From positions 1 to 55,319 of the IMG/VR virus record IMGVR_UViG_3300036835_000046: DNA of 55,319 nucleotides. One strand, 5' to 3'. This DNA is from a virus. Lineage: Duplodnaviria > Caudoviricetes. The notes below the pieces were generated by a model. It saw only the letters and a list, made by a program, of their open reading frames with translations. It had not been told where the DNA came from and searched no databases. A program made the position numbers and the translations under genes. Shown in pieces: positions 1 through 55,319 of the stretch (its first letter is position 1; each line of letters opens with the position of its first letter).

Positions 1-412
1 CGAGCGGCCTCGGCGTGCCATCCGCGTGGAAACGCAGCCGCCAGGGCAGCCCCGCAGGGATGTCGTGTGCCCGCACCAAGTAGTCATCGTTGACACTTCG
101 GGTGGGGTTGCGCCACCACAGTCCGGCATGGCGGTAGACCTCGCCCTGCATGAGCAGGTTGACGAGGCAGCGCTCTGTGAACTTGGGTGGCAATTCGGCG
201 TTGAGGGCGACAGCGAGATCGCCATAGCCATGGTTGTACTCCAGCGCGGCAAGCACAAATGCCATACCAGCGCGATAGATCGCGGCCAGGTCTTCGTCGT
301 TGGCGGTGCCATCGGCGGCGCGCTCTGCTTCCGCATAGAACTGGGGTGACGGGTGCTCAACGTGACTTGTATCTCGCTCCCCTTTCGGGTCAATGCCGTT
401 GTCAGTTGGCAC
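1..412 (-). CDS. hypothetical protein, truncated by window edge (MPTDNGIDPKGERD...)
   Basis: Hand-translated open frame from GTG 412 running off the left edge; GAGGGGG upstream; overlaps the stop of 402..590. Confidence 0.55.
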   Translation of the reverse strand, partial: MPTDNGIDPKGERDTSHVEHPSPQFYAEAERAADGTANDEDLAAIYRAGMAFVLAALEYNHGYGDLAVALNAELPPKFTERCLVNLLMQGEVYRHAGLWWRNPTRSVNDDYLVRAHDIPAGLPWRLRFHADGTPRPL

Positions 413-590
413 CGATGTCCACCCCCTCTAGCAAGTCAGCTTCCACCTCCATCAGCGCTGCCACTTGTTCGGGGTAGCAGGCTCCTGGGAAGGGCCTGCC
501 GGGGGACGGGACCTCCTCGGCCACGTCGCGGAGCCTGCTTGCCGCCAAGCGAAGCTCAGTTGGGTCCTGCGCGAACTGGTTTGGGGCCAT
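402..590 (-). CDS. hypothetical protein, probably leaderless
   Basis: 62-aa ORF; TAGCAT -10-like hexamer (596-601, - strand) 5 nt before the ATG. Confidence 0.55.
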   Translation of the reverse strand: MAPNQFAQDPTELRLAASRLRDVAEEVPSPGRPFPGACYPEQVAALMEVEADLLEGVDIGAN

Positions 591-785
591 GGCTCATGCT
601 ACCACGTCGGGTCCGGCCCATCCGAATGTCACCTAACCTGTCAGTCTCGCTCAGACTTGAGTTGGGACTTCTGGGCGGACCAGGAACCATCCCGTGCCTG
701 GAATGCCGATTTACCGTAAGTCGGCAAGAGGGTGGGCACCATTTGTGTGAAGTCGATTGACAGTAAGTCAGAGTGACAGGGACAG

Positions 786-849
786 TGACGTTTTGAATCC
801 CTGAATGCGTTCAAAATCGTCAACGCAATTGATACTCACTGAGTGTCAA
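786..849. promoter_or_regulatory. two imperfect inverted repeats, operator-like
   Basis: TGACGTTTTGAA...TTCAAAATCGTCA (786-822) and TTGATACTCA-C-TGAGTGTCAA (829-849) in an AT-richer divergent intergenic region. Confidence 0.45.
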
Positions 850-924
850 CCTAAGCGACAGCTAAATCGCCTCTGAGGCCCCTAGCGGCCCGTCTGCGGG
901 CATCGGGGGGTCAACCCTACTGTC

Positions 925-1145
925 AGTATCGGCGCGCATTCTTTGGGGTTTTCCCTGCAATTGGGCACTTTTTGCCTCGCGCGCCCACGTGGCTGCGCAT
1001 GCAGGGGTGCGCACGCAGGCGCACATGCGCGTACGGGAGCGCGCACATGCGGGAGCGCACACTCGCGCATCCTGACCAGGATCTTCCGCTGCGCTGCGCT
1101 GCGCACTTGCGCGCAGATCTGTGCGCGCGGATCTGCGCACACACG
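925..1145. repeat. GCGCA/TGCGC-rich alternating purine-pyrimidine block
   Basis: About 15 GCGCA/TGCGC units and three RGATCT in ~220 bp; overlapping ORFs are low-complexity artefacts. Confidence 0.75.
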
Positions 1146-1202
1146 AAGACGAACCTGTAGGTAAGGTTGATATTTGGCTCTACAGAGCCAAAACAGCAAT
1201 CC

Positions 1203-1224
1203 GATTGTCATCCCCCTGACAATC
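1203..1224. promoter_or_regulatory. perfect inverted repeat GATTGTCA-N6-TGACAATC
   Basis: 8-bp arms with a 6-bp spacer, upstream of the first early gene. Confidence 0.55.
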
Positions 1225-1340
1225 CGCACTTCCGGTTCTCAAGTCCGGCCCTACAGTCACCGATGAAGGGATTGCAGGGCAGCGGGACCGACTGAATCGG
1301 CCACTCAGCGCCCGACACAGGGCAGATAGGACTCACCGAA

Positions 1341-1775
1341 ATGAACACTCCCACTCTCACGCAGATCATGGACGCGGCCAAGGCTGTCAAGTCCACTTCC
1401 AACACCGACAAGTCGGTGGGCGAGATCGTGGCCATGCTCATCATGGACATCGACAAGTCGCTCACTCCCGCACAGGTCGCTCCCGCTCCCGTCCGCTCCC
1501 GCGAGGCGCGCACTGCCCGCAAGTCGGCCGACTGGAAGTCCACTGTGACTGCCAGCACTGACCACTGCTATGTGCGCCTCGTCGCTTGCGAACTGGCGCT
1601 CATGGACGCCTACGCTGACAGCCCGATTGACGGTTACTCCACCCTGGATTGCGTGCCCACGCACGGCGCGGTGAGCGACGCCTACAAGGCGCTCATGCCC
1701 TACGTGGCCGCTGTCACTGTCAACTTTGGGCGCGGATCGGCGCACTACGCGGAGGCTGCCGCGCTGGTCGCGTAG
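1341..1775 (+). CDS. hypothetical early protein
   Basis: 144-aa ORF, high GC3, AGGA RBS. Confidence 0.8.
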   Translation: MNTPTLTQIMDAAKAVKSTSNTDKSVGEIVAMLIMDIDKSLTPAQVAPAPVRSREARTARKSADWKSTVTASTDHCYVRLVACELALMDAYADSPIDGYSTLDCVPTHGAVSDAYKALMPYVAAVTVNFGRGSAHYAEAAALVA

Positions 1776-2745
1776 CCCCACCATTGACAAGTCGGGCAGG
1801 CATGCCCGAATCGCGCCCACCATTGGCGCGACCGTCCCTGAAGCCGGGACGCTGACGAACCCTAACGGGTGACTTGTCAGACATAACCTCGCGGTGAGCG
1901 CGCTAGGCGCGCTAATGAGCACCACCATTGCTCCCGCGTACTCCAGTCGCATAGGAGTGACACCAGGGATGACATGTCGGCAAGCGACCGCTGTTGTCAT
2001 GGCGTGGGATGACTTCCCATTGTCACTACTAACGCACTCCGCGCCACCATAGGCGTGCGTACATATCCGTTCACATGTCACTATGGACATGGTTCACATA
2101 ACGACTTGATCTCGCGGTCAATCCTAGTAGCCGCTGTCAACTGAGTCTGCACTTTGATGGTAAGTCATGTTGACAGTCTGCGAGCTACACACCGACTGCA
2201 AGCGCTCCTTCTACAGTGAACCCCCCGGAATGACGAGTCAGGCCCCGCAGCTACAACAGCGGATACCATGGGGCAATGGCACTGACAATGTGACTCCCCG
2301 CAGGGAGAAATAAGCTCGGATGACAGTTGTTACTGACTGTCAACCATAGTGTCCGATTAGGTGGAAGTGGCGTGTCCCGCTTGCACAAGTAGCTCGGGTG
2401 GCATTGTGGTGCTAGTAATTCGATGCCCGCTGACAGTGCGATTGACAGTGTACGGCGCGATGGCCATGGTCTGAGTGAGGTAGGGAAGACGGTGCAAGTA
2501 GGCCGGAACCTTAGCCTGAGCGGGGAGCTTGAATGCGGCAATCATGCTGACATGTTCAACTGCCAATACCAAGGTGTTGCAGAGTCAGAGCCGCTAGCGG
2601 GAGTCAGTGGACATGCCTCATAGTCCTGCCCGCGAACTGGTACTAGAGAGGCGTCTGGGCAGCTTGGAGTCCCTGCCAGCACCCCCTAACTGGGTGACTG
2701 GAGTGTGCGGAACGGCGCGGTTCGATCCCGTCCCTGCCCGATTCA
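1776..2745 (+). ncRNA. candidate large structured non-coding RNA (~1 kb)
   Basis: No codon-biased ORF; near-continuous helices (1785-1793/1871-1879 enclosing hairpins; 2134-2141/2169-2176; 2291-2298/2599-2606; 1792-1800/2733-2741); G-U pairs favour the + strand. Confidence 0.65.
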
Positions 2746-2801
2746 ACCGAATAGATAGTCAACTCAACTCACACAACACCAGTCCTAAGGAGGACACCAC
2801 C

Positions 2802-2975
2802 ATGGGCTACATCGCCAACCCGACCGACGAGCGTATCCTCGTCGCCAGTAGCACCGACAACTACACTGTCATCAACCGTGACTACGCTCAGGAGCGCGCT
2901 GAGCGTGCCCAGGAGCGCCTGGAGCGTGACATGCGGGCTGTCGGATTCGGTGCCCGCCGCTCCTACTGCGGCTAG
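2802..2975 (+). CDS. hypothetical protein (MGYIANP...)
   Basis: AAGGAGG RBS, strong codon bias. Confidence 0.8.
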   Translation: MGYIANPTDERILVASSTDNYTVINRDYAQERAERAQERLERDMRAVGFGARRSYCG

Positions 2976-3330
2976 CTCCACAGTGTGTGTCATGTAAGTG
3001 TACATGTCACACTCCACAATTGCTGTAAGTTCACTTGTCACCCGGCCGCTCTCCGCATGGTAAAGCGGGGAGTCAGGCTGGGTGATAGGAGAATTGGCGT
3101 CGATTCAAGCGTATTGTCATATGTCAATGGGCTTGAATGGGCATGCCAATGTCCAATGATCCCGGGATGCAAGTGGGTTGACAGTCTGAGGCTACTCAGA
3201 TCGTCTGCTCACGCACTCCTGGAGCCACACAGACTCCCTCCTGACTCTCTAGGAAGTGAGTCCTCTACTGGAGAGGCATTCCGGCCGATCCGGTGCCCTA
3301 GTGCAACCCCACAACGATCCTGAATGGAGG
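2976..3330 (+). ncRNA. candidate structured RNA or leader
   Basis: ORF-poor; hairpins ATTCAAGC...GCTTGAAT and TCTGAG-GCTA-CTCAGA among others. Confidence 0.35.
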
Positions 3331-3336
3331 GTCACA

Positions 3337-3591
3337 ATGAGCAACTCCTACAACACTGACAGTCCGGCGCTGGCAAGCGCTGCCGCACTGGCGCGCATGA
3401 TCGCCGCTGCCGCTGCCTTCCAGTCGGATGGCACTTTGCCGCCGCAGCGTCGGTCCTCCGACCACACGGTTGTCATCAATTCCGGCCACGTCGCCTTCAA
3501 TGGCGCGACCGAGCCGCCCGCTGGCCACCGCGACTGGGATCACATCCGCGCCCAGGAGCCGCAGCCGCTCGGTCCCTGGAGCCACTGCTAG
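3337..3591 (+). CDS. hypothetical protein
   Basis: GGAGG RBS, codon bias. Confidence 0.7.
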   Translation: MSNSYNTDSPALASAAALARMIAAAAAFQSDGTLPPQRRSSDHTVVINSGHVAFNGATEPPAGHRDWDHIRAQEPQPLGPWSHC

Positions 3592-3725
3592 TGCTCCCTG
3601 GACTGTCCTACGGTGGCAACTCACTTGCCGCCCGACTCGGCTACTACGCCGACCCTGACGTTCGCAACCCCGGCCTGATTCTGGCCACCGACCCCGACCA
3701 CACTGTCAACAAGGAGAACACCGGA

Positions 3726-3860
3726 ATGAGCATCGAGCGCACCGAGAAGAACGGCCAGCAGGGCTGGCAGGTCATCAACAGCGGCCACAAGCTGTTCGCC
3801 GCCTACGGCGTCGGCAGCAAGCGCCGCGCGCTGGCCTACATCGCCGCCCGCAAGGGCTAG
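3726..3860 (+). CDS. small hypothetical protein (MSIERTEKNG...)
   Basis: AAGGAG RBS, codon bias. Confidence 0.7.
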   Translation: MSIERTEKNGQQGWQVINSGHKLFAAYGVGSKRRALAYIAARKG

Positions 3861-3870
3861 TCACTGTCAA

Positions 3871-3898
3871 TGGGGGAGAGTGAAGCTGCTCTCCCCCA
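3871..3898 (+). terminator. GC-rich hairpin
   Basis: TGGGGGAGAG...CTCTCCCCCA directly after a stop codon; no U tract. Confidence 0.4.
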
Positions 3899-3932
3899 CC
3901 CTCACGCCGAATCGACAAGGAGATTCACAGAA

Positions 3933-4178
3933 ATGAGCATCACGATCACCACTCCGCAGAGCGTGGCCATGGACGCGCTGGTCAAGATGGACTACGCGAT
4001 CTCGCGGATCTGGCATGACGGCATCATTCAGATGACGCTGCGTGCCGACACCTCGGTTCACGTCTCGGTCCGGCCGGACGGCTCCTGCACGCCGCCCTAC
4101 ACCGATGTCACCCGCGTCCAGTCGGCTGCCATGCACGCCGCCGGACTGACCGTCAGCACCACGCCGATCAACGACTAG
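3933..4178 (+). CDS. hypothetical protein
   Basis: AAGGAG RBS, codon bias. Confidence 0.75.
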   Translation: MSITITTPQSVAMDALVKMDYAISRIWHDGIIQMTLRADTSVHVSVRPDGSCTPPYTDVTRVQSAAMHAAGLTVSTTPIND

Positions 4179-4192
4179 CAAGGAGACTTACA

Positions 4193-4453
4193 GTGAACAC
4201 CGAGTACAGCATCCGCGAGATCATGGTCAAGGACTTCAACTCGCTCGGGCTGCGCAACAGCGCCTTCACGCTCGACATCATGGCCAACACCGGCTGCTCC
4301 TACAGCGCCGCGTGCTCGGCCATCGCCATCTGGGACGCGCTGCGCTGCCACGACAGCGACCGCATGTTCGACAACGGCAAGGCCAAGCGCTCCGTCAAGA
4401 TCGGCGTCCGTCAGGCCGACGACGAGATCGAGTGGATCGCCACCGTCAAGTAA
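4193..4453 (+). CDS. hypothetical protein
   Basis: AAGGAG RBS, GTG start, codon bias. Confidence 0.75.
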   Translation: MNTEYSIREIMVKDFNSLGLRNSAFTLDIMANTGCSYSAACSAIAIWDALRCHDSDRMFDNGKAKRSVKIGVRQADDEIEWIATVK

Positions 4454-4475
4454 CAACCAAGGAGTGAGTGTAAAC

Positions 4476-4649
4476 ATGCTTGGCTTCGCCATCTTCACCT
4501 CAATCCTCTGGGGCAGCGGTGGAACGCTGCTCTGGCGGATTGGCAAGGCGCAGGACGCACGCAAGGCCGCTGAGCGGGCAATTGCCAAGGTCGATGACGA
4601 CCTTGCCCACGCCAGCCGCTACCAGAATCGCCTAATCGGCAAGGAGTAA
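4476..4649 (+). CDS. small membrane-anchored protein
   Basis: N-terminal hydrophobic helix; AAGGAG RBS. Confidence 0.65.
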   Translation: MLGFAIFTSILWGSGGTLLWRIGKAQDARKAAERAIAKVDDDLAHASRYQNRLIGKE

Positions 4650-4651
4650 CT

Positions 4652-4852
4652 GTGAACGCAACTGACAACTACGTCGTCATCTACGACTCGTCGTGGCCCG
4701 CGCTCAAGCTGACGTGGGACGAGTCGCTGATGCTCGGTGAGGATGAAGCCGCCTACAAGGATGGTGACATCACCGCTGACGACTTCACTGAGATGTGGGG
4801 AATCCACCCCGACGCCGACTTCATTGTCGAGCTTGACTTCAGCAAGGAGTAA
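4652..4852 (+). CDS. small acidic hypothetical protein
   Basis: AAGGAG-TAA-CT-GTG junction, Asp/Glu rich. Confidence 0.7.
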   Translation: MNATDNYVVIYDSSWPALKLTWDESLMLGEDEAAYKDGDITADDFTEMWGIHPDADFIVELDFSKE

Positions 4853-4854
4853 CT

Positions 4855-5424
4855 GTGAACAAGGGTAACATCGTCAACTTCGAGCGCGGTGACACTGGCA
4901 TCGTGCTCGCACTGACCCGCGACGGCAAGCGGGCGCTGGTCTACCGCTACGGCCCGGACTTCTCCAACTGGGTCCCGCTGGACTGGCTCACCGTGGAAGT
5001 GGCAGGCGACGAGACGTGCTACAAGTGCGGCGGCTCGGGCCTGTACTACTACGGCGGGATGGTCCTCAACGGTGTCTACCAGGGCAAGACCGGCCCCTGC
5101 TTTGGCTGCGAGGGCGACGGCATCCAGACCGATGCCGACCGCCTCCGCTGTCACCACTACTGGCATCGCCAGTCGGAGGAGGGCAAGGCCACCGAGTCGC
5201 CGCTGGAGCGCTCTCCGGAGCCGGAAGTGGTCAAGCCGAACCCCTACGTGCCGACCGAGAAGGCTGCCAAGAAGACTGCCAGTAAGTCGGCCGCCGACCG
5301 TCGCCGCAACCGGCGCGCTGCCTCCCCGCAGGCTCCCATCGTCAACGGTGACGACGGTAGCAAGCTGATCGACTGCAAGGGCTGCGGCACGCTGCACCGC
5401 GACGACACGCTCTGCCCCTGGTAA
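4855..5424 (+). CDS. zinc-finger protein with a DnaJ-type CxxCxGxG pair
   Basis: CYKCGGSG, CFGCEGDG and a C-terminal CKGCG...CPW. Confidence 0.75.
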   Translation: MNKGNIVNFERGDTGIVLALTRDGKRALVYRYGPDFSNWVPLDWLTVEVAGDETCYKCGGSGLYYYGGMVLNGVYQGKTGPCFGCEGDGIQTDADRLRCHHYWHRQSEEGKATESPLERSPEPEVVKPNPYVPTEKAAKKTASKSAADRRRNRRAASPQAPIVNGDDGSKLIDCKGCGTLHRDDTLCPW

Positions 5425-5501
5425 CAACCAAGCTGCTAGTAAGTGGGTGGGCACCGACCGGGTGCCCGCCGAAACCCCTGCACACAAGGACTTTTCACTC
5501 C

Positions 5502-5684
5502 ATGCACATGCTCGTCAATCCGCCGATCAACTCGATCTGGGAGGACACCACCCTCGAAATCACCTACCAAGTCAAGGCGATTGGCAAGGACTACATCCTT
5601 GTCAACTGCCAGCACAAGAGCCGTCGCTGGACGGACGGCATCGACGTGAGCCTGTTCAACACCGAGTTGACTCCCGTCAACTAA
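5502..5684 (+). CDS. hypothetical protein
   Basis: 60-aa ORF with codon bias, AAGGA upstream. Confidence 0.6.
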   Translation: MHMLVNPPINSIWEDTTLEITYQVKAIGKDYILVNCQHKSRRWTDGIDVSLFNTELTPVN

Positions 5685-5718
5685 CCGTACAACTTCGACC
5701 CCGAAAGCTGAGAACAAC

Positions 5719-6948
5719 ATGGTTGCCAAGGATGTGTCGGTCGGCCTGACTTACAACGTCATGGTCAGCGACAAGATCGTGCCGGTGCGCCTGACTGGCG
5801 AGTGCCCCTACGGCGGCTGGTACGGCATCAACACTGTCACTGACCAGAAGGTCAGGATCAAGACGGCGGGACGCCTGCGCGAGCAGGTCATCGTCAACTC
5901 GGACCACCGTGGCCAGACGGACTCTGGCAAGATCACCCCGATTCAGGAGAGCAACACCGTGAGCACCACCCAGACCCCCACCGTGACCGCCGCCGACCGC
6001 CGCGCCAAGCGTGCCAAGTCGGCCAAGGTGACGGCCCCCGAGCCGGACGGCCCCAAGATGGCCGACGTGCCCGCCAAGCCGCCCGTCGCGGTCAAGCCGA
6101 CCGCCGTCAAGTCGGCTGCCAAGAAGACGACGGCCAGCAAGCCGACCGTAGCCAAGAAGACGGCTGCCAAGTCGGTGGCCAGCAAGCCCGCGAGCAAGCC
6201 CGCTGCCGCCAAGTCGGCGGCCAAGCCCACCCCTGCCAAGCCCGCTGCCAAGAAGGCGGCTCCGGCCAAGCCGACCGCCAAGGTGACGGTCAACAAGGAC
6301 ACCCCCACCGACAACTCGGTGGACATCGACAAGCTGGCGGCGATGGTCGTCGCCAAGCTCATGCAGGACAACAACGACAACAACAAGGAGAGCAACACCG
6401 TGCCCACCCGCAAGATCAAGGGCGGCAACGCCGCCGCCAAGAAGTCCACGACCACCCGCTCGACGGCCAAGCCCGCCGCCAAGCGCTCGACCGCCAAGGT
6501 CGCTGCCAAGCGCTCGACCGCCAAGGTCGCTGCCAAGCCGACGACGGCCGCGCCGTCCGTCACCGTCAACGACGACGGCTCCGTGACCGTCATCCTGACG
6601 GCGCTCAAGGAGACGCCGAACAAGTTCCAGTTCGGCCAGCCCAAGGGCACCGCCAACCCGCTGGTCACCGGCTTCTACGTGACCAAGGAGGGCATCGACG
6701 CGCTGGTCGCGGCGACCGACGAGGACGCCGACGCGGTGCTGGAGTTGACCTACGAGCCGCACGGCGGCAACCAGCCCAAGCACTCGACCCGCTGGGACGA
6801 GCAGCACGGCAACGACTCCCCGGCGTCCACGCTCTACCTGATGAACGCGGCGCTGTCCTCGCTCGGTGCCAAGGAGGGCGACAAGATCAACGCCGACGTG
6901 GCCATCGAGGGCGACAGCAGCATCGCGCTGACCCTCTGGGTCGCCTAG
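5719..6948 (+). CDS. histone H1-like Lys/Ala-rich DNA-binding protein with internal starts at 5959 and 6400
   Basis: PAAKK/TAAKK repeats; duplicated AGGAGAGCAACACCGTG initiation sites in frame. Confidence 0.8.
   Translation: MVAKDVSVGLTYNVMVSDKIVPVRLTGECPYGGWYGINTVTDQKVRIKTAGRLREQVIVNSDHRGQTDSGKITPIQESNTVSTTQTPTVTAADRRAKRAKSAKVTAPEPDGPKMADVPAKPPVAVKPTAVKSAAKKTTASKPTVAKKTAAKSVASKPASKPAAAKSAAKPTPAKPAAKKAAPAKPTAKVTVNKDTPTDNSVDIDKLAAMVVAKLMQDNNDNNKESNTVPTRKIKGGNAAAKKSTTTRSTAKPAAKRSTAKVAAKRSTAKVAAKPTTAAPSVTVNDDGSVTVILTALKETPNKFQFGQPKGTANPLVTGFYVTKEGIDALVAATDEDADAVLELTYEPHGGNQPKHSTRWDEQHGNDSPASTLYLMNAALSSLGAKEGDKINADVAIEGDSSIALTLWVA
6478..6538 (+). repeat. 27-bp coding tandem repeat (AKRSTAKVA x2)
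   Basis: GCCAAGCGCTCGACCGCCAAGGTCGCT twice plus a partial copy. Confidence 0.85.
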
Positions 6949-6961
6949 CAGTAACCGTCAA

Positions 6962-6985
6962 GGGGGAGGGCTTCGGCTCTCCCCC
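6962..6985 (+). terminator. cUUCGg hairpin terminator or stabiliser
   Basis: GGGGGAGGGC-TTCG-GCTCTCCCCC after the stop codon. Confidence 0.6.
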
Positions 6986-7023
6986 GCTTCACCGTCAAAG
7001 TAACAACTAGGAGAACAACAACC

Positions 7024-7416
7024 ATGAAGAATGTCCGTATTGCCCTGCTCGTCGGTGCTGGTGCCCTGCTGATCGGTGCGGTCGGGCCGTGGGCCTCGAT
7101 GCTCGGTGTCATCAACGTCGGCCCGACGGCCAACGGTGAGACGGCCGCTGTCGTGTTCGGTGGCGCTGCCATCCTGGCGGTCAGCGCGTTCACCCTGCGT
7201 GCCACTCGCGCGATCTCGATCAGCGTCGGCCTGCTCGCTCTGGCCGAATCGATCTACACGCTCGTCAAGATCGCTGACATCAAGTCGAGCGCCGGTGAGT
7301 TCGGTGGCCTGATCCAGCCGGGTTGGGGCGTCTACCTCACTGTCATCGCCGGTCTGTACCTCGTCGTCTCGACGTTCGTCGTCAAGCGCACTGGCAACGT
7401 GCCGGTCGCCGCGTAG
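7024..7416 (+). CDS. multi-pass membrane protein
   Basis: About 4 hydrophobic segments, PW and GWGVYL motifs; AGGAG RBS. Confidence 0.8.
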   Translation: MKNVRIALLVGAGALLIGAVGPWASMLGVINVGPTANGETAAVVFGGAAILAVSAFTLRATRAISISVGLLALAESIYTLVKIADIKSSAGEFGGLIQPGWGVYLTVIAGLYLVVSTFVVKRTGNVPVAA

Positions 7417-7456
7417 TTCACCCTCAGTCCACAACAACAACCAAGAGTACAACACA

Positions 7457-7774
7457 ATGCGCAAGCTCATCACCCTCGCTCTCGTCACCCTCGTCGGCAG
7501 CGGCATCGCCGCCTCGTCGGCCAGCGCCTACGGCTGGATGTCGGTCGCCAAGGGCAGGCAGCAGGTCCGGCTGTTCAACCAGGAGGTCGCCAATGGACTG
7601 GACGACGTGATCTCCACCAGCGTCCGGGGCTGCTTCCGGCGCACTGCCAAGAGCGTCGAATGCACGTCGATCATCACCTTCAGTGACATGACGTGCGAGT
7701 CCCAGGACCGCGCCGACTGGAAGTCCTGGACCTACATCCGCGTCCACGGCATCGGCAAGGCGCACTGCTACTAG
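7457..7774 (+). CDS. small secreted Cys-containing protein
   Basis: Signal peptide ending ASA; CFRRTAKSVEC. Confidence 0.8.
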   Translation: MRKLITLALVTLVGSGIAASSASAYGWMSVAKGRQQVRLFNQEVANGLDDVISTSVRGCFRRTAKSVECTSIITFSDMTCESQDRADWKSWTYIRVHGIGKAHCY

Positions 7775-7887
7775 CAACACCGCTGCCATCCTAACGGGTG
7801 GCGGCGACTCAGCGTCAGTCTAAATGGGCCTGGGCTGGCGCTGAGCCGCTGAAAGCGGACCCCACACACGTTCCAAGGAGAACAGCA

Positions 7888-8148
7888 ATGTCTGCACCCC
7901 TGATTGACGACGGCACCTACGAGCCGCGTACGCCGGAAGATGGCACCGACCTTGACTATGCCAGTCTGCATGGAGTCGAGTGCCCGACCTGTGGCAGCTT
8001 CCCGATGGGACAAGGCTGCTACCACATCTGCCCCAACTCGGTGTGCTACTACAGCCCCGAGCAGGAGAAGGCCGACGACCCCTGGTACGGCATGGACGAT
8101 CAGCGCGAGCGTTACGCTGGCGAACTGATCGGCCTAGAGGACAACTGA
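7888..8148 (+). CDS. small zinc-ribbon protein
   Basis: CPTC...CYHIC; AAGGAG RBS. Confidence 0.7.
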   Translation: MSAPLIDDGTYEPRTPEDGTDLDYASLHGVECPTCGSFPMGQGCYHICPNSVCYYSPEQEKADDPWYGMDDQRERYAGELIGLEDN

Positions 8149-8149
8149 C

Positions 8150-8392
8150 ATGGCATTCGGCCTGCGTACTGGCGACCATGTGGCCGATCTCGGTGGGCGC
8201 TATCTGACAGTGATCCTGTCAGGTGGGCTGCGCTCACTGTGTCGGCGCGACGGTGACAACGCCATCGACTACTACTACAACCACGATCTCGTCAAGCTGA
8301 CGGTGTGTCCTGGTTGTGGACATCTGACCGAACCCTACGCTCCGTGCGGCTCGCCGGAGTGTCACATTCGACCGGAGGACGACCATGAATAA
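8150..8392 (+). CDS. hypothetical protein with C-terminal Cys cluster
   Basis: CPGC...CGSPEC; tightly coupled to neighbours. Confidence 0.65.
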   Translation: MAFGLRTGDHVADLGGRYLTVILSGGLRSLCRRDGDNAIDYYYNHDLVKLTVCPGCGHLTEPYAPCGSPECHIRPEDDHE

Positions 8393-8774
8393 CAACTCGT
8401 TTGACAACTACGTCAAGGAGATCGAGGCTCGCGCCAATCCGGCCGAGCGTGAGATGCTGACGCAGGCTCGCAATCGCGCGATGATGGAGCTTGACGAGAT
8501 CGAGCGCCGCCAGCGCAAGCGCGAGATCGTGGAGGCGTTCGGCAAGCGGCTGGAGAGCGAGTTCCCGACCGGCGTCGTCTGGCTGGCCCCGCCGACGATG
8601 TACGGCCAGTGCATCCAACTGGCCTTGCCGGGAGGCTGGGACGTGACTATGATCCCGGCCAACGGTGAGGTCTGGGTCACACTGCCAAGTGGGAACCGCT
8701 TGACCGACGCGCCGGTCTACCAGCCCGACGACAACGACATGATCGCTTACATCAAGGAGAACACATCCGCATGA
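8385..8774 (+). CDS. hypothetical protein
   Basis: GGAGG RBS, codon bias. Confidence 0.75.
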   Translation: MNNNSFDNYVKEIEARANPAEREMLTQARNRAMMELDEIERRQRKREIVEAFGKRLESEFPTGVVWLAPPTMYGQCIQLALPGGWDVTMIPANGEVWVTLPSGNRLTDAPVYQPDDNDMIAYIKENTSA

Positions 8775-9031
8775 GCAGTGACATTCCCAACCGCAGCGGC
8801 GGCAAGACGCTGATGGATCGCCTCTACACAGTGGCGCTGGCCGTCGGCATCGACAGCAACAACCCCGAGGGCGGTGTCAATCATGACAGCGCAGATGACG
8901 ACATCATCGAGGTCATCTGTGACATCGCTCGCGGCAACCCCTTCAACCTGCCGATCCACATGGACCGGCTGACCGAGTACCAGCGCGCCACTGTGCTGCG
9001 CGCCTTCTACGACGGAGCGTACGACCGATGA
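8771..9031 (+). CDS. hypothetical protein
   Basis: ATGA overlap, codon bias. Confidence 0.7.
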   Translation: MSSDIPNRSGGKTLMDRLYTVALAVGIDSNNPEGGVNHDSADDDIIEVICDIARGNPFNLPIHMDRLTEYQRATVLRAFYDGAYDR

Positions 9032-9390
9032 ACACCACGCTTGACGGGACCGACCTGGACCTGTACTGCAACGAGATCGACGGCACGCTGCATCAACTGC
9101 TCGCGCCGATCACGTACCAGTACGTGCCTGCCGAGGGTCCCATCAAGGAGGGTTACACCGACCCGCCGACGCACTGTGTGCGGCTCGACCTGTCGGACAT
9201 CCCGTCCGATGACCAGCGGGTTGCCTTCTTGCTCATGCGGATGCTGCTCCAGAGCGCCAATTCGCTGACTGGCACGCTGCGCTATGACCTGTGCGCCGAT
9301 CACACCGACTGCCCGGAGCATGATGCTCACGTGCGCCGGACGGTCACGCGCATCCTTCACCGGCTCGCCAACTTCGACGGCAAGGACTGA
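9028..9390 (+). CDS. hypothetical protein
   Basis: ATGA overlap, codon bias. Confidence 0.7.
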   Translation: MNTTLDGTDLDLYCNEIDGTLHQLLAPITYQYVPAEGPIKEGYTDPPTHCVRLDLSDIPSDDQRVAFLLMRMLLQSANSLTGTLRYDLCADHTDCPEHDAHVRRTVTRILHRLANFDGKD

Positions 9391-9391
9391 C

Positions 9392-9583
9392 ATGCCCTGT
9401 ATCGACATCTACCTTGTCATCGTGGACAACGGTGACATCGAACCGGAACTGTGGGCCTTCCACAACGGCACGCAGGCCGAGGAGTTCGCTGCACTTCGTG
9501 GTGGTGACATCCATGATGTCACTGTCATGGACAGGCAGGCCGCCCAGACGCTCATCGATGAAGAAGAAGTGGAGCCGCACTAG
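9392..9583 (+). CDS. small acidic hypothetical protein
   Basis: AAGGA-CTGA-C-ATG junction. Confidence 0.65.
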   Translation: MPCIDIYLVIVDNGDIEPELWAFHNGTQAEEFAALRGGDIHDVTVMDRQAAQTLIDEEEVEPH

Positions 9584-9991
9584 ATGCACTGCGTCATCAA
9601 CCAGCACGGCGTGGCCTGCCTGATCGACACCGAGACGCGCTGCCGTGAGTACGCCGACAAGTTCGGCGGCACCGTTCACCTCTACGTAAGGACAAGCAAC
9701 ATGACACAGCCTCAGTTCAGCATCGGGGACCGGGTGTTCTCCCACTACACCAAGAACACCGCCGCCGGGGTGAGCGGGTGGGGAACCATCGCTCGCATTG
9801 ACACCACCTACCGTGACCAGAAACACGGTGTCACCGGCTCGCCGCTGCCCGACACCACGTGGTACGAGGTCACGTCCGACGAGGGTGCCACGCACCTGCT
9901 GGACGACGCCCACGGCAACTGGGACATGGCCCGCATCGTGCCGCCGCACATCGCCATGCGCTACGGCTACGGACCCGATCCCAAGCCGTAA
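9584..9991 (+). CDS. hypothetical protein; C-terminal SH3-like part may start at 9701
   Basis: FSIGDRVFSHY motif; internal AAGGA...ATG at 9701. Confidence 0.65.
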   Translation: MHCVINQHGVACLIDTETRCREYADKFGGTVHLYVRTSNMTQPQFSIGDRVFSHYTKNTAAGVSGWGTIARIDTTYRDQKHGVTGSPLPDTTWYEVTSDEGATHLLDDAHGNWDMARIVPPHIAMRYGYGPDPKP

Positions 9992-10161
9992 TGGAGCAGC
10001 GCGTCAAGTTCATTGCCAGCGGCTCGCTGGCGAGCTTCCGGCAGACGCTCCAGACAGTCGCCAACATGATGACGGAGGATGGTTTTCGGATCACCTCCAC
10101 ATCAACCTTCGTCAACCCCAGCTTCTACTACGCGACCATCGTCGCAATCAAGGAGGACTAG
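9991..10161 (+). CDS. small hypothetical protein
   Basis: TAATG coupling; ends in an RBS-bearing junction. Confidence 0.6.
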   Translation: MEQRVKFIASGSLASFRQTLQTVANMMTEDGFRITSTSTFVNPSFYYATIVAIKED

Positions 10162-10165
10162 CAAC

Positions 10166-10456
10166 ATGCTTGCCAGTGTCACACAGAACCTCATCGTTCG
10201 AGTCAGCCCCGTCAACACGCCGCTCAAGGAGAACGGCTGGGGTGAAGTGCTCGGCTACTACCGGGCCTATGTCGCCGGTGGTGACAACGACGAGCGGGTG
10301 TTCATTGCTGCCGAGTCGGAGACGATGCGTGGCATCGTACCGATGACGGTCGGCTATGGCACCCACGCCACGGCCCGGATGGCGGTTCTCAACGCCATTG
10401 ACGACTACGAGAGCAAGTTCGGCCCCATCGCGGTGGCCGACACCGACAACAACTAG
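10166..10456 (+). CDS. hypothetical protein
   Basis: AGGAGG RBS. Confidence 0.75.
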   Translation: MLASVTQNLIVRVSPVNTPLKENGWGEVLGYYRAYVAGGDNDERVFIAAESETMRGIVPMTVGYGTHATARMAVLNAIDDYESKFGPIAVADTDNN

Positions 10457-10468
10457 GAGGACACACTC

Positions 10469-11071
10469 ATGGAGAACGAGAACCCCATCGACATGGCGCA
10501 GGTTCGCGCCAACGTCGTCCAGCGCATCCTCGACAAGATCAAGGCGCGTGACAACCTGCGTGGCTTCGTGTTCAACGTCGAGCACTCGCCCGACATCGAC
10601 AACGTGGGTCGCCGTGACTACAACGGTGACATCGTGGCGCTGTCGGTGCTGGCCGAGAGCACGGCGTTCCACATGGAGAACGACATGAACCTGGACATCG
10701 AGCAGTTGGGCTTCCTCATCGCCCGCGATGTCATCCAGCCGATGCTGCGCGACGACGACGGCTCGCCGCACCCCACCGAGGGTGCGGTCGTCTGGATCAC
10801 CTCCAACCGCTACATGCCTCCCTGGCGCGATCTGGAGGACGTGGAGGCGATCTGGCAGGCCGAGGGCAATGAGGACGGCTATTGCAGCCATCTGATCGAG
10901 CGGATCGAGGAGGTGTGTGGCAATCAGCTTGGCTTGTTCATCGCCACGCCCGACTATGACAACGCGCTCTACGCGGTCGATCTGAAGGTCTGGGAGTACA
11001 TCGACCCGGACGACCAGGAGCACGATCCGTCCGACCTCAACGACGAGTGGCGTCGGATCGAGGACGAGTAG
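10469..11071 (+). CDS. acidic hypothetical protein
   Basis: AGGAGG RBS; Asp/Glu-rich C-terminal half. Confidence 0.8.
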   Translation: MENENPIDMAQVRANVVQRILDKIKARDNLRGFVFNVEHSPDIDNVGRRDYNGDIVALSVLAESTAFHMENDMNLDIEQLGFLIARDVIQPMLRDDDGSPHPTEGAVVWITSNRYMPPWRDLEDVEAIWQAEGNEDGYCSHLIERIEEVCGNQLGLFIATPDYDNALYAVDLKVWEYIDPDDQEHDPSDLNDEWRRIEDE

Positions 11072-11103
11072 TAACAACCCGCAATCCTGACAGGAGGATT
11101 CAC

Positions 11104-12519
11104 ATGTCACATCACATCCCTTGGCTTCAGGCCGAGATCAAGCGTGCCCGCGACCCGCGTGGCCGTGGCCGCAAGCTCCAGAACAACACCTACCTGCGTC
11201 AGTTGGAGGACGGCTCGCTGGTCGTCCGCCTCCATGCCACCGACATCGTGACTGTCACTCCGGATGGCGACTTCATCCTCCGCAGCGGCGGCTATCACAC
11301 GAACACGACCAGGGACCGGATCACCTCCTACTCCCCGATGACGTGGCGCACGCTGCTGTCGGAGCACGGTGACTGGTACGTGCGGCTGACGCCGGACCCC
11401 AGCGATCCGCGTCCGGAGGTCGTCCACCGCTCCGTCTGCAAGCCCTATACGGCCGACAACCCCGGCGACGAGCCGGTCAAGTCGAGCGCGGGCTGCATAG
11501 CGGGCGACCTGCTGGCCGTCCCGCACGTCAACGAGAAGCTGCACATCTTCCGCAAGGACATGCAGGCGGGCGATGTCATCGTCTATGACAATGCGGTGGA
11601 GAACGGCCGCGAGCCGGACAAGTACGACTTCATCGACATCGAGCGGTCGTGGGTCAGCCACGTCTACTACGGCGAGTCGGCCCAGTGCTACCAGGACGAC
11701 GGCTGGGGCATGCTGGATGACAACAGCAACCCTCACAGAAGCTCGTTCGTCAACGACGACGGTGAGACGGTCCAGTACGAGCAGTGCGCTCACTGTGCGG
11801 CGTTCGATCTGGTCCATGAGCAGTGGCGCTATGCCATGCACGGCGGTCGCTGGGAGCGGCGCTATGACCGCTGGCGCGGCTATGCCCTCTACGCGGCCAA
11901 CCTGAACCTGCATGGCAGCATGGAGGCGTGGCAGGCGGCGTACATCGAGGACTTCCGTGCCCGCCGTGCCTACCTGAAGGCCGAGCGTGAGTGGGACGAG
12001 CGCAATCGGGTGCCCTTCTATGAGGGCATCGTGGTTGACAGTGACGGTTACGCTCAGCGTGAGGGTGGCCCGTCGAAGGCCAAGCTCGACCGCCACAAGC
12101 GCGAGGTCGCCCGCATTCGTCGCGCCGTCAACAGGTTCATTGACGGTTACGTCAAGGAGCTTCGCAAGGGCACGATGCCGATGCCCAGCGGTGCCGACTG
12201 CTGGTATTGCTCGCTGCGTACGGAGAGCGGGCAGCCGATGGGTGACAATGCCCAGACGCTTCACAGTGACGGCACGGTGACGCGGGAGGTCAACACCGAC
12301 CACCTGTGGAGCCACATCGAGGAGGGCTACTACGTGCCGAGCCTCGCTGTCAACGCTCTGCGGGAGCGCGGTTACAAGGACGTTGGCATCTACTTCTGGC
12401 TCGACATGGACCAGGAGGCTGGCACGATGGGCAAGGCCAGCAGCGACTACAAGGGCTTGCGCCGCGACCTGCGCAAGTACATGCTCAAGCGGCTGCTGCC
12501 GACCGCACCGACCGCCTAA
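11104..12519 (+). CDS. large hypothetical phage protein
   Basis: AGGAGG RBS; N-terminal LHATDIV...SGGYHTNTTRDRI motif; C-terminal DCWYC. Confidence 0.8.
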   Translation: MSHHIPWLQAEIKRARDPRGRGRKLQNNTYLRQLEDGSLVVRLHATDIVTVTPDGDFILRSGGYHTNTTRDRITSYSPMTWRTLLSEHGDWYVRLTPDPSDPRPEVVHRSVCKPYTADNPGDEPVKSSAGCIAGDLLAVPHVNEKLHIFRKDMQAGDVIVYDNAVENGREPDKYDFIDIERSWVSHVYYGESAQCYQDDGWGMLDDNSNPHRSSFVNDDGETVQYEQCAHCAAFDLVHEQWRYAMHGGRWERRYDRWRGYALYAANLNLHGSMEAWQAAYIEDFRARRAYLKAEREWDERNRVPFYEGIVVDSDGYAQREGGPSKAKLDRHKREVARIRRAVNRFIDGYVKELRKGTMPMPSGADCWYCSLRTESGQPMGDNAQTLHSDGTVTREVNTDHLWSHIEEGYYVPSLAVNALRERGYKDVGIYFWLDMDQEAGTMGKASSDYKGLRRDLRKYMLKRLLPTAPTA

Positions 12520-12531
12520 GACAACGACAAC

Positions 12532-12559
12532 GAGGGGGCTGGCTACGGCTGGCCCCCTC
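12532..12559 (+). terminator. cUACGg hairpin
   Basis: GAGGGGGCTGGC-TACG-GCTGGCCCCCTC, intergenic. Confidence 0.5.
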
Positions 12560-12577
12560 ATCCCTACGGAGGACAAC

Positions 12578-13231
12578 ATGAACAACAAGTCACTTGACTT
12601 TCCGATCCCGCAAGACTTCCTCGACATCGACCCGGTGGCCGCACACTGGGTCGCTGCCCACCCCGGCGACAACCGCACGTACTTCGTGCCGGACACCGAT
12701 GTCCACAACGACATGACCGCTGCCATGATGTCGGAGATCCCCGGTCAGGACGACACGGTGACGCCGCGCGACCTCAAGGCGAGCCGCTTCTGGGGCTTCT
12801 GCATGAGCTACTTGATGCAGGACGGCAACCTCGCAGTGCCCGGTGGGCGCTACGGCCGCGACACCCGCGACTGCGCCGAGTTCGCCATCATCATGGCGCT
12901 TGTCATGCGCTACCACGGCGGCGAGCCGATCAGCTACTACCAGTTGAACAGCGACATGGGCCTCGTCGTCAACTCCAGCGACGGGGTGGCCGACCTGCTG
13001 AGCGAGAGCCAGTACATGATGGATGACATCGGTCTGGAGAGTGTCAACCTCAAGGAACTGCTCGGTGACGAGTACATCCCGCAGACGAAGCTCGAACGGC
13101 TCGCCAAGTGGGCCGAGGTCAGCATGGGCAGCGACGAGGACACCGTGACGATCACGTTCGATGAAGATGACGCCGAGCGGCTCGTCAGCGACATCATGGA
13201 TGGCAAGTTCATGGATCGGCAGGGCGAATGA
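12578..13231 (+). CDS. acidic hypothetical protein
   Basis: GGAGG RBS, codon bias. Confidence 0.8.
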   Translation: MNNKSLDFPIPQDFLDIDPVAAHWVAAHPGDNRTYFVPDTDVHNDMTAAMMSEIPGQDDTVTPRDLKASRFWGFCMSYLMQDGNLAVPGGRYGRDTRDCAEFAIIMALVMRYHGGEPISYYQLNSDMGLVVNSSDGVADLLSESQYMMDDIGLESVNLKELLGDEYIPQTKLERLAKWAEVSMGSDEDTVTITFDEDDAERLVSDIMDGKFMDRQGE

Positions 13232-13482
13232 GCCGCCACCTCCTGACCAACGAGAAGGGCGAGTGGGCGGTTGGCTGGGATCAGCCGCTCCAGTCCTTCT
13301 ACCTGCAACTGTACGACGAGAACCTGCCGGAAGATGACAACCCTGTCATCTGGGCCGGGGCCACGCGGGAGAGCCGCATGTATGAGGTCGATGACCTTGT
13401 GCGTGTCGCTCGCCGCAATGGCCTTGCCATCCCCTACAGCCTGCAAGTGACCCTCTACGGTGACAAGGACGACGGCAAGTGA
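13228..13482 (+). CDS. hypothetical protein (VGWDxPLxSFY motif)
   Basis: ATGA overlap. Confidence 0.75.
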   Translation: MSRHLLTNEKGEWAVGWDQPLQSFYLQLYDENLPEDDNPVIWAGATRESRMYEVDDLVRVARRNGLAIPYSLQVTLYGDKDDGK

Positions 13483-13655
13483 AGCCGACCAGCACCGTCA
13501 TCCACCTGTGGCTGCCCCAGAAGGGCTATGCCAAGGTTGGCGAAGCGCGGGCCTACGGGGCCTGTGGGACCAGCGTGGGGCGCTTCTCGCCCCGCATCGA
13601 GGAAGTCAACTGTTCGGCCTGCATCGAGGCCAACGACAAGGAGAACGACAAGTGA
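13479..13655 (+). CDS. small Cys-containing protein
   Basis: Hand-translated; GTGA overlaps at both ends; VNCSAC. Confidence 0.6.
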   Translation: MKPTSTVIHLWLPQKGYAKVGEARAYGACGTSVGRFSPRIEEVNCSACIEANDKENDK

Positions 13656-13819
13656 TCCGCATCATCATCACCGACGAGCAGGGCACGCTGTTGGGTGCCA
13701 CGACGCTCGACATGACCGACCTGAACGCCAACGGCCATCTGCCTTCCGTCTACGTGGGCGACAAGGTGAAGGCCGAACTGCCGACCAACACGGACGCGCT
13801 GAAGGCGCTGCTCGCCTGA
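13652..13819 (+). CDS. small hypothetical protein
   Basis: AAGGAG RBS, GTGA overlap. Confidence 0.65.
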   Translation: MIRIIITDEQGTLLGATTLDMTDLNANGHLPSVYVGDKVKAELPTNTDALKALLA

Positions 13820-13820
13820 T

Positions 13821-14210
13821 ATGCCACTCGACCTGAAGGACAAGGCACTCGACTTCGACGTGCTCTGGGACCAGGCCACCGACAACGCCGAATGCGATCT
13901 CGATCTCAACCTGCTTGACGAGAACGAGCAGGAGGAGTTCGAGTCGCTGCGCAAGCTCGCCAGCGAGGTCTGCAACATCGCTGTCGCTGACGTTGACAAG
14001 TACGACTTCGATCACGCGACCAACAACGTCGAGGTCGTGCGCGAGGACGAGTTCGAGGACTACGCCCGCGACTGGGCGAACGGCATCGAGACGATCCCCG
14101 ACCACTGGCCGTACGACCACATCGACTGGAAGGCCGCTGCTGAAGCGCTGAAGGCCGACTGGCGCGAGTTCGAGTACGACGGCTACACCTACCTGATCCG
14201 CGACATCTAA
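13821..14210 (+). CDS. ArdA-like antirestriction (DNA mimic) protein
   Basis: Very acidic; FEDYARD...WPYDHIDWKAAAEALKADW...YDGYTY resembles the ArdA C-terminal domain. Confidence 0.6.
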   Translation: MPLDLKDKALDFDVLWDQATDNAECDLDLNLLDENEQEEFESLRKLASEVCNIAVADVDKYDFDHATNNVEVVREDEFEDYARDWANGIETIPDHWPYDHIDWKAAAEALKADWREFEYDGYTYLIRDI

Positions 14211-14219
14211 GGAGACAAC

Positions 14220-14780
14220 ATGCCGGAACTGAATCTGAACGGCCGCAACGACATGAAGTTGCTGGCCGAGGAGGTCAAGACCAGCCTCCGTGGTGCCAAG
14301 ATCATTGGCATCATCCACGACCGCACCGAACAGGGCAGCCCGCGCCTCTACCACTACGGCGGGATGCGCTCGGCCGACAAGCTCAACTACTGGGAGGCGT
14401 GGTACGTCATCGCCTGGGAGCGTGAGGACCAGTGCGGCACGCACATCGGCCACGTCGATGCGTTTGGTCAGTCGATGCTGACGACCGGACACTATGACAT
14501 GGACCGTGGCAGGGCGCTGGAGGACATGCTGCGGCGCTCGAACACGCCGCTGCTGATCGCCCGCCAGCCCGACGAACCGGAGACGTTCGTCCAGCTTGTC
14601 ATCAGCGAGCGCGACTTCAAGGCCGAAAACGACGGCTCGGAGTTCACCGACGCCGATCTCGTCAGCTTTGCCAAGGAGGCCAACGACGTGGCTTCCCACT
14701 GGAACGGCTACGAGGGGTGGCGTGCCAAGCGGGGCGACAGGTTCGTGTTCGACCCCGACGAGATCCGGACGGGCTACTAA
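14220..14780 (+). CDS. hypothetical protein
   Basis: AAGGAG RBS, codon bias. Confidence 0.75.
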   Translation: MPELNLNGRNDMKLLAEEVKTSLRGAKIIGIIHDRTEQGSPRLYHYGGMRSADKLNYWEAWYVIAWEREDQCGTHIGHVDAFGQSMLTTGHYDMDRGRALEDMLRRSNTPLLIARQPDEPETFVQLVISERDFKAENDGSEFTDADLVSFAKEANDVASHWNGYEGWRAKRGDRFVFDPDEIRTGY

Positions 14781-14781
14781 C

Positions 14782-14991
14782 ATGGCCCGTACGACGCGCA
14801 CCTCTCCCGCCAAGCGGCGGGAAGCCGAGGCGGTGCAGGAGCTTCGTGACGCGGTTGACAAGGTGAACCGCGCCAGCAGCAAGTTCCGCGCCGACTCCAC
14901 CGCTACCATCCTGTCAGGGATGTTGCACGCAGCCACGGGGATCATCGACAACGTGGCTGACACAATCGAACAGCGAACCGAGGAGGACTAG
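14782..14991 (+). CDS. small helical hypothetical protein
   Basis: TAA-C-ATG coupling. Confidence 0.65.
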   Translation: MARTTRTSPAKRREAEAVQELRDAVDKVNRASSKFRADSTATILSGMLHAATGIIDNVADTIEQRTEED

Positions 14992-14995
14992 CAAC

Positions 14996-15460
14996 ATGGT
15001 TGCAGAAGACAAGCAGATCGGGTGGTTCATCACCAAGGTCCACGACGCCAGCGACAGCGAGCGGGTGGGCTACGGCCAGTCCATCGACACCGCCCGCAAG
15101 ACGATGACCAGCTACGAGATGATGTTCGGCCGCACGCTGTTCGTGGAGACGGGCCTGTCGCTTCAGGACATCCCGTATGACAAGCGGGTGAAGTGGCGCT
15201 CGTTCTCCGACGACGGCGACCCTGCCTATGACGGGGTGGTTCACATCGACTGGCTGTACCCGACCGACGAGTCGGAGAACGACACCCAGGACGACGACCT
15301 GGCCTACAACCTGGATAGGTTCTGCATGGAGGACTGGGGCGCGGTCCACGTCGCCTACAACATCGGTGACATCAAGCGGTGCCGTCCGGACCTGGCGGAC
15401 TACATCGACCGTCACTCGCCCTGTCAGTACGCCAAGGCGTACACCGAGATCTACGGCTGA
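14996..15460 (+). CDS. hypothetical protein
   Basis: AGGAGG RBS. Confidence 0.75.
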   Translation: MVAEDKQIGWFITKVHDASDSERVGYGQSIDTARKTMTSYEMMFGRTLFVETGLSLQDIPYDKRVKWRSFSDDGDPAYDGVVHIDWLYPTDESENDTQDDDLAYNLDRFCMEDWGAVHVAYNIGDIKRCRPDLADYIDRHSPCQYAKAYTEIYG

Positions 15461-15470
15461 AAGGAGCCGC

Positions 15471-15902
15471 ATGCTCTACGTCAACTACAAGCACATCCCC
15501 TTCTGGCAGGACAAGTTCCTGCTCAACACGCCCGAGGGCACCGTCGAGGACCCCTGGGTGTTCGTCGTCGGCATCCTGTCGATGCACACCGGCATCAACC
15601 GGATCACTCGCAAGAACGCGGCCGAGTTCTACAAGCGCGCTCGGCTGGTCGAGGCGTGCTACAACGGCGGCCTCATGCAGTCCGGCAAGGATGGCAGCCT
15701 CGTTGGCATCACGCCCGAGATCGTGGAACGCTTCATCGGTGTCACCACGAATGCCAGCAGCTACACCGAGCCGCAGTTCTACCGGCATCTGCGCGAGGAC
15801 GTGAGCGTGGAGCTTCGCCGCCACTACGAGGCGCGGATCACGGTGCTGGAGGACGAGCGGCGGGCCGCTGTCCACGCCAGTATCGCCACTGAGCAGGGCT
15901 AA
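15471..15902 (+). CDS. hypothetical protein
   Basis: AAGGAG RBS. Confidence 0.75.
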   Translation: MLYVNYKHIPFWQDKFLLNTPEGTVEDPWVFVVGILSMHTGINRITRKNAAEFYKRARLVEACYNGGLMQSGKDGSLVGITPEIVERFIGVTTNASSYTEPQFYRHLREDVSVELRRHYEARITVLEDERRAAVHASIATEQG

Positions 15903-15986
15903 CAGGGATCGTAGTCGGGTCGGACTTCCGCAAGGGGGTCCGGCCTGCTACGCTGTCCGCACTATCGAACCGACGGAGGAAACTAC

Positions 15987-17543
15987 ATGAAGTTCGTTCC
16001 GACAGGGGAACAGCTAAACGCCCGTCACAACGTGCTCGACGGCGAGCACACGGTCATGAGCGCCTACGCTGGCGCATCGAAGACCACGACTTGCATCTTC
16101 GTCAGCAAGTCGCTTGACACGGAGAAGGGCATGTACCTTGCCTTCAACCGTGACATCGCCACGGAGGCGAAGGGCAAGTTCCCCCGGCACGTCGAGTGCC
16201 GCACCACCCACTCGCTCGCCTTCCAGGCGGTCGGCAAGCACTACGTCAACGCCGGTCGCCGCATCCCCGGCCGCGACGTGCGCCGCCTGCGCATCGATGA
16301 GGTGTGCTACATCCTCGGCTTGCAGGATGGCTACAAGGGTGACAACGCCAAGTTCACCAAGCAAGGGCTGGCGTATCTCGTCAAGGAGACTGTCACTCGC
16401 TTCTGCTACTCGGCCGACACCGAGGTCGGCTGGCGTCACTTCCCCTATGTCAATGGCATGGAGAAGTGGAGCGAGACGGAGAAGCAGGAGGTGCGTTCCC
16501 TCGTCATCCACTTCGCTGGCATCTACTGGGCCAACACGATGCGCAAGAACGGCGACGTGGACTACGAGCACGACCACTACCTGAAGCAGTTCCAACTCTC
16601 GGAGCCGGTGATCGAGAAGGACTTCATCATGATCGATGAGGGGCAGGATACCAACCCTGCTGTCTTCGACATCTTCCGGCGACAGGGTGGGCACGCGCAA
16701 CTCATCATGGTCGGTGACTCCTACCAGAGCATCTACCAGTGGCGCGGAGCCATCGACGCCATGGCTGCCTTCGAGGAGGCCGTCAACCACGTTCACCTGA
16801 CCAAGAGCTTCCGCTTCGGTGAGGCGGTCGCCAACGAGGCGAACAAGTGGCTGAAGATGCTCGGCGCTGTCAAGCCACTTGTCGGCTTCGAGGAGATCGA
16901 GAGCGAGGTCTGCGAGCTTGACCTGCCGCGAGCGATCCTCTGCCGCACGAACGCTCAGGTGATCGCTGAGACGCTGGCAGCGCAGGAACATGACAAGAAG
17001 GTGTACGTGCAGGGCGGCACGTACGAGATCGAGCAGTTCGCCAAGGGTGCCCGCGATCTCATGCAGGGCCAGCCGTCCAACCATCCGGAGTTGATCGGCT
17101 TCAAGTCGTGGGACGATGTGGTCGCCTACGTCAACGCCGACAAGTCGGCCAAGGATCTCCGGACCTACGTCAAGGTCATTGATGACTACGGCGTGGAGAA
17201 GGTGCTGACGATCACCGAGCGGTGCGTGGACCGTGAGACGTACGCCGACGTGACGACCAGCACCGCGCACAAGTCCAAGGGTAAGGAGTGGGAGAGCGTG
17301 CGAATCGCCTCCGACTTCTCCGAGCCTGAGGATGACATGGAGACTGGCCAACCGGCCCGTCTGACCGAGAGTGAGATGCGACTTGCCTACGTGGCTGTCA
17401 CTCGCGCTCAGCGCCAGCTTGACTGCACGGCGCTGGAGTGGGTGGACCGCTGGGTGGCACGGTACGCCGCTGGCGAGCCGATCACCAAGTCGCATGACAA
17501 ACTGACCGAGCAGGAGGCCGCTCAGGAGGCGGCGACAGCATGA
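15987..17543 (+). CDS. UvrD/Rep-family SF1 helicase
   Basis: AYAGASKT (variant Walker A), LAFN, IDEGQD, VGDSYQSIYQWRGA, SFRFG, STAHKSKGKEW, YVAVTRA. Confidence 0.9.
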   Translation: MKFVPTGEQLNARHNVLDGEHTVMSAYAGASKTTTCIFVSKSLDTEKGMYLAFNRDIATEAKGKFPRHVECRTTHSLAFQAVGKHYVNAGRRIPGRDVRRLRIDEVCYILGLQDGYKGDNAKFTKQGLAYLVKETVTRFCYSADTEVGWRHFPYVNGMEKWSETEKQEVRSLVIHFAGIYWANTMRKNGDVDYEHDHYLKQFQLSEPVIEKDFIMIDEGQDTNPAVFDIFRRQGGHAQLIMVGDSYQSIYQWRGAIDAMAAFEEAVNHVHLTKSFRFGEAVANEANKWLKMLGAVKPLVGFEEIESEVCELDLPRAILCRTNAQVIAETLAAQEHDKKVYVQGGTYEIEQFAKGARDLMQGQPSNHPELIGFKSWDDVVAYVNADKSAKDLRTYVKVIDDYGVEKVLTITERCVDRETYADVTTSTAHKSKGKEWESVRIASDFSEPEDDMETGQPARLTESEMRLAYVAVTRAQRQLDCTALEWVDRWVARYAAGEPITKSHDKLTEQEAAQEAATA

Positions 17544-17809
17544 CCGACACCCGTTCACTGCGCGCCGCGATGGACAACCTGAGCGTGCTCACCAGCGGCG
17601 ACTGTGAACTGCGCGCCAAGCTCATCATCCATGAGCAGCATGGCACGTGGCTTCACATCAAGGCGCAGCTTCCCGGCACCGGCCTGTTCGTCCACGTCCT
17701 CTTTGACGAGGACGCGGCGCTGATGGCCATGACCACTGGCAAGGCCGACTCCGACGCCTGGACTCGGCTCCGTAGCGACATGGCCCGCAGGGGCTTCGAC
17801 ATCGACTGA
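17540..17809 (+). CDS. hypothetical protein
   Basis: ATGA overlap. Confidence 0.7.
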   Translation: MTDTRSLRAAMDNLSVLTSGDCELRAKLIIHEQHGTWLHIKAQLPGTGLFVHVLFDEDAALMAMTTGKADSDAWTRLRSDMARRGFDID

Positions 17810-17818
17810 GGAGACAAC

Positions 17819-18571
17819 ATGTCACCTGACATCATCGAGAAGTACAGCAAGATCCGCGCTCGCTATCCCTTCATGCCCGCTTCCAGCGCCTTCCGCTGGG
17901 CCAAGCATCCGGACGCAGCAGAGGGGTGGGAGGCCAACACCCACGGCGACGTGTGGACCAAGGAGGTTGACGGCTTCGAGATCCGACTGACGGTCGAGGA
18001 CGAGTCGATCTTCCCGATCCCTGACAAGAAGGGTGACACCGACTACGGTCGGTACGCCGGGGAGGCGCACCGTCGCTACAACGACGACTATGACTGGGAC
18101 GGCCAGTGGGCACGCCCGGAGGAGCTTGCCTGCTTCTCGCTGGTCGAGACGACGGGCAGCAAGCCGCGCCGCCGCGAGATCATCTTCCCTTACACGGCGA
18201 TCCACTACAGCGGCCCCGGCTGGACGCAGAGCGAGGGCAGCGGCTACTTCATCCCCGATGGCATCAAGGACGAGTACGAGTCCTACCGCCGTCGCGGGGC
18301 CAGCCGTTCGGTGGCATGGGACATGACGTATCAGTTCATCGAGAGTCAGATCAAGATGCTGTTCTCGTCGCCGCTGACCAACTGCTGCGTCTGGGTCAAG
18401 GCGTACCGCAAGGGAGTTGACATCGAGCTTGGCTCGGCTTGCATGGGCACCGATGTCAGCGGTGATGACGAGGGCCGCGCCTACATCTTCGAGATGGTCA
18501 ATGACTATGGCATGATCTCGGAGGCCATCGAGGAGGCCAAGACCGCCATCGTCAAGATCGTGGGTGAGTGA
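17819..18571 (+). CDS. hypothetical protein
   Basis: GAGGAG RBS, codon bias. Confidence 0.8.
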   Translation: MSPDIIEKYSKIRARYPFMPASSAFRWAKHPDAAEGWEANTHGDVWTKEVDGFEIRLTVEDESIFPIPDKKGDTDYGRYAGEAHRRYNDDYDWDGQWARPEELACFSLVETTGSKPRRREIIFPYTAIHYSGPGWTQSEGSGYFIPDGIKDEYESYRRRGASRSVAWDMTYQFIESQIKMLFSSPLTNCCVWVKAYRKGVDIELGSACMGTDVSGDDEGRAYIFEMVNDYGMISEAIEEAKTAIVKIVGE

Positions 18572-18834
18572 TGGCGCTCATCCAGCCAGGCGACATCTTC
18601 GTCCGGCGCTACCCCAACCGCGAGGCGATCCACATGTACCTGGAGCGCGGCCTGGGTAGTGGCAAGCAGCCATACATCGTCCTGACCGGCATCACGACCG
18701 ACTCGACATGGGTCACGACGCGCGAAGGAGTCGAGCGTCGGCCGCGCCGCCAAGGTAGCAACTGGCGCTACGTCGGCACGGTGCCGCAGGGCTACATCCT
18801 GGAGTTGATCGAGCGAAGGACGTTCCGTGCATAG
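18568..18834 (+). CDS. hypothetical protein
   Basis: GTGA overlap. Confidence 0.65.
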   Translation: MMALIQPGDIFVRRYPNREAIHMYLERGLGSGKQPYIVLTGITTDSTWVTTREGVERRPRRQGSNWRYVGTVPQGYILELIERRTFRA

Positions 18835-19819
18835 GTTCGAGGACGCTGCGTTCCTGCAAGAGCAGCTTGCGCACAACATCCTCTCTGGCGGCTACCTGGG
18901 ACGGCTCTGCAACGGCTTCCAGGCCGAACGCTACCCCGATCTACCAAGAGGGGTTGTGCATAGCGTGACGTGGCACACGCTGAAGCGGGCCGACCCGATC
19001 TATGTCAGTGATGATGTCATGACGTTGTGGGAGCATGCCAGCGAGTCGTTCAAGACGGAGGTCTTCCGCCGCGACGATCTCATCATCCCGGCTGGGTTTG
19101 CCCTGCTCCCACGCCCTTTCACCATGATTGACATTCATGGCAAGAAGGTGGCCTACAGGGTGATCGCCTGGTTGCCGATCTCCCAGAACGAAACGTTCAA
19201 CTGGGACGAGGGTGCAGAGGGCCAGGGCGTCTGGATCACGCTGCTCTCGCACATGGATGACATCGATGACTACTGGCTTGCCACTCACACGCTCAGTGAT
19301 GGCACCAGCGGGGCGGTGATCCGCGAGGCGGCGCTGCTGATGAACGAGCCGTGGACACTGATGCACGGCTCTCCGATTCAGTTCGACCAGCCGCCTGCTG
19401 GCATCCTCCACGTCGATCCCGAGACGGGGGAGCGGCGCATCCTGGAGGGTGAGGAGAACGAGCGCGGTGCCAGCCTCTACGGTCACATCCAGTGCTTCTG
19501 GCGCTTGATGAGCCAACTGATCCTGACGCCTGAGCCGTTGCCACGACAAGCAAGGCGACAGCGCCAGCGAGCCGGGATCGTGGATCATGTCAAGGTGCTG
19601 CGCCTGCGTCGTCACAAGCACCCGCTACCGGACGACCATGAGCCGCAGGAGGCCAACTACAGCCACCGCTTCATCGTGGAAGGCCACTGGCGCAACCAGC
19701 AATATGGCAAGAAGGGCGAGGAAACCTACTACCGGCAGAAGTGGATCGCTCCTTATGTCAAGGGGCCTGACGACAAGCCACTCATCATCAAGCAACGAGG
19801 AGTCGAGTTCACCAGATGA
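18827..19819 (+). CDS. conserved phage protein with a C-terminal HxxxVxGHWR...WIxPYxKG motif
   Basis: HRFIVEGHWRNQQYG...KWIAPYVKGP; function unknown. Confidence 0.8.
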   Translation: MHRFEDAAFLQEQLAHNILSGGYLGRLCNGFQAERYPDLPRGVVHSVTWHTLKRADPIYVSDDVMTLWEHASESFKTEVFRRDDLIIPAGFALLPRPFTMIDIHGKKVAYRVIAWLPISQNETFNWDEGAEGQGVWITLLSHMDDIDDYWLATHTLSDGTSGAVIREAALLMNEPWTLMHGSPIQFDQPPAGILHVDPETGERRILEGEENERGASLYGHIQCFWRLMSQLILTPEPLPRQARRQRQRAGIVDHVKVLRLRRHKHPLPDDHEPQEANYSHRFIVEGHWRNQQYGKKGEETYYRQKWIAPYVKGPDDKPLIIKQRGVEFTR

Positions 19820-20232
19820 CAACCGAGATGGAACCGCTGTGCGACCTGCGTGAGAGCATGGTCGCCAAGTACGTGACGATCACCCACCGCAGGGCCGGAC
19901 AGACTGTCAGGGAGGAGCACTGGATCTTCACCCATGACAGCTACCCGCGCATCTTCCGCTGGGATGTCAACACGTTCATGCCCGGCCGGGGCCGTTACCA
20001 GATCGGTGACAGGCTGGAGTACACCGGCAAGGGACCGCAGTACGTCGAGGACGTGCCCATCGGCACGAAGGCGACGATCACCCATGACAATGGGTTTGAC
20101 TACCGCTACACGCTGACGTTCGATGAGCCGGTTCGGATCAGCTTCTCATCGCTGCATCCCGAGGGCGAGTTCGAGCCACGTGAGAAGCTGCGTAGCGGTG
20201 GCTCAGGCTGGACCAAGATCAACGACGACTGA
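19816..20232 (+). CDS. hypothetical protein
   Basis: ATGA overlap. Confidence 0.7.
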   Translation: MTTEMEPLCDLRESMVAKYVTITHRRAGQTVREEHWIFTHDSYPRIFRWDVNTFMPGRGRYQIGDRLEYTGKGPQYVEDVPIGTKATITHDNGFDYRYTLTFDEPVRISFSSLHPEGEFEPREKLRSGGSGWTKINDD

Positions 20233-20246
20233 GAGAGGAAGACGCT

Positions 20247-20735
20247 GTGTCTAGCGGCAAGACAGAGCAGACGTACTTCGACGCCCACCCGCTCAGGGTA
20301 GATGGCACTATGCCTCACAACTTGGGCGAGGAGGAGTTCCTGGAATGGCAGATCCTCAACGCGATGAGCGAGGACGCCTACTGGGAGAGCGTCAAGCTGG
20401 GCGAGGAGTTCGTCCAGTTCATCATCGACCACGGTCGTCCGGTGTCAACTGACAACCTGACGGACGACCAGAAGGGCTGGGCGAAGGCCGATTTCCCGCA
20501 GCACTTCCACAACGAGATGGCACGCTGGGTCGTGACCGAGGGCAGCGGCAAGGTGCAGCCCTACGTCGCCCGCATCTACGTCCATGACAGGACGTACCGG
20601 AGCCGCTGTGACTGTGAGCAGCCGGTGCGCAAGTTCTGGGGCACCCGCTGGGATGGCGTCAAGCTGATGCAGTGCCACAACTGCGGCGAGGTGCTGGAGT
20701 CCCTCGCCCGTACCAACCACGCCAACAGCAACTAG
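20247..20735 (+). CDS. hypothetical protein with C-terminal Zn ribbon
   Basis: CDC...CHNC. Confidence 0.7.
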   Translation: MSSGKTEQTYFDAHPLRVDGTMPHNLGEEEFLEWQILNAMSEDAYWESVKLGEEFVQFIIDHGRPVSTDNLTDDQKGWAKADFPQHFHNEMARWVVTEGSGKVQPYVARIYVHDRTYRSRCDCEQPVRKFWGTRWDGVKLMQCHNCGEVLESLARTNHANSN

Positions 20736-20743
20736 GAGGACAT

Positions 20744-20962
20744 GTGAAGTACATAGACATTCGTGTCGAGGTCAGCGAGGACGTGCTGCGCCAGCAGGTA
20801 TCGGCGCAGTCGATCCATGAGCAGGGGATAGTGACGGTGGCCGAGGAGGGGCTGCTCAGTTGCATGCTGGCTGACATTCCCTTCGTCACGTCAGGCGTCA
20901 TCCTGCGCAACAACGGCTTCGCCCATCTGCTGCCGGACGAGTCCACGCGGATGGAGCGCTGA
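20744..20962 (+). CDS. hypothetical protein
   Basis: AGGAGG RBS, GTG start. Confidence 0.65.
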   Translation: MKYIDIRVEVSEDVLRQQVSAQSIHEQGIVTVAEEGLLSCMLADIPFVTSGVILRNNGFAHLLPDESTRMER

Positions 20963-20963
20963 C

Positions 20964-21137
20964 GTGCGCGGCACAACGACAATCGAGTTGCCGTCACGTG
21001 TCGGCCCGATCACCGTCGAGGTCGGGCGGCGTGAGTGGGTGTTCGCCACCCCGGAGAGCGCCGACCGCTGGGCGATGCTCACCTCCGACGAGCACCAGGC
21101 GCTCCGCGAGCAGATCTGGAGCGGTCGTGGCGTCTGA
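20964..21137 (+). CDS. small hypothetical protein
   Basis: Hand-translated; fills the gap; GGAG RBS. Confidence 0.55.
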   Translation: MRGTTTIELPSRVGPITVEVGRREWVFATPESADRWAMLTSDEHQALREQIWSGRGV

Positions 21138-21303
21138 CTCGGTGATGACGGAGGCGCAGGAATCCACCTGGGCCTACATCAACAACTCCTGGCCCATTGA
21201 CACCTATGTTGTCGATGGGTCGGGCTACGTCCAGTTCGTCTGTGACGACGGCGACACCGGCTGGATCGATCCCGAGGGCGAGTGGGGATGGGATAAATAC
21301 TGA
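21127..21303 (+). CDS. small acidic hypothetical protein
   Basis: GGAG RBS; TGATG coupling to the next gene. Confidence 0.55.
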   Translation: MASDSVMTEAQESTWAYINNSWPIDTYVVDGSGYVQFVCDDGDTGWIDPEGEWGWDKY

Positions 21304-21617
21304 TGCCAGTTGGTGCCAATGTACCTGAACCGATGCGCTCTGCCCTCCTCGCCATGGAGGGCAGCGTGCAATCAACCAAGGCGTCACTCGCCTTCGCTGC
21401 CCCGGAGATGATGGATCAGTTCTGGGCGCAGCTACAGATGGACCTGGCCGACACGATGTTCACCCTGTACGACCGCTATGACAAGCTGCTGAAGGTCGCT
21501 GCGGCTGCTCTGGAGCGGACGGACGTGGGTGACGCCGAGGAGGCCACCGCGATCCTGAGGGCTGTCGTCAACCTTGACGGCACAGCCGTCGAACCCGAAC
21601 CCAAGGAGGACAACTAG
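21303..21617 (+). CDS. hypothetical protein
   Basis: Codon bias, coupled. Confidence 0.7.
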   Translation: MPVGANVPEPMRSALLAMEGSVQSTKASLAFAAPEMMDQFWAQLQMDLADTMFTLYDRYDKLLKVAAAALERTDVGDAEEATAILRAVVNLDGTAVEPEPKEDN

Positions 21618-21950
21618 ATGGACGAATACAAGTGGGGCAACGTCACGATGCTGGCGGACGGCCACCGGCTGTTCCAGGAGCTTGAGGAGCCGAAGCGCTA
21701 TGCCATCGCGGATGACAGCGGCCGCGAGCCGCAGGACTGCGACGACGGCATCCTCTGGCTCGACTTCGACCGCGACCTGGAGATCGGCAGTGACAACGGA
21801 CGCGAGATCTTCACGATCCCGGTGATCGTGGACCGTCAAGACGAGAACTCGCGCACGATCTCGAACGCCGCCACGCTGCTCTGGCTGGCCGTCAACGTGT
21901 CGTGGCCGCTGACGGTGGATCACACCACCTACGCCGTCCAGGAGGTGTGA
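21618..21950 (+). CDS. hypothetical protein
   Basis: AAGGAGG RBS. Confidence 0.7.
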   Translation: MDEYKWGNVTMLADGHRLFQELEEPKRYAIADDSGREPQDCDDGILWLDFDRDLEIGSDNGREIFTIPVIVDRQDENSRTISNAATLLWLAVNVSWPLTVDHTTYAVQEV

Positions 21951-21951
21951 C

Positions 21952-22149
21952 GTGATCGTTGTCATCAATCAGGGCAGCGAGCAGGCTGTCTTCGTCGGCG
22001 TCCAGCGGATCATCGAGGACACCACGCACAGCGGTCGCAAGATCGTCAACCTGCATGATGAAGTCGGCCTGGTGATTCCAGGCGGCGACGGCATCGACCT
22101 GACCAACACGGAGGTTTATCTCCTCCCGAATCCCGAAAGGAACAACTGA
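21952..22149 (+). CDS. small hypothetical protein
   Basis: AGGAGG RBS. Confidence 0.65.
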   Translation: MIVVINQGSEQAVFVGVQRIIEDTTHSGRKIVNLHDEVGLVIPGGDGIDLTNTEVYLLPNPERNN

Positions 22150-22150
22150 C

Positions 22151-22459
22151 ATGGCAAAGCTGACCGATGAGAAGTGGACGCTCGTCCAGCACAGCGCCTA
22201 CGGCTACCAGGAGAAGCCGGGGTGGGAGAACGCCGTCGAGACGCGGCGGCTCACCACCGAGGCCGAACTGAAGCGTGTGCAGGACGTGGGCGGCTTCGTG
22301 TTCGATGACTACAACGCGGCCGACAAGCAGGAGTACGACTCCAACTACCCGGAGGGTGCGGGCAGCCGTCTCACCTATCCGCGTGTCAAGGGCACGTTCT
22401 CCGACCGCGAGATCGACGGCCTCAAGATCTACATCCCTGTCAAGGTCGTGCTGGGATGA
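22151..22459 (+). CDS. hypothetical protein
   Basis: AAGGA RBS, codon bias. Confidence 0.75.
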   Translation: MAKLTDEKWTLVQHSAYGYQEKPGWENAVETRRLTTEAELKRVQDVGGFVFDDYNAADKQEYDSNYPEGAGSRLTYPRVKGTFSDREIDGLKIYIPVKVVLG

Positions 22460-22725
22460 GCGACGATGACAAGCTGGAGTACGAGGTCGAGGTCAGCGGG
22501 CGCACTGACCCGCGCATTGCTGAGGCTGCTGAGGCGCTGAGCACTGACACCGACCTCATCATGGGCGTGTCCCAGTTCGACGGTGAGGTCACCGTCCTCT
22601 ACACGCCCGATCTCAACAAGGGTGACAACACCGTGTGGCAGTCGAAGCTGACGCGCGGCACGGACGGCATCCTGATCCTGATCGAGTCCATCGCTCGCCC
22701 CGAGTGGTGGGAAAAGAACCGCTAA
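22456..22725 (+). CDS. hypothetical protein
   Basis: ATGA overlap. Confidence 0.7.
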   Translation: MSDDDKLEYEVEVSGRTDPRIAEAAEALSTDTDLIMGVSQFDGEVTVLYTPDLNKGDNTVWQSKLTRGTDGILILIESIARPEWWEKNR

Positions 22726-22745
22726 GTAGCAACAAGGAGAACAAC

Positions 22746-23129
22746 ATGAGCACTAACACGAAGATCACCCTGCCCTTCGGCTGCAACAAGGGCCTCCCCA
22801 ACGGCGTCGAGATCGCCTGGGGTGCCCGTCTGATCGCCCCGGCCGATCTGGTCTGGGACCGGCAGGGCTGCGCTGGCGGCGAGGAGGGTGGCCCCGAGCG
22901 CGCCGAACTGCTGGAGTGGATGAACGGCGGCAGCATGAATGAGGCGCGCGAGTTCTGCCGCCTGCATGGGATCGGCACGCCGTTCAGCAGCATCGCTGAC
23001 AGCCGCTCCGAGGATGTCATCCAGCTTTACAGCGACGGACAGGGCCGGATCTACGGCTCGCCGCAGGGCAGCCACGGCTACGTCTACGTCTGCGCCTACC
23101 TCTACAAGCACATGAAGACGAGCGAGTAG
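22746..23129 (+). CDS. hypothetical protein
   Basis: AAGGAG RBS. Confidence 0.75.
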   Translation: MSTNTKITLPFGCNKGLPNGVEIAWGARLIAPADLVWDRQGCAGGEEGGPERAELLEWMNGGSMNEAREFCRLHGIGTPFSSIADSRSEDVIQLYSDGQGRIYGSPQGSHGYVYVCAYLYKHMKTSE

Positions 23130-23471
23130 ATGGCGCGCGGGAAGCGACCTACCGCGCTGTCAACCAAGGCGTTGGCAGCATTCCTGACATGGAAGCAGTA
23201 CGACGTGCTGCTGCTGCTCCAGCAGGAGGGGGCGCTTCCCGCCTGGCAGCTTGCCAGCTTCATGGATGACATCCGGGAGTATGACAAGGGCCATGGCGGG
23301 GAGTTCTACATCTCCAGCACGCCTGCGTCAGTCGGCAGTACGCTGCGCTCACTGGAGCGCAGGCTGCTGGTGAAGCGCACGCGCCACACCCAGCCCCACT
23401 GGACGATCACGCCACGTGGGGAGACAGCGATCAACTTCCTCGCTGACAACATCACGGCAGGAAAGAGGTGA
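23130..23471 (+). CDS. winged-helix DNA-binding protein
   Basis: LTWKQYDVLLLL...SVGSTLRSLERRLLV...WTITPRG, a wHTH pattern. Confidence 0.65.
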   Translation: MARGKRPTALSTKALAAFLTWKQYDVLLLLQQEGALPAWQLASFMDDIREYDKGHGGEFYISSTPASVGSTLRSLERRLLVKRTRHTQPHWTITPRGETAINFLADNITAGKR

Positions 23472-23475
23472 CAAT

Positions 23476-23733
23476 ATGCCTGCTCTAAATGAGCAGCGGC
23501 AGGAGCGCCGCGACGACTTCAACGAGGTTGTCGGCCACAACATCCGTGTGCTGCGCAACCGCAAGGGGATCGCTCCTGCGGAGATCGCCGCCGCTGCTGA
23601 CATCGACTACTCGAAGCTGTACGCCGTCGAGGCGGGACAGCGTTCGTTGAGCTTCTACGAGGCGTGCCTACTGGCTGACTGCCTCGAAGTGAGCCTGGAG
23701 TACCTGACCAAGCGCAAGCTGGCAGTTCGCTAG
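23476..23733 (+). CDS. XRE/Cro-C1 family HTH regulator
   Basis: VGHNIRVLRNRKGI...EIAAAADID...VEAGQRSLS...LADCLEVSLEYL. Confidence 0.85.
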   Translation: MPALNEQRQERRDDFNEVVGHNIRVLRNRKGIAPAEIAAAADIDYSKLYAVEAGQRSLSFYEACLLADCLEVSLEYLTKRKLAVR

Positions 23734-23759
23734 ACAATCCCCGACCGGGGTGCTATGAT
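23731..23759 (+). promoter_or_regulatory. sigma70/SigA-type promoter
   Basis: TAGACA-17 bp-TATGAT with an extended TG. Confidence 0.65.
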
Positions 23760-23792
23760 CCCTGTATGCCCAAACACGTCCGAGGAGGACAC

Positions 23793-24053
23793 ATGATCGG
23801 CTACATCGTCAAGGTCAAGGTCAGTCTGAGCCGCGACCCCGAGTGCAACCCCTTCACGCTGGTCGAGAGCCGTGATTTCGGCATCGACCGCCCGACGCCC
23901 GACAAGCTCAAGGCGTTCATCCAGGAGTGCCGCCAGCGCTACATGGATACCTACCCGACCAGGCAGGGCCGTCCGATCATGGACGCGCTGCTGCCGACCG
24001 ATGTCGAGGTCATCGACCTTGACACTCTGGAGAAGCTGGCGGTGGCGTCATGA
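23793..24053 (+). CDS. hypothetical protein
   Basis: GAGGAGG RBS; a leaderless start at 23766 is also possible. Confidence 0.7.
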   Translation: MIGYIVKVKVSLSRDPECNPFTLVESRDFGIDRPTPDKLKAFIQECRQRYMDTYPTRQGRPIMDALLPTDVEVIDLDTLEKLAVAS

Positions 24054-24232
24054 TCTTCCGCTTCGTCGTTGACGTGGAGGTCGAGAAGGAGAGCGGCAAG
24101 TTCGCCAGCCGCGACGAGATCGCTGAGAAGCTGATCGAGGCGATCACCGACGCCGACCCGCAGCAGATCGACACCGACAACGACGCCCTCTACAACACGA
24201 CCAACTGGGATGTCCAGGAGGACAGCAAGTGA
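24050..24232 (+). CDS. small acidic hypothetical protein
   Basis: ATGA overlap. Confidence 0.7.
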   Translation: MIFRFVVDVEVEKESGKFASRDEIAEKLIEAITDADPQQIDTDNDALYNTTNWDVQEDSK

Positions 24233-24507
24233 CAAGCACACAGACACCGCCCCGCGACAACACCAAGCACGAATGGGAATTCGTGCCCATCGTCGGCGGC
24301 GTTCACAAGTACCCGGCTCGCTACGTCGGCCAGTGGAAGCGCGAGGAGACGGGCCAGCGCAAGGCCATCGTCGCCGCCCGCGACTACATAGCTGCTCATG
24401 AGGACGTGGAGCGCTGCCACATCTACCACACCCACCCTTCGCCGGGGCCGGTCAGCCGCTACTGCGGCATCGTCACCCGCGACGGCAAGTTCCGTCAGCC
24501 CAACTGA
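24229..24507 (+). CDS. hypothetical protein
   Basis: GTGA overlap, AGGAGG RBS. Confidence 0.7.
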   Translation: MTSTQTPPRDNTKHEWEFVPIVGGVHKYPARYVGQWKREETGQRKAIVAARDYIAAHEDVERCHIYHTHPSPGPVSRYCGIVTRDGKFRQPN

Positions 24508-24508
24508 C

Positions 24509-24997
24509 ATGGCTGGCGAGGAGAAGATGTATATCGAGGTGACATTCAACCGTCACCTCGACTCCGATGCGGATCGCAACCGCTTCGCACAACTGCTGGC
24601 CGACCAGTTGGTCAACGAGTACGGCGACATGCCGGGGATGCCCTCCAGCTACGGCCAGCGCATCACCAAGCGTGGCTGGGGCATGGGGCAGTCGATGGTC
24701 ATCGACCTGCGGCGCGTGGACGGCGGTGCGCACATCGCCAAGCGTGCTTACATGAACCAGGATCTCGTCGTCAAGCTCAGCAGCGGACTGGGGGCGATGG
24801 CTCCTGAAGATCCTGTCAAGGGCCGCTTCTTCCTCCGTGGCAGGGTCGTGGAGGGGATCAAGTCAGCAGTCGGCAGGCCCACCCGCATCGACCTGACGTT
24901 CGCTCAGGCTGAGGGCTTGTGCAACCGGCTGGCAGATGCGATGCTCCGACATCCCAAGTGCGGGATCAGTCCCGCCGTCGAGGAGGACGACGACTAG
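24509..24997 (+). CDS. hypothetical protein
   Basis: TGA-C-ATG junction. Confidence 0.7.
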   Translation: MAGEEKMYIEVTFNRHLDSDADRNRFAQLLADQLVNEYGDMPGMPSSYGQRITKRGWGMGQSMVIDLRRVDGGAHIAKRAYMNQDLVVKLSSGLGAMAPEDPVKGRFFLRGRVVEGIKSAVGRPTRIDLTFAQAEGLCNRLADAMLRHPKCGISPAVEEDDD

Positions 24998-24999
24998 CA

Positions 25000-25569
25000 A
25001 TGGCGAATCCATATCTACCCAAGGGCAAGGGAGGTGCAAAGCGCCGCTCGAACCCCTGGGACCCCACTGGCAACGGTCAGCCGCAGGCTGGGCTGGCCGG
25101 ACTGCTGTCACGTGGCCCGAAGCAGAGGCCGGTCCCGAAGCCGAAGACCAAGGAGGACTTCCGGCACGGCGGCTTGCTGTTCCATAATGCCAAGCTGCTT
25201 GGCGAAGACATCCGTGGCTACAAGGATGGAGTCTTCAGGCCCTTCGGCAGTGTGGATGTCAGCAATGGCGACATGACCTACACGCTCCACAACACCTACG
25301 GGTCGTGGATGGCGAATGTGGGCAGGAGCCACAACATGATGGAGATGGCGGCGGTCAGCCGAGCGATGGGCATCACCATGGGCACCGTGGAGATGTACCA
25401 CAACCTCGTCGCCCGCTTCGAGGCCGAGTTGAAGCTGCTCGGCGTCCCCACGCTCGCACAGCAGCGGCGCGAAGTCGAACGCCAGCACGAAGCAGCACGT
25501 AAACGTACACGACAGAAGGAGGCAGCGTTGCACGACGAGAACCCCTGGGTCAAGAAGGCCAAGAAGTGA
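25000..25569 (+). CDS. basic hypothetical protein
   Basis: GAGGAGG upstream, codon bias. Confidence 0.75.
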   Translation: MANPYLPKGKGGAKRRSNPWDPTGNGQPQAGLAGLLSRGPKQRPVPKPKTKEDFRHGGLLFHNAKLLGEDIRGYKDGVFRPFGSVDVSNGDMTYTLHNTYGSWMANVGRSHNMMEMAAVSRAMGITMGTVEMYHNLVARFEAELKLLGVPTLAQQRREVERQHEAARKRTRQKEAALHDENPWVKKAKK

Positions 25570-25658
25570 ACTACGGCCAGGTCTGGGCCTTGTGCTTCTG
25601 GGGCTTCATCATCCTGCTCCTGCTAGGCGTGGGCAGCGCCACCTACATGGGCGTGTAA
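25566..25658 (+). CDS. 30-aa single-pass membrane peptide
   Basis: Hand-translated MNYGQVWALCFWGFIILLLLGVGSATYMGV; GTGA overlap. Confidence 0.5.
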   Translation: MNYGQVWALCFWGFIILLLLGVGSATYMGV

Positions 25659-25660
25659 AC

Positions 25661-25933
25661 GTGCCTGTCAAGGCGAAGTCAGCGCGGCGACCGTACAGCG
25701 TGCAGATGCGCGCCAAGCCGTTTCGCTTGGTCGTACTGGACGGGCTGGGCGTGGACTGGATCGAGGTGTCCGTGTCTGCCTACCCACATGACGCAGGACC
25801 GGCACTCGACTTCCACAAGCTCGGCATCCACCGCGAGCCGCAGCACCTCATGACGCTGCCACTGCCAGCCGTCAGGGGCCTTGTCCGGCTCCTGCCCACC
25901 GCCATCAACGCGGCCTACAGAGCCAAACCGTAA
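25661..25933 (+). CDS. hypothetical protein, possibly a PC4-like ssDNA-binding fold
   Basis: Beta-strand pattern WIEVSVSAY...LDFHK followed by TLPLPAVRGLVRLL; weak. Confidence 0.5.
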   Translation: MPVKAKSARRPYSVQMRAKPFRLVVLDGLGVDWIEVSVSAYPHDAGPALDFHKLGIHREPQHLMTLPLPAVRGLVRLLPTAINAAYRAKP

Positions 25934-25952
25934 CCGCGTTGCCACAGCGCCC

Positions 25953-25980
25953 TTGATACTTTCGTCCAGGTCGCTATAGT
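25953..25980 (+). promoter_or_regulatory. sigma70/SigA-type promoter
   Basis: TTGATA-16 bp-TATAGT upstream of the 26057 gene. Confidence 0.5.
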
Positions 25981-26056
25981 CTTTCCACCGCCCGACCGAT
26001 ACAGTGGTCAGGCAACACCGTCAACCGCAATACCAAACCCAATCGAGGAGGCCAAC

Positions 26057-26665
26057 GTGCCCATCACCATCCGCTCCAGCCGCAAGCCCGCCAAGGCGAC
26101 CGGCAACAGCCGTACCACGTCCACCCGGACGCGCACCACCCGCTCCGCTGCCAAGCCGTCCACGGCTCGGACGCGCAAGCCCGCCGCGAAGCAGACCGCC
26201 GCGAAGACCAACGGCGAGGTCGAGACGCGCATGACCCCGCCCGAGGGCATGACGGCGCGCGAACTCGCCACGTACGTCAAGAACGCGGAGAAGCTGGCCG
26301 CGCGGCGCGACAGCATGCGCGAGGAGATGGACGAGGTTGTCAAGGAGGTTCACACCCTCGCCATGGAGATGCTGGTCGAAGGGATCAGCATGGCCATCGT
26401 CAGCAAGACCCTGGGCATGTCGCGCCAGTGGCTCTACAAGCTGATCGAGGACAACGACCTCAACACCAACGCCCGCGACAACGGCGGGCGGGCCAAGAGC
26501 AAGCGCGCGAGCCGCAGCAAGCCCGCCGCGAAGCCCACCGCCCGCAAGAGCACGGCCCGCAAGAGCGCGGCCAAGAAGACCACCACACGGGCGCGGCGCG
26601 GCTCCAGCAAGCCCGCCAGCAAGGCCACGGCCAGCCGGGGTCGTCTCTCGATTCGCTCCCGCTAG
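26057..26665 (+). CDS. HTH DNA-binding protein with H1-like basic tails
   Basis: Central SMAIVSKTLGMSRQWLYKLI HTH; Arg/Lys/Ser/Thr-rich termini; GAGGAGG RBS. Confidence 0.8.
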   Translation: MPITIRSSRKPAKATGNSRTTSTRTRTTRSAAKPSTARTRKPAAKQTAAKTNGEVETRMTPPEGMTARELATYVKNAEKLAARRDSMREEMDEVVKEVHTLAMEMLVEGISMAIVSKTLGMSRQWLYKLIEDNDLNTNARDNGGRAKSKRASRSKPAAKPTARKSTARKSAAKKTTTRARRGSSKPASKATASRGRLSIRSR

Positions 26666-26813
26666 GAGTGGGTAGGTAGACCAAGCCCGCCGCGTCAGGT
26701 GTGGCACGGACTGCCCTGGCCTTGTGCCTGCGTAGGCGGGCATCACGGAAGATGACGTAAGTGGAGCGCCCGCCTAGTGCGGGCGTTCTGCTGTTCTGAC
26801 AGCTAGGAGGACA

Positions 26814-27029
26814 ATGCGCATCCAGGATGCCAAGCGTGAGATCGAGCGTTCGCTCGGCCGTCGTGTCAATGTGATTGACCACGGTCGGATCGATCCCAAC
26901 GTGCTGGCGATGACCACCGAGGACACGCTGGAGGTGAGCGGCGTGAAGCAAACGTCAGTTCGCTTGACAACATGGTCGGGTGACAAGCAGACCCACCAGG
27001 CGATCCTCTCAACCGTGAATGAGAGGTGA
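26814..27029 (+). CDS. hypothetical protein
   Basis: AGGAGG RBS. Confidence 0.65.
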   Translation: MRIQDAKREIERSLGRRVNVIDHGRIDPNVLAMTTEDTLEVSGVKQTSVRLTTWSGDKQTHQAILSTVNER

Positions 27030-27313
27030 CAGCAGGCACGTTCAGCCGACGCGCCAGGCTCAACGACATGCACCTCCACCACGTCAACGTACAGAAGGCT
27101 GCTCACTACCTGGGTGACATCGTGGTCTGCACTCTGCACGATGGCAAGTTCGTTTACGGTCGTGTAGACGCCGTTGACGAGTGGAAGGTGTATCTCGGGC
27201 GAGCGCAACCACCCAATGCAACAGATGTCAAGCTCCATGATGTAAAGGAGATTGACTACTACCGGGGTCCGGAGAGCCTTCCCGGCACCTCGACAGTCAC
27301 ACCGGGATCGTAG
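27026..27313 (+). CDS. hypothetical protein (SH3/Sm-like)
   Basis: GTGA overlap; GDIVVCTLHDGKFVYGRV. Confidence 0.6.
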   Translation: MTAGTFSRRARLNDMHLHHVNVQKAAHYLGDIVVCTLHDGKFVYGRVDAVDEWKVYLGRAQPPNATDVKLHDVKEIDYYRGPESLPGTSTVTPGS

Positions 27314-27324
27314 GTCAGATCCCG

Positions 27325-27529
27325 GTCCGTCAGACCCCCTACAGGCCCGCCGAAGGGCTAGTCCCGGCTTCAGAAACACCGCTCTTTGCGGGGCCTTTAG
27401 GGGGACTGGACGTTTGTTCGATGGCGCTCCTAAGCCGCGCCTAAATAGGGTGCCGCCGTCCGCTGGGGAGAACCCCGGAGGCTCTGGCCAGCGCGACGGT
27501 CCTGTAACGCGAGTGAAAGGACTTCACTC
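27325..27529 (+). promoter_or_regulatory. structured 5' leader
   Basis: Nested stems; GAGTGAA-AGGAC-TTCACTC hairpin abutting the ATG at 27530. Confidence 0.45.
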
Positions 27530-28966
27530 ATGAGGCATAAGCCTCTCGTCATGGCGGCTGTGACAGCCGTGATGACAATCGGATCGGCGGGGGTGGCCAA
27601 CGCGCTCCCCGGCGACCGCGCCGTGTCGGACCTCAGCCCCTACCGGCTGAACGATCACACGCTGGAGCCGGGTTGCTTCGTCAACTCGTACCGGCTGCCG
27701 CAGTCGATCCAGGACCACCTCGACCTGTCCCTGCTGGATGCCGGGACCATCGGGGAGGATCTGCACGTGTCGGTGGACACCGGGGCCGATGCGTCGGTCG
27801 ATCAGGTGCTCGTCGCTGACAACGTGGGCTACAAGGTCTACAACACGTTCGACACCGGCACGATCAACAACGACCCTGACATCGATCCGGGCCAGACCGG
27901 CACCGGCATGAACGGGTTCACGGCGCGCGGCACCACCAGCACCCGCGACACCATCGTCTGCGTCTCCGACCACGGCGATGCGGGCCAGAACGAGCCGTAC
28001 CAGCAGGAGGCCGACGGCATGGTGTCGGCCAAGAACCGGCCCATCCTGTCACCCAAGGTGACGGCGGTCGGCGTCTCGGCCATCACGAACCTGAAGACGT
28101 TCAAGGTCGGGTTCGGGTACGACACCGAGCGGTGGTACAAGGTCCCGACGTACGACGGCCACTCGGCCTTCGCCAACGTGACCGACCCCAACGCCTTCCC
28201 GTCGCCGGTCTTCGGTGACAGCCGTCTGCCGCGTGTGGTGGACCTGTTCCCCCGTCAGGGTGGCAACGGGGTTTCCACCGACCCGGCCGACTTCACCTAT
28301 GACACCCGGCGTGTCAACGACTTCGACTCGTCGCGCGAGCCGTGGGCGTTCGGTGATCCGTTCGACGGTCAGACCGCGTTCTTCAAGCAGGACGGCGACG
28401 ACACCGCCTGGACCGACACGGCGACGACCAACAACGGGCTGTTCAACCTGCTGGCCACGCTGACCCAGGGCGACCTCCCGCTGTCCTGGAGCCTGCGTCC
28501 CTCGCTGGGCGCTCCGGACACCCTCCGGATCGGCACGTTCACACGTGACGACTACGACGCCTGGAACGCGGCGTGGCAGGCGTACTACAAGGGCGGCAAG
28601 CTGTGCGACGGCCCGGACGGCATGCGCGGTGTCAACGTGGGCGACCTCGGCTGCATCGTGCTCGTCCCCGGCACCAACTCGCCGGACCCGGACCAGAGCG
28701 TGACGGTCATCGTCAACCCACCTGTCACCCAGCCCGCGCCGACCCCGGCTGCCCCGGCCCCCGCTCCCATCGTGGTCAACCCGACCCCGGTGACGGTGCA
28801 GGCCCCGGCCGCTCCCGCGTCGGTCACCCCGTCGTCCGTGACCCACAAGGCCAAGGCGACGAAGACGCAGAAGAAGGCGTACGCCAAGTGCGTCAAGGCG
28901 GCTTCCAAGAAGCACGGCAGCAAGCACCGCAAGGCGCTCGCCAAGTGCCGCCGGATGCCGCACTAA
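27530..28966 (+). CDS. secreted/cell-surface protein with Pro-rich linker and Lys-rich two-Cys C-terminus
   Basis: Signal peptide (..GVANA), PAP-rich linker, KAYAKCVKAASKKHGSKHRKALAKCRR. Confidence 0.85.
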   Translation: MRHKPLVMAAVTAVMTIGSAGVANALPGDRAVSDLSPYRLNDHTLEPGCFVNSYRLPQSIQDHLDLSLLDAGTIGEDLHVSVDTGADASVDQVLVADNVGYKVYNTFDTGTINNDPDIDPGQTGTGMNGFTARGTTSTRDTIVCVSDHGDAGQNEPYQQEADGMVSAKNRPILSPKVTAVGVSAITNLKTFKVGFGYDTERWYKVPTYDGHSAFANVTDPNAFPSPVFGDSRLPRVVDLFPRQGGNGVSTDPADFTYDTRRVNDFDSSREPWAFGDPFDGQTAFFKQDGDDTAWTDTATTNNGLFNLLATLTQGDLPLSWSLRPSLGAPDTLRIGTFTRDDYDAWNAAWQAYYKGGKLCDGPDGMRGVNVGDLGCIVLVPGTNSPDPDQSVTVIVNPPVTQPAPTPAAPAPAPIVVNPTPVTVQAPAAPASVTPSSVTHKAKATKTQKKAYAKCVKAASKKHGSKHRKALAKCRRMPH

Positions 28967-29338
28967 GGAGCTAGAGCCTCCGGCTCAGCACACCGGCTCG
29001 GGCGGCGAACCCAACCCTCCGTCGCCCAGCCGGTGAAGTGTCAGGTAAACTGACACAGCGGCGGGTAACCCTCTGACCCCCCGCCCGCCGCACACGAAGG
29101 TCCTCATCTCGGCGCTCTCAGACCCGGCGTCGGGGTGGGGGCCTTCGTCATGTAGTAGCAAGGTCCTTCACACTGTCCCGGCTTCAGGTAAGGACCGCCT
29201 GCTACGATGTCTCTGTTCGAGTGGCCTCACTCGTTCGGTTGACGCCGCCGAGCCTCGTCCTCCCTACGCAGACAGGGGAGGGCGAGGCTCACTGCGGCCT
29301 AGCGAGGGGGCCGGTCCAGCACCCCCTCGTCGGCGTCC
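28967..29338 (+). ncRNA. candidate structured ncRNA or terminator zone between the convergent arms
   Basis: Seven or more consecutive stem-loops, including a 22-bp stem (29094-29148) with several G-U pairs on the + strand. Confidence 0.55.
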
Positions 29339-29569
29339 CTAGTGGACGTTGACGAAGCGCATCGAGAACCCGTTGTGCGGGATGATCGTGCGCGGCTTGT
29401 TGTCCAGTGCGGGATCGGGCGTCATGCCACGTGCCCTGTCATAGCGCGGGACGAACCCGAGCTTGTCCGCTCCCGGCGTGTTGCCGGGGAGGACGTAGTT
29501 GCCCGCTGGCAGGTGCGTACCAAATGGCATGGTCGGTGTCACCGGGGTTGGCAGGACCGTCACGCTCAT
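29339..29569 (-). CDS. small hypothetical protein
   Basis: ATGA overlap with the upstream gene; shares a RTIIP.NG motif with it. Confidence 0.7.
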   Translation of the reverse strand: MSVTVLPTPVTPTMPFGTHLPAGNYVLPGNTPGADKLGFVPRYDRARGMTPDPALDNKPRTIIPHNGFSMRFVNVH

Positions 29570-29886
29570 GTCAACGGACTCCCGAGTGAGCGTCCGTTGA
29601 GCGGGATGATCGTGCGTCCCTTCATGCCCATCCGGTCGGGTGGTGACTGGGTGAGCTTGACCCGGTGCGGATGCACTCCACGGTCCGGGCCTGGTGCTGT
29701 GTGCCCCTTGACGATGGCCCCCGGCGTCTTCGTGGCCATGTCACTGGGGTAGCCACTGGCCGGACGACGCGGACCGAGCTTGAGCACGTATCCGGCCGGT
29801 GTGTCCATCGTGGCCGGACGGTAGCCGGTCACCCGGTTGGCCTCGACCATCGCTGGCTTGCGCTTGATGACCTCGGCTGTCGCCAT
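29566..29886 (-). CDS. small basic hypothetical protein
   Basis: AAGGAGG RBS. Confidence 0.75.
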   Translation of the reverse strand: MATAEVIKRKPAMVEANRVTGYRPATMDTPAGYVLKLGPRRPASGYPSDMATKTPGAIVKGHTAPGPDRGVHPHRVKLTQSPPDRMGMKGRTIIPLNGRSLGSPLT

Positions 29887-29925
29887 CTTCCTTCACCTCC
29901 TTCCTGTCTCGTTGGTTGTCAGTTT

Positions 29926-30111
29926 CTAGTCCGGCTCCTCGTCCTCGTCCTCGTCCTCGCCGTCGGGCGCGTCCTCCGTCTCCGGGGCGTCCTGCTCCTG
30001 GATCGCGTCCTCGCCGCCGACTGGGACTGGCTGCGGCTCCTCGACCGGCACGCCTTGGCGCGAGCGCTCGTCGGCGTCGTCGTCCTCCATGTGAAGCTCC
30101 TTGTCCTCCAT
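29926..30111 (-). CDS. small very acidic protein
   Basis: Asp/Glu-dominated; TGATG coupling. Confidence 0.65.
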   Translation of the reverse strand: MEDKELHMEDDDADERSRQGVPVEEPQPVPVGGEDAIQEQDAPETEDAPDGEDEDEDEEPD

Positions 30112-30290
30112 CAGAGCTTCCCGGTGAACTCGGTCGAGCGCTGGCGGTACGTGTCCTTGGCAGGAAGGCTCGCGCCGCCCTGCATCCGGATCGTCGCGTA
30201 CTGCGCAGTCGTGCGCTTGGTGCCACGCCGCTTGCGCGGGTAGCCGGACGCTCGCCGGTTGGCGGCGAACACTGCGGCTGCTCCTGGCAT
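30111..30290 (-). CDS. small basic protein (MPGAAAVFAANRR...)
   Basis: Hand-translated; AGGAGG RBS. Confidence 0.65.
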   Translation of the reverse strand: MPGAAAVFAANRRASGYPRKRRGTKRTTAQYATIRMQGGASLPAKDTYRQRSTEFTGKL

Positions 30291-30308
30291 CTACTGACCT
30301 CCTGGTTG

Positions 30309-30437
30309 TTACTTCTTGCGAGATGTACGACGAGTTGACTTCTTGGCAGCGGACTTCTTTCTCCTGCCGCCCAGCTTGCCCGCCTTCATCTTCTCCATGT
30401 TCGCCTTGAACGACGCCGGGAGCTTACGTTTCGCCAC
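30309..30437 (-). CDS. small protamine-like basic protein
   Basis: MAKRKLPASFKANMEKMKAGKLGGRRKK...; GGAGG RBS. Confidence 0.65.
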   Translation of the reverse strand: MAKRKLPASFKANMEKMKAGKLGGRRKKSAAKKSTRRTSRKK

Positions 30438-30624
30438 GGTGGGCCTCCACGTAGTCGGGGGTATTGCCATCTTCGTCTCGCTCCTCCGGGAGCCAGGCGG
30501 GCGGATCGTCCTCCAGGTAGATGACAAGCGCCCCGTCACAGATCGTCCAGCACTCGCCCCACACGGCGTTCTCCACGTCCTTGCTGGCGATGATCTGCTG
30601 AAGCCGTTCGTCTGGCATCGGCAT
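30424..30624 (-). CDS. small acidic protein
   Basis: GGAGG RBS. Confidence 0.6.
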   Translation of the reverse strand: MPMPDERLQQIIASKDVENAVWGECWTICDGALVIYLEDDPPAWLPEERDEDGNTPDYVEAHRGET

Positions 30625-30626
30625 TG

Positions 30627-30776
30627 TCAGACCCTCCCTCGACGGGCCGTCAGCAGGTGCCAGATCAAGACGATTGCCAGCACCACGACGACGAGCCAGA
30701 TGATGCTGGAGACGTAGGCACCACCGGCAAGTGCCAACACGATCAACACCAGCAGGATGATGAGTATCAGGTCCAT
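30627..30776 (-). CDS. small two-TM membrane protein
   Basis: Hand-translated MDLILIILLVLIVLALAGG...WHLLTARRGRV. Confidence 0.65.
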   Translation of the reverse strand: MDLILIILLVLIVLALAGGAYVSSIIWLVVVVLAIVLIWHLLTARRGRV

Positions 30777-30998
30777 TTACTTCTTCTTCCTGCCGCCCTT
30801 GTTCCACTTCCTCGCGTTGAGCGCGAAAGTGGCCCGCTTACGGGTCGTCGGGTTCTTGCTCCGCTTCATCTGCTGGAGCTTCTTGACAGGGATCTTGCTG
30901 CCCTTCTTGACCCTCGCCGTCTTGCGCAGCTTGCCCCTGTTGGCAGGCTTGATGTTGATCCCGCTCTTGCGCTTGCGGGTACTCCGCTTGCGTGCCAT
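30777..30998 (-). CDS. small highly basic protein, putative DNA-condensing virion protein
   Basis: IKPANRGKL...KIPVKKL...SKNPTTRKRATFALNARKW. Confidence 0.75.
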   Translation of the reverse strand: MARKRSTRKRKSGINIKPANRGKLRKTARVKKGSKIPVKKLQQMKRSKNPTTRKRATFALNARKWNKGGRKKK

Positions 30999-31011
30999 GG
31001 GGGCATTCTAC
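30996..31011 (-). promoter_or_regulatory. putative leaderless promoter
   Basis: GTAGAATGCC-NN-CATG, same arrangement as at 44074-44089. Confidence 0.5.
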
Positions 31012-31022
31012 CCCCTCTGGAG

Positions 31023-31376
31023 CTACTGCAACCGCTTTAGCACGCCCCGACGGCGCTCCGCTGCCTTATCCAGCGGTACGTAGGCCGGGGCCTCCCCGGT
31101 GGCCAGGGCGGCATGGTCCTCCAACCTGACAAGGACCAGGAGTTCGCCGTCGAGTTCAAAGATGACGCCAGGCTTGGCACCATCACCGTGCCCCGCTGGG
31201 CCGCGCGTGCCTTGGACCGCCTCTCGCCATAGGCGAGCAATGGCCCGTAAAGCTGTCTCCCGAATTGTCTCAGTTGCCTTGACGCTGTAGACGAAGCCTC
31301 CGCCATCCTTGCCATCGAGCTTGAGAAAGCGGCCACTGCCCGACGCAGCGACGACACGTCCGCCGACAACTTCCAT
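31023..31376 (-). CDS. hypothetical protein (overlapping frame)
   Basis: Protein-like sequence overlapping 31037..31408; which frame is used is unresolved. Confidence 0.4.
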   Translation of the reverse strand: MEVVGGRVVAASGSGRFLKLDGKDGGGFVYSVKATETIRETALRAIARLWREAVQGTRGPAGHGDGAKPGVIFELDGELLVLVRLEDHAALATGEAPAYVPLDKAAERRRGVLKRLQ

Positions 31377-31408
31377 CGCACGTACTTCTGCGGATCTGCC
31401 GATGTCAT
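31037..31408 (-). CDS. hypothetical protein
   Basis: GGAGGAG RBS, starts just after the upstream stop. Confidence 0.5.
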   Translation of the reverse strand: MTSADPQKYVRWKLSADVSSLRRAVAAFSSSMARMAEASSTASRQLRQFGRQLYGPLLAYGERRSKARAAQRGTVMVPSLASSLNSTANSWSLSGWRTMPPWPPGRPRPTYRWIRQRSAVGAC

Positions 31409-31410
31409 TG

Positions 31411-31680
31411 CTACTCCTCCGGAGCTTCCGGCTCATCGCCAGGCTCTCCCGTCCACTCGGCACCGTCGAGCGCCCACTGGAACAAGCCGGTCTGATAGAC
31501 ACGGCTCTTGGCAGTGCAAAACGTCGGCGTGTGGCATTCGCCATCCTCGTTGTCTTCCGAGGGACGGCGTAGCTCCACGACGATCCCGACCTCCAGCAGT
31601 TCGTCCTCGCCGTGGTTCTCCTCCAGGTAGGCCATGAACAACTGAGCCGCCTCGGCCACCTTCAGAGTGTTGATCGTCAC
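31411..31680 (-). CDS. acidic hypothetical protein
   Basis: GTGA overlap. Confidence 0.7.
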   Translation of the reverse strand: MTINTLKVAEAAQLFMAYLEENHGEDELLEVGIVVELRRPSEDNEDGECHTPTFCTAKSRVYQTGLFQWALDGAEWTGEPGDEPEAPEE

Positions 31681-31850
31681 GTCTTGTCCCGCTCCTTGAC
31701 GGTAATCGTCATCTTGGTTGGCAGTCCCACATGTTCTGTCTCGACCCGCCGCAACGCCTCCCTGCATGCCTGCATCACGCGGTCGATGTCCAGCGGCGTG
31801 CCAGTGATCTTGACTTCAGATCCATCCGAGATGTCAAGTAGCACGCACAC
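31677..31850 (-). CDS. small hypothetical protein
   Basis: Fills the operon gap. Confidence 0.55.
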   Translation of the reverse strand: MCVLLDISDGSEVKITGTPLDIDRVMQACREALRRVETEHVGLPTKMTITVKERDKT

Positions 31851-31851
31851 C

Positions 31852-32019
31852 TTACTCGGTCCTCTCCAAGATGGCATTCGGCACGATCTCGATGGCCTCG
31901 ACCGGCCGCTCCTCGTTGAGCATCGCGTCAAGCACGATGCCAGCGGCGGCGAATGGCCCTTCCATCCAGATCTCGGACTGGACGCCGTGGGCGTAGCTGA
32001 GTGTTATCTGGATTGCCAT
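31852..32019 (-). CDS. small hypothetical protein (MAIQITLSY...)
   Basis: Hand-translated; TAATG coupling. Confidence 0.55.
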   Translation of the reverse strand: MAIQITLSYAHGVQSEIWMEGPFAAAGIVLDAMLNEERPVEAIEIVPNAILERTE

Positions 32020-32534
32020 TAGAACTGCCTTCCGTGCTTGAAGGGACGCTCGGCGTTCCTGGCCATCTTGCGCACCATCAGGTCGCCCAGCGCGATCTTC
32101 AGCGCCGTGGCCACGTCTCCGATCCGGATCTCGGCGTCGGCCAGTTCCTCTCCGAACTGCTCGGCCTCGTCGGAGAAGTCCGGGTTCAGGAGCTTGTCAA
32201 CGCCGAGGTCACGCAGCGGCTCGACCGCCTCGCAGATCTCGGTGATGATTAGTAGCAGCTTGGTTGCCACCACGTTGTTGCGCAGCGCCTCTGCCGCCAG
32301 CTTGAGGCCGTCCACCGTGGAGCAGCCCAGGAAGGTGACATCGGTGGTGAAGCGCTCCTCCTTGCTGAGATAGTCGCTCAGCGCGCCCAGCCAGTCGGCC
32401 AGCTTCCAGTCCTCATGGAAGCCGTGGTCCTCGCTCGTCTGCCAATGCTCCTGCGCAAGCGCATTGACAACTGCCGCCTCGACACTGGGGCCGTGGCCAT
32501 CGGTGTCCTGCGGAGACTGCGTGACGTGTCTCAT
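32019..32534 (-). CDS. MazG-like nucleotide pyrophosphohydrolase
   Basis: KLLLIITEICEAVE...EELADAEIRIGD...KMARNAERPFKHG. Confidence 0.85.
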   Translation of the reverse strand: MRHVTQSPQDTDGHGPSVEAAVVNALAQEHWQTSEDHGFHEDWKLADWLGALSDYLSKEERFTTDVTFLGCSTVDGLKLAAEALRNNVVATKLLLIITEICEAVEPLRDLGVDKLLNPDFSDEAEQFGEELADAEIRIGDVATALKIALGDLMVRKMARNAERPFKHGRQF

Positions 32535-32785
32535 CCCTCTTGGTACTCCTTCTCCGCTTCGCTGTTGGCGTTCCCTGGCATCCCGTCAATCAGGTAGTCA
32601 GGGTAGGTGAAGTTCTTCAGGTCTTTGGCCCGTAGCTCGATGCGCCTGTTCGGTGGCCTGCCGACATGGACGCGCTCCTGGATCTGGTCGAATCCCTGGC
32701 AGAACTGGCAAGGGAGATGACTGGTCCGGAAGTTGGCATGCGGCATTCCACGCTCGTCCCTGCATTTCGAGCAGTACACCGCCAT
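32531..32785 (-). CDS. small Zn-finger protein
   Basis: CSKC...CQFC. Confidence 0.7.
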   Translation of the reverse strand: MAVYCSKCRDERGMPHANFRTSHLPCQFCQGFDQIQERVHVGRPPNRRIELRAKDLKNFTYPDYLIDGMPGNANSEAEKEYQEG

Positions 32786-32790
32786 GACAT

Positions 32791-33435
32791 TTACTCCTCT
32801 CTGAGCGGCCTGACAATGCCTGGTCGCCTCGGTTGTTCCTCCTCAGCCCACTCGCGCAGGCGCTCCATGTCCACCAGACCCCCCAGACGGCCCGCCTGAA
32901 CCGCTGAATCGCTCCAGCCGTACTTGGACGCCTCGACGCCTGTGGCGTTCTGGTAGCGGCCCTGGTAGGGGTTCCGGCACTGCGCTGCCAGGTACTCGAA
33001 CACCATCTGGCAAATCGGCTTGCCGGGGCGCAGCTTGATCGGCACCCTCCGAGCGTTGAACAACTCCATTGTCACCGGCCCCTGGAAACCAGGATCGATG
33101 TTGCCGCCGGTGATGTGAATGAAGATGCCAAGTCGGGCGCAGGAGGACTTGCCGTCCAACCGTCCGGCGATGTTGTTCGGCAGGTACACCGTCTCGGCGG
33201 TGACTCCCAACATGAACTCGCCAGGGTGGATGATGATCCCGTCAGGGCGCTCGACCTTGTGTGCGCCGCTGTCCTGGACATCACCCAGGTCGATCATCGC
33301 CTGATCGTGCTCGGAGAAGACGATGAACTCGGTGCCAAGCGTCATGTCATATGACGCTGGATTTAGTCGCTCCGCATTCCACGGCACGATCATCCCGGTC
33401 TGGGATTCAATGTGCCAATCGGGGAGAATCGTCAT
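32791..33435 (-). CDS. dcd: dCTP deaminase
   Basis: LNPASYD, GKSSCARLG, IDPGFQGPVTME, PICQM, YQGRYQ. Confidence 0.92.
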   Translation of the reverse strand: MTILPDWHIESQTGMIVPWNAERLNPASYDMTLGTEFIVFSEHDQAMIDLGDVQDSGAHKVERPDGIIIHPGEFMLGVTAETVYLPNNIAGRLDGKSSCARLGIFIHITGGNIDPGFQGPVTMELFNARRVPIKLRPGKPICQMVFEYLAAQCRNPYQGRYQNATGVEASKYGWSDSAVQAGRLGGLVDMERLREWAEEEQPRRPGIVRPLREE

Positions 33436-33698
33436 GCGACCTTCTTGAAGCGCGGCACCTGTTCACCGTCGCGCTCGACCATGCTGTTCCAGCAGTCCTC
33501 ACCGTCGTCCTCGTTCAGTGGCCTGACAGTGAACATGACGTTCTCGTAGAAGCGATCCCGCTGGCGCTCTGGGTCGAGTGTCATGTAGGCGACACCTTGG
33601 CCACCGTTCCACTCCAGCCGCACCAGACCGATGGCAATGTAGTGGCCACCCTTGTAGTGCTCGTAGATGCCAGGACCCTGCCAGTTGTCAATCATCAT
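33432..33698 (-). CDS. DUF1653-like protein
   Basis: GIYEHYKGGHY...VRPL...VPRFKK. Confidence 0.75.
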   Translation of the reverse strand: MMIDNWQGPGIYEHYKGGHYIAIGLVRLEWNGGQGVAYMTLDPERQRDRFYENVMFTVRPLNEDDGEDCWNSMVERDGEQVPRFKKVA

Positions 33699-34092
33699 CA
33701 GGCACCTTGTCAATCCATACGGAAACGGGGAAGGGTGGGATCTGGCTCACCTGGAGGCAGAAGTAGCCGCCGTCCATCAGCAGCATGATCTCGCTCTCGG
33801 TGAAGCGAGCACCGGCCAAGTAGCTGCCATCACGCCAGCGCCCCGGCTGCACGTCGCGCAACTCGACCGTCTCGCCATCGGGTGTGGCCAGTCCGAGTTT
33901 GATGACACCTGGGTTGCCCATCACCCTGACAAAGATGCCACCTCCCTCAACGATGTTGTCGAGTGGGTCTGGCTGCCAGAACGAGCGCACGTAGCCCTCG
34001 TCCATGTTGCGCTCACACGGCATGACGCCCGCATCCTGCCGCTCCGCTAGGTGGTAGCGGAAGTTGCAGGCCGGTGTCTCGACCGGGATCAT
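33688..34092 (-). CDS. hypothetical protein
   Basis: ATGA overlap with the cupin stop. Confidence 0.7.
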   Translation of the reverse strand: MIPVETPACNFRYHLAERQDAGVMPCERNMDEGYVRSFWQPDPLDNIVEGGGIFVRVMGNPGVIKLGLATPDGETVELRDVQPGRWRDGSYLAGARFTESEIMLLMDGGYFCLQVSQIPPFPVSVWIDKVPDDD

Positions 34093-34751
34093 GCCAAGGC
34101 AGCTTTCACCGCCGCCCACAGGTACTCCGGTGTACTGGCAGAGGCGCGGTCGAACTCGTTGTCAGGTTCGATGTTGGTCGGCACCAGCACGTAGGCATCG
34201 CCGGGGTGGATCTCCGTCTTCTCCATGATCGTCACGACGCAGTTGCGCGCATCGCTGTCATGGAAGGTGTGCGCTGGCTGGGTGTAGCTCTGACCGGCGC
34301 TGATCCCCCAGGTGAAGTCCTGCACCGCCAGACCCCGGATGCCGGTGTCCTCCAGGCGACTGTCACTCGCCTTGCCATAGACGGCCTTGTAGAGCTTGAC
34401 CTTCATCGCTGAGGCGCTGACGCCCCGGTGCTCATGCCACTCGCTGCCGACAACCAGGGAGTAGATGCGCTGCTGCATCGTCCCCTTGATGATCGAGGAG
34501 TGCATGTCGAAGACGTGCGTGTGAAGCTCGTTGTGTGTCTCCTGCCTTGGCAATGCAAAGCCAGGCGGGTTCCAGATGTGCAGCCGCAGCGATGCGCCGC
34601 TGTGCCCCTTGTGATGACTGGCTCGCCAGTTCTCCTCCACCGGCTGCAAGTCAACCTGGATGAAGCCGTTCGGGTGGATGCGGATGTTGCCACCGCCATC
34701 CTCCTTGACATCTTCTACTGCTCCGCGAACCCACTCGATATCGTACTGCAC
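34089..34751 (-). CDS. cupin-fold (cysteine dioxygenase-like) metalloprotein
   Basis: HPNGF, LRLHIW, LHTHVFDMHSSIIKG, YTQPAHTFH. Confidence 0.7.
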   Translation of the reverse strand: MQYDIEWVRGAVEDVKEDGGGNIRIHPNGFIQVDLQPVEENWRASHHKGHSGASLRLHIWNPPGFALPRQETHNELHTHVFDMHSSIIKGTMQQRIYSLVVGSEWHEHRGVSASAMKVKLYKAVYGKASDSRLEDTGIRGLAVQDFTWGISAGQSYTQPAHTFHDSDARNCVVTIMEKTEIHPGDAYVLVPTNIEPDNEFDRASASTPEYLWAAVKAALA

Positions 34752-34939
34752 GCCGCTCTCCTCGCTCGGTTGATAGCGGGATCATACAGCAAACGGGAAG
34801 CCCCGTCGGGAGGGGAACTGCTATGGGTTTTGACGGAGCTTCCCGGAGCGAGGCTATCACAGCCCCAGAGCGGCGATCACGCCGATAGCGGCGAGCGCGC
34901 AGATACAGAGCAGACAGAGCAGGAAGACGGCCTCTCCGC

Positions 34940-35245
34940 TCAGGCCGACCTCACCACGACCTCGAACTGTGCCAAGCGCATTGGCTGGCTGCCGCGCCGG
35001 GGCAGTCGCCGCGCGCTGTCGTCCATCACGACGAGTTGTGTCAACTCACGCGGAACTCGCACCACGTCGCGGTCGCCGCTCGCGTGCAGACGCGCGTAGC
35101 GCAGCGCTGTCTCGATGCCGAATGCGACTGGAGTGTCACACGGCGCATCCTCGCTGAGTCGCGTGATGTAGACGTGGACGCCGCCACAGCGGTCGCACGT
35201 GAGCGACTTCGAGTTGACGATCAGTCTCGGATGTCCATCTGCCAT
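34940..35245 (-). CDS. hypothetical Zn-binding protein
   Basis: CDRC; AAGGGAG RBS. Confidence 0.6.
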   Translation of the reverse strand: MADGHPRLIVNSKSLTCDRCGGVHVYITRLSEDAPCDTPVAFGIETALRYARLHASGDRDVVRVPRELTQLVVMDDSARRLPRRGSQPMRLAQFEVVVRSA

Positions 35246-35256
35246 GTAAAGCTCCC

Positions 35257-35583
35257 TTACACCGTTTCGCGGCGGAACGAGTCGCCCATCAGCTTGCAGC
35301 GTTCGTGCTCTCGCTCCGAGATCACCACGAAGGGTATCTGCTGGGCGTTGCCCTCGGCGTCGATCACGTACATGTTGTCGCCGTGCTGAGCGAAGCCGAC
35401 CATCCCAGGCGGCGCGGAGATCAGCCCGTCGATCATGTCGAGATCCCATGGCTCCTCAGTGTCGAGCACGAACACCGGCACCGCTCCCCTTGACATGTAG
35501 GGGAGCCGCATGCCGCGCACAGCGCTCTCCTCCTTGTCCACCAGGAGGCGACCTTCCTTCATGACCATCAACGACGCTTTCAT
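35257..35583 (-). CDS. hypothetical protein
   Basis: AAGGGAG RBS, ATGA overlap. Confidence 0.7.
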   Translation of the reverse strand: MKASLMVMKEGRLLVDKEESAVRGMRLPYMSRGAVPVFVLDTEEPWDLDMIDGLISAPPGMVGFAQHGDNMYVIDAEGNAQQIPFVVISEREHERCKLMGDSFRRETV

Positions 35584-35819
35584 ATGTGACTCCCTTGATC
35601 CGTGGAGGCCCAGCGCGCACTCACCGGCACACGCTGTCGCTCGCCCTGCTGATCGATTGGCGCAGGTTGGATGTCGCGTGCTGACAGGCAGCCTGTCGGC
35701 TGGACCTGAAGCTGCATTCGCCGCACGCCGTCGCCTTGGCGGATGAGCACGGTGCCGTCGCTCTCCCACGCCAGGATGTCGCGCGGCTTCAGGTCATCGA
35801 ATCCTGTCAACAGAGTCAC
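35580..35819 (-). CDS. hypothetical protein
   Basis: Operon position, RBS. Confidence 0.6.
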   Translation of the reverse strand: MTLLTGFDDLKPRDILAWESDGTVLIRQGDGVRRMQLQVQPTGCLSARDIQPAPIDQQGERQRVPVSARWASTDQGSHI

Positions 35820-35835
35820 TTGTCTCGCCCCTTGT

Positions 35836-36186
35836 CTACTGCTCGGTAAAGCCCTGCACTTGCGCTTCTGACGTTGCCGGTGCCAGCGGCAACTCCTCGG
35901 AGTCAGGAGTGATGACGTTCTGGACGACCGTCATGCCGCTTGCCTTTGGCACGCCTGCCTCAGACAGCGAGTCCCAGTTCTGGGACCCCTCCATGAACTT
36001 GACGATGATCCCCCACACCGCCGCCACCGCGCTGAGCATGACACTGCCCTTGGCAATCGCCTCTGTCGCTGGCGAGCCGGGGACAAGGTTAGTTTCCAGC
36101 GTCGTGACGAACGCTGCAATGGCAGCAAGGATGCCGCTGATCGCGGCGATCCGATTCGGTGTGAAGACTTGCTTGATCTTCTTCAT
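35836..36186 (-). CDS. holin-like protein
   Basis: Two TM segments, basic N-terminus, located downstream of the endolysin. Confidence 0.65.
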   Translation of the reverse strand: MKKIKQVFTPNRIAAISGILAAIAAFVTTLETNLVPGSPATEAIAKGSVMLSAVAAVWGIIVKFMEGSQNWDSLSEAGVPKASGMTVVQNVITPDSEELPLAPATSEAQVQGFTEQ

Positions 36187-36455
36187 ACGCCCAGTGGGTT
36201 GCCGTCAGGGACGTTCGGCTCCTCGGGCAGCGGGTCGAAGTCGGGCGCGTTGGGGTCGTCATCCGGGTTGTCGTACTCCGGAGACGGCAGCGGCTCATCG
36301 CCCTGCGGCTCCGTGTTCTCGGGCTGACCGGCGACGAACTCCTCCTCGACCTCGCTGTCGTCGTGGACCTCCTGGTAGTCGTTGATGGCATCGGACATGT
36401 AGCCGTCCGGCAGATGGGCGTCCGACCCCTTCGGATTCAGGTCAGGTGTTGACAT
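36183..36455 (-). CDS. acidic Pro-rich small protein
   Basis: AGGAGG RBS; lies between endolysin and holin. Confidence 0.7.
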   Translation of the reverse strand: MSTPDLNPKGSDAHLPDGYMSDAINDYQEVHDDSEVEEEFVAGQPENTEPQGDEPLPSPEYDNPDDDPNAPDFDPLPEEPNVPDGNPLGV

Positions 36456-36468
36456 CCGTGTTGTCCTC

Positions 36469-37518
36469 CTAGCTGGGGTCGCGGACCAGGCACCAGCCGA
36501 CCACTTGGCCACGCCGGTTGTGGCGCGCGACCTCGCCGCCGTTGAAGTTGGAGCCGTTGCTGGACGAGGTGTTGCCCTCGATCATGTCGTACGGGGCCTT
36601 CTCGACCGTGGCGAAGTGACAGGTCGAGCAGGAGATCACCGCATGGTCACCTGGCCTGACACGACTGGGATCGGTGGTGAACGCCTTGTAGATGCCCTGG
36701 CCCTTGATGGCCAGTTGCATGTTCAGGAACACCGACGCCGTGCCGCTGCCCTTGACACCGACATCCCACGCCTGGCAGACCGCGAAGCAGGCGCACCAGG
36801 CCACGCCGTCGCCGCCGAACACGCGCTTCTGCCAGCCGCTCGGCTGCGGTGAGCCACGGTTGGAGCCACGCGGGCTTTCGTGGACGCCGATGAAGCTGGC
36901 AGCTTGCTTGACGGCCTTCGCGCGCCAGTCGGCCGGTGTGTTCTTCTCGGCCTTGCCCCACTTGTCATGGGACTTGTCCCAGGACTTGTACGCCTCGCCG
37001 GTCCTGGTGGCCACGCACAGCGCACGCCAGCGAGCGCGCCGCCCGTACTTCTCGTTGTTGGGGTCGTTGTTGCTCAGCAGCCGGTACAACTGCTTGCGCC
37101 GGTTGACAAGCCAGTTGGTGCAGTCCTGCTTGCGCTTCTTCTGCTCGGCCGTCGTGCTGGTGACCCACATCCAGCACTCGCGCTCCTCGATGTACGCCTT
37201 CTCGGCATCGGTGCAGACCGCAGGAGCAGGCAGATTGACACGGTGCTTGGGCGCACCGCTCTTGCACTTGCCGAGGAAGTTGTAGCGCGAGCGCCGATGC
37301 GCATGCTCCCAGCCCGGCGTTCCAGCAACATCGCCGTTGGCAAGGTCCTTGATGAGCTTGCGCTGCTTCTCGATCCAGGTGTGACACTCGGCCTGACGCT
37401 TCCGCTGGGCCGTGTCAAACCCCGGCCAATGCTCGATCAGCCGTAGGGTCGTGAACTCGTTCCAGTGCGCCTTCTCGGCGTCTGTCAGGTCACTGTACTT
37501 TCCTACTGGTGCCGCCAT
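36469..37518 (-). CDS. endolysin with C-terminal CHAP domain
   Basis: IGVHESPRGSNRG...AWCACF...HFATV...IEGNTS; duplicated helical N-terminal domain. Confidence 0.8.
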   Translation of the reverse strand: MAAPVGKYSDLTDAEKAHWNEFTTLRLIEHWPGFDTAQRKRQAECHTWIEKQRKLIKDLANGDVAGTPGWEHAHRRSRYNFLGKCKSGAPKHRVNLPAPAVCTDAEKAYIEERECWMWVTSTTAEQKKRKQDCTNWLVNRRKQLYRLLSNNDPNNEKYGRRARWRALCVATRTGEAYKSWDKSHDKWGKAEKNTPADWRAKAVKQAASFIGVHESPRGSNRGSPQPSGWQKRVFGGDGVAWCACFAVCQAWDVGVKGSGTASVFLNMQLAIKGQGIYKAFTTDPSRVRPGDHAVISCSTCHFATVEKAPYDMIEGNTSSSNGSNFNGGEVARHNRRGQVVGWCLVRDPS

Positions 37519-38240
37519 TAGGCTGCCGCCCCCTGTGGTTGTGGCGCAGGGATCGGAGCAGGCTCGCCAAACAACTGCTCCAGTTGCTCCTTGCGCTTCT
37601 TGTTGGCTGTGTTCTTGACAAGTGTGTTGGCTACGTCTTCGGGGTCGAAGCCCTGGCCGACGAGCCGCCGATGCAGTTCCACGAACTCCGCATCGGTCAG
37701 TGAGTTGAGCGTGGCCGACGACCAGCCCTTCGGTGCCTTGACCTGCACGACCACGTTGTCCTGCGGGTTGCTGTCGAGCGTGCTGCGCAGTGTCGGGGCC
37801 ATCTGGTCAACCATGTAGTCGAGCCGCTGGGAGCGCACATCGTTGAGCCAGAGATCGACGCGGGCCTGCGTGACATCGATCCCGTACTGCTCCAGCCACT
37901 TTGACGCCTCGCCCATGTTCATCTCCTCCATCAGCCCCGCCGCACGGCGCACCAAGTCGCGTCGCTTGTCAAGTGCTGACTGAGGGATGTTTGCCTTCTG
38001 GGCCTGCGTCTGCTTGACCACCTTGGCAGCAGTTCCACCGCCACCGTCGCCTCCCTTGGCCTTGCCATCGCCCTTGGCAGTGAAGCGACCGGAGGCCACG
38101 TCGGCGTTCGGGTTGCCGCTGACCGCACCTCGGAAGATGGCACCGGCGTTGTCGGGTTGAGCAGCGACCTGGCCTGGCGCTCGGGCTGCCAGCATGATCG
38201 GCGGCGTGTCATCATCACTGGTGATTACAAACTCGCTCAT
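37518..38240 (-). CDS. hypothetical protein, possibly head-associated
   Basis: GNPNADVASGRFT motif resembles those in phage head/MuF-associated proteins. Confidence 0.7.
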   Translation of the reverse strand: MSEFVITSDDDTPPIMLAARAPGQVAAQPDNAGAIFRGAVSGNPNADVASGRFTAKGDGKAKGGDGGGGTAAKVVKQTQAQKANIPQSALDKRRDLVRRAAGLMEEMNMGEASKWLEQYGIDVTQARVDLWLNDVRSQRLDYMVDQMAPTLRSTLDSNPQDNVVVQVKAPKGWSSATLNSLTDAEFVELHRRLVGQGFDPEDVANTLVKNTANKKRKEQLEQLFGEPAPIPAPQPQGAAA

Positions 38241-38243
38241 CGT

Positions 38244-38735
38244 TCACCCCACTACGCAGGCCAGAATCCTCTTTTGACCGCCAGGACTATTGACGGTGAT
38301 CTGCTGGAGCGAAGATCCGGCCGGACAGTTCATTGCTCCTGACGGACCCTGGGGGCCTTCTGGTCCTTGAGGACCACGCGGGCCGGTAGCTCCTTGTGGC
38401 CCACGCGCTCCAGTCTCTCCCTTGTTTCCATCAGCGCCCTTGTCACCCTTCGAGCCGGTGGCACCTGTCTCACCCTTGGGGCCTGTTGCTCCTGTCGCTC
38501 CAGCGGGTCCCTGCGGCCCCGGAGGGCCTTGCGTGAGCTTGACCGGCCCCAATTGCAGGGTGATGTTGCGTGGTCCCTTGCACGACCCCTCACGCACGTT
38601 GAGATCGCCCTTCGTCTCGATCCCGCCCCAGTTCTGCGCGCAGACATGGATGACACCAGGGTTGCCTTGCGCCCCAGCGATCCCTGCCCCGGCCAGCAGG
38701 GTCGATACCACCGCTATTGCTAGTACGTGTCTCAT
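38244..38735 (-). CDS. secreted collagen-like protein
   Basis: Signal peptide plus about 20 Gly-X-Y triplets. Confidence 0.85.
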
Positions 38736-41491
38736 GGGTGTGCGATCAGCCAGCCGCCCAACTCGGTCAGGTACTCGTCGGTGCCATCGGCGTCGAACAT
38801 GATGAACGCGGTTGACGTGTCGTTGTCGAAGTAGGCCGTCGCTCCCTCGGGGGCGTCGTCCGGCATCTCATGGACGTACACGATGGAGAAGTTGGCGCGG
38901 GCGATGGGGACGAAGCCGAGCACGCCGTAGGGGTGCTCCTTCCACATCTCCTTCCACGCCTCCTTGACGGTGAACAGGGTGTTGTCACGGCGCTTGCACT
39001 CCTCGTCGTGCTCGATCCCATCCGTCGCCCTGACGTACTTGATCCCGTTGGCCTCGGCACTGATGAGCGTGGCCGCGTTCACCGCATCGCGTGTCTCCGA
39101 CCTTGCCACTCGGTCGGCCTTGTGGCCCTCGAAGCCGCTGAAGTGCGCCCGCACCTGATCCGCGATCTCGTCAGCGGTCAGCCCATCCTGCATCTGCTTG
39201 ACGAGGAAGTCGCGTAGCTCGTTGCGGACCGTCTGGTGGGTGAGCTTGATGAGCCGTGCCGACTGGCGCGCCAGCCAGTCGTCAAGTTGCTTGTCGTCCC
39301 ACTCGGTGTCGATCCGGCTCCGGGACTTCTCCAAGTCCTGCGCTCGCTCCGCGATCCGCCGCAGCAGCGCCTCCGACTTCTCCCGTAGCTGCTGCATCTT
39401 CTCGGACTCGTCGCCCCAGGTGGCGAGCAGCGTGTTCGCCAGCTTCGTCGCTGCCTTCTTCGTCATGGCGATGATCTTGTCAGGCTTCTTGTCAGCGAAC
39501 ATCATGATGATCGACTCGACGTTGACCGAGCGGAACTCGTCGTCGTCCAGGTTGACATCTGCTGGTTCGAGCTTGGCCGTGGCCACGTGACCGGCGAACT
39601 CCGGGTAGAGGTTGCGGTAGTAGCCGAGCCACAGCCGCCGCAGTTGCAGCATCAGCGAGCGGATCGTCCTGTCGCTGTAGTGGTAGGTGCTGGGCAGGCC
39701 CGCCACGAAGTCATCGATCTCGCTCAGTTCGATCAACTCGCGTCCGGCCACGTACATCATCGGCGTCACGTGCGGCTCGTCGCTGAAGCCCATGGCCGAA
39801 TTGTTGTTGCCATTGGCAGTGACACCCGGCGCTGAGCCACCGGCCTGAAAGCCGGGGTTGACAGCCGGGTTGCGAATGATGCCGATGCCGTTGGCAGTCG
39901 GCGTCACGCCGGGAGGCTGCGCGTTGGCCTGCTGCTGGATCATGAGCGCCTGGTCGGCTGCCAACTGGGCTGGCGTCTTCAGTGGCGTTCCAGAGCGCCG
40001 GAAGATCTCGACCAGATCGACCATGGAGAAGGCGTTCGGGTTGCTCTGGCCGATCAACTGGAGCACCTGCTTGTAGAACTCGATGTCCTCCTTGCGGAAG
40101 CCGTGCGACACCTTCTTCGCCCTGCCACCATTGTTGATGAAATCGGGGAAGTTGAGCGTGAGCAACTGCGGCAGCCACAGCCGGTTGATCTCGTCATCGA
40201 TCTCGGCCATGTCGAGTTCGAGCGATTCGGTCAGCATCTCGGCCATCTGCTCCGCGATGTTGCCACCTGTGTTGCCACCGCTCTGGTTGCCGCCGATGAA
40301 GGCCAGGTCCGGCACCCAGATCGAGCGCAGCTTCATGATGTTGATGTAGTTGAACCTGTCATCGAACACCTTGAGCGATTCCCAGGGCGTCTCCATGAAC
40401 TTGAAGTCCCACTCGCGCTGGGTGGCCGACGAGTCGAGGCCCGCTGTCGCCATAGTTGACGGGACGGCGGCGACAGCGTTCGCCCTGATCCGCTCCGCTG
40501 CCTCCAGCGCGATCTCCCAGTTGGGCCGCGTCTCGCCCGTCTCGGCATCGACAAGCGTGCTGCCCTCCGGGTGGTAGGCAAGCACTGGCGGGATCGCCAG
40601 GCGCTCATACGCCCGGTTGGACATCATGAACAGGAAGCGGTAGGCCCACCAGTAGTCCCGCGCGAAGCCGATGCGCGGGTAGCCGTACATCGAGCCGTGC
40701 TCCTCGTTCTTCTGGTTGACAGCCCAGTACGAGTGCCAGATGTCAATCTGCCTGACGCTCTGGTTGCCCTTCTGGCTGCTGGCCTTGAAGCCCGACGCCT
40801 TGTTGCGCTGGGCGGGCGGCACCTCGTAGGCCATGCCGGTGAACTCGCCCGTCTTGTCATCGAACTGCGGCGTCGTCTGCTCGGGCCGCAGCGCCACCGG
40901 GTTCTTGTAGATGATCGGGTTGACGTTGCCCTCGTTCCAGGCGGGCTGCTGCGCCTTGGCAGGGTCGGTGGCAGTCGGGTCACTCCAGGTGCCACCGGGG
41001 TTCTGGAAGATGAAGCGCTTGACGATCCCCTGGAAGCCGAAGTCCTTGCATAGCTCGCGCTGGAAGATCAGCGTGGCGTAGATGCCCCGCAGGCAAGCGT
41101 CAAGAAAGGCGCTGATCTGCGGATTGGGACCGTTGTTGTCATACGCCTCGATGTGCCACTCCGCGCGCACCAGCGGCACCTTCATGTAGTGCAGTCCGAA
41201 CGCGACCATCGGGTCCTTGCGGATCTGGCGAAGCTGCGCCAGCGTCACGCGCTCCGCATCGAACGGCGGACCGAGCGTGTCTCGCTGGGCTTGCCATGTG
41301 GTCTGGTCCGGCGTCTGCTCCGCGAGCGTCGGAGCCTGCTCGGACCCCAGCACCGACTTGACTTGCTTGTCAAGCTCCTTGGGATCGATGACGGTCGTCT
41401 CGATCTTCGCCTTGGCCTGCTGAGCCGCGCCCATCTTCACCGCTCTGGCGGTTGACACCGGGGCGCGAGCACCGCGTGCGACAGTGGGCAT
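38732..41491 (-). CDS. portal protein fused to a MuF-like minor head domain
   Basis: Follows TerL; [13 protein letters not shown] portal-like motifs; C-terminal [14 protein letters not shown]...DEEC...EHPYG MuF-like pattern. Confidence 0.8.
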
Positions 41492-41504
41492 GTCAACTAC
41501 CTTC

Positions 41505-43565
41505 CTATCTCAATGTGAACTGGGGGTCCAGGTGAACCTGCGTGCCGCCTGAGAACGCCACCTCGCCGTGGCGCTCCTGTCCATCTTCCATCGCTCGTCG
41601 TCCTGCTGAGACGGTCATCGCACGCCGCTCTCGCCGGTTGGCAGAAGGCATCCCTTGCTGCACTCCACCAGCCGTCACACGCTTGCGGGTCTTGTCCTGC
41701 TCGATGACCTCCGCATTGGCAATTCCGTACCGCCACGCCGCCATTGCGTGATTGTATCTGTCAAGTTCCTTGCCTGTCTTCGGGTTCTTCTGCCAGACCT
41801 CGACCTCCTCGCAGAACATCTCGCAAGCGTCGATGTCAACAGCAAACCTGTCATCCACGACGAGGTTCTGCACGACCTCGATCAGACGCCCCTTGTCGCG
41901 CGTCTTGACAGGCCAATCGGACTTCATGCCATGGTTGACGAAGATCAGCCGGTCACCCTTGCCAGCCGGATCACAGAAGCGCCCGTTCACTCGCCAGGCT
42001 TGACCGCCAACTTCCTTGTCGCGCTTGTAGGCGTCCTCTACCTGGACGACTCTCTTTGCGAGCGTAGCGCTGTCAATACCAGCGACATAGATCTCGCGGA
42101 AGCAGACATACGTGCCCGCCGCCAACCAGATGGGTTGGTAGTTGAAGTCGATGCCTGGGACCTCTGAGGTGAGGTACTGGAACCAGAGCACGCAGGCAGG
42201 ATGCCCGGTTCCCCAGTCAACGCCCTGGTAGATCGGTCCGTAGAGCCGGTGCGGGACGTAGTTTCTGATCCCGTACTGGGGGAGCGACCAGCCAGGGATG
42301 TATGCGTTCTCGTCTTTTCCTTCACGACACTCATGTTGTAGCACCCACGTCCCCGGCGTGTTGCGCTTGAATGTCTGTCGCACATCGATGTAAGGTTTCC
42401 AACCACGGCCCCGGAACGCCTTGCCGTCAACAACCTTGCCATCTTCGTAGACGGCGCAGACGTGGTTGAGTCTACGTGGTTCACCGACCAACTCAGGTGT
42501 CGGTGCCTCGTTGCCCCAGCGGCCCTTGGCCACGCGGTGACACTGACAAGTCTCTTTCGGGTCCAGCCCCAGTTCCTTGCAGCGCTTGCGCCGCTCACGC
42601 AGAGGTGCGCACTGGCAGTTTGCCACCTCGGCTGCCGTCTCCCAGATGCACCAGCGGTACACCTCGAACAACGGAATGTCACCTGCCTTGAGATCCGCTG
42701 CCACCTCGTCCAAGAGCGTCTGCATGCGGCCCTTGAGCGAGTTCCGGGTGGACGTGGCGATGTCCTGCGGCGGGATCACACCCCGGAACTGCTCCATGAA
42801 CGAGGGCAGTTGCCCCTTCGCTGGCAAGGACACTGCCATGCCTCGGGACTGGTTCCAGACCGCTTCCTCCATCATGTCGATCTCGTCGGCATGCGCCTTG
42901 GCAGGGTGCGGGCCAGAGACGGCATTCTCTGAACCGGCAACCACCTCGACCTTGGAGCCGGTCTTCCAGACGGTGTGCGACTGGAGCGGCTTGCCCCGGA
43001 TGAAGTCCTTTACTATGTCAGTACGCCTGCCAGTCTCCTTGTCGATCTCGTAGCACCATTCCTCGATGTGCGCATAGCAGCGCTGACCCTGGCCCTCGGT
43101 GGCACCGAAGGACATCGACTCGCACCCAGCCTTGTAGGTGGAGTTCAGGAAGTGCAGACAGGCGACAATGAACGTCTTAGAGCCACCTCGGTTGGCAAGT
43201 GCCAAGGCTGCTGATACACGCTCGAAGTAGAGATCGGCTAGGAACTGAAAGGGTGCGACGTGATCCGGGCAGACAGCGACACGTGGGATGTCAACTCGAA
43301 GGTTGACCTTCACCCACAGATGAAGCTCGTCGTCGTTCTGCGGACCGTCGCTTCGCAGCTTCCTCGTAAGCGTTTGGACGCGGCGCACGATCTCGCGCAG
43401 TGCCACCTCGTCCATTTCCGTTAGCACCTGAGGTGTCACTCCCAGCTTCCGCAGCAGCGGCGGGATGTCCTGCTCCGTTATGTCGCTGAGGATGACCTTC
43501 TCCCGCTCCTTCTTCTTGCGGGATGTCTTCGTAGGCGGTGGCTTCGATGACCTCTGGGAGCGCAC
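41505..43565 (-). CDS. terL: terminase large subunit (start uncertain)
   Basis: ANRGGSKT Walker A, SGPHP..AHADEID Walker B, TST coupling motif, YQGVDWG nuclease motif. Confidence 0.88.
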   Translation of the reverse strand: MRSQRSSKPPPTKTSRKKKEREKVILSDITEQDIPPLLRKLGVTPQVLTEMDEVALREIVRRVQTLTRKLRSDGPQNDDELHLWVKVNLRVDIPRVAVCPDHVAPFQFLADLYFERVSAALALANRGGSKTFIVACLHFLNSTYKAGCESMSFGATEGQGQRCYAHIEEWCYEIDKETGRRTDIVKDFIRGKPLQSHTVWKTGSKVEVVAGSENAVSGPHPAKAHADEIDMMEEAVWNQSRGMAVSLPAKGQLPSFMEQFRGVIPPQDIATSTRNSLKGRMQTLLDEVAADLKAGDIPLFEVYRWCIWETAAEVANCQCAPLRERRKRCKELGLDPKETCQCHRVAKGRWGNEAPTPELVGEPRRLNHVCAVYEDGKVVDGKAFRGRGWKPYIDVRQTFKRNTPGTWVLQHECREGKDENAYIPGWSLPQYGIRNYVPHRLYGPIYQGVDWGTGHPACVLWFQYLTSEVPGIDFNYQPIWLAAGTYVCFREIYVAGIDSATLAKRVVQVEDAYKRDKEVGGQAWRVNGRFCDPAGKGDRLIFVNHGMKSDWPVKTRDKGRLIEVVQNLVVDDRFAVDIDACEMFCEEVEVWQKNPKTGKELDRYNHAMAAWRYGIANAEVIEQDKTRKRVTAGGVQQGMPSANRRERRAMTVSAGRRAMEDGQERHGEVAFSGGTQVHLDPQFTLR

Positions 43566-44076
43566 GCGCCGCTGTGTCGATGTAGGCGGCGGTTTGTCGG
43601 TCACCAAAGAGTGCAAAGAGCGTGCCAAGCAACTCCTCCTTCGTCTGGTTGTCGATGTCGGCGGACTCCTCGTCCAGTTGCAGCTTGGCCTCGCGGTTCT
43701 CGATGTCCATCGCCAAGCGAACGGCATCAAGGTTGGCCTTTGTGCCAGCGTCAGGATCAAGTGCCCTGTCAAGAGCCTGGCGCAGCTTGGGCTGGAGGCG
43801 AGTGCGGACGTACTCCGCAAGCGACTGCGCGGCACGCTGACGCGGCCGTCCTGCTCCAGCTTGAGCGCCGCCAAAGCGACCCTGGAAGATCATCTGGTAG
43901 GCACGGACCTGCGGCTCCTTGTGGTACACGTACTTGCCAAGGGCCGTGTCATACTTGGGCGGCTCATGCCCCCTGTCAACCAGCCATTCGAGCGCCGCGA
44001 CCTGATGTTCGTTCAGACCAACGTCGTTCTCAGGCGGGATGTCATCACCGTCTGGAGGGACCAATGCCGCTGCCAT
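43291..44076 (-). CDS. terminase small subunit (putative)
   Basis: FGGAQAGAGRPR motif; immediately upstream of TerL. Confidence 0.6.
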   Translation of the reverse strand: MAAALVPPDGDDIPPENDVGLNEHQVAALEWLVDRGHEPPKYDTALGKYVYHKEPQVRAYQMIFQGRFGGAQAGAGRPRQRAAQSLAEYVRTRLQPKLRQALDRALDPDAGTKANLDAVRLAMDIENREAKLQLDEESADIDNQTKEELLGTLFALFGDRQTAAYIDTAARALPEVIEATAYEDIPQEEGAGEGHPQRHNGAGHPAAAAEAGSDTSGANGNGRGGTARDRAPRPNAYEEAAKRRSAERRRASSVGEGQPSS

Positions 44077-44089
44077 GCAGGCATTCTAC
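44074..44089 (-). promoter_or_regulatory. putative leaderless promoter of the packaging operon
   Basis: GTAGAATGCC-NN-CATG; no SD before the ATG. Confidence 0.5.
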
Positions 44090-44094
44090 ATGCC

Positions 44095-45072
44095 CTATGG
44101 ATGGGATGCTGGCTTGAAGCGCGTATCGTGCGCCCTGGACGGCGGAAGCAGCATCCGCTCGCGGAAATGGCCCGTCTCGCTCTCGTAGCCGATGTACGTG
44201 CGGTTGGGGCCGTCCTCGATCACCCAGTCCCACTCTGGCAGGTCCCTGAGGTCCAGTTCCCGGACCCTCAGCACCACTTCCAGCAGCCCCAGATCGACCG
44301 TCAGGACAGGACTTCTGTAACTTCTATTGGCACGTTTCGTGATGCCGTACCCGATCAGAGCGCGACGTATCACCCGCTCTGACACATTGGCCTGCCCCAT
44401 AATCGTCTGGAGATATGTCAAGCCACCTATCGTGAAGTTGGCTGTCTCCATGCCACGGTAGCGCTCGATCCGCTCCTTGTGGCCACGTGCGTTGAAGCTG
44501 CGCTCCGACGCCTCCCACTCACGCAGGAAGACGTAACGCGGCACCCTGCCCTTCTTCAGTGCGCGCCGGAATATGACAGCTTTGTTGTCATCAGCCTGGC
44601 AGTTGCGACACTTGGCCTTCAGGTAAAGCGCTTTAGTATCAGTACCACTGACAGGCATCTTGTGCGTGTTGTAGTCATCCTTGTCTTTGACCACGCCACA
44701 GCCCGAGCAGCGCTTGGCTGGCGGTCGCCGGTCGAAGCAGCCATCGACAATTGGACTGTCACGTACAGCCAGTCGGCGGGGCTGGCAGACCTCGCATGTC
44801 TCGGCCCGAGGCGAGATCTCACCGCCGCAGCGCGGACAAGTGCCACGCTGGTTGGCATACCAGTCATGCTTGGCCTTGCGTGTGCGTCGGCCGTCAGGAT
44901 CACTCAGCAGGGTTGACACAAAGCTGGGTGAAAAGCCCATCTCACGTGCTACCGCTGTCACCGACATGCCTTCGCCGCCACCGCCCTCCGTGCGCAGTGA
45001 CAGTGCGATTGCCGCTAGCTGACGGCGCGACTTACTTGCGTCGTTCGAGGACCGTCGGGGCGGCAAGGGCAT
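44095..45072 (-). CDS. HTH plus multi-zinc-finger DNA-binding protein
   Basis: SVTAVAREMGFSPSFVSTLL HTH; CPRC/CEVC/CSGC/CRNC. Confidence 0.7.
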   Translation of the reverse strand: MPLPPRRSSNDASKSRRQLAAIALSLRTEGGGGEGMSVTAVAREMGFSPSFVSTLLSDPDGRRTRKAKHDWYANQRGTCPRCGGEISPRAETCEVCQPRRLAVRDSPIVDGCFDRRPPAKRCSGCGVVKDKDDYNTHKMPVSGTDTKALYLKAKCRNCQADDNKAVIFRRALKKGRVPRYVFLREWEASERSFNARGHKERIERYRGMETANFTIGGLTYLQTIMGQANVSERVIRRALIGYGITKRANRSYRSPVLTVDLGLLEVVLRVRELDLRDLPEWDWVIEDGPNRTYIGYESETGHFRERMLLPPSRAHDTRFKPASHP

Positions 45073-45520
45073 GGGTATAAGCGTCCATTTGATCCGTGCC
45101 TCCCGATGTTTTGGCTAGTACCTTGACATCAGGATACTGCTTCTTGAACGCCTCCCACGCCTTGTCCTTGGACATGTTGCCCTGCCCCTTGAAGACGATG
45201 CTGCGGCTCTGAGAGGTGCCGGGGTTGAGCACGACCCCTCCGTAGCGGCTGGCGGCGAGCAGGGCGACTCCCTCATGGTGTGAGAGTGCTCGGATCACCG
45301 GCTTGGACTGGAACACGTCCAGCTTCTCAACCGCAATGACATCTGGCTTCATCGTCCGCAGCCAGAACCAGAGCCAGTTGTACTTGTCGCCCAGCATCTT
45401 GGGTGCACTGTCCTTTGGGTTGTCAGGTTTCCAGGTCACGGCCTGGATGCACTCGCCATTGACAACTAGGGCGATGGCAGAGAACCCGGTCTTCGCGTTG
45501 TCTACGCCACAACACCTCAT
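45032..45520 (-). CDS. ruvC: RuvC-like Holliday junction resolvase
   Basis: CGVDNAKTGFSAI, PDVIAVE, GNMSKD, DQMDAYTHALAA. Confidence 0.85.
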   Translation of the reverse strand: MRCCGVDNAKTGFSAIALVVNGECIQAVTWKPDNPKDSAPKMLGDKYNWLWFWLRTMKPDVIAVEKLDVFQSKPVIRALSHHEGVALLAASRYGGVVLNPGTSQSRSIVFKGQGNMSKDKAWEAFKKQYPDVKVLAKTSGGTDQMDAYTHALAAPTVLERRK

Positions 45521-45801
45521 CGGTCCCTCTCAGCTTGAGCGCCTACGGTCAGCCCGCTAGCGTAGCAGGCCACGAACAGATCCAGCGCGTACTTCTTGCG
45601 AGCGTGGAGGATTCGGTCGCTGTTCTCCCCCATCACCTCGCGGGCGAATGTCATTGTGCTTGGCACATCGAACTCGACCACGATCAGTCCGGCCTCGACG
45701 GTCGGCGTGTAGGCATCGAGCGAGCGCCGTCCAGGGAACACTCGCCCTGCCCGTTTGAGGACAAGTCCCCTGGCAGTCTCTAGGTCATCGTAGTCAATCA
45801 T
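45517..45801 (-). CDS. hypothetical protein
   Basis: AGGAG RBS. Confidence 0.7.
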   Translation of the reverse strand: MIDYDDLETARGLVLKRAGRVFPGRRSLDAYTPTVEAGLIVVEFDVPSTMTFAREVMGENSDRILHARKKYALDLFVACYASGLTVGAQAERDR

Positions 45802-45820
45802 GTTGCTCCTGAACGACGAA

Positions 45821-45842
45821 GGGGAGAGCCGAAGCCCTCCCC
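45821..45842 (-). terminator. cUUCGg hairpin
   Basis: GGGGAGGGC-TTCG-GCTCTCCCC, identical to 6963-6984. Confidence 0.55.
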
Positions 45843-45870
45843 TCCGCACCGGGCATGGTCGCCAGTGTTG

Positions 45871-45981
45871 TCAGTGTCGCTGCCGCAGGTACACGATGAG
45901 CGCCACGACGATGAGCAGTGCGACCACCGGCAGACGGCTCTCGTTGTGGCGGATCTTGACACTGATCTTGAAGTGGTCCAT
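45871..45981 (-). CDS. 36-aa membrane peptide
   Basis: Hand-translated MDHFKISVKIRHNESRLPVVALLIVVALIVYLRQRH; TGATG coupling. Confidence 0.55.
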   Translation of the reverse strand: MDHFKISVKIRHNESRLPVVALLIVVALIVYLRQRH

Positions 45982-46685
45982 CAGCGTGTCCGACGTGTCC
46001 GGGTCCTGGTCCTGGTTGCTCCTGCGCCCCTGCCAGCGCTGGTGCCGCGAGTCGAGAGGCGCGGGGCACCCATCTGGTCCTCGCTCTCAGCCTCGTCCCC
46101 GACGAAACCGCCAACCCTGCTGATGGTTGCGTGCTTGATCTTGAGCGTCGTGGCCAGGTCGCGGAAGCGCACGTAGTCGGAGTAGGCCGACTGGACAAGC
46201 GCCTTGGCAGAGACGACCGGCTCGCTGGTCGCCGCCTGCGCCTTGCGCTTGGCCTCGTTGCTCTGGTCGCTCTCCAGGATGGCGACCGCTTCCAGATAGT
46301 CAGCGATCTGGACATAGAAGCCGTGCTCGACGTAGGCCGTGCTGGCTCGCCAGGTCGCTGTGGAAAGGGCGTTGACAAAGCGCCCCATCAGGTTGGACAT
46401 CTCGTCGTGACTGGTGCTGGCCAGGTCATCGGGGATGACAGGCATCTCGCCCTCCCAGTCAGGAGGAGCACCCAGTCCGGCCACCGCAATGGCCTTGTCA
46501 TGAAGGCGGGCGTTGACGAACGCCGTCGCCAGCCCACCCGGCACCGCCGCCAGCAGTGCATCCTCGTCCGGGGCCTCCTTGCCCCTAGACGGCAGCTTGA
46601 GCGCTAGCTGGGATGAGCTAGCGCCCTTGCCGTTGCTGCTGCTGGCAGGGCGACGACGCCGAGTCCTTGTCGCCCCAGTTGGCAT
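45981..46685 (-). CDS. UvsY-like recombination mediator (putative)
   Basis: Helical hairpin pattern ...EAKRKAQAATSEPVVSAKALVQSAY...TISR; lies near the RecA-like gene. Confidence 0.45.
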   Translation of the reverse strand: MPTGATRTRRRRPASSSNGKGASSSQLALKLPSRGKEAPDEDALLAAVPGGLATAFVNARLHDKAIAVAGLGAPPDWEGEMPVIPDDLASTSHDEMSNLMGRFVNALSTATWRASTAYVEHGFYVQIADYLEAVAILESDQSNEAKRKAQAATSEPVVSAKALVQSAYSDYVRFRDLATTLKIKHATISRVGGFVGDEAESEDQMGAPRLSTRGTSAGRGAGATRTRTRTRRTR

Positions 46686-47644
46686 CAGACCTCGATCTCG
46701 ATCTCGCCCTCGGCCAGCGCCTCCAGGATCATCTCCCTGGTCAGCGTGATCGTTCCCGCGCCGTTGGAGGAGGGCTTGGCCTTGCCGCCGGTCAGCCCCG
46801 CCAGCCCGCCACGGCGGCGCTGCGGCTTCTCCTCCTCGCCGTCGCCGTCGCCCTCGCCCAGCGCGGCCTCCAGTTCGTCCAGTCGCTTGAAGACGTTGGA
46901 GCGCGGGGCCTTGCGCCCGTTCTCGTAGGCCCTGACGTACTCGATCTGCTCCAGCGTCAGGTCGCCATCCTTGGCAGCCTGCGCCAGCACCTTACGGATG
47001 TCGGCGGCAGTCGCCTTGTCATAGCCCTCCCACGGCTCCTCGCTGGGGGCCTCGCCCTCGCCCTCGGCCTCGCCGTCATCGCCGCCCTCGCCCTCCGGGG
47101 GGATGATCTCATCGATGTAGGCGAGCACGCGGCTGGAGGGCTTGTCCTGCGCCTCCTCCCAGGACGCGATGGCGACGAGCGAGTTGTAGTCGTCGTCATC
47201 GTCCATGTCGAGTTCGAGCGCCTTGATGGCCTTGACCCGGCTGGCCGCGCTCAACTCCTCGTAGCCCTTGATGATGTCCTCGATGTCCACGGCGGCCTCG
47301 CCGTCGCCATCGTTGTCACCGTCGGAGCCGTCGAGTTCCGGCAGGTCCCCGAACTCCACCTCGTCGCCATCGACCGAGATCCCGGCGAGTTCCAGGATGT
47401 TCTCGATCAGTTCGCCCATGGCGGCGAACTCCTCGTCGTCGTTGTCCGGCGTGACGCCCTTGTTGACATAGGCGTCGAGCATCTGGGCGACGTTCTCGGC
47501 GGCGTCGTCGATGCGCTCCTTCTTCGTCTTCGGGACCGTGTAGTCATCGATGACGTTGTTCTCGATGGCCATCTCCAGGATCGCCGTCGCATGGGCGTCG
47601 TCCAGCTTCAGATCGGAGATGTCGATTGCCTGCTTGGTTGGCAC
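46685..47644 (-). CDS. highly acidic protein with two GYD/E...(Y/W)E helical repeats
   Basis: AGGAGG RBS; IKGYEELSAA...WEEAQDKPSSRVL and WEGYDKATAA...YENGRKAPRSNVF. Confidence 0.75.
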   Translation of the reverse strand: MPTKQAIDISDLKLDDAHATAILEMAIENNVIDDYTVPKTKKERIDDAAENVAQMLDAYVNKGVTPDNDDEEFAAMGELIENILELAGISVDGDEVEFGDLPELDGSDGDNDGDGEAAVDIEDIIKGYEELSAASRVKAIKALELDMDDDDDYNSLVAIASWEEAQDKPSSRVLAYIDEIIPPEGEGGDDGEAEGEGEAPSEEPWEGYDKATAADIRKVLAQAAKDGDLTLEQIEYVRAYENGRKAPRSNVFKRLDELEAALGEGDGDGEEEKPQRRRGGLAGLTGGKAKPSSNGAGTITLTREMILEALAEGEIEIEV

Positions 47645-47761
47645 TTGGCCTCCTACGTTGATGTGTACACTCGGTTGACGTTGTGGCCCGCCCCAAGCCC
47701 CTCTGACTGCCAGGTCGGAGGAGGGCACAGGGCCTCCCAGCCCGGAGCGGGCCACCCAGGG

Positions 47762-47789
47762 ATCATAGCGCCTCAGCGCCGAGAATCAA
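47762..47789 (-). promoter_or_regulatory. sigma70/SigA-type promoter
   Basis: TTGATT-16 bp-TATGAT; GCTATGATCCCTG shared with the promoter at 23731. Confidence 0.55.
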
Positions 47790-47802
47790 GTCCAGAACGC
47801 TT

Positions 47803-48897
47803 CTACGCTGCTCTGGCGGGCTTCTCGGCCCAGAACGTCTCGACCGCCTCACGCACGCGCGACGGGTCGTACTCAGGGCGTATCTCCCGCGTATCGTCCA
47901 CGCCTGCGCTGGCGCTCAGAGCGATCCTACCACCCGCAGCGACGGCAGCGCGGTGATCGTCCCGGCAGATCTGTCCCCAGTCGCACCATTTGCAAGGGTA
48001 GTTGTCTTTCGTCCACTGCCAGCCGAACGGGTGTGAGAAGCGCTTGTCATCGAAGTTGGTAGCAGGCAGCAGGTCATCGAGGAACGCCTGTCGCCAACTG
48101 GCAAGGCGCTTGCGGCCTGCCGCCATGAACGCCGGGTCGTACTCGAACATGAACTCGAATGTGTCAATCGGGTTCTCACGGCTGACGTAGTACAGGTAGC
48201 CGCGCCGGGGCGGTGCCAGCGTCACTTCCCGCAGGCACTTGGTGCCGCCGTGCAGCGGACACATGACAGCATCCTTGGCGACAATGATGGCGAAACGGCC
48301 TGAGTTGAGACAGCGCAGCTTCGTGATCGCGCCCGCCTCATGCGCCACGCCGATCTGCGCCTTGACCTGCATCACGTGCTTAGGGTCAGGCCCACGGATC
48401 AACCGGCGCATCTGCTCGATCACGTCAGCGTCCTTGCTCTTGACCTCGGCCACCAGCGGCTCGATGTCGCGTGGCCAGCAGACGATGCTGTCAACCGTGG
48501 AGGTGAACCAGTAGGCCGGGTCGATGTACTGGTCTTGGAGCACGAATGGCAAGTGTGCTGGCGCAGAGACGAGGTAACCGGCGTCGTACCACTTGCGCAC
48601 CAACGAGTCCTCAAGTGCCTTGCCAGCTTCAGCCACCTGGCGTAGCCAGCGCGGAGTGACAGGCTTGATGAAGTCCATCATCGTGTAGAGCGCCGCCCGC
48701 CCGCAGGCGAACTGCTCGGCCGGGAACGACGAGCCATGGAAGCTGACATGCCAGACCTGGCCGTGGGCATGTCCGATCCTCGGCTGCTCGCGCTCCAGCA
48801 GCGCCGCGAACTTGTACGACGCCTCGGTCAACGGGTCGATCTCCCGCATCAACCCGATCCTGGCCCAGAACTCTCCCCTTGTAAGTCCCACTGTCAC
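47803..48897 (-). CDS. Cas4/AddB-like PD-(D/E)xK exonuclease (solo)
   Basis: N-terminal CGR, TVD...EVKSK, QxxxQ variant, C-terminal CKWCDWGQIC Fe-S ligand pattern. Confidence 0.8.
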   Translation of the reverse strand: MTVGLTRGEFWARIGLMREIDPLTEASYKFAALLEREQPRIGHAHGQVWHVSFHGSSFPAEQFACGRAALYTMMDFIKPVTPRWLRQVAEAGKALEDSLVRKWYDAGYLVSAPAHLPFVLQDQYIDPAYWFTSTVDSIVCWPRDIEPLVAEVKSKDADVIEQMRRLIRGPDPKHVMQVKAQIGVAHEAGAITKLRCLNSGRFAIIVAKDAVMCPLHGGTKCLREVTLAPPRRGYLYYVSRENPIDTFEFMFEYDPAFMAAGRKRLASWRQAFLDDLLPATNFDDKRFSHPFGWQWTKDNYPCKWCDWGQICRDDHRAAVAAGGRIALSASAGVDDTREIRPEYDPSRVREAVETFWAEKPARAA

Positions 48898-49142
48898 TCC
48901 GTCCCTAGAAACTCCCCGAGCAGCACCCTGTCAGGTCGGTAGCGTGCTCGCCAGATCGTCTTGATCGTCCACTTGTGGCCGCGTGGACACAACAGGTAGC
49001 GCTCGAACGAGGGCTTGATGGCAATCGGCTTGAACATGGCGGCGTCAACGTCAAACACGTCCTGGTCCCAGTGCAGCGACAGATCAGTGATCCGCTCGCC
49101 GCAGGTCGGACAGTGAAGCTCACTGACATCGACACCTTGCAT
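48894..49142 (-). CDS. small Zn-ribbon protein
   Basis: CPTCG...CPRGHKW. Confidence 0.7.
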   Translation of the reverse strand: MQGVDVSELHCPTCGERITDLSLHWDQDVFDVDAAMFKPIAIKPSFERYLLCPRGHKWTIKTIWRARYRPDRVLLGEFLGTE

Positions 49143-49143
49143 G

Positions 49144-49809
49144 TCACTTCATCATCCGCACTTGCAGCGGACCGCAGGGCGACTCGAAGCGCACGTTGTC
49201 AGCCGACCTGGCGTATAGCCAGCCACGCTCGTCGTAGCGCTCGATGCAGCCGGTGAACTGGCCTAGCTCGCCTGGCGTGCGCGAGTAGGCGGCGTCGTAG
49301 GGCCACTCTATGACCACCCAACTGCCAACTGGAAAACTCGGCTGCAAGCGGCGAGCGCGGCGGGCATGGGCGCTGCCTGCGTGCGCGTCTCTGGAGCCGC
49401 CGAAGGGCTGACGGAGGGCTGGCGATCTCCCAGAGGGCGGCTTCGTCAATGTGGACGACAGGGGGATATCGCCCAGACGCAACCCAGGCACCGGCTCGCT
49501 GGTAGAGGGCTTCGGCTTGCTCTCGGGTTTCGACAACTGGGTAGGCGTAACGGCCGCTTTGGACCGCACCCGAGTTGATGCCTTCCGCGAAGCGCCAGAT
49601 CTCGAACTGCCGGTTCCACCACCGTCTGACAGCAGCGCGTTCAGCGGTCGGGTCGGGGAAGATGATCGGTCTTCCTTCGTAGAGGGCTTGGATGACGGCA
49701 AGTTGCCAGTCGGCAAGTTCGAGTCCGTGCCCAGCAGCGAAGCTAGCGATCCACCGCGTGATGTCTTCTTGGTTGTCTTCTTGCTTGCCCATGGGTTCTT
49801 GTCGCTCAT
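49144..49809 (-). CDS. hypothetical protein with disordered N-terminus and SH3-like C-terminus
   Basis: ATGA overlap with the RecA-like stop; ends 1 nt before the next gene; FPVGSWVVIEW. Confidence 0.55.
   Translation of the reverse strand: MSDKNPWASKKTTKKTSRGGSLASLLGTDSNLPTGNLPSSKPSTKEDRSSSPTRPLNALLSDGGGTGSSRSGASRKASTRVRSKAAVTPTQLSKPESKPKPSTSEPVPGLRLGDIPLSSTLTKPPSGRSPALRQPFGGSRDAHAGSAHARRARRLQPSFPVGSWVVIEWPYDAAYSRTPGELGQFTGCIERYDERGWLYARSADNVRFESPCGPLQVRMMK
49199..49792 (-). CDS. overlapping hypothetical protein resembling a degenerate ATPase fragment
   Basis: LELADWQLAVIQALY and VVHIDEAA; nested in another frame of 49144..49809. Confidence 0.5.
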   Translation of the reverse strand: MGKQEDNQEDITRWIASFAAGHGLELADWQLAVIQALYEGRPIIFPDPTAERAAVRRWWNRQFEIWRFAEGINSGAVQSGRYAYPVVETREQAEALYQRAGAWVASGRYPPVVHIDEAALWEIASPPSALRRLQRRARRQRPCPPRSPLAAEFSSWQLGGHRVALRRRLLAHARRARPVHRLHRALRRAWLAIRQVG

Positions 49810-51074
49810 GTGTCCAACTTCAGTCTGGTCAGGATGCGCTCGCGCAACTCGTCGTCCTCAGCGATGGCCTGCCGTGCCGCAGGCTCGCCCTTCCACCCGA
49901 AGTCGCCCTTGCCGCGCGCCTTGGGAATACGCTCGAAGTCGTCGTCAAGCGGGTAGAACATGCCGCCGCCGCCGCTGTCGATGATGTGGTAGTGCTCAGC
50001 CGCTTGCAGTAGCTCGAACTCGGTGTCGAAGCCGACCTCTTGGATCAACTCGCCGGTGTAAGTGTCAGTGACAGGGAACTGGAAGCGCATCTTGGCGTTG
50101 CGGAACGGCTTGCCGGTCGAGTTCTTGTCGAGCTTGCAGTTCATCTCCAGACCGGCAACCTCATGGCCATCCGTGCCGAGCGCCATGAAGTCGTTCGAGG
50201 CCCGCTTGTAGTCGTCGGTCAGCGCCCGGTCGTCGGTCATGTAGAGCTTCCTGCCAGGACTGAACTGGATCGAGAGCGAGTGGTTGTGCTTGAAGAAGCG
50301 CATCTGCGGCGGCGTCTCAGGGGCAACCTGCTTGCCACCCTTGAAGACCGTCTTGCCAAGCTGCGTGCGGACCTGATCCACGAAGATGATCGTGTTCTCT
50401 TGCCGGTCCATCCGCCGCCTGACCTTGCGCAGCCGCCGCCACGCCTGCGGAGCCGAGCCGCGCTCGTACTCCCCCGGCACCAGGCCCGCCTCCATCATCG
50501 ACTCGGCGTTGCTCACACTGTCAACGATGACGATGTGGTACGCCTCGACCATCTCGGCCATCTGCCAGGCGATGTTCTCGATGATGTTCTCGTCCAGGAC
50601 GATCAGCTTGTCCTCGTCCTTGACATCGATCCCGAGCGCAGCAGCGAAGTCCCAGGCGAACCGCTGCTCGGTGTCGTAGATGGCAACTGACATGCCATCA
50701 GGGAAGCGCGCCAGCAGCCGTTCGAGCTTCTTGGCCAGCAGGCGTGCGTAGATCTTGTTGCGCTGGGCCTCGTAGAAGCGGATCTCGCGCTCGTACTGCG
50801 CGCTGATGACCTCGCCGTAGTTCTGCGCCGTGTAGATCAGGCCGAGATTGGTAAGCGACTTGCCAGATCCCTCGTCGCCCCACCAGCGGTTCCAGTGGCC
50901 GATGGCCGCGCCGCCACCTGTCGCCCACGTGAGCATCGGGTTCCAAGGGAACGGCAGCCGGGGCACGCCGTCGAGAATGCCAGGCGTGTTGCCGGTGAAA
51001 ATGCGCGTCTCCCAGTCCTTGTTCTCCAGGACCCAGGCGCGTACTGCTGCTCTCTTTGTTGCGTCAACGGGCAA
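49806..51074 (-). CDS. recA: RecA/UvsX-like recombinase
   Basis: GDEGSGKS Walker A, IYDTEQRF, IVIVDSVS, IFVDQVR, LDKNSTGKPF. Confidence 0.85.
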   Translation of the reverse strand: MPVDATKRAAVRAWVLENKDWETRIFTGNTPGILDGVPRLPFPWNPMLTWATGGGAAIGHWNRWWGDEGSGKSLTNLGLIYTAQNYGEVISAQYEREIRFYEAQRNKIYARLLAKKLERLLARFPDGMSVAIYDTEQRFAWDFAAALGIDVKDEDKLIVLDENIIENIAWQMAEMVEAYHIVIVDSVSNAESMMEAGLVPGEYERGSAPQAWRRLRKVRRRMDRQENTIIFVDQVRTQLGKTVFKGGKQVAPETPPQMRFFKHNHSLSIQFSPGRKLYMTDDRALTDDYKRASNDFMALGTDGHEVAGLEMNCKLDKNSTGKPFRNAKMRFQFPVTDTYTGELIQEVGFDTEFELLQAAEHYHIIDSGGGGMFYPLDDDFERIPKARGKGDFGWKGEPAARQAIAEDDELRERILTRLKLDT

Positions 51075-54000
51075 GTGCCCTCATCTTTCGGTTGAACTTG
51101 ACGCCGCCATTGCCATTGCGCTTGCCGGTGTTGAGCGGGGGTGGCTCCCAGCCGTGGTCCGCAGCGACCTCGATGACATCAAAGATGTCGTTGACTGTGA
51201 TCGCCCCACGATCATTCTTGCGCCCTCGGACGAGGAACGCGGTCGGCTCGCGCAGGTACTTGTGATCTCGTCGGTAGGTGTGTGGGAAGAAGGTAAGTGT
51301 GTAGACATCGGAGCCGAAGGCCATGTCCACGAACGCCATCTTGTCGCCACCCTTGGTGGTGATGACAGACGTGCGGGTGACCTCGCCGCCGACGGTCACG
51401 TTAGCAGCTTCGCACTCCTCACAGTCGCAATTCGAGCCGTGGAGCCAACTGCCCTTGACCTTGCGCCGCTTTGGGGCCTGCGGGATCTCGTCCACCTCGG
51501 CCATCGTCATGATCCGCTCCTCGATGAAGTCGTAGTAGCGGACGACTGGTGACCCACTTGTCATGCCGATGTTCAGCGACTCACGCTCGAACATGGCGAT
51601 GTCAGCCGGGGTCGGCGGCACCACCTCGTTAGTGGGATTGACACCCTTCTCGCGGATGAACTCAGCCACCGTGTAGGTGTCGTGGCGCTCCTCCCACGAC
51701 TCGGCATACTTGTCCTTGTGCTTGACGCAGTGCATCAGCGCCAGCGTCTCCTCGGCCTTTGCCCGTAGCTCCTGCGCCACGTCGATGTCAACCTTGCGCC
51801 GCTGGAGCATCTGGACTTGCTTCTCTGACAACTTGACTGTCTTAGGTCGGGAGCAGCCACAGGCCATCTGGACCTGGAACTTCAGCATCAGACCCTCCCA
51901 CTGGCCCGCCTGGCTGAGCAGGTACTCACGGTCATCGGTGCTGTCGAACGCGCCTGCCTTCACCAGTGCGATGGCATGCGTCTTGTTGGTGCCCTCGGGA
52001 TTGCGCTGGCAGTAGTCGGTGAACGACATGTAAGGACGGTTGGCCATGATCCCCTGCGCCGCCGCCCAGCCCATCTCGTTGATGCTGGCCAGCCCGAAGC
52101 GCAGATTGCCATCGTCCACGATCCAGCCTGCCTCGCTGGCATTGACATCAGGCGGCAGCGCCTCGACGCCGAACGTCCTGGCTTCACGCAGCCCGGACTT
52201 GAGGAACTGTTCCTGCTCCTTCTTGTCACCCTTGGTGCCAACCGTCAGAGCAGCGGCGTAGAAGGCCAGTGGGTAGTGGACCTTCAGCCACATGTCCTGG
52301 TACGCCTGAAGGCCGTAGGAGGCGCTGTGGGAGCGGTTGAAGCTGTAGCCGCCGAAGTTGAGGATGATCTGCCAGACCTCACGGATCAGCTTGTCCGGGA
52401 TGCCGTTCTTACGACAACCAGCTTCCCAGATCTCCCAGAACGGAGCCATCTCCTTCTGGGCCTCCTCTTTGCCAAGGCGGTAGAGCTTCGAGATCGCCTT
52501 GCGCATGAAGTCGGCCTGCGCCCCGGTGAAGTTGCCCATCGCCTTGCAAACCTGCATGACTTGTTCCTGGAAGGCGATGATGCCGTACGTGTAGCCCAGG
52601 TACGGCTCCAGCGAGTCATGCCACAGCTTCCACTTGCTCTTGCCCCGCTTGCGCTGGACGAACTCATCGATCTGCGCCGACGCTCCCGGTCGGTACAGCG
52701 CGTTGACCAACGCGATCTCGATTGTGTCCACTGGGGAGACAGCACGCATGGCGTCGGTCATCCCGCGCCCGGAAAGCTGGAACACGTCCCACGTCTTGCC
52801 TTCGATGAACGCATCCATGACAGGCCCCTCGACATCGCGTGGGTCACGCAGTGGCGATAGCTCGTTCGGCTCGACTGTCTCGCCGTAGTAGCGCTCGATC
52901 AGATCGACAGCGGCCTGGATCTTGTTCAGGGAGGTGATACCGAGCAGGTCGAACTTCTGCCAGCCGTACATCGAGACGATGGGGAACTCGATCCGGTCAG
53001 CCCACGCGGTGATGATCGACCGGCCGTCGCTGCCGGTCTGAAGTGCCATCCCAGTGTCCACTACCGGCTCGTCGGTGATGATGATCGCGCTGGCGTGACG
53101 ACTGTCGTTCTTGATCTGATCTTCGAGGTTGAGCATGTGCTGCCACCACTCGGGGTGGTTGCCCTTGAACTTGCCGACAAGCGGGTTGTTGGCAGCGATC
53201 TTCTCCAGCCCACGCTCAGTGTCCCCGATGCTGTCACAGACCTCCTTGATCTCCTTGAAGTCGGCGTCCTGGGTGTTGGACACCTCCCTGATGACTGCAC
53301 GCGGCCCGAAGGTCTGGTAGGCGATCACGTCAGCCACGCGGTTATAGCCGTAGACCACACGCAGGTATTCCTTGACAAGATCCCTGCCATACTCGCCACC
53401 CTCGAAGTCGGTGTCGATGTCTGGCATGCCCTCACGGTCGGGGTTCAGGAAGCGCTCGAACAGCAATTCATGCGGGATCGGATCGATCTGGGTGATGCCG
53501 ATCAGGTAGCTGATGATGCAGCCTGCGGCGCTGCCTCGGCCGAGTCCGACACGGATCGGTTTCTTGCGCTTGCCCTTTGGGTAGATGACCCTGGACCCGA
53601 TGCGGATCGGGAGCGGCTTGCTGCTCTTGGCCCACCGCACAAAGTCCCCGACGATGTAGAAGTAGGCGATGACATCTTTGTTGACAAGAACATCCCACTC
53701 CTCCTTGACCCGGCGCTCGTACTCCTCGTATGGGTAGCGCTTCCAATGCTGCGCCGGATAGGAGTCCTTGATGCGCGTTAGCCCCTCCTGCACCCACTCC
53801 CACACAACCTTGTTGACATCGAGGTCAACGTGAGGCATCTTGAGGGACTTGCCGAACGTGAACGGCCGGAAGCTGCCAAAGAAGTCATGGGTGTTGGCCA
53901 TCGCCTCCCGAACAACGGCAGTCGGAAGGTCAGGATGGTTGTCGGTGAACTGCTGAGCCATCTCCTCAGCCGACGTGAGGTACACGGAATCGATCTCCTC

Positions 54001-54813
54001 CGTGTAGGTGTCCTCACCCGACGCCTGTTTGCTCTCCTTCTTGGAGATCGTCTGGCGGTAGGAGATCATCCGAACTATCGACTGGGTTTGCATCCAGTGC
54101 TGGTATGGGGTGTGAACGTCCTGGGTAGCTATGAGCGGCTCGCCCAGATCATGCGCGACGTTGACAACCCCAATGTTGTACTGGCGCTGGAAGTCGAAGT
54201 TGTGCGGCATGATCTCCAGCCACACTGGCCCGAACTGCTGCATCTGGCGGACCCAACGCTTCGCCCCTCGTTCGTCGCCACCCATGATGTAGAAGGCCAG
54301 TGGCGAGGAGATACAAGCAGTGGAGAAGATCAGCCCTTCATGGTCGTTCTCCAACATGTCAAGATCGATGACGGGCTTACCGTAAAACCCGCCTCCAAAC
54401 TCCTTCTTGACCCACGATTTCGCACTCAGCCGCAGCAACGTCCGCCAACCCTGTAGCGAGCCAGCGTGGATGCAGAGATGCTGCGCCCAGTTGTGACCGT
54501 TCTTGCCATACCGCGACTCGTCCGACAGGTCCATGAACCGATCTGGACGGTAGTAAGCCTCGATGCCAAGCGTCGGCACCAGCCGTTCAGTGCCAGCCCG
54601 CATGACACTGGGGTCAAGGGGGTTCTCGTACTTCTCCGGGTGGCGGCAGGCGTGAACGTGTTCCAGCACACCACCCAACCGGCCATGGTTGGTGATCGCC
54701 AGGTAGTCCTGACCCTTGCGCACCGCCTCGTAGCTGAGTTGGTTGCGGTTGGCCGACCCGTCAAGCAGGCTGTATTCGTCGTGGCAGTGGGCGTGACCCG
54801 CAAACTTGACCAT
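51064..54813 (-). CDS. dnaE: DNA polymerase III alpha subunit
   Basis: PHP HCHDEYSLLDG, GRGSAAG, FERFLNPDR..MPDIDTDF, KFDLLGI, YSFNRSHS, C-terminal OB fold. Confidence 0.97.
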   Translation of the reverse strand: MVKFAGHAHCHDEYSLLDGSANRNQLSYEAVRKGQDYLAITNHGRLGGVLEHVHACRHPEKYENPLDPSVMRAGTERLVPTLGIEAYYRPDRFMDLSDESRYGKNGHNWAQHLCIHAGSLQGWRTLLRLSAKSWVKKEFGGGFYGKPVIDLDMLENDHEGLIFSTACISSPLAFYIMGGDERGAKRWVRQMQQFGPVWLEIMPHNFDFQRQYNIGVVNVAHDLGEPLIATQDVHTPYQHWMQTQSIVRMISYRQTISKKESKQASGEDTYTEEIDSVYLTSAEEMAQQFTDNHPDLPTAVVREAMANTHDFFGSFRPFTFGKSLKMPHVDLDVNKVVWEWVQEGLTRIKDSYPAQHWKRYPYEEYERRVKEEWDVLVNKDVIAYFYIVGDFVRWAKSSKPLPIRIGSRVIYPKGKRKKPIRVGLGRGSAAGCIISYLIGITQIDPIPHELLFERFLNPDREGMPDIDTDFEGGEYGRDLVKEYLRVVYGYNRVADVIAYQTFGPRAVIREVSNTQDADFKEIKEVCDSIGDTERGLEKIAANNPLVGKFKGNHPEWWQHMLNLEDQIKNDSRHASAIIITDEPVVDTGMALQTGSDGRSIITAWADRIEFPIVSMYGWQKFDLLGITSLNKIQAAVDLIERYYGETVEPNELSPLRDPRDVEGPVMDAFIEGKTWDVFQLSGRGMTDAMRAVSPVDTIEIALVNALYRPGASAQIDEFVQRKRGKSKWKLWHDSLEPYLGYTYGIIAFQEQVMQVCKAMGNFTGAQADFMRKAISKLYRLGKEEAQKEMAPFWEIWEAGCRKNGIPDKLIREVWQIILNFGGYSFNRSHSASYGLQAYQDMWLKVHYPLAFYAAALTVGTKGDKKEQEQFLKSGLREARTFGVEALPPDVNASEAGWIVDDGNLRFGLASINEMGWAAAQGIMANRPYMSFTDYCQRNPEGTNKTHAIALVKAGAFDSTDDREYLLSQAGQWEGLMLKFQVQMACGCSRPKTVKLSEKQVQMLQRRKVDIDVAQELRAKAEETLALMHCVKHKDKYAESWEERHDTYTVAEFIREKGVNPTNEVVPPTPADIAMFERESLNIGMTSGSPVVRYYDFIEERIMTMAEVDEIPQAPKRRKVKGSWLHGSNCDCEECEAANVTVGGEVTRTSVITTKGGDKMAFVDMAFGSDVYTLTFFPHTYRRDHKYLREPTAFLVRGRKNDRGAITVNDIFDVIEVAADHGWEPPPLNTGKRNGNGGVKFNRKMRALAR

Positions 54814-54839
54814 GGCTCCCCTTGATAAGCCAGGTTGGT

Positions 54840-55304
54840 TTACATACCTTTCAGCACGACTGGTACACCAGACGGCACCGAGCCGTCCCACACGCGGGCG
54901 AACTTCTTGTCAACCGGGTCGTCAGCGAACGTGTGACGATCTCCGACCTCACCCGTTGCCTGTTCGGGATCGTGCGGGCGCGCTGCCCACTCGCGCTGTG
55001 CCTTCTCGGCTGACATCTGCGCCTCGCTCTTGGTCTGGACCAGGCCCACGATGCCGGTTTCGACACCTCGCTTGACCCACGCGCCATCGACGCTGAACTC
55101 GACCAGCACGTCGGCTGTCTCGATGGCGCGCAGCACGCCCTCACGGCCCTCGACAGGTACGTTGATGTTTCCACCGTCGGCATAGACCTTGCCGTTGCGC
55201 GCGTCAATGATGACGACACGCTGTCGCTGCGTCGGCGTGGACATCAGCATCTCCCCTGTCTCCTGATCGACCAGCATCTCGCCTGTCACATCACTGACTG
55301 GCAC
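54840..55304 (-). CDS. hypothetical protein
   Basis: 154-aa ORF with codon bias, upstream of dnaE. Confidence 0.65.
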   Translation of the reverse strand: MPVSDVTGEMLVDQETGEMLMSTPTQRQRVVIIDARNGKVYADGGNINVPVEGREGVLRAIETADVLVEFSVDGAWVKRGVETGIVGLVQTKSEAQMSAEKAQREWAARPHDPEQATGEVGDRHTFADDPVDKKFARVWDGSVPSGVPVVLKGM

Positions 55305-55319
55305 CCACCGTTGAAGCGC

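What the first reader, a model, noticed from the sequence alone, without database searches (positions are those of the whole stretch)
1776..2745. Candidate ~1 kb giant ornate phage ncRNA at the head of the early arm
Seen: in an otherwise tightly packed arm, about 1 kb has no codon-biased ORF yet folds almost continuously. A multi-way junction closed by TGACAAG(TC)/(GA)CTTGTCA (1785-1879) holds four hairpins, one with a cUAACg loop. There is a 3-way junction at 1890-1938, stems at 2074-2091, 2134-2141/2169-2176 and 2321-2342, a long-range pair 2291-2298/2599-2606, and a 9-bp end-to-end pairing TCGGGCAGG (1792-1800)/CCTGCCCGA (2733-2741). G-U pairs point to the + strand. Established: phages encode large ornate RNAs such as GOLLD and ROOL, but I cannot match this one to a known family by eye. 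Inference: a possibly new large RNA class expressed early in infection. This is my best candidate for an undescribed system here.
Basis: partly seen in the sequence, partly recalled or inferred. Interest (0 to 1): 0.85.

Follow-up and report, generated by a model that had tools for sequence, protein, structure and literature searches.

The report
Large structured RNA in soil phage
A roughly 965-base stretch near the start of one gene arm of an uncultured soil phage codes for no protein but looks like a large, intricately folded RNA ending in a tRNA-like piece, and it matches no known RNA family.

Summary
Window 1776-2745 has no conserved reading frame. It is the best-conserved long stretch between this phage and its one full-length relative, G001: 86% DNA identity over 940 nt, against 46-60% protein identity for neighbouring genes. 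Its substitutions preserve base pairs. A consensus fold has 26 pairs changed on both sides against 3.5±1.9 in column shuffles. A fold from the window alone has 17 against 0-3 in slid controls. A coding control shows no excess. G·U pairs and folding energy favour the + strand. Rfam 15 gives no hit at gathering score.

- The 9-bp end-to-end pairing is not conserved.
- The 2074-2091 hairpin breaks in G001.
- The folding z-score alone (-4.0) barely exceeds coding controls (-2.3, -2.7).

New here: the 3' end (2656-2740) is a degenerate tRNA-like module. Twenty-two of its bases equal the 3' end of tRNA-Phe in Actinomycetota and some Planctomycetes. Compensatory changes keep its acceptor helix in G001.

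Function and expression are untested, and only two lineages could be compared. My best reading is a new family of large phage RNA, the GOLLD/ROOL kind but not a member.

The parts
1341..1775 (+). Conserved small gene (144 aa, unknown function) whose stop codon abuts the RNA.
   Evidence: GC3 is 0.83. It has 5 database relatives plus the G001 copy, all sharing a ~75-aa C-terminal domain and the same C-terminus ...AEAA(A/E)LVA. No Pfam or PHROGs family. The model has pLDDT 67, and 0 of 151 PDB matches reach E<=0.001.
1776..2655 (+). Conserved multi-domain core of the RNA, about 880 nt.
   Evidence: 86% identity to G001 over 940 nt, the best long match in the 55 kb. 26 pairs changed on both sides against 3.5+-1.9 in 40 column shuffles; alifold energy -313 against -228+-7.6. 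No reading frame is kept.
1785..1880 (+). 5' multi-hairpin junction: hairpins 1792-1809, 1812-1828, 1833-1851 and 1859-1870.
   Evidence: 1792-1809 and 1833-1851 each carry 2 compensatory pairs. The outer helix 1785-1793/1871-1879 has matching 1-nt deletions in G001. In G001 only, this part scores 23.8 bits against Hammerhead_II, below the gathering score of 37.
1890..1938 (+). Three-way junction.
   Evidence: Helices 1890-1894/1934-1938, 1897-1913 and 1917-1933 are kept in both sequences, with 1 compensatory pair.
1945..2057 (+). Long branched hairpin domain (1945-2038) plus hairpin 2040-2057.
   Evidence: Helices 10-14 carry 3 compensatory pairs and 1 one-sided change.
2067..2293 (+). Domain closed by 2071-2076/2288-2293, holding the long hairpin 2135-2175.
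   Evidence: The closing helices carry 3 compensatory pairs (2075/2289, 2076/2288, 2078/2233). Hairpin 2135-2175 carries 3 more.
2294..2527 (+). Central domain closed by CUCCCCGC/GCGGGGAG. Its inner part 2314-2476 is the most conserved piece.
   Evidence: 2314-2476 is 95% identical to G001. Hairpin 2490-2505 has 2 compensatory pairs. The covariance model R1 of 2314-2476 finds only the window and G001.
2535..2653 (+). Hairpin domain 2535-2594 and hairpin 2614-2653.
   Evidence: Helix 2547-2564/2573-2588 has 4 compensatory pairs. Helix 2614-2619/2648-2653 has 1.
2656..2740 (+). Degenerate tRNA-like 3' module: acceptor-like helix 2656-2662/2734-2740 and T-loop hairpin 2717-2731 (loop UUCGAUC).
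   Evidence: - The acceptor helix is kept in G001. I read 3 both-sided changes in the alignment; RNAalifold scores 2.
- ARAGORN calls a tRNA (Leu, taa; 2653-2739) only at an 85% threshold, and calls nothing in G001.
- No Rfam tRNA hit at E<=10.
2718..2739 (+). 22 nt identical to the 3' end (T arm plus acceptor strand) of tRNA-Phe(GAA) genes.
   Evidence: The 21-mer 2719-2739 matches 36 loci in genome contigs exactly. In L077, L046 and L045 it lies at the 3' end of tRNA-Phe(GAA).

Best explanation
Window 1776-2740, + strand, specifies a large structured non-coding RNA of a family not yet described.

Anatomy: an ~880-nt core of about 40 helices in several closed domains (1776-2655), a short variable linker, and a degenerate tRNA-like module derived from tRNA-Phe (2656-2740).

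Shown:
- It is not coding.
- It is under stronger sequence constraint than any gene compared between the two phages.
- The constraint acts on base pairing of the + strand.

Inferred:
- It is transcribed with the conserved upstream gene from the divergent intergenic region at 591-1340, as part of the rightward (presumed early) transcript.
- The tRNA-like module serves as a handle for host tRNA-processing enzymes. RNase P cutting at about 2655/2656 would give the core a defined 3' end, as happens for MALAT1/mascRNA.
- The released core acts in trans as a folded RNA, alone or with the upstream protein. This is the kind of role supposed for the phage RNAs GOLLD and ROOL, whose functions are also unknown.
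For: - Conservation. 86% identity over 940 nt with G001, the best long match in the window; the next is 80% and structural or replication genes are 66-75%. Neighbouring proteins are 46-60% identical.
- Not coding. Substitutions fall evenly over the three phases, and 13 of 13 indels break frame.
- Covariation, consensus fold. 28 of 266 pairs changed on both sides against 0-1 in six slid controls. On columns 1-890, 26 against 3.5+-1.9, maximum 7, in 40 column shuffles.
- Covariation, fold predicted from the window alone. 17 of 306 pairs against 0-3 in slid controls.
- Coding control. 6 pairs against 9.95+-1.9, so no excess.
- Strand. + strand z is -3.96 and -4.19, against -0.08 and -1.21 for the opposite strand. 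Alifold energy is -313 against -270, and compensatory pairs are 26 against 14. 61 of 580 pair cells are G.U.
- tRNA-like module. 22 nt equal tRNA-Phe. The acceptor helix is kept by compensatory changes, and the T-loop hairpin is kept in an otherwise diverged stretch.
- Gene linkage. The upstream gene is conserved, while the downstream ORF 2803-2975 has no relative in G001-G003.
Against: - Only two lineages could be compared, so every compensatory change is a single event. No R-scape-type statistic is possible.
- The window-only fold also has 46 of 306 pairs broken in G001, mostly long-range ones. The global architecture is therefore unsettled.
- The folding z-score is only modestly beyond the coding controls.
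- There is no evidence of transcription, promoter, terminator or processing.
- The tRNA-like module fails default ARAGORN and Rfam tRNA. The G001 copy has G at the position of the universal C56 of tRNAs (a rule I recall, not from a call).
- Four more distant relatives, three of them at least 93% complete, lack the RNA by BLAST, nhmmer or covariance model. It is not essential to the phage group.
Confidence: 0.55

Rival explanations
1. It is a cis-acting part of the early polycistronic mRNA. It would be a structured spacer that controls read-through, stability or processing of the transcript, or translation of neighbouring genes, and it has no role as a free RNA.
For: It lies on the same strand and inside a run of co-directional genes. 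No promoter-like or terminator-like site of its own was found. It is tied to a conserved upstream gene.
Against: At about 900 nt with about 40 helices, it is far larger than the cis-acting leaders and antitermination RNAs I recall. The downstream gene is not conserved between the two phages. No riboswitch or leader family matched at E<=10.
Confidence: 0.17
2. It is a DNA-level element. One form is a replication origin, possibly with a structured primer transcript as in ColE1 RNA II. The other is an attachment site (attP) whose core is the tRNA-Phe 3' end.
For: - W 2718-2739 equals the 3' end of tRNA-Phe, the usual make-up of an attP core.
- Bacterial loci such as L061, L054 and L060 carry lone 3' halves of tRNA-Phe, like att remnants.
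- The stretch sits next to a divergent intergenic region.
- TGACA/TGTCA words are dense here: 15.5 per kb against 5.3-6.0 in genes.
Against: - No tyrosine or serine recombinase was found in the window's record or in the complete G001.
- The G001 copy of the tRNA part no longer equals a tRNA yet keeps its helix by compensatory changes.
- W has G where tRNA-Phe has the discriminator A.
- TGACA words are lost in G001 while their pairing is kept, for example 2135-2141/2169-2175.
- The strand asymmetry and G.U pairs are not expected of duplex DNA sites.
Confidence: 0.1
3. It is a self-cleaving or self-splicing RNA: a hammerhead-containing element or an ORF-less intron or mobile RNA element.
For: - In G001 the 5' junction scores 23.8 bits against Hammerhead_II (E 0.005 in a 161-nt search). 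GAAA, GUC and CUGACGA appear in the right order around two hairpins.
- The segment is far more alike between the two phages than its flanks, as a mobile piece would be.
Against: - The hit is below the gathering score of 37, and the window has no hit.
- The match has no canonical stem II. By my own reading, the window has U-A where hammerheads have A15.1-U16.1; that rule is recalled, not from a call.
- No group I or II intron model matched at E<=10.
- The upstream ORF ends at a conserved stop, and nothing downstream continues it.
Confidence: 0.05
4. It is a recently exchanged mosaic segment with no function of its own. The high identity reflects recent transfer, and the pairing pattern is incidental.
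For: Phage genomes are mosaic. The identity drops sharply at both borders, about 1725 and 2652.
Against: About 12% divergence has accumulated, and the changes in paired columns keep the pairs. That is 26 compensatory pairs against 3.5 expected. A coding control of similar divergence shows none of this.
Confidence: 0.03

Closest known systems
GOLLD RNA
   Same: It is encoded by phages or prophages. Many members exceed 800 nt. One strongly conserved part is joined to a less conserved part, and tRNAs sit beside it or in its linker. Function is unknown. These facts come from passages of PMC12286853.
   Different: No match to any Rfam 15 model at gathering score, or at E<=10 over 600-3400. In GOLLD the 3' region is the conserved one; here the 5' ~880 nt are conserved and the 3' module varies. 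There is no tRNA island: 0 tRNAs in the window and 1 doubtful call in G001. Oligomer formation was not tested.
ROOL RNA
   Same: It is a large, very complex phage or prophage RNA, often near tRNAs, with no known protein partner or function.
   Different: No Rfam match. This RNA is about 965 nt; ROOL is about 580 nt by my recall, not from a call. This one comes from soil phages of about 62% G+C.
MALAT1-mascRNA type 3'-end formation by a tRNA-like structure
   Same: A long structured RNA is followed directly by a tRNA-like fold that could be cut by RNase P. The titles and abstracts of PMC8457004 and PMC9777231, seen only in the listing, describe tRNA-like elements at the MALAT1 3' end.
   Different: That is a eukaryotic nuclear system. 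Cleavage here is pure inference.
Bacterial tRNA-Phe(GAA) and attP cores made of tRNA 3' ends
   Same: 22 nt are identical to the T arm plus acceptor 3' strand, and the likeness runs back to the anticodon-stem 3' strand at 2707-2712.
   Different: It is not a tRNA by ARAGORN defaults or Rfam. The discriminator differs. There is no integrase in the complete relative.

Membership tests
GOLLD / ROOL / OLE / HEARO and all other Rfam 15 families | Score at or above the family's gathering score against its covariance model. | tested here: not met
   0 matches in the window and 0 in all 112,874 bases of G001. At E<=10 only trivial short hits appear. states that GOLLD, ROOL and OLE have Rfam profiles. 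That HEARO does is my recall.
Large ornate phage RNA (the kind, not a family) | Several hundred nt, non-coding, many helices supported by covariation, encoded in a phage. | tested here: met
   The phage origin rests on the portal, DnaE-type polymerase and helicase genes and on the direct terminal repeats of G001. Covariation comes from only two lineages.
Large ornate phage RNA (the kind) | Neighbourhood of tRNA genes. | tested here: not met
   0 tRNAs in the window. G001 has 1 ARAGORN call that Rfam does not confirm. The RNA does carry its own tRNA-like module.
Large ornate phage RNA (the kind) | Forms homo-oligomeric RNA-only assemblies. | not testable with these tools
   This needs native gels or cryo-EM.
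tRNA | Cloverleaf recognised by ARAGORN at default settings or by the Rfam tRNA model. | tested here: not met
   ARAGORN calls it only at an 85% threshold, only in the window, and as Leu(taa).
tRNA | T arm and acceptor 3' strand of a real tRNA. | tested here: met
   22 nt are identical to tRNA-Phe(GAA) of L077, L046 and L045. This holds for the window only; G001 has diverged.
Hammerhead ribozyme, type II | Gathering score of 37 bits, the conserved core, and three stems. | tested here: not met
   G001 scores 23.8 bits, with a non-standard pair flagged in the short stem II of the match. The window has no hit at E<=10 in 161 nt.
attP site at a tRNA gene | Core identical to the tRNA 3' end. | tested here: met
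   for the window only.
attP site at a tRNA gene | An integrase encoded by the same element. | tested here: not met
   PF00589 and PF00239 find nothing in G000 or in the complete G001. The controls ring in 14 and 13 of 14 genomes.
Group I / group II intron | Match to the intron models, and an exon frame that continues across the element. | tested here: not met
   No hit at E<=10. The upstream ORF ends at a conserved stop in six of six relatives. The downstream ORF is not conserved.

The most novel reading that the evidence does not exclude
This is a new class of giant phage RNA, unrelated to GOLLD and ROOL, with a built-in tRNA-Phe mimic. After the host's tRNA-processing enzymes cut it out of the first transcript of infection, the ~880-nt core assembles, alone or with the small conserved upstream protein, into a machine that acts on the host's translation or tRNA-directed defence apparatus.
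Probability: 0.2. Interest if true: 0.9.

Novelty: new variant of a known kind. Interest (0 to 1): 0.72.

Why it matters
Large structured RNAs with no known function are rare. The few phage examples, GOLLD and ROOL, form RNA-only cages whose purpose is still open. A further, unrelated example would help in three ways:
- It comes from a high-G+C soil phage.
- It sits next to a conserved protein gene.
- It carries its own tRNA-derived module.

That would give a second angle on what such RNAs do, and on why they keep company with tRNAs. It also offers a compact object for structure work: the central domain is 95% conserved. If the RNase P handle idea holds, it would be a bacterial-virus parallel to MALAT1/mascRNA 3'-end formation.

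Tried and rejected
- **Rfam at E<=10.** Window 600-3400, 1760-1920 and 2630-2770, and G001 L025 17700-19900 and 19100-19260, gave only trivial hits apart from the sub-threshold Hammerhead_II in G001.
- **ARAGORN at default.** Nothing.
- **The 'phages' collection by blastn.** No match.
- **Exact-pattern scans with five conserved blocks.**
  - Viral contigs gave G001 plus one chance hit, L020.
  - Metagenome contigs gave 0, then one chance hit, L037.
  - Genome contigs gave 0.
- **Protein-anchored searches for relatives.**
  - Three single-protein queries found nothing.
  - The portal query gave 9 loci.
  - Alignment A5 gave 4 loci, among them the new records G004 and G005.
  - None of G002-G005 holds the RNA by BLAST, nhmmer or model R1.
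- **Sequencing runs.** No RNA holder was listed. Seven soil DNA runs hold all or part of the stretch. Laid contigs showed only a G001-like form (X4, X6) and a near-identical form (X3). Most of the X3 differences were not listed, so no third lineage was gained.
- **Full profile against the 36 bacterial loci.** Only the ~35-nt tRNA part matches.
- **Upstream protein.** No Pfam or PHROGs family, and no fold match at E<=0.001.
- **Promoter and terminator consensus scan.** 0 and 0.
- **Failed or faulty steps.**
  - A z-score script timed out.
  - One ORF, typed as 3338-3591, was given in the wrong frame, so its blank there means nothing.
- **Literature.** Two full-text searches listed nothing that describes this RNA. 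A third failed on a term. This is weak evidence that it is not in print.

Full report
**Setting**

The window is a 55,319-base IMG/VR virus record, linear and about 49% complete. It has 62.8% G+C. It carries a Mu-type portal fused to a Mu F-like domain, a DnaE-type polymerase, a UvrD-type helicase, a dCTP deaminase and a RecA-like protein. Most other proteins match no Pfam or PHROGs family. Its closest readable relative is G001, a complete 112,874-base record with direct terminal repeats. G001 is syntenic with the window on the opposite strand.

From a divergent intergenic region (591-1340), genes run rightward on the + strand. The first is a 144-aa gene at 1341-1775. The ORF-free stretch under study follows it, then small genes from 2803 on.

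No frame is conserved across 1776-2802. Over the 880 well-aligned columns against G001:
- The 106 substitutions fall 36/35/35 on the three phases.
- All 13 indel events have lengths that are not multiples of three.

Folding energy alone is not persuasive:

| Sequence | z-score (20 shuffles) |
|---|---|
| Window, + strand | -3.96 |
| G001, element strand | -4.19 |
| Coding control 11200-12184 | -2.30 |
| Coding control 16200-17184 | -2.73 |
| Window, opposite strand | -0.08 |
| G001, opposite strand | -1.21 |

**Conservation**

BLAST of 1200-3400 against G001 gives one strong match. Window 1725-2652 aligns with G001 99286-98357 at 86% identity.

In a whole-window comparison this is the best long match. 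The next is 80% over about 1.5 kb at 27473-28965. Portal, polymerase and helicase genes are 66-75%. Proteins encoded around the element are 46-60% identical to their G001 counterparts. The inner part, 2314-2476, is 95% identical.

**Covariation**

Consensus fold:
- RNAalifold on the two-sequence alignment A3 gives 266 pairs in 41 helices.
- 28 pairs are changed on both sides and 12 on one side, all keeping a standard pair.
- The six slid controls give 0, 0, 0, 0, 0 and 1.

Because alifold rewards such pairs, I ran three further checks:
- **Column shuffles.** Forty shuffles of columns 1-890 give 3.5±1.9 such pairs (maximum 7), against 26 observed. Energy is -228±7.6 against -313.
- **Window-only fold.** The minimum-energy fold of the window alone, tested on G001, has 17 pairs changed on both sides, 16 kept by a one-sided change, and 46 broken. 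The slid controls give 0-3. The broken pairs are mostly long-range ones, so the global layout is not settled.
- **Coding control.** The best-conserved coding stretch, treated the same way, gives 6 against 9.95±1.9.

Strand:
- The opposite strand of the element gives 14 compensatory pairs and -270 kcal/mol, weaker than the + strand.
- In the full alignment A6, 61 of 580 pair cells are G·U.

TGACA/TGTCA words are dense here, which could suggest DNA sites. In G001, however, they mutate while their pairing is kept. CUGUCAAC/GUUGACAG becomes CUAUCAGC/(A)CUGAUAG.

Kept:
- The three-way junction 1890-1938.
- The stem 2134-2141/2169-2176.
- The hairpin 2321-2342.
- The UAAC-loop hairpin.

Plausible:
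- The outer helix 1785-1793/1871-1879 loses one base on each arm in G001 and stays perfect.

Not kept:
- The hairpin 2074-2091 has 3 of 6 pairs broken. Those bases instead take part in long-range helices with three compensatory changes.
- The 9-bp end-to-end pairing is not conserved.

**The 3' end is tRNA-derived**

Beyond 2652 the two phages diverge, and G001 has a 33-nt insertion. A hairpin with a T-loop-like loop persists: UUCGAUC in the window and UUGGAUU in G001. So does a helix that encloses the region:
- Window: 2656-2662/2734-2740.
- G001: UGCCCG/CGGGCA at the aligned columns.
- I read three pairs changed on both sides there. RNAalifold scores two of them.

The 21-mer 2719-2739 matches 36 loci of the species-representative genome collection exactly. 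By my count of the titles, these are 26 Actinomycetota, 6 Planctomycetes, 1 Rokubacteria and 3 unnamed.

ARAGORN was run on 8 of the 36 loci:
- In L077, L046 and L045 the match is the T arm plus acceptor 3' strand of tRNA-Phe(GAA).
- In the other five (L069, L050, L061, L054, L060) no tRNA is called.
- In L061, L054 and L060 I saw that only the 3' half of the tRNA is present, like att remnants.

The window is identical to tRNA-Phe over 22 nt (2718-2739), and similar back to 2707.

It is not a working tRNA by the usual tests:
- ARAGORN calls it only at an 85% threshold, as Leu(taa), and calls nothing in G001.
- Rfam gives nothing at E<=10.
- The discriminator base differs.

An attP reading lacks its enzyme. 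Neither recombinase family is found in the window's record or in the complete G001, with positive controls. G001 does not share this.

**Distribution**

| Search | Result |
|---|---|
| Rfam 15 at gathering score | none in the window or in all of G001 |
| G002-G005 (three at least 93% complete) by BLAST, nhmmer or model R1 of 2314-2476 | none |
| Exact-block scans of viral contigs, metagenome contigs and genome contigs | only G001 and two chance hits |
| Sequencing runs | seven soil DNA runs hold all or part; none on record as RNA |
| Laid contigs | G001-like and near-identical forms only |

The upstream protein has four further relatives at 54-68% identity, on short contigs that I could not read. 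All six proteins end at the same ...LVA terminus.

**How it most likely works**

Shown: a non-coding + strand element under selection for base pairing, with a tRNA-derived 3' module, tied to a conserved upstream gene and not to a conserved downstream one.

Inferred:
- It is co-transcribed in the rightward arm.
- Host RNase P releases the core at the tRNA-like module. The conserved block ends at about 2652-2655, just where the acceptor-like helix begins.
- The core then acts in trans as a folded RNA or RNP.

What it acts on is unknown.

Rivals:
- A cis-acting spacer of the early mRNA.
- A DNA-level origin or att site.
- A ribozyme or intron. Only G001 gives a sub-threshold Hammerhead_II hit, 23.8 bits against 37.
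- A functionless mosaic patch.

**Comparison and novelty**

The nearest known things are GOLLD and ROOL. Both are large phage RNAs of unknown function, often near tRNAs; GOLLD has tRNAs in its linker (passages of PMC12286853). This RNA is not a member of either, since no model match was found. It differs in three ways:
- Its 5' part is the conserved one.
- Its tRNA piece is a degenerate built-in module.
- No tRNA island lies nearby.

I rate it a new family within a known kind. The support is good but comes from two lineages only, and expression and function are open.

Noticed in passing
window 591-1340: This is a 750-nt divergent intergenic region. It contains a block rich in GCGCAC/GTGCGC-type words (about 960-1140). 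It is 72% identical to G001 over 864-1119. It presumably holds the promoters of both arms, but the sigma-70 consensus scan found none.
   Followed up: partly
window 2976-3336: This is a second ORF-free stretch of about 360 nt with the densest TGACA/TGTCA content, 16.6 per kb. It shares the word GTTGACAGTCTG, followed by a similar ...GCTAC stretch, with 2169-2190 inside the RNA. BLAST found no counterpart in G001.
   Followed up: partly
whole window: TGACA occurs 321 times against 127 expected from dinucleotide shuffles. Against a third-order expectation it is not among the eight most over-represented 5-mers listed, so much of the excess may be codon usage. The local excess in the non-coding stretches is real.
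   Followed up: partly
L025 19145-19208 (-), that is G001 99145-99208; window counterpart about 1803-1866: G001 gives a sub-threshold Hammerhead_II match (23.8 bits; gathering score 37), with GAAA, GUC and CUGACGA in order. The window has no hit. It is worth a cleavage assay.
   Followed up: yes
L060 1-260; L050 (three sites); L061; L054: Bacterial loci carry lone 3' halves of tRNA-Phe without a full tRNA. In a planctomycete contig they form three tandem copies about 101-103 nt apart. In the printed sequence each appears to be followed by a hairpin and a T run. They look like serial att remnants of integrated elements.
   Followed up: partly
window 5719-6948 (+): This 409-aa protein has a long Lys/Ala/Pro-rich repetitive middle (AAKKxAAK-type repeats). 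The region has very high A-over-T skew, up to 0.57, and 95% GC3. It has no Pfam or PHROGs family.
   Followed up: no
window 38732-41491 (-): The portal protein (919 aa) carries both a Mu-type portal domain and a Mu F-like domain in one chain. It served as the anchor that found the relatives.
   Followed up: partly
proteins P0002-P0005: Four relatives of the upstream gene (54-68% identity) sit on short contigs of 915-4701 bp. These may hold further copies of the RNA.
   Followed up: no
L024 12834-12917 (+), in G001: ARAGORN calls a single 84-nt tRNA-Ala(ggc). Rfam does not confirm it at gathering score.
   Followed up: no
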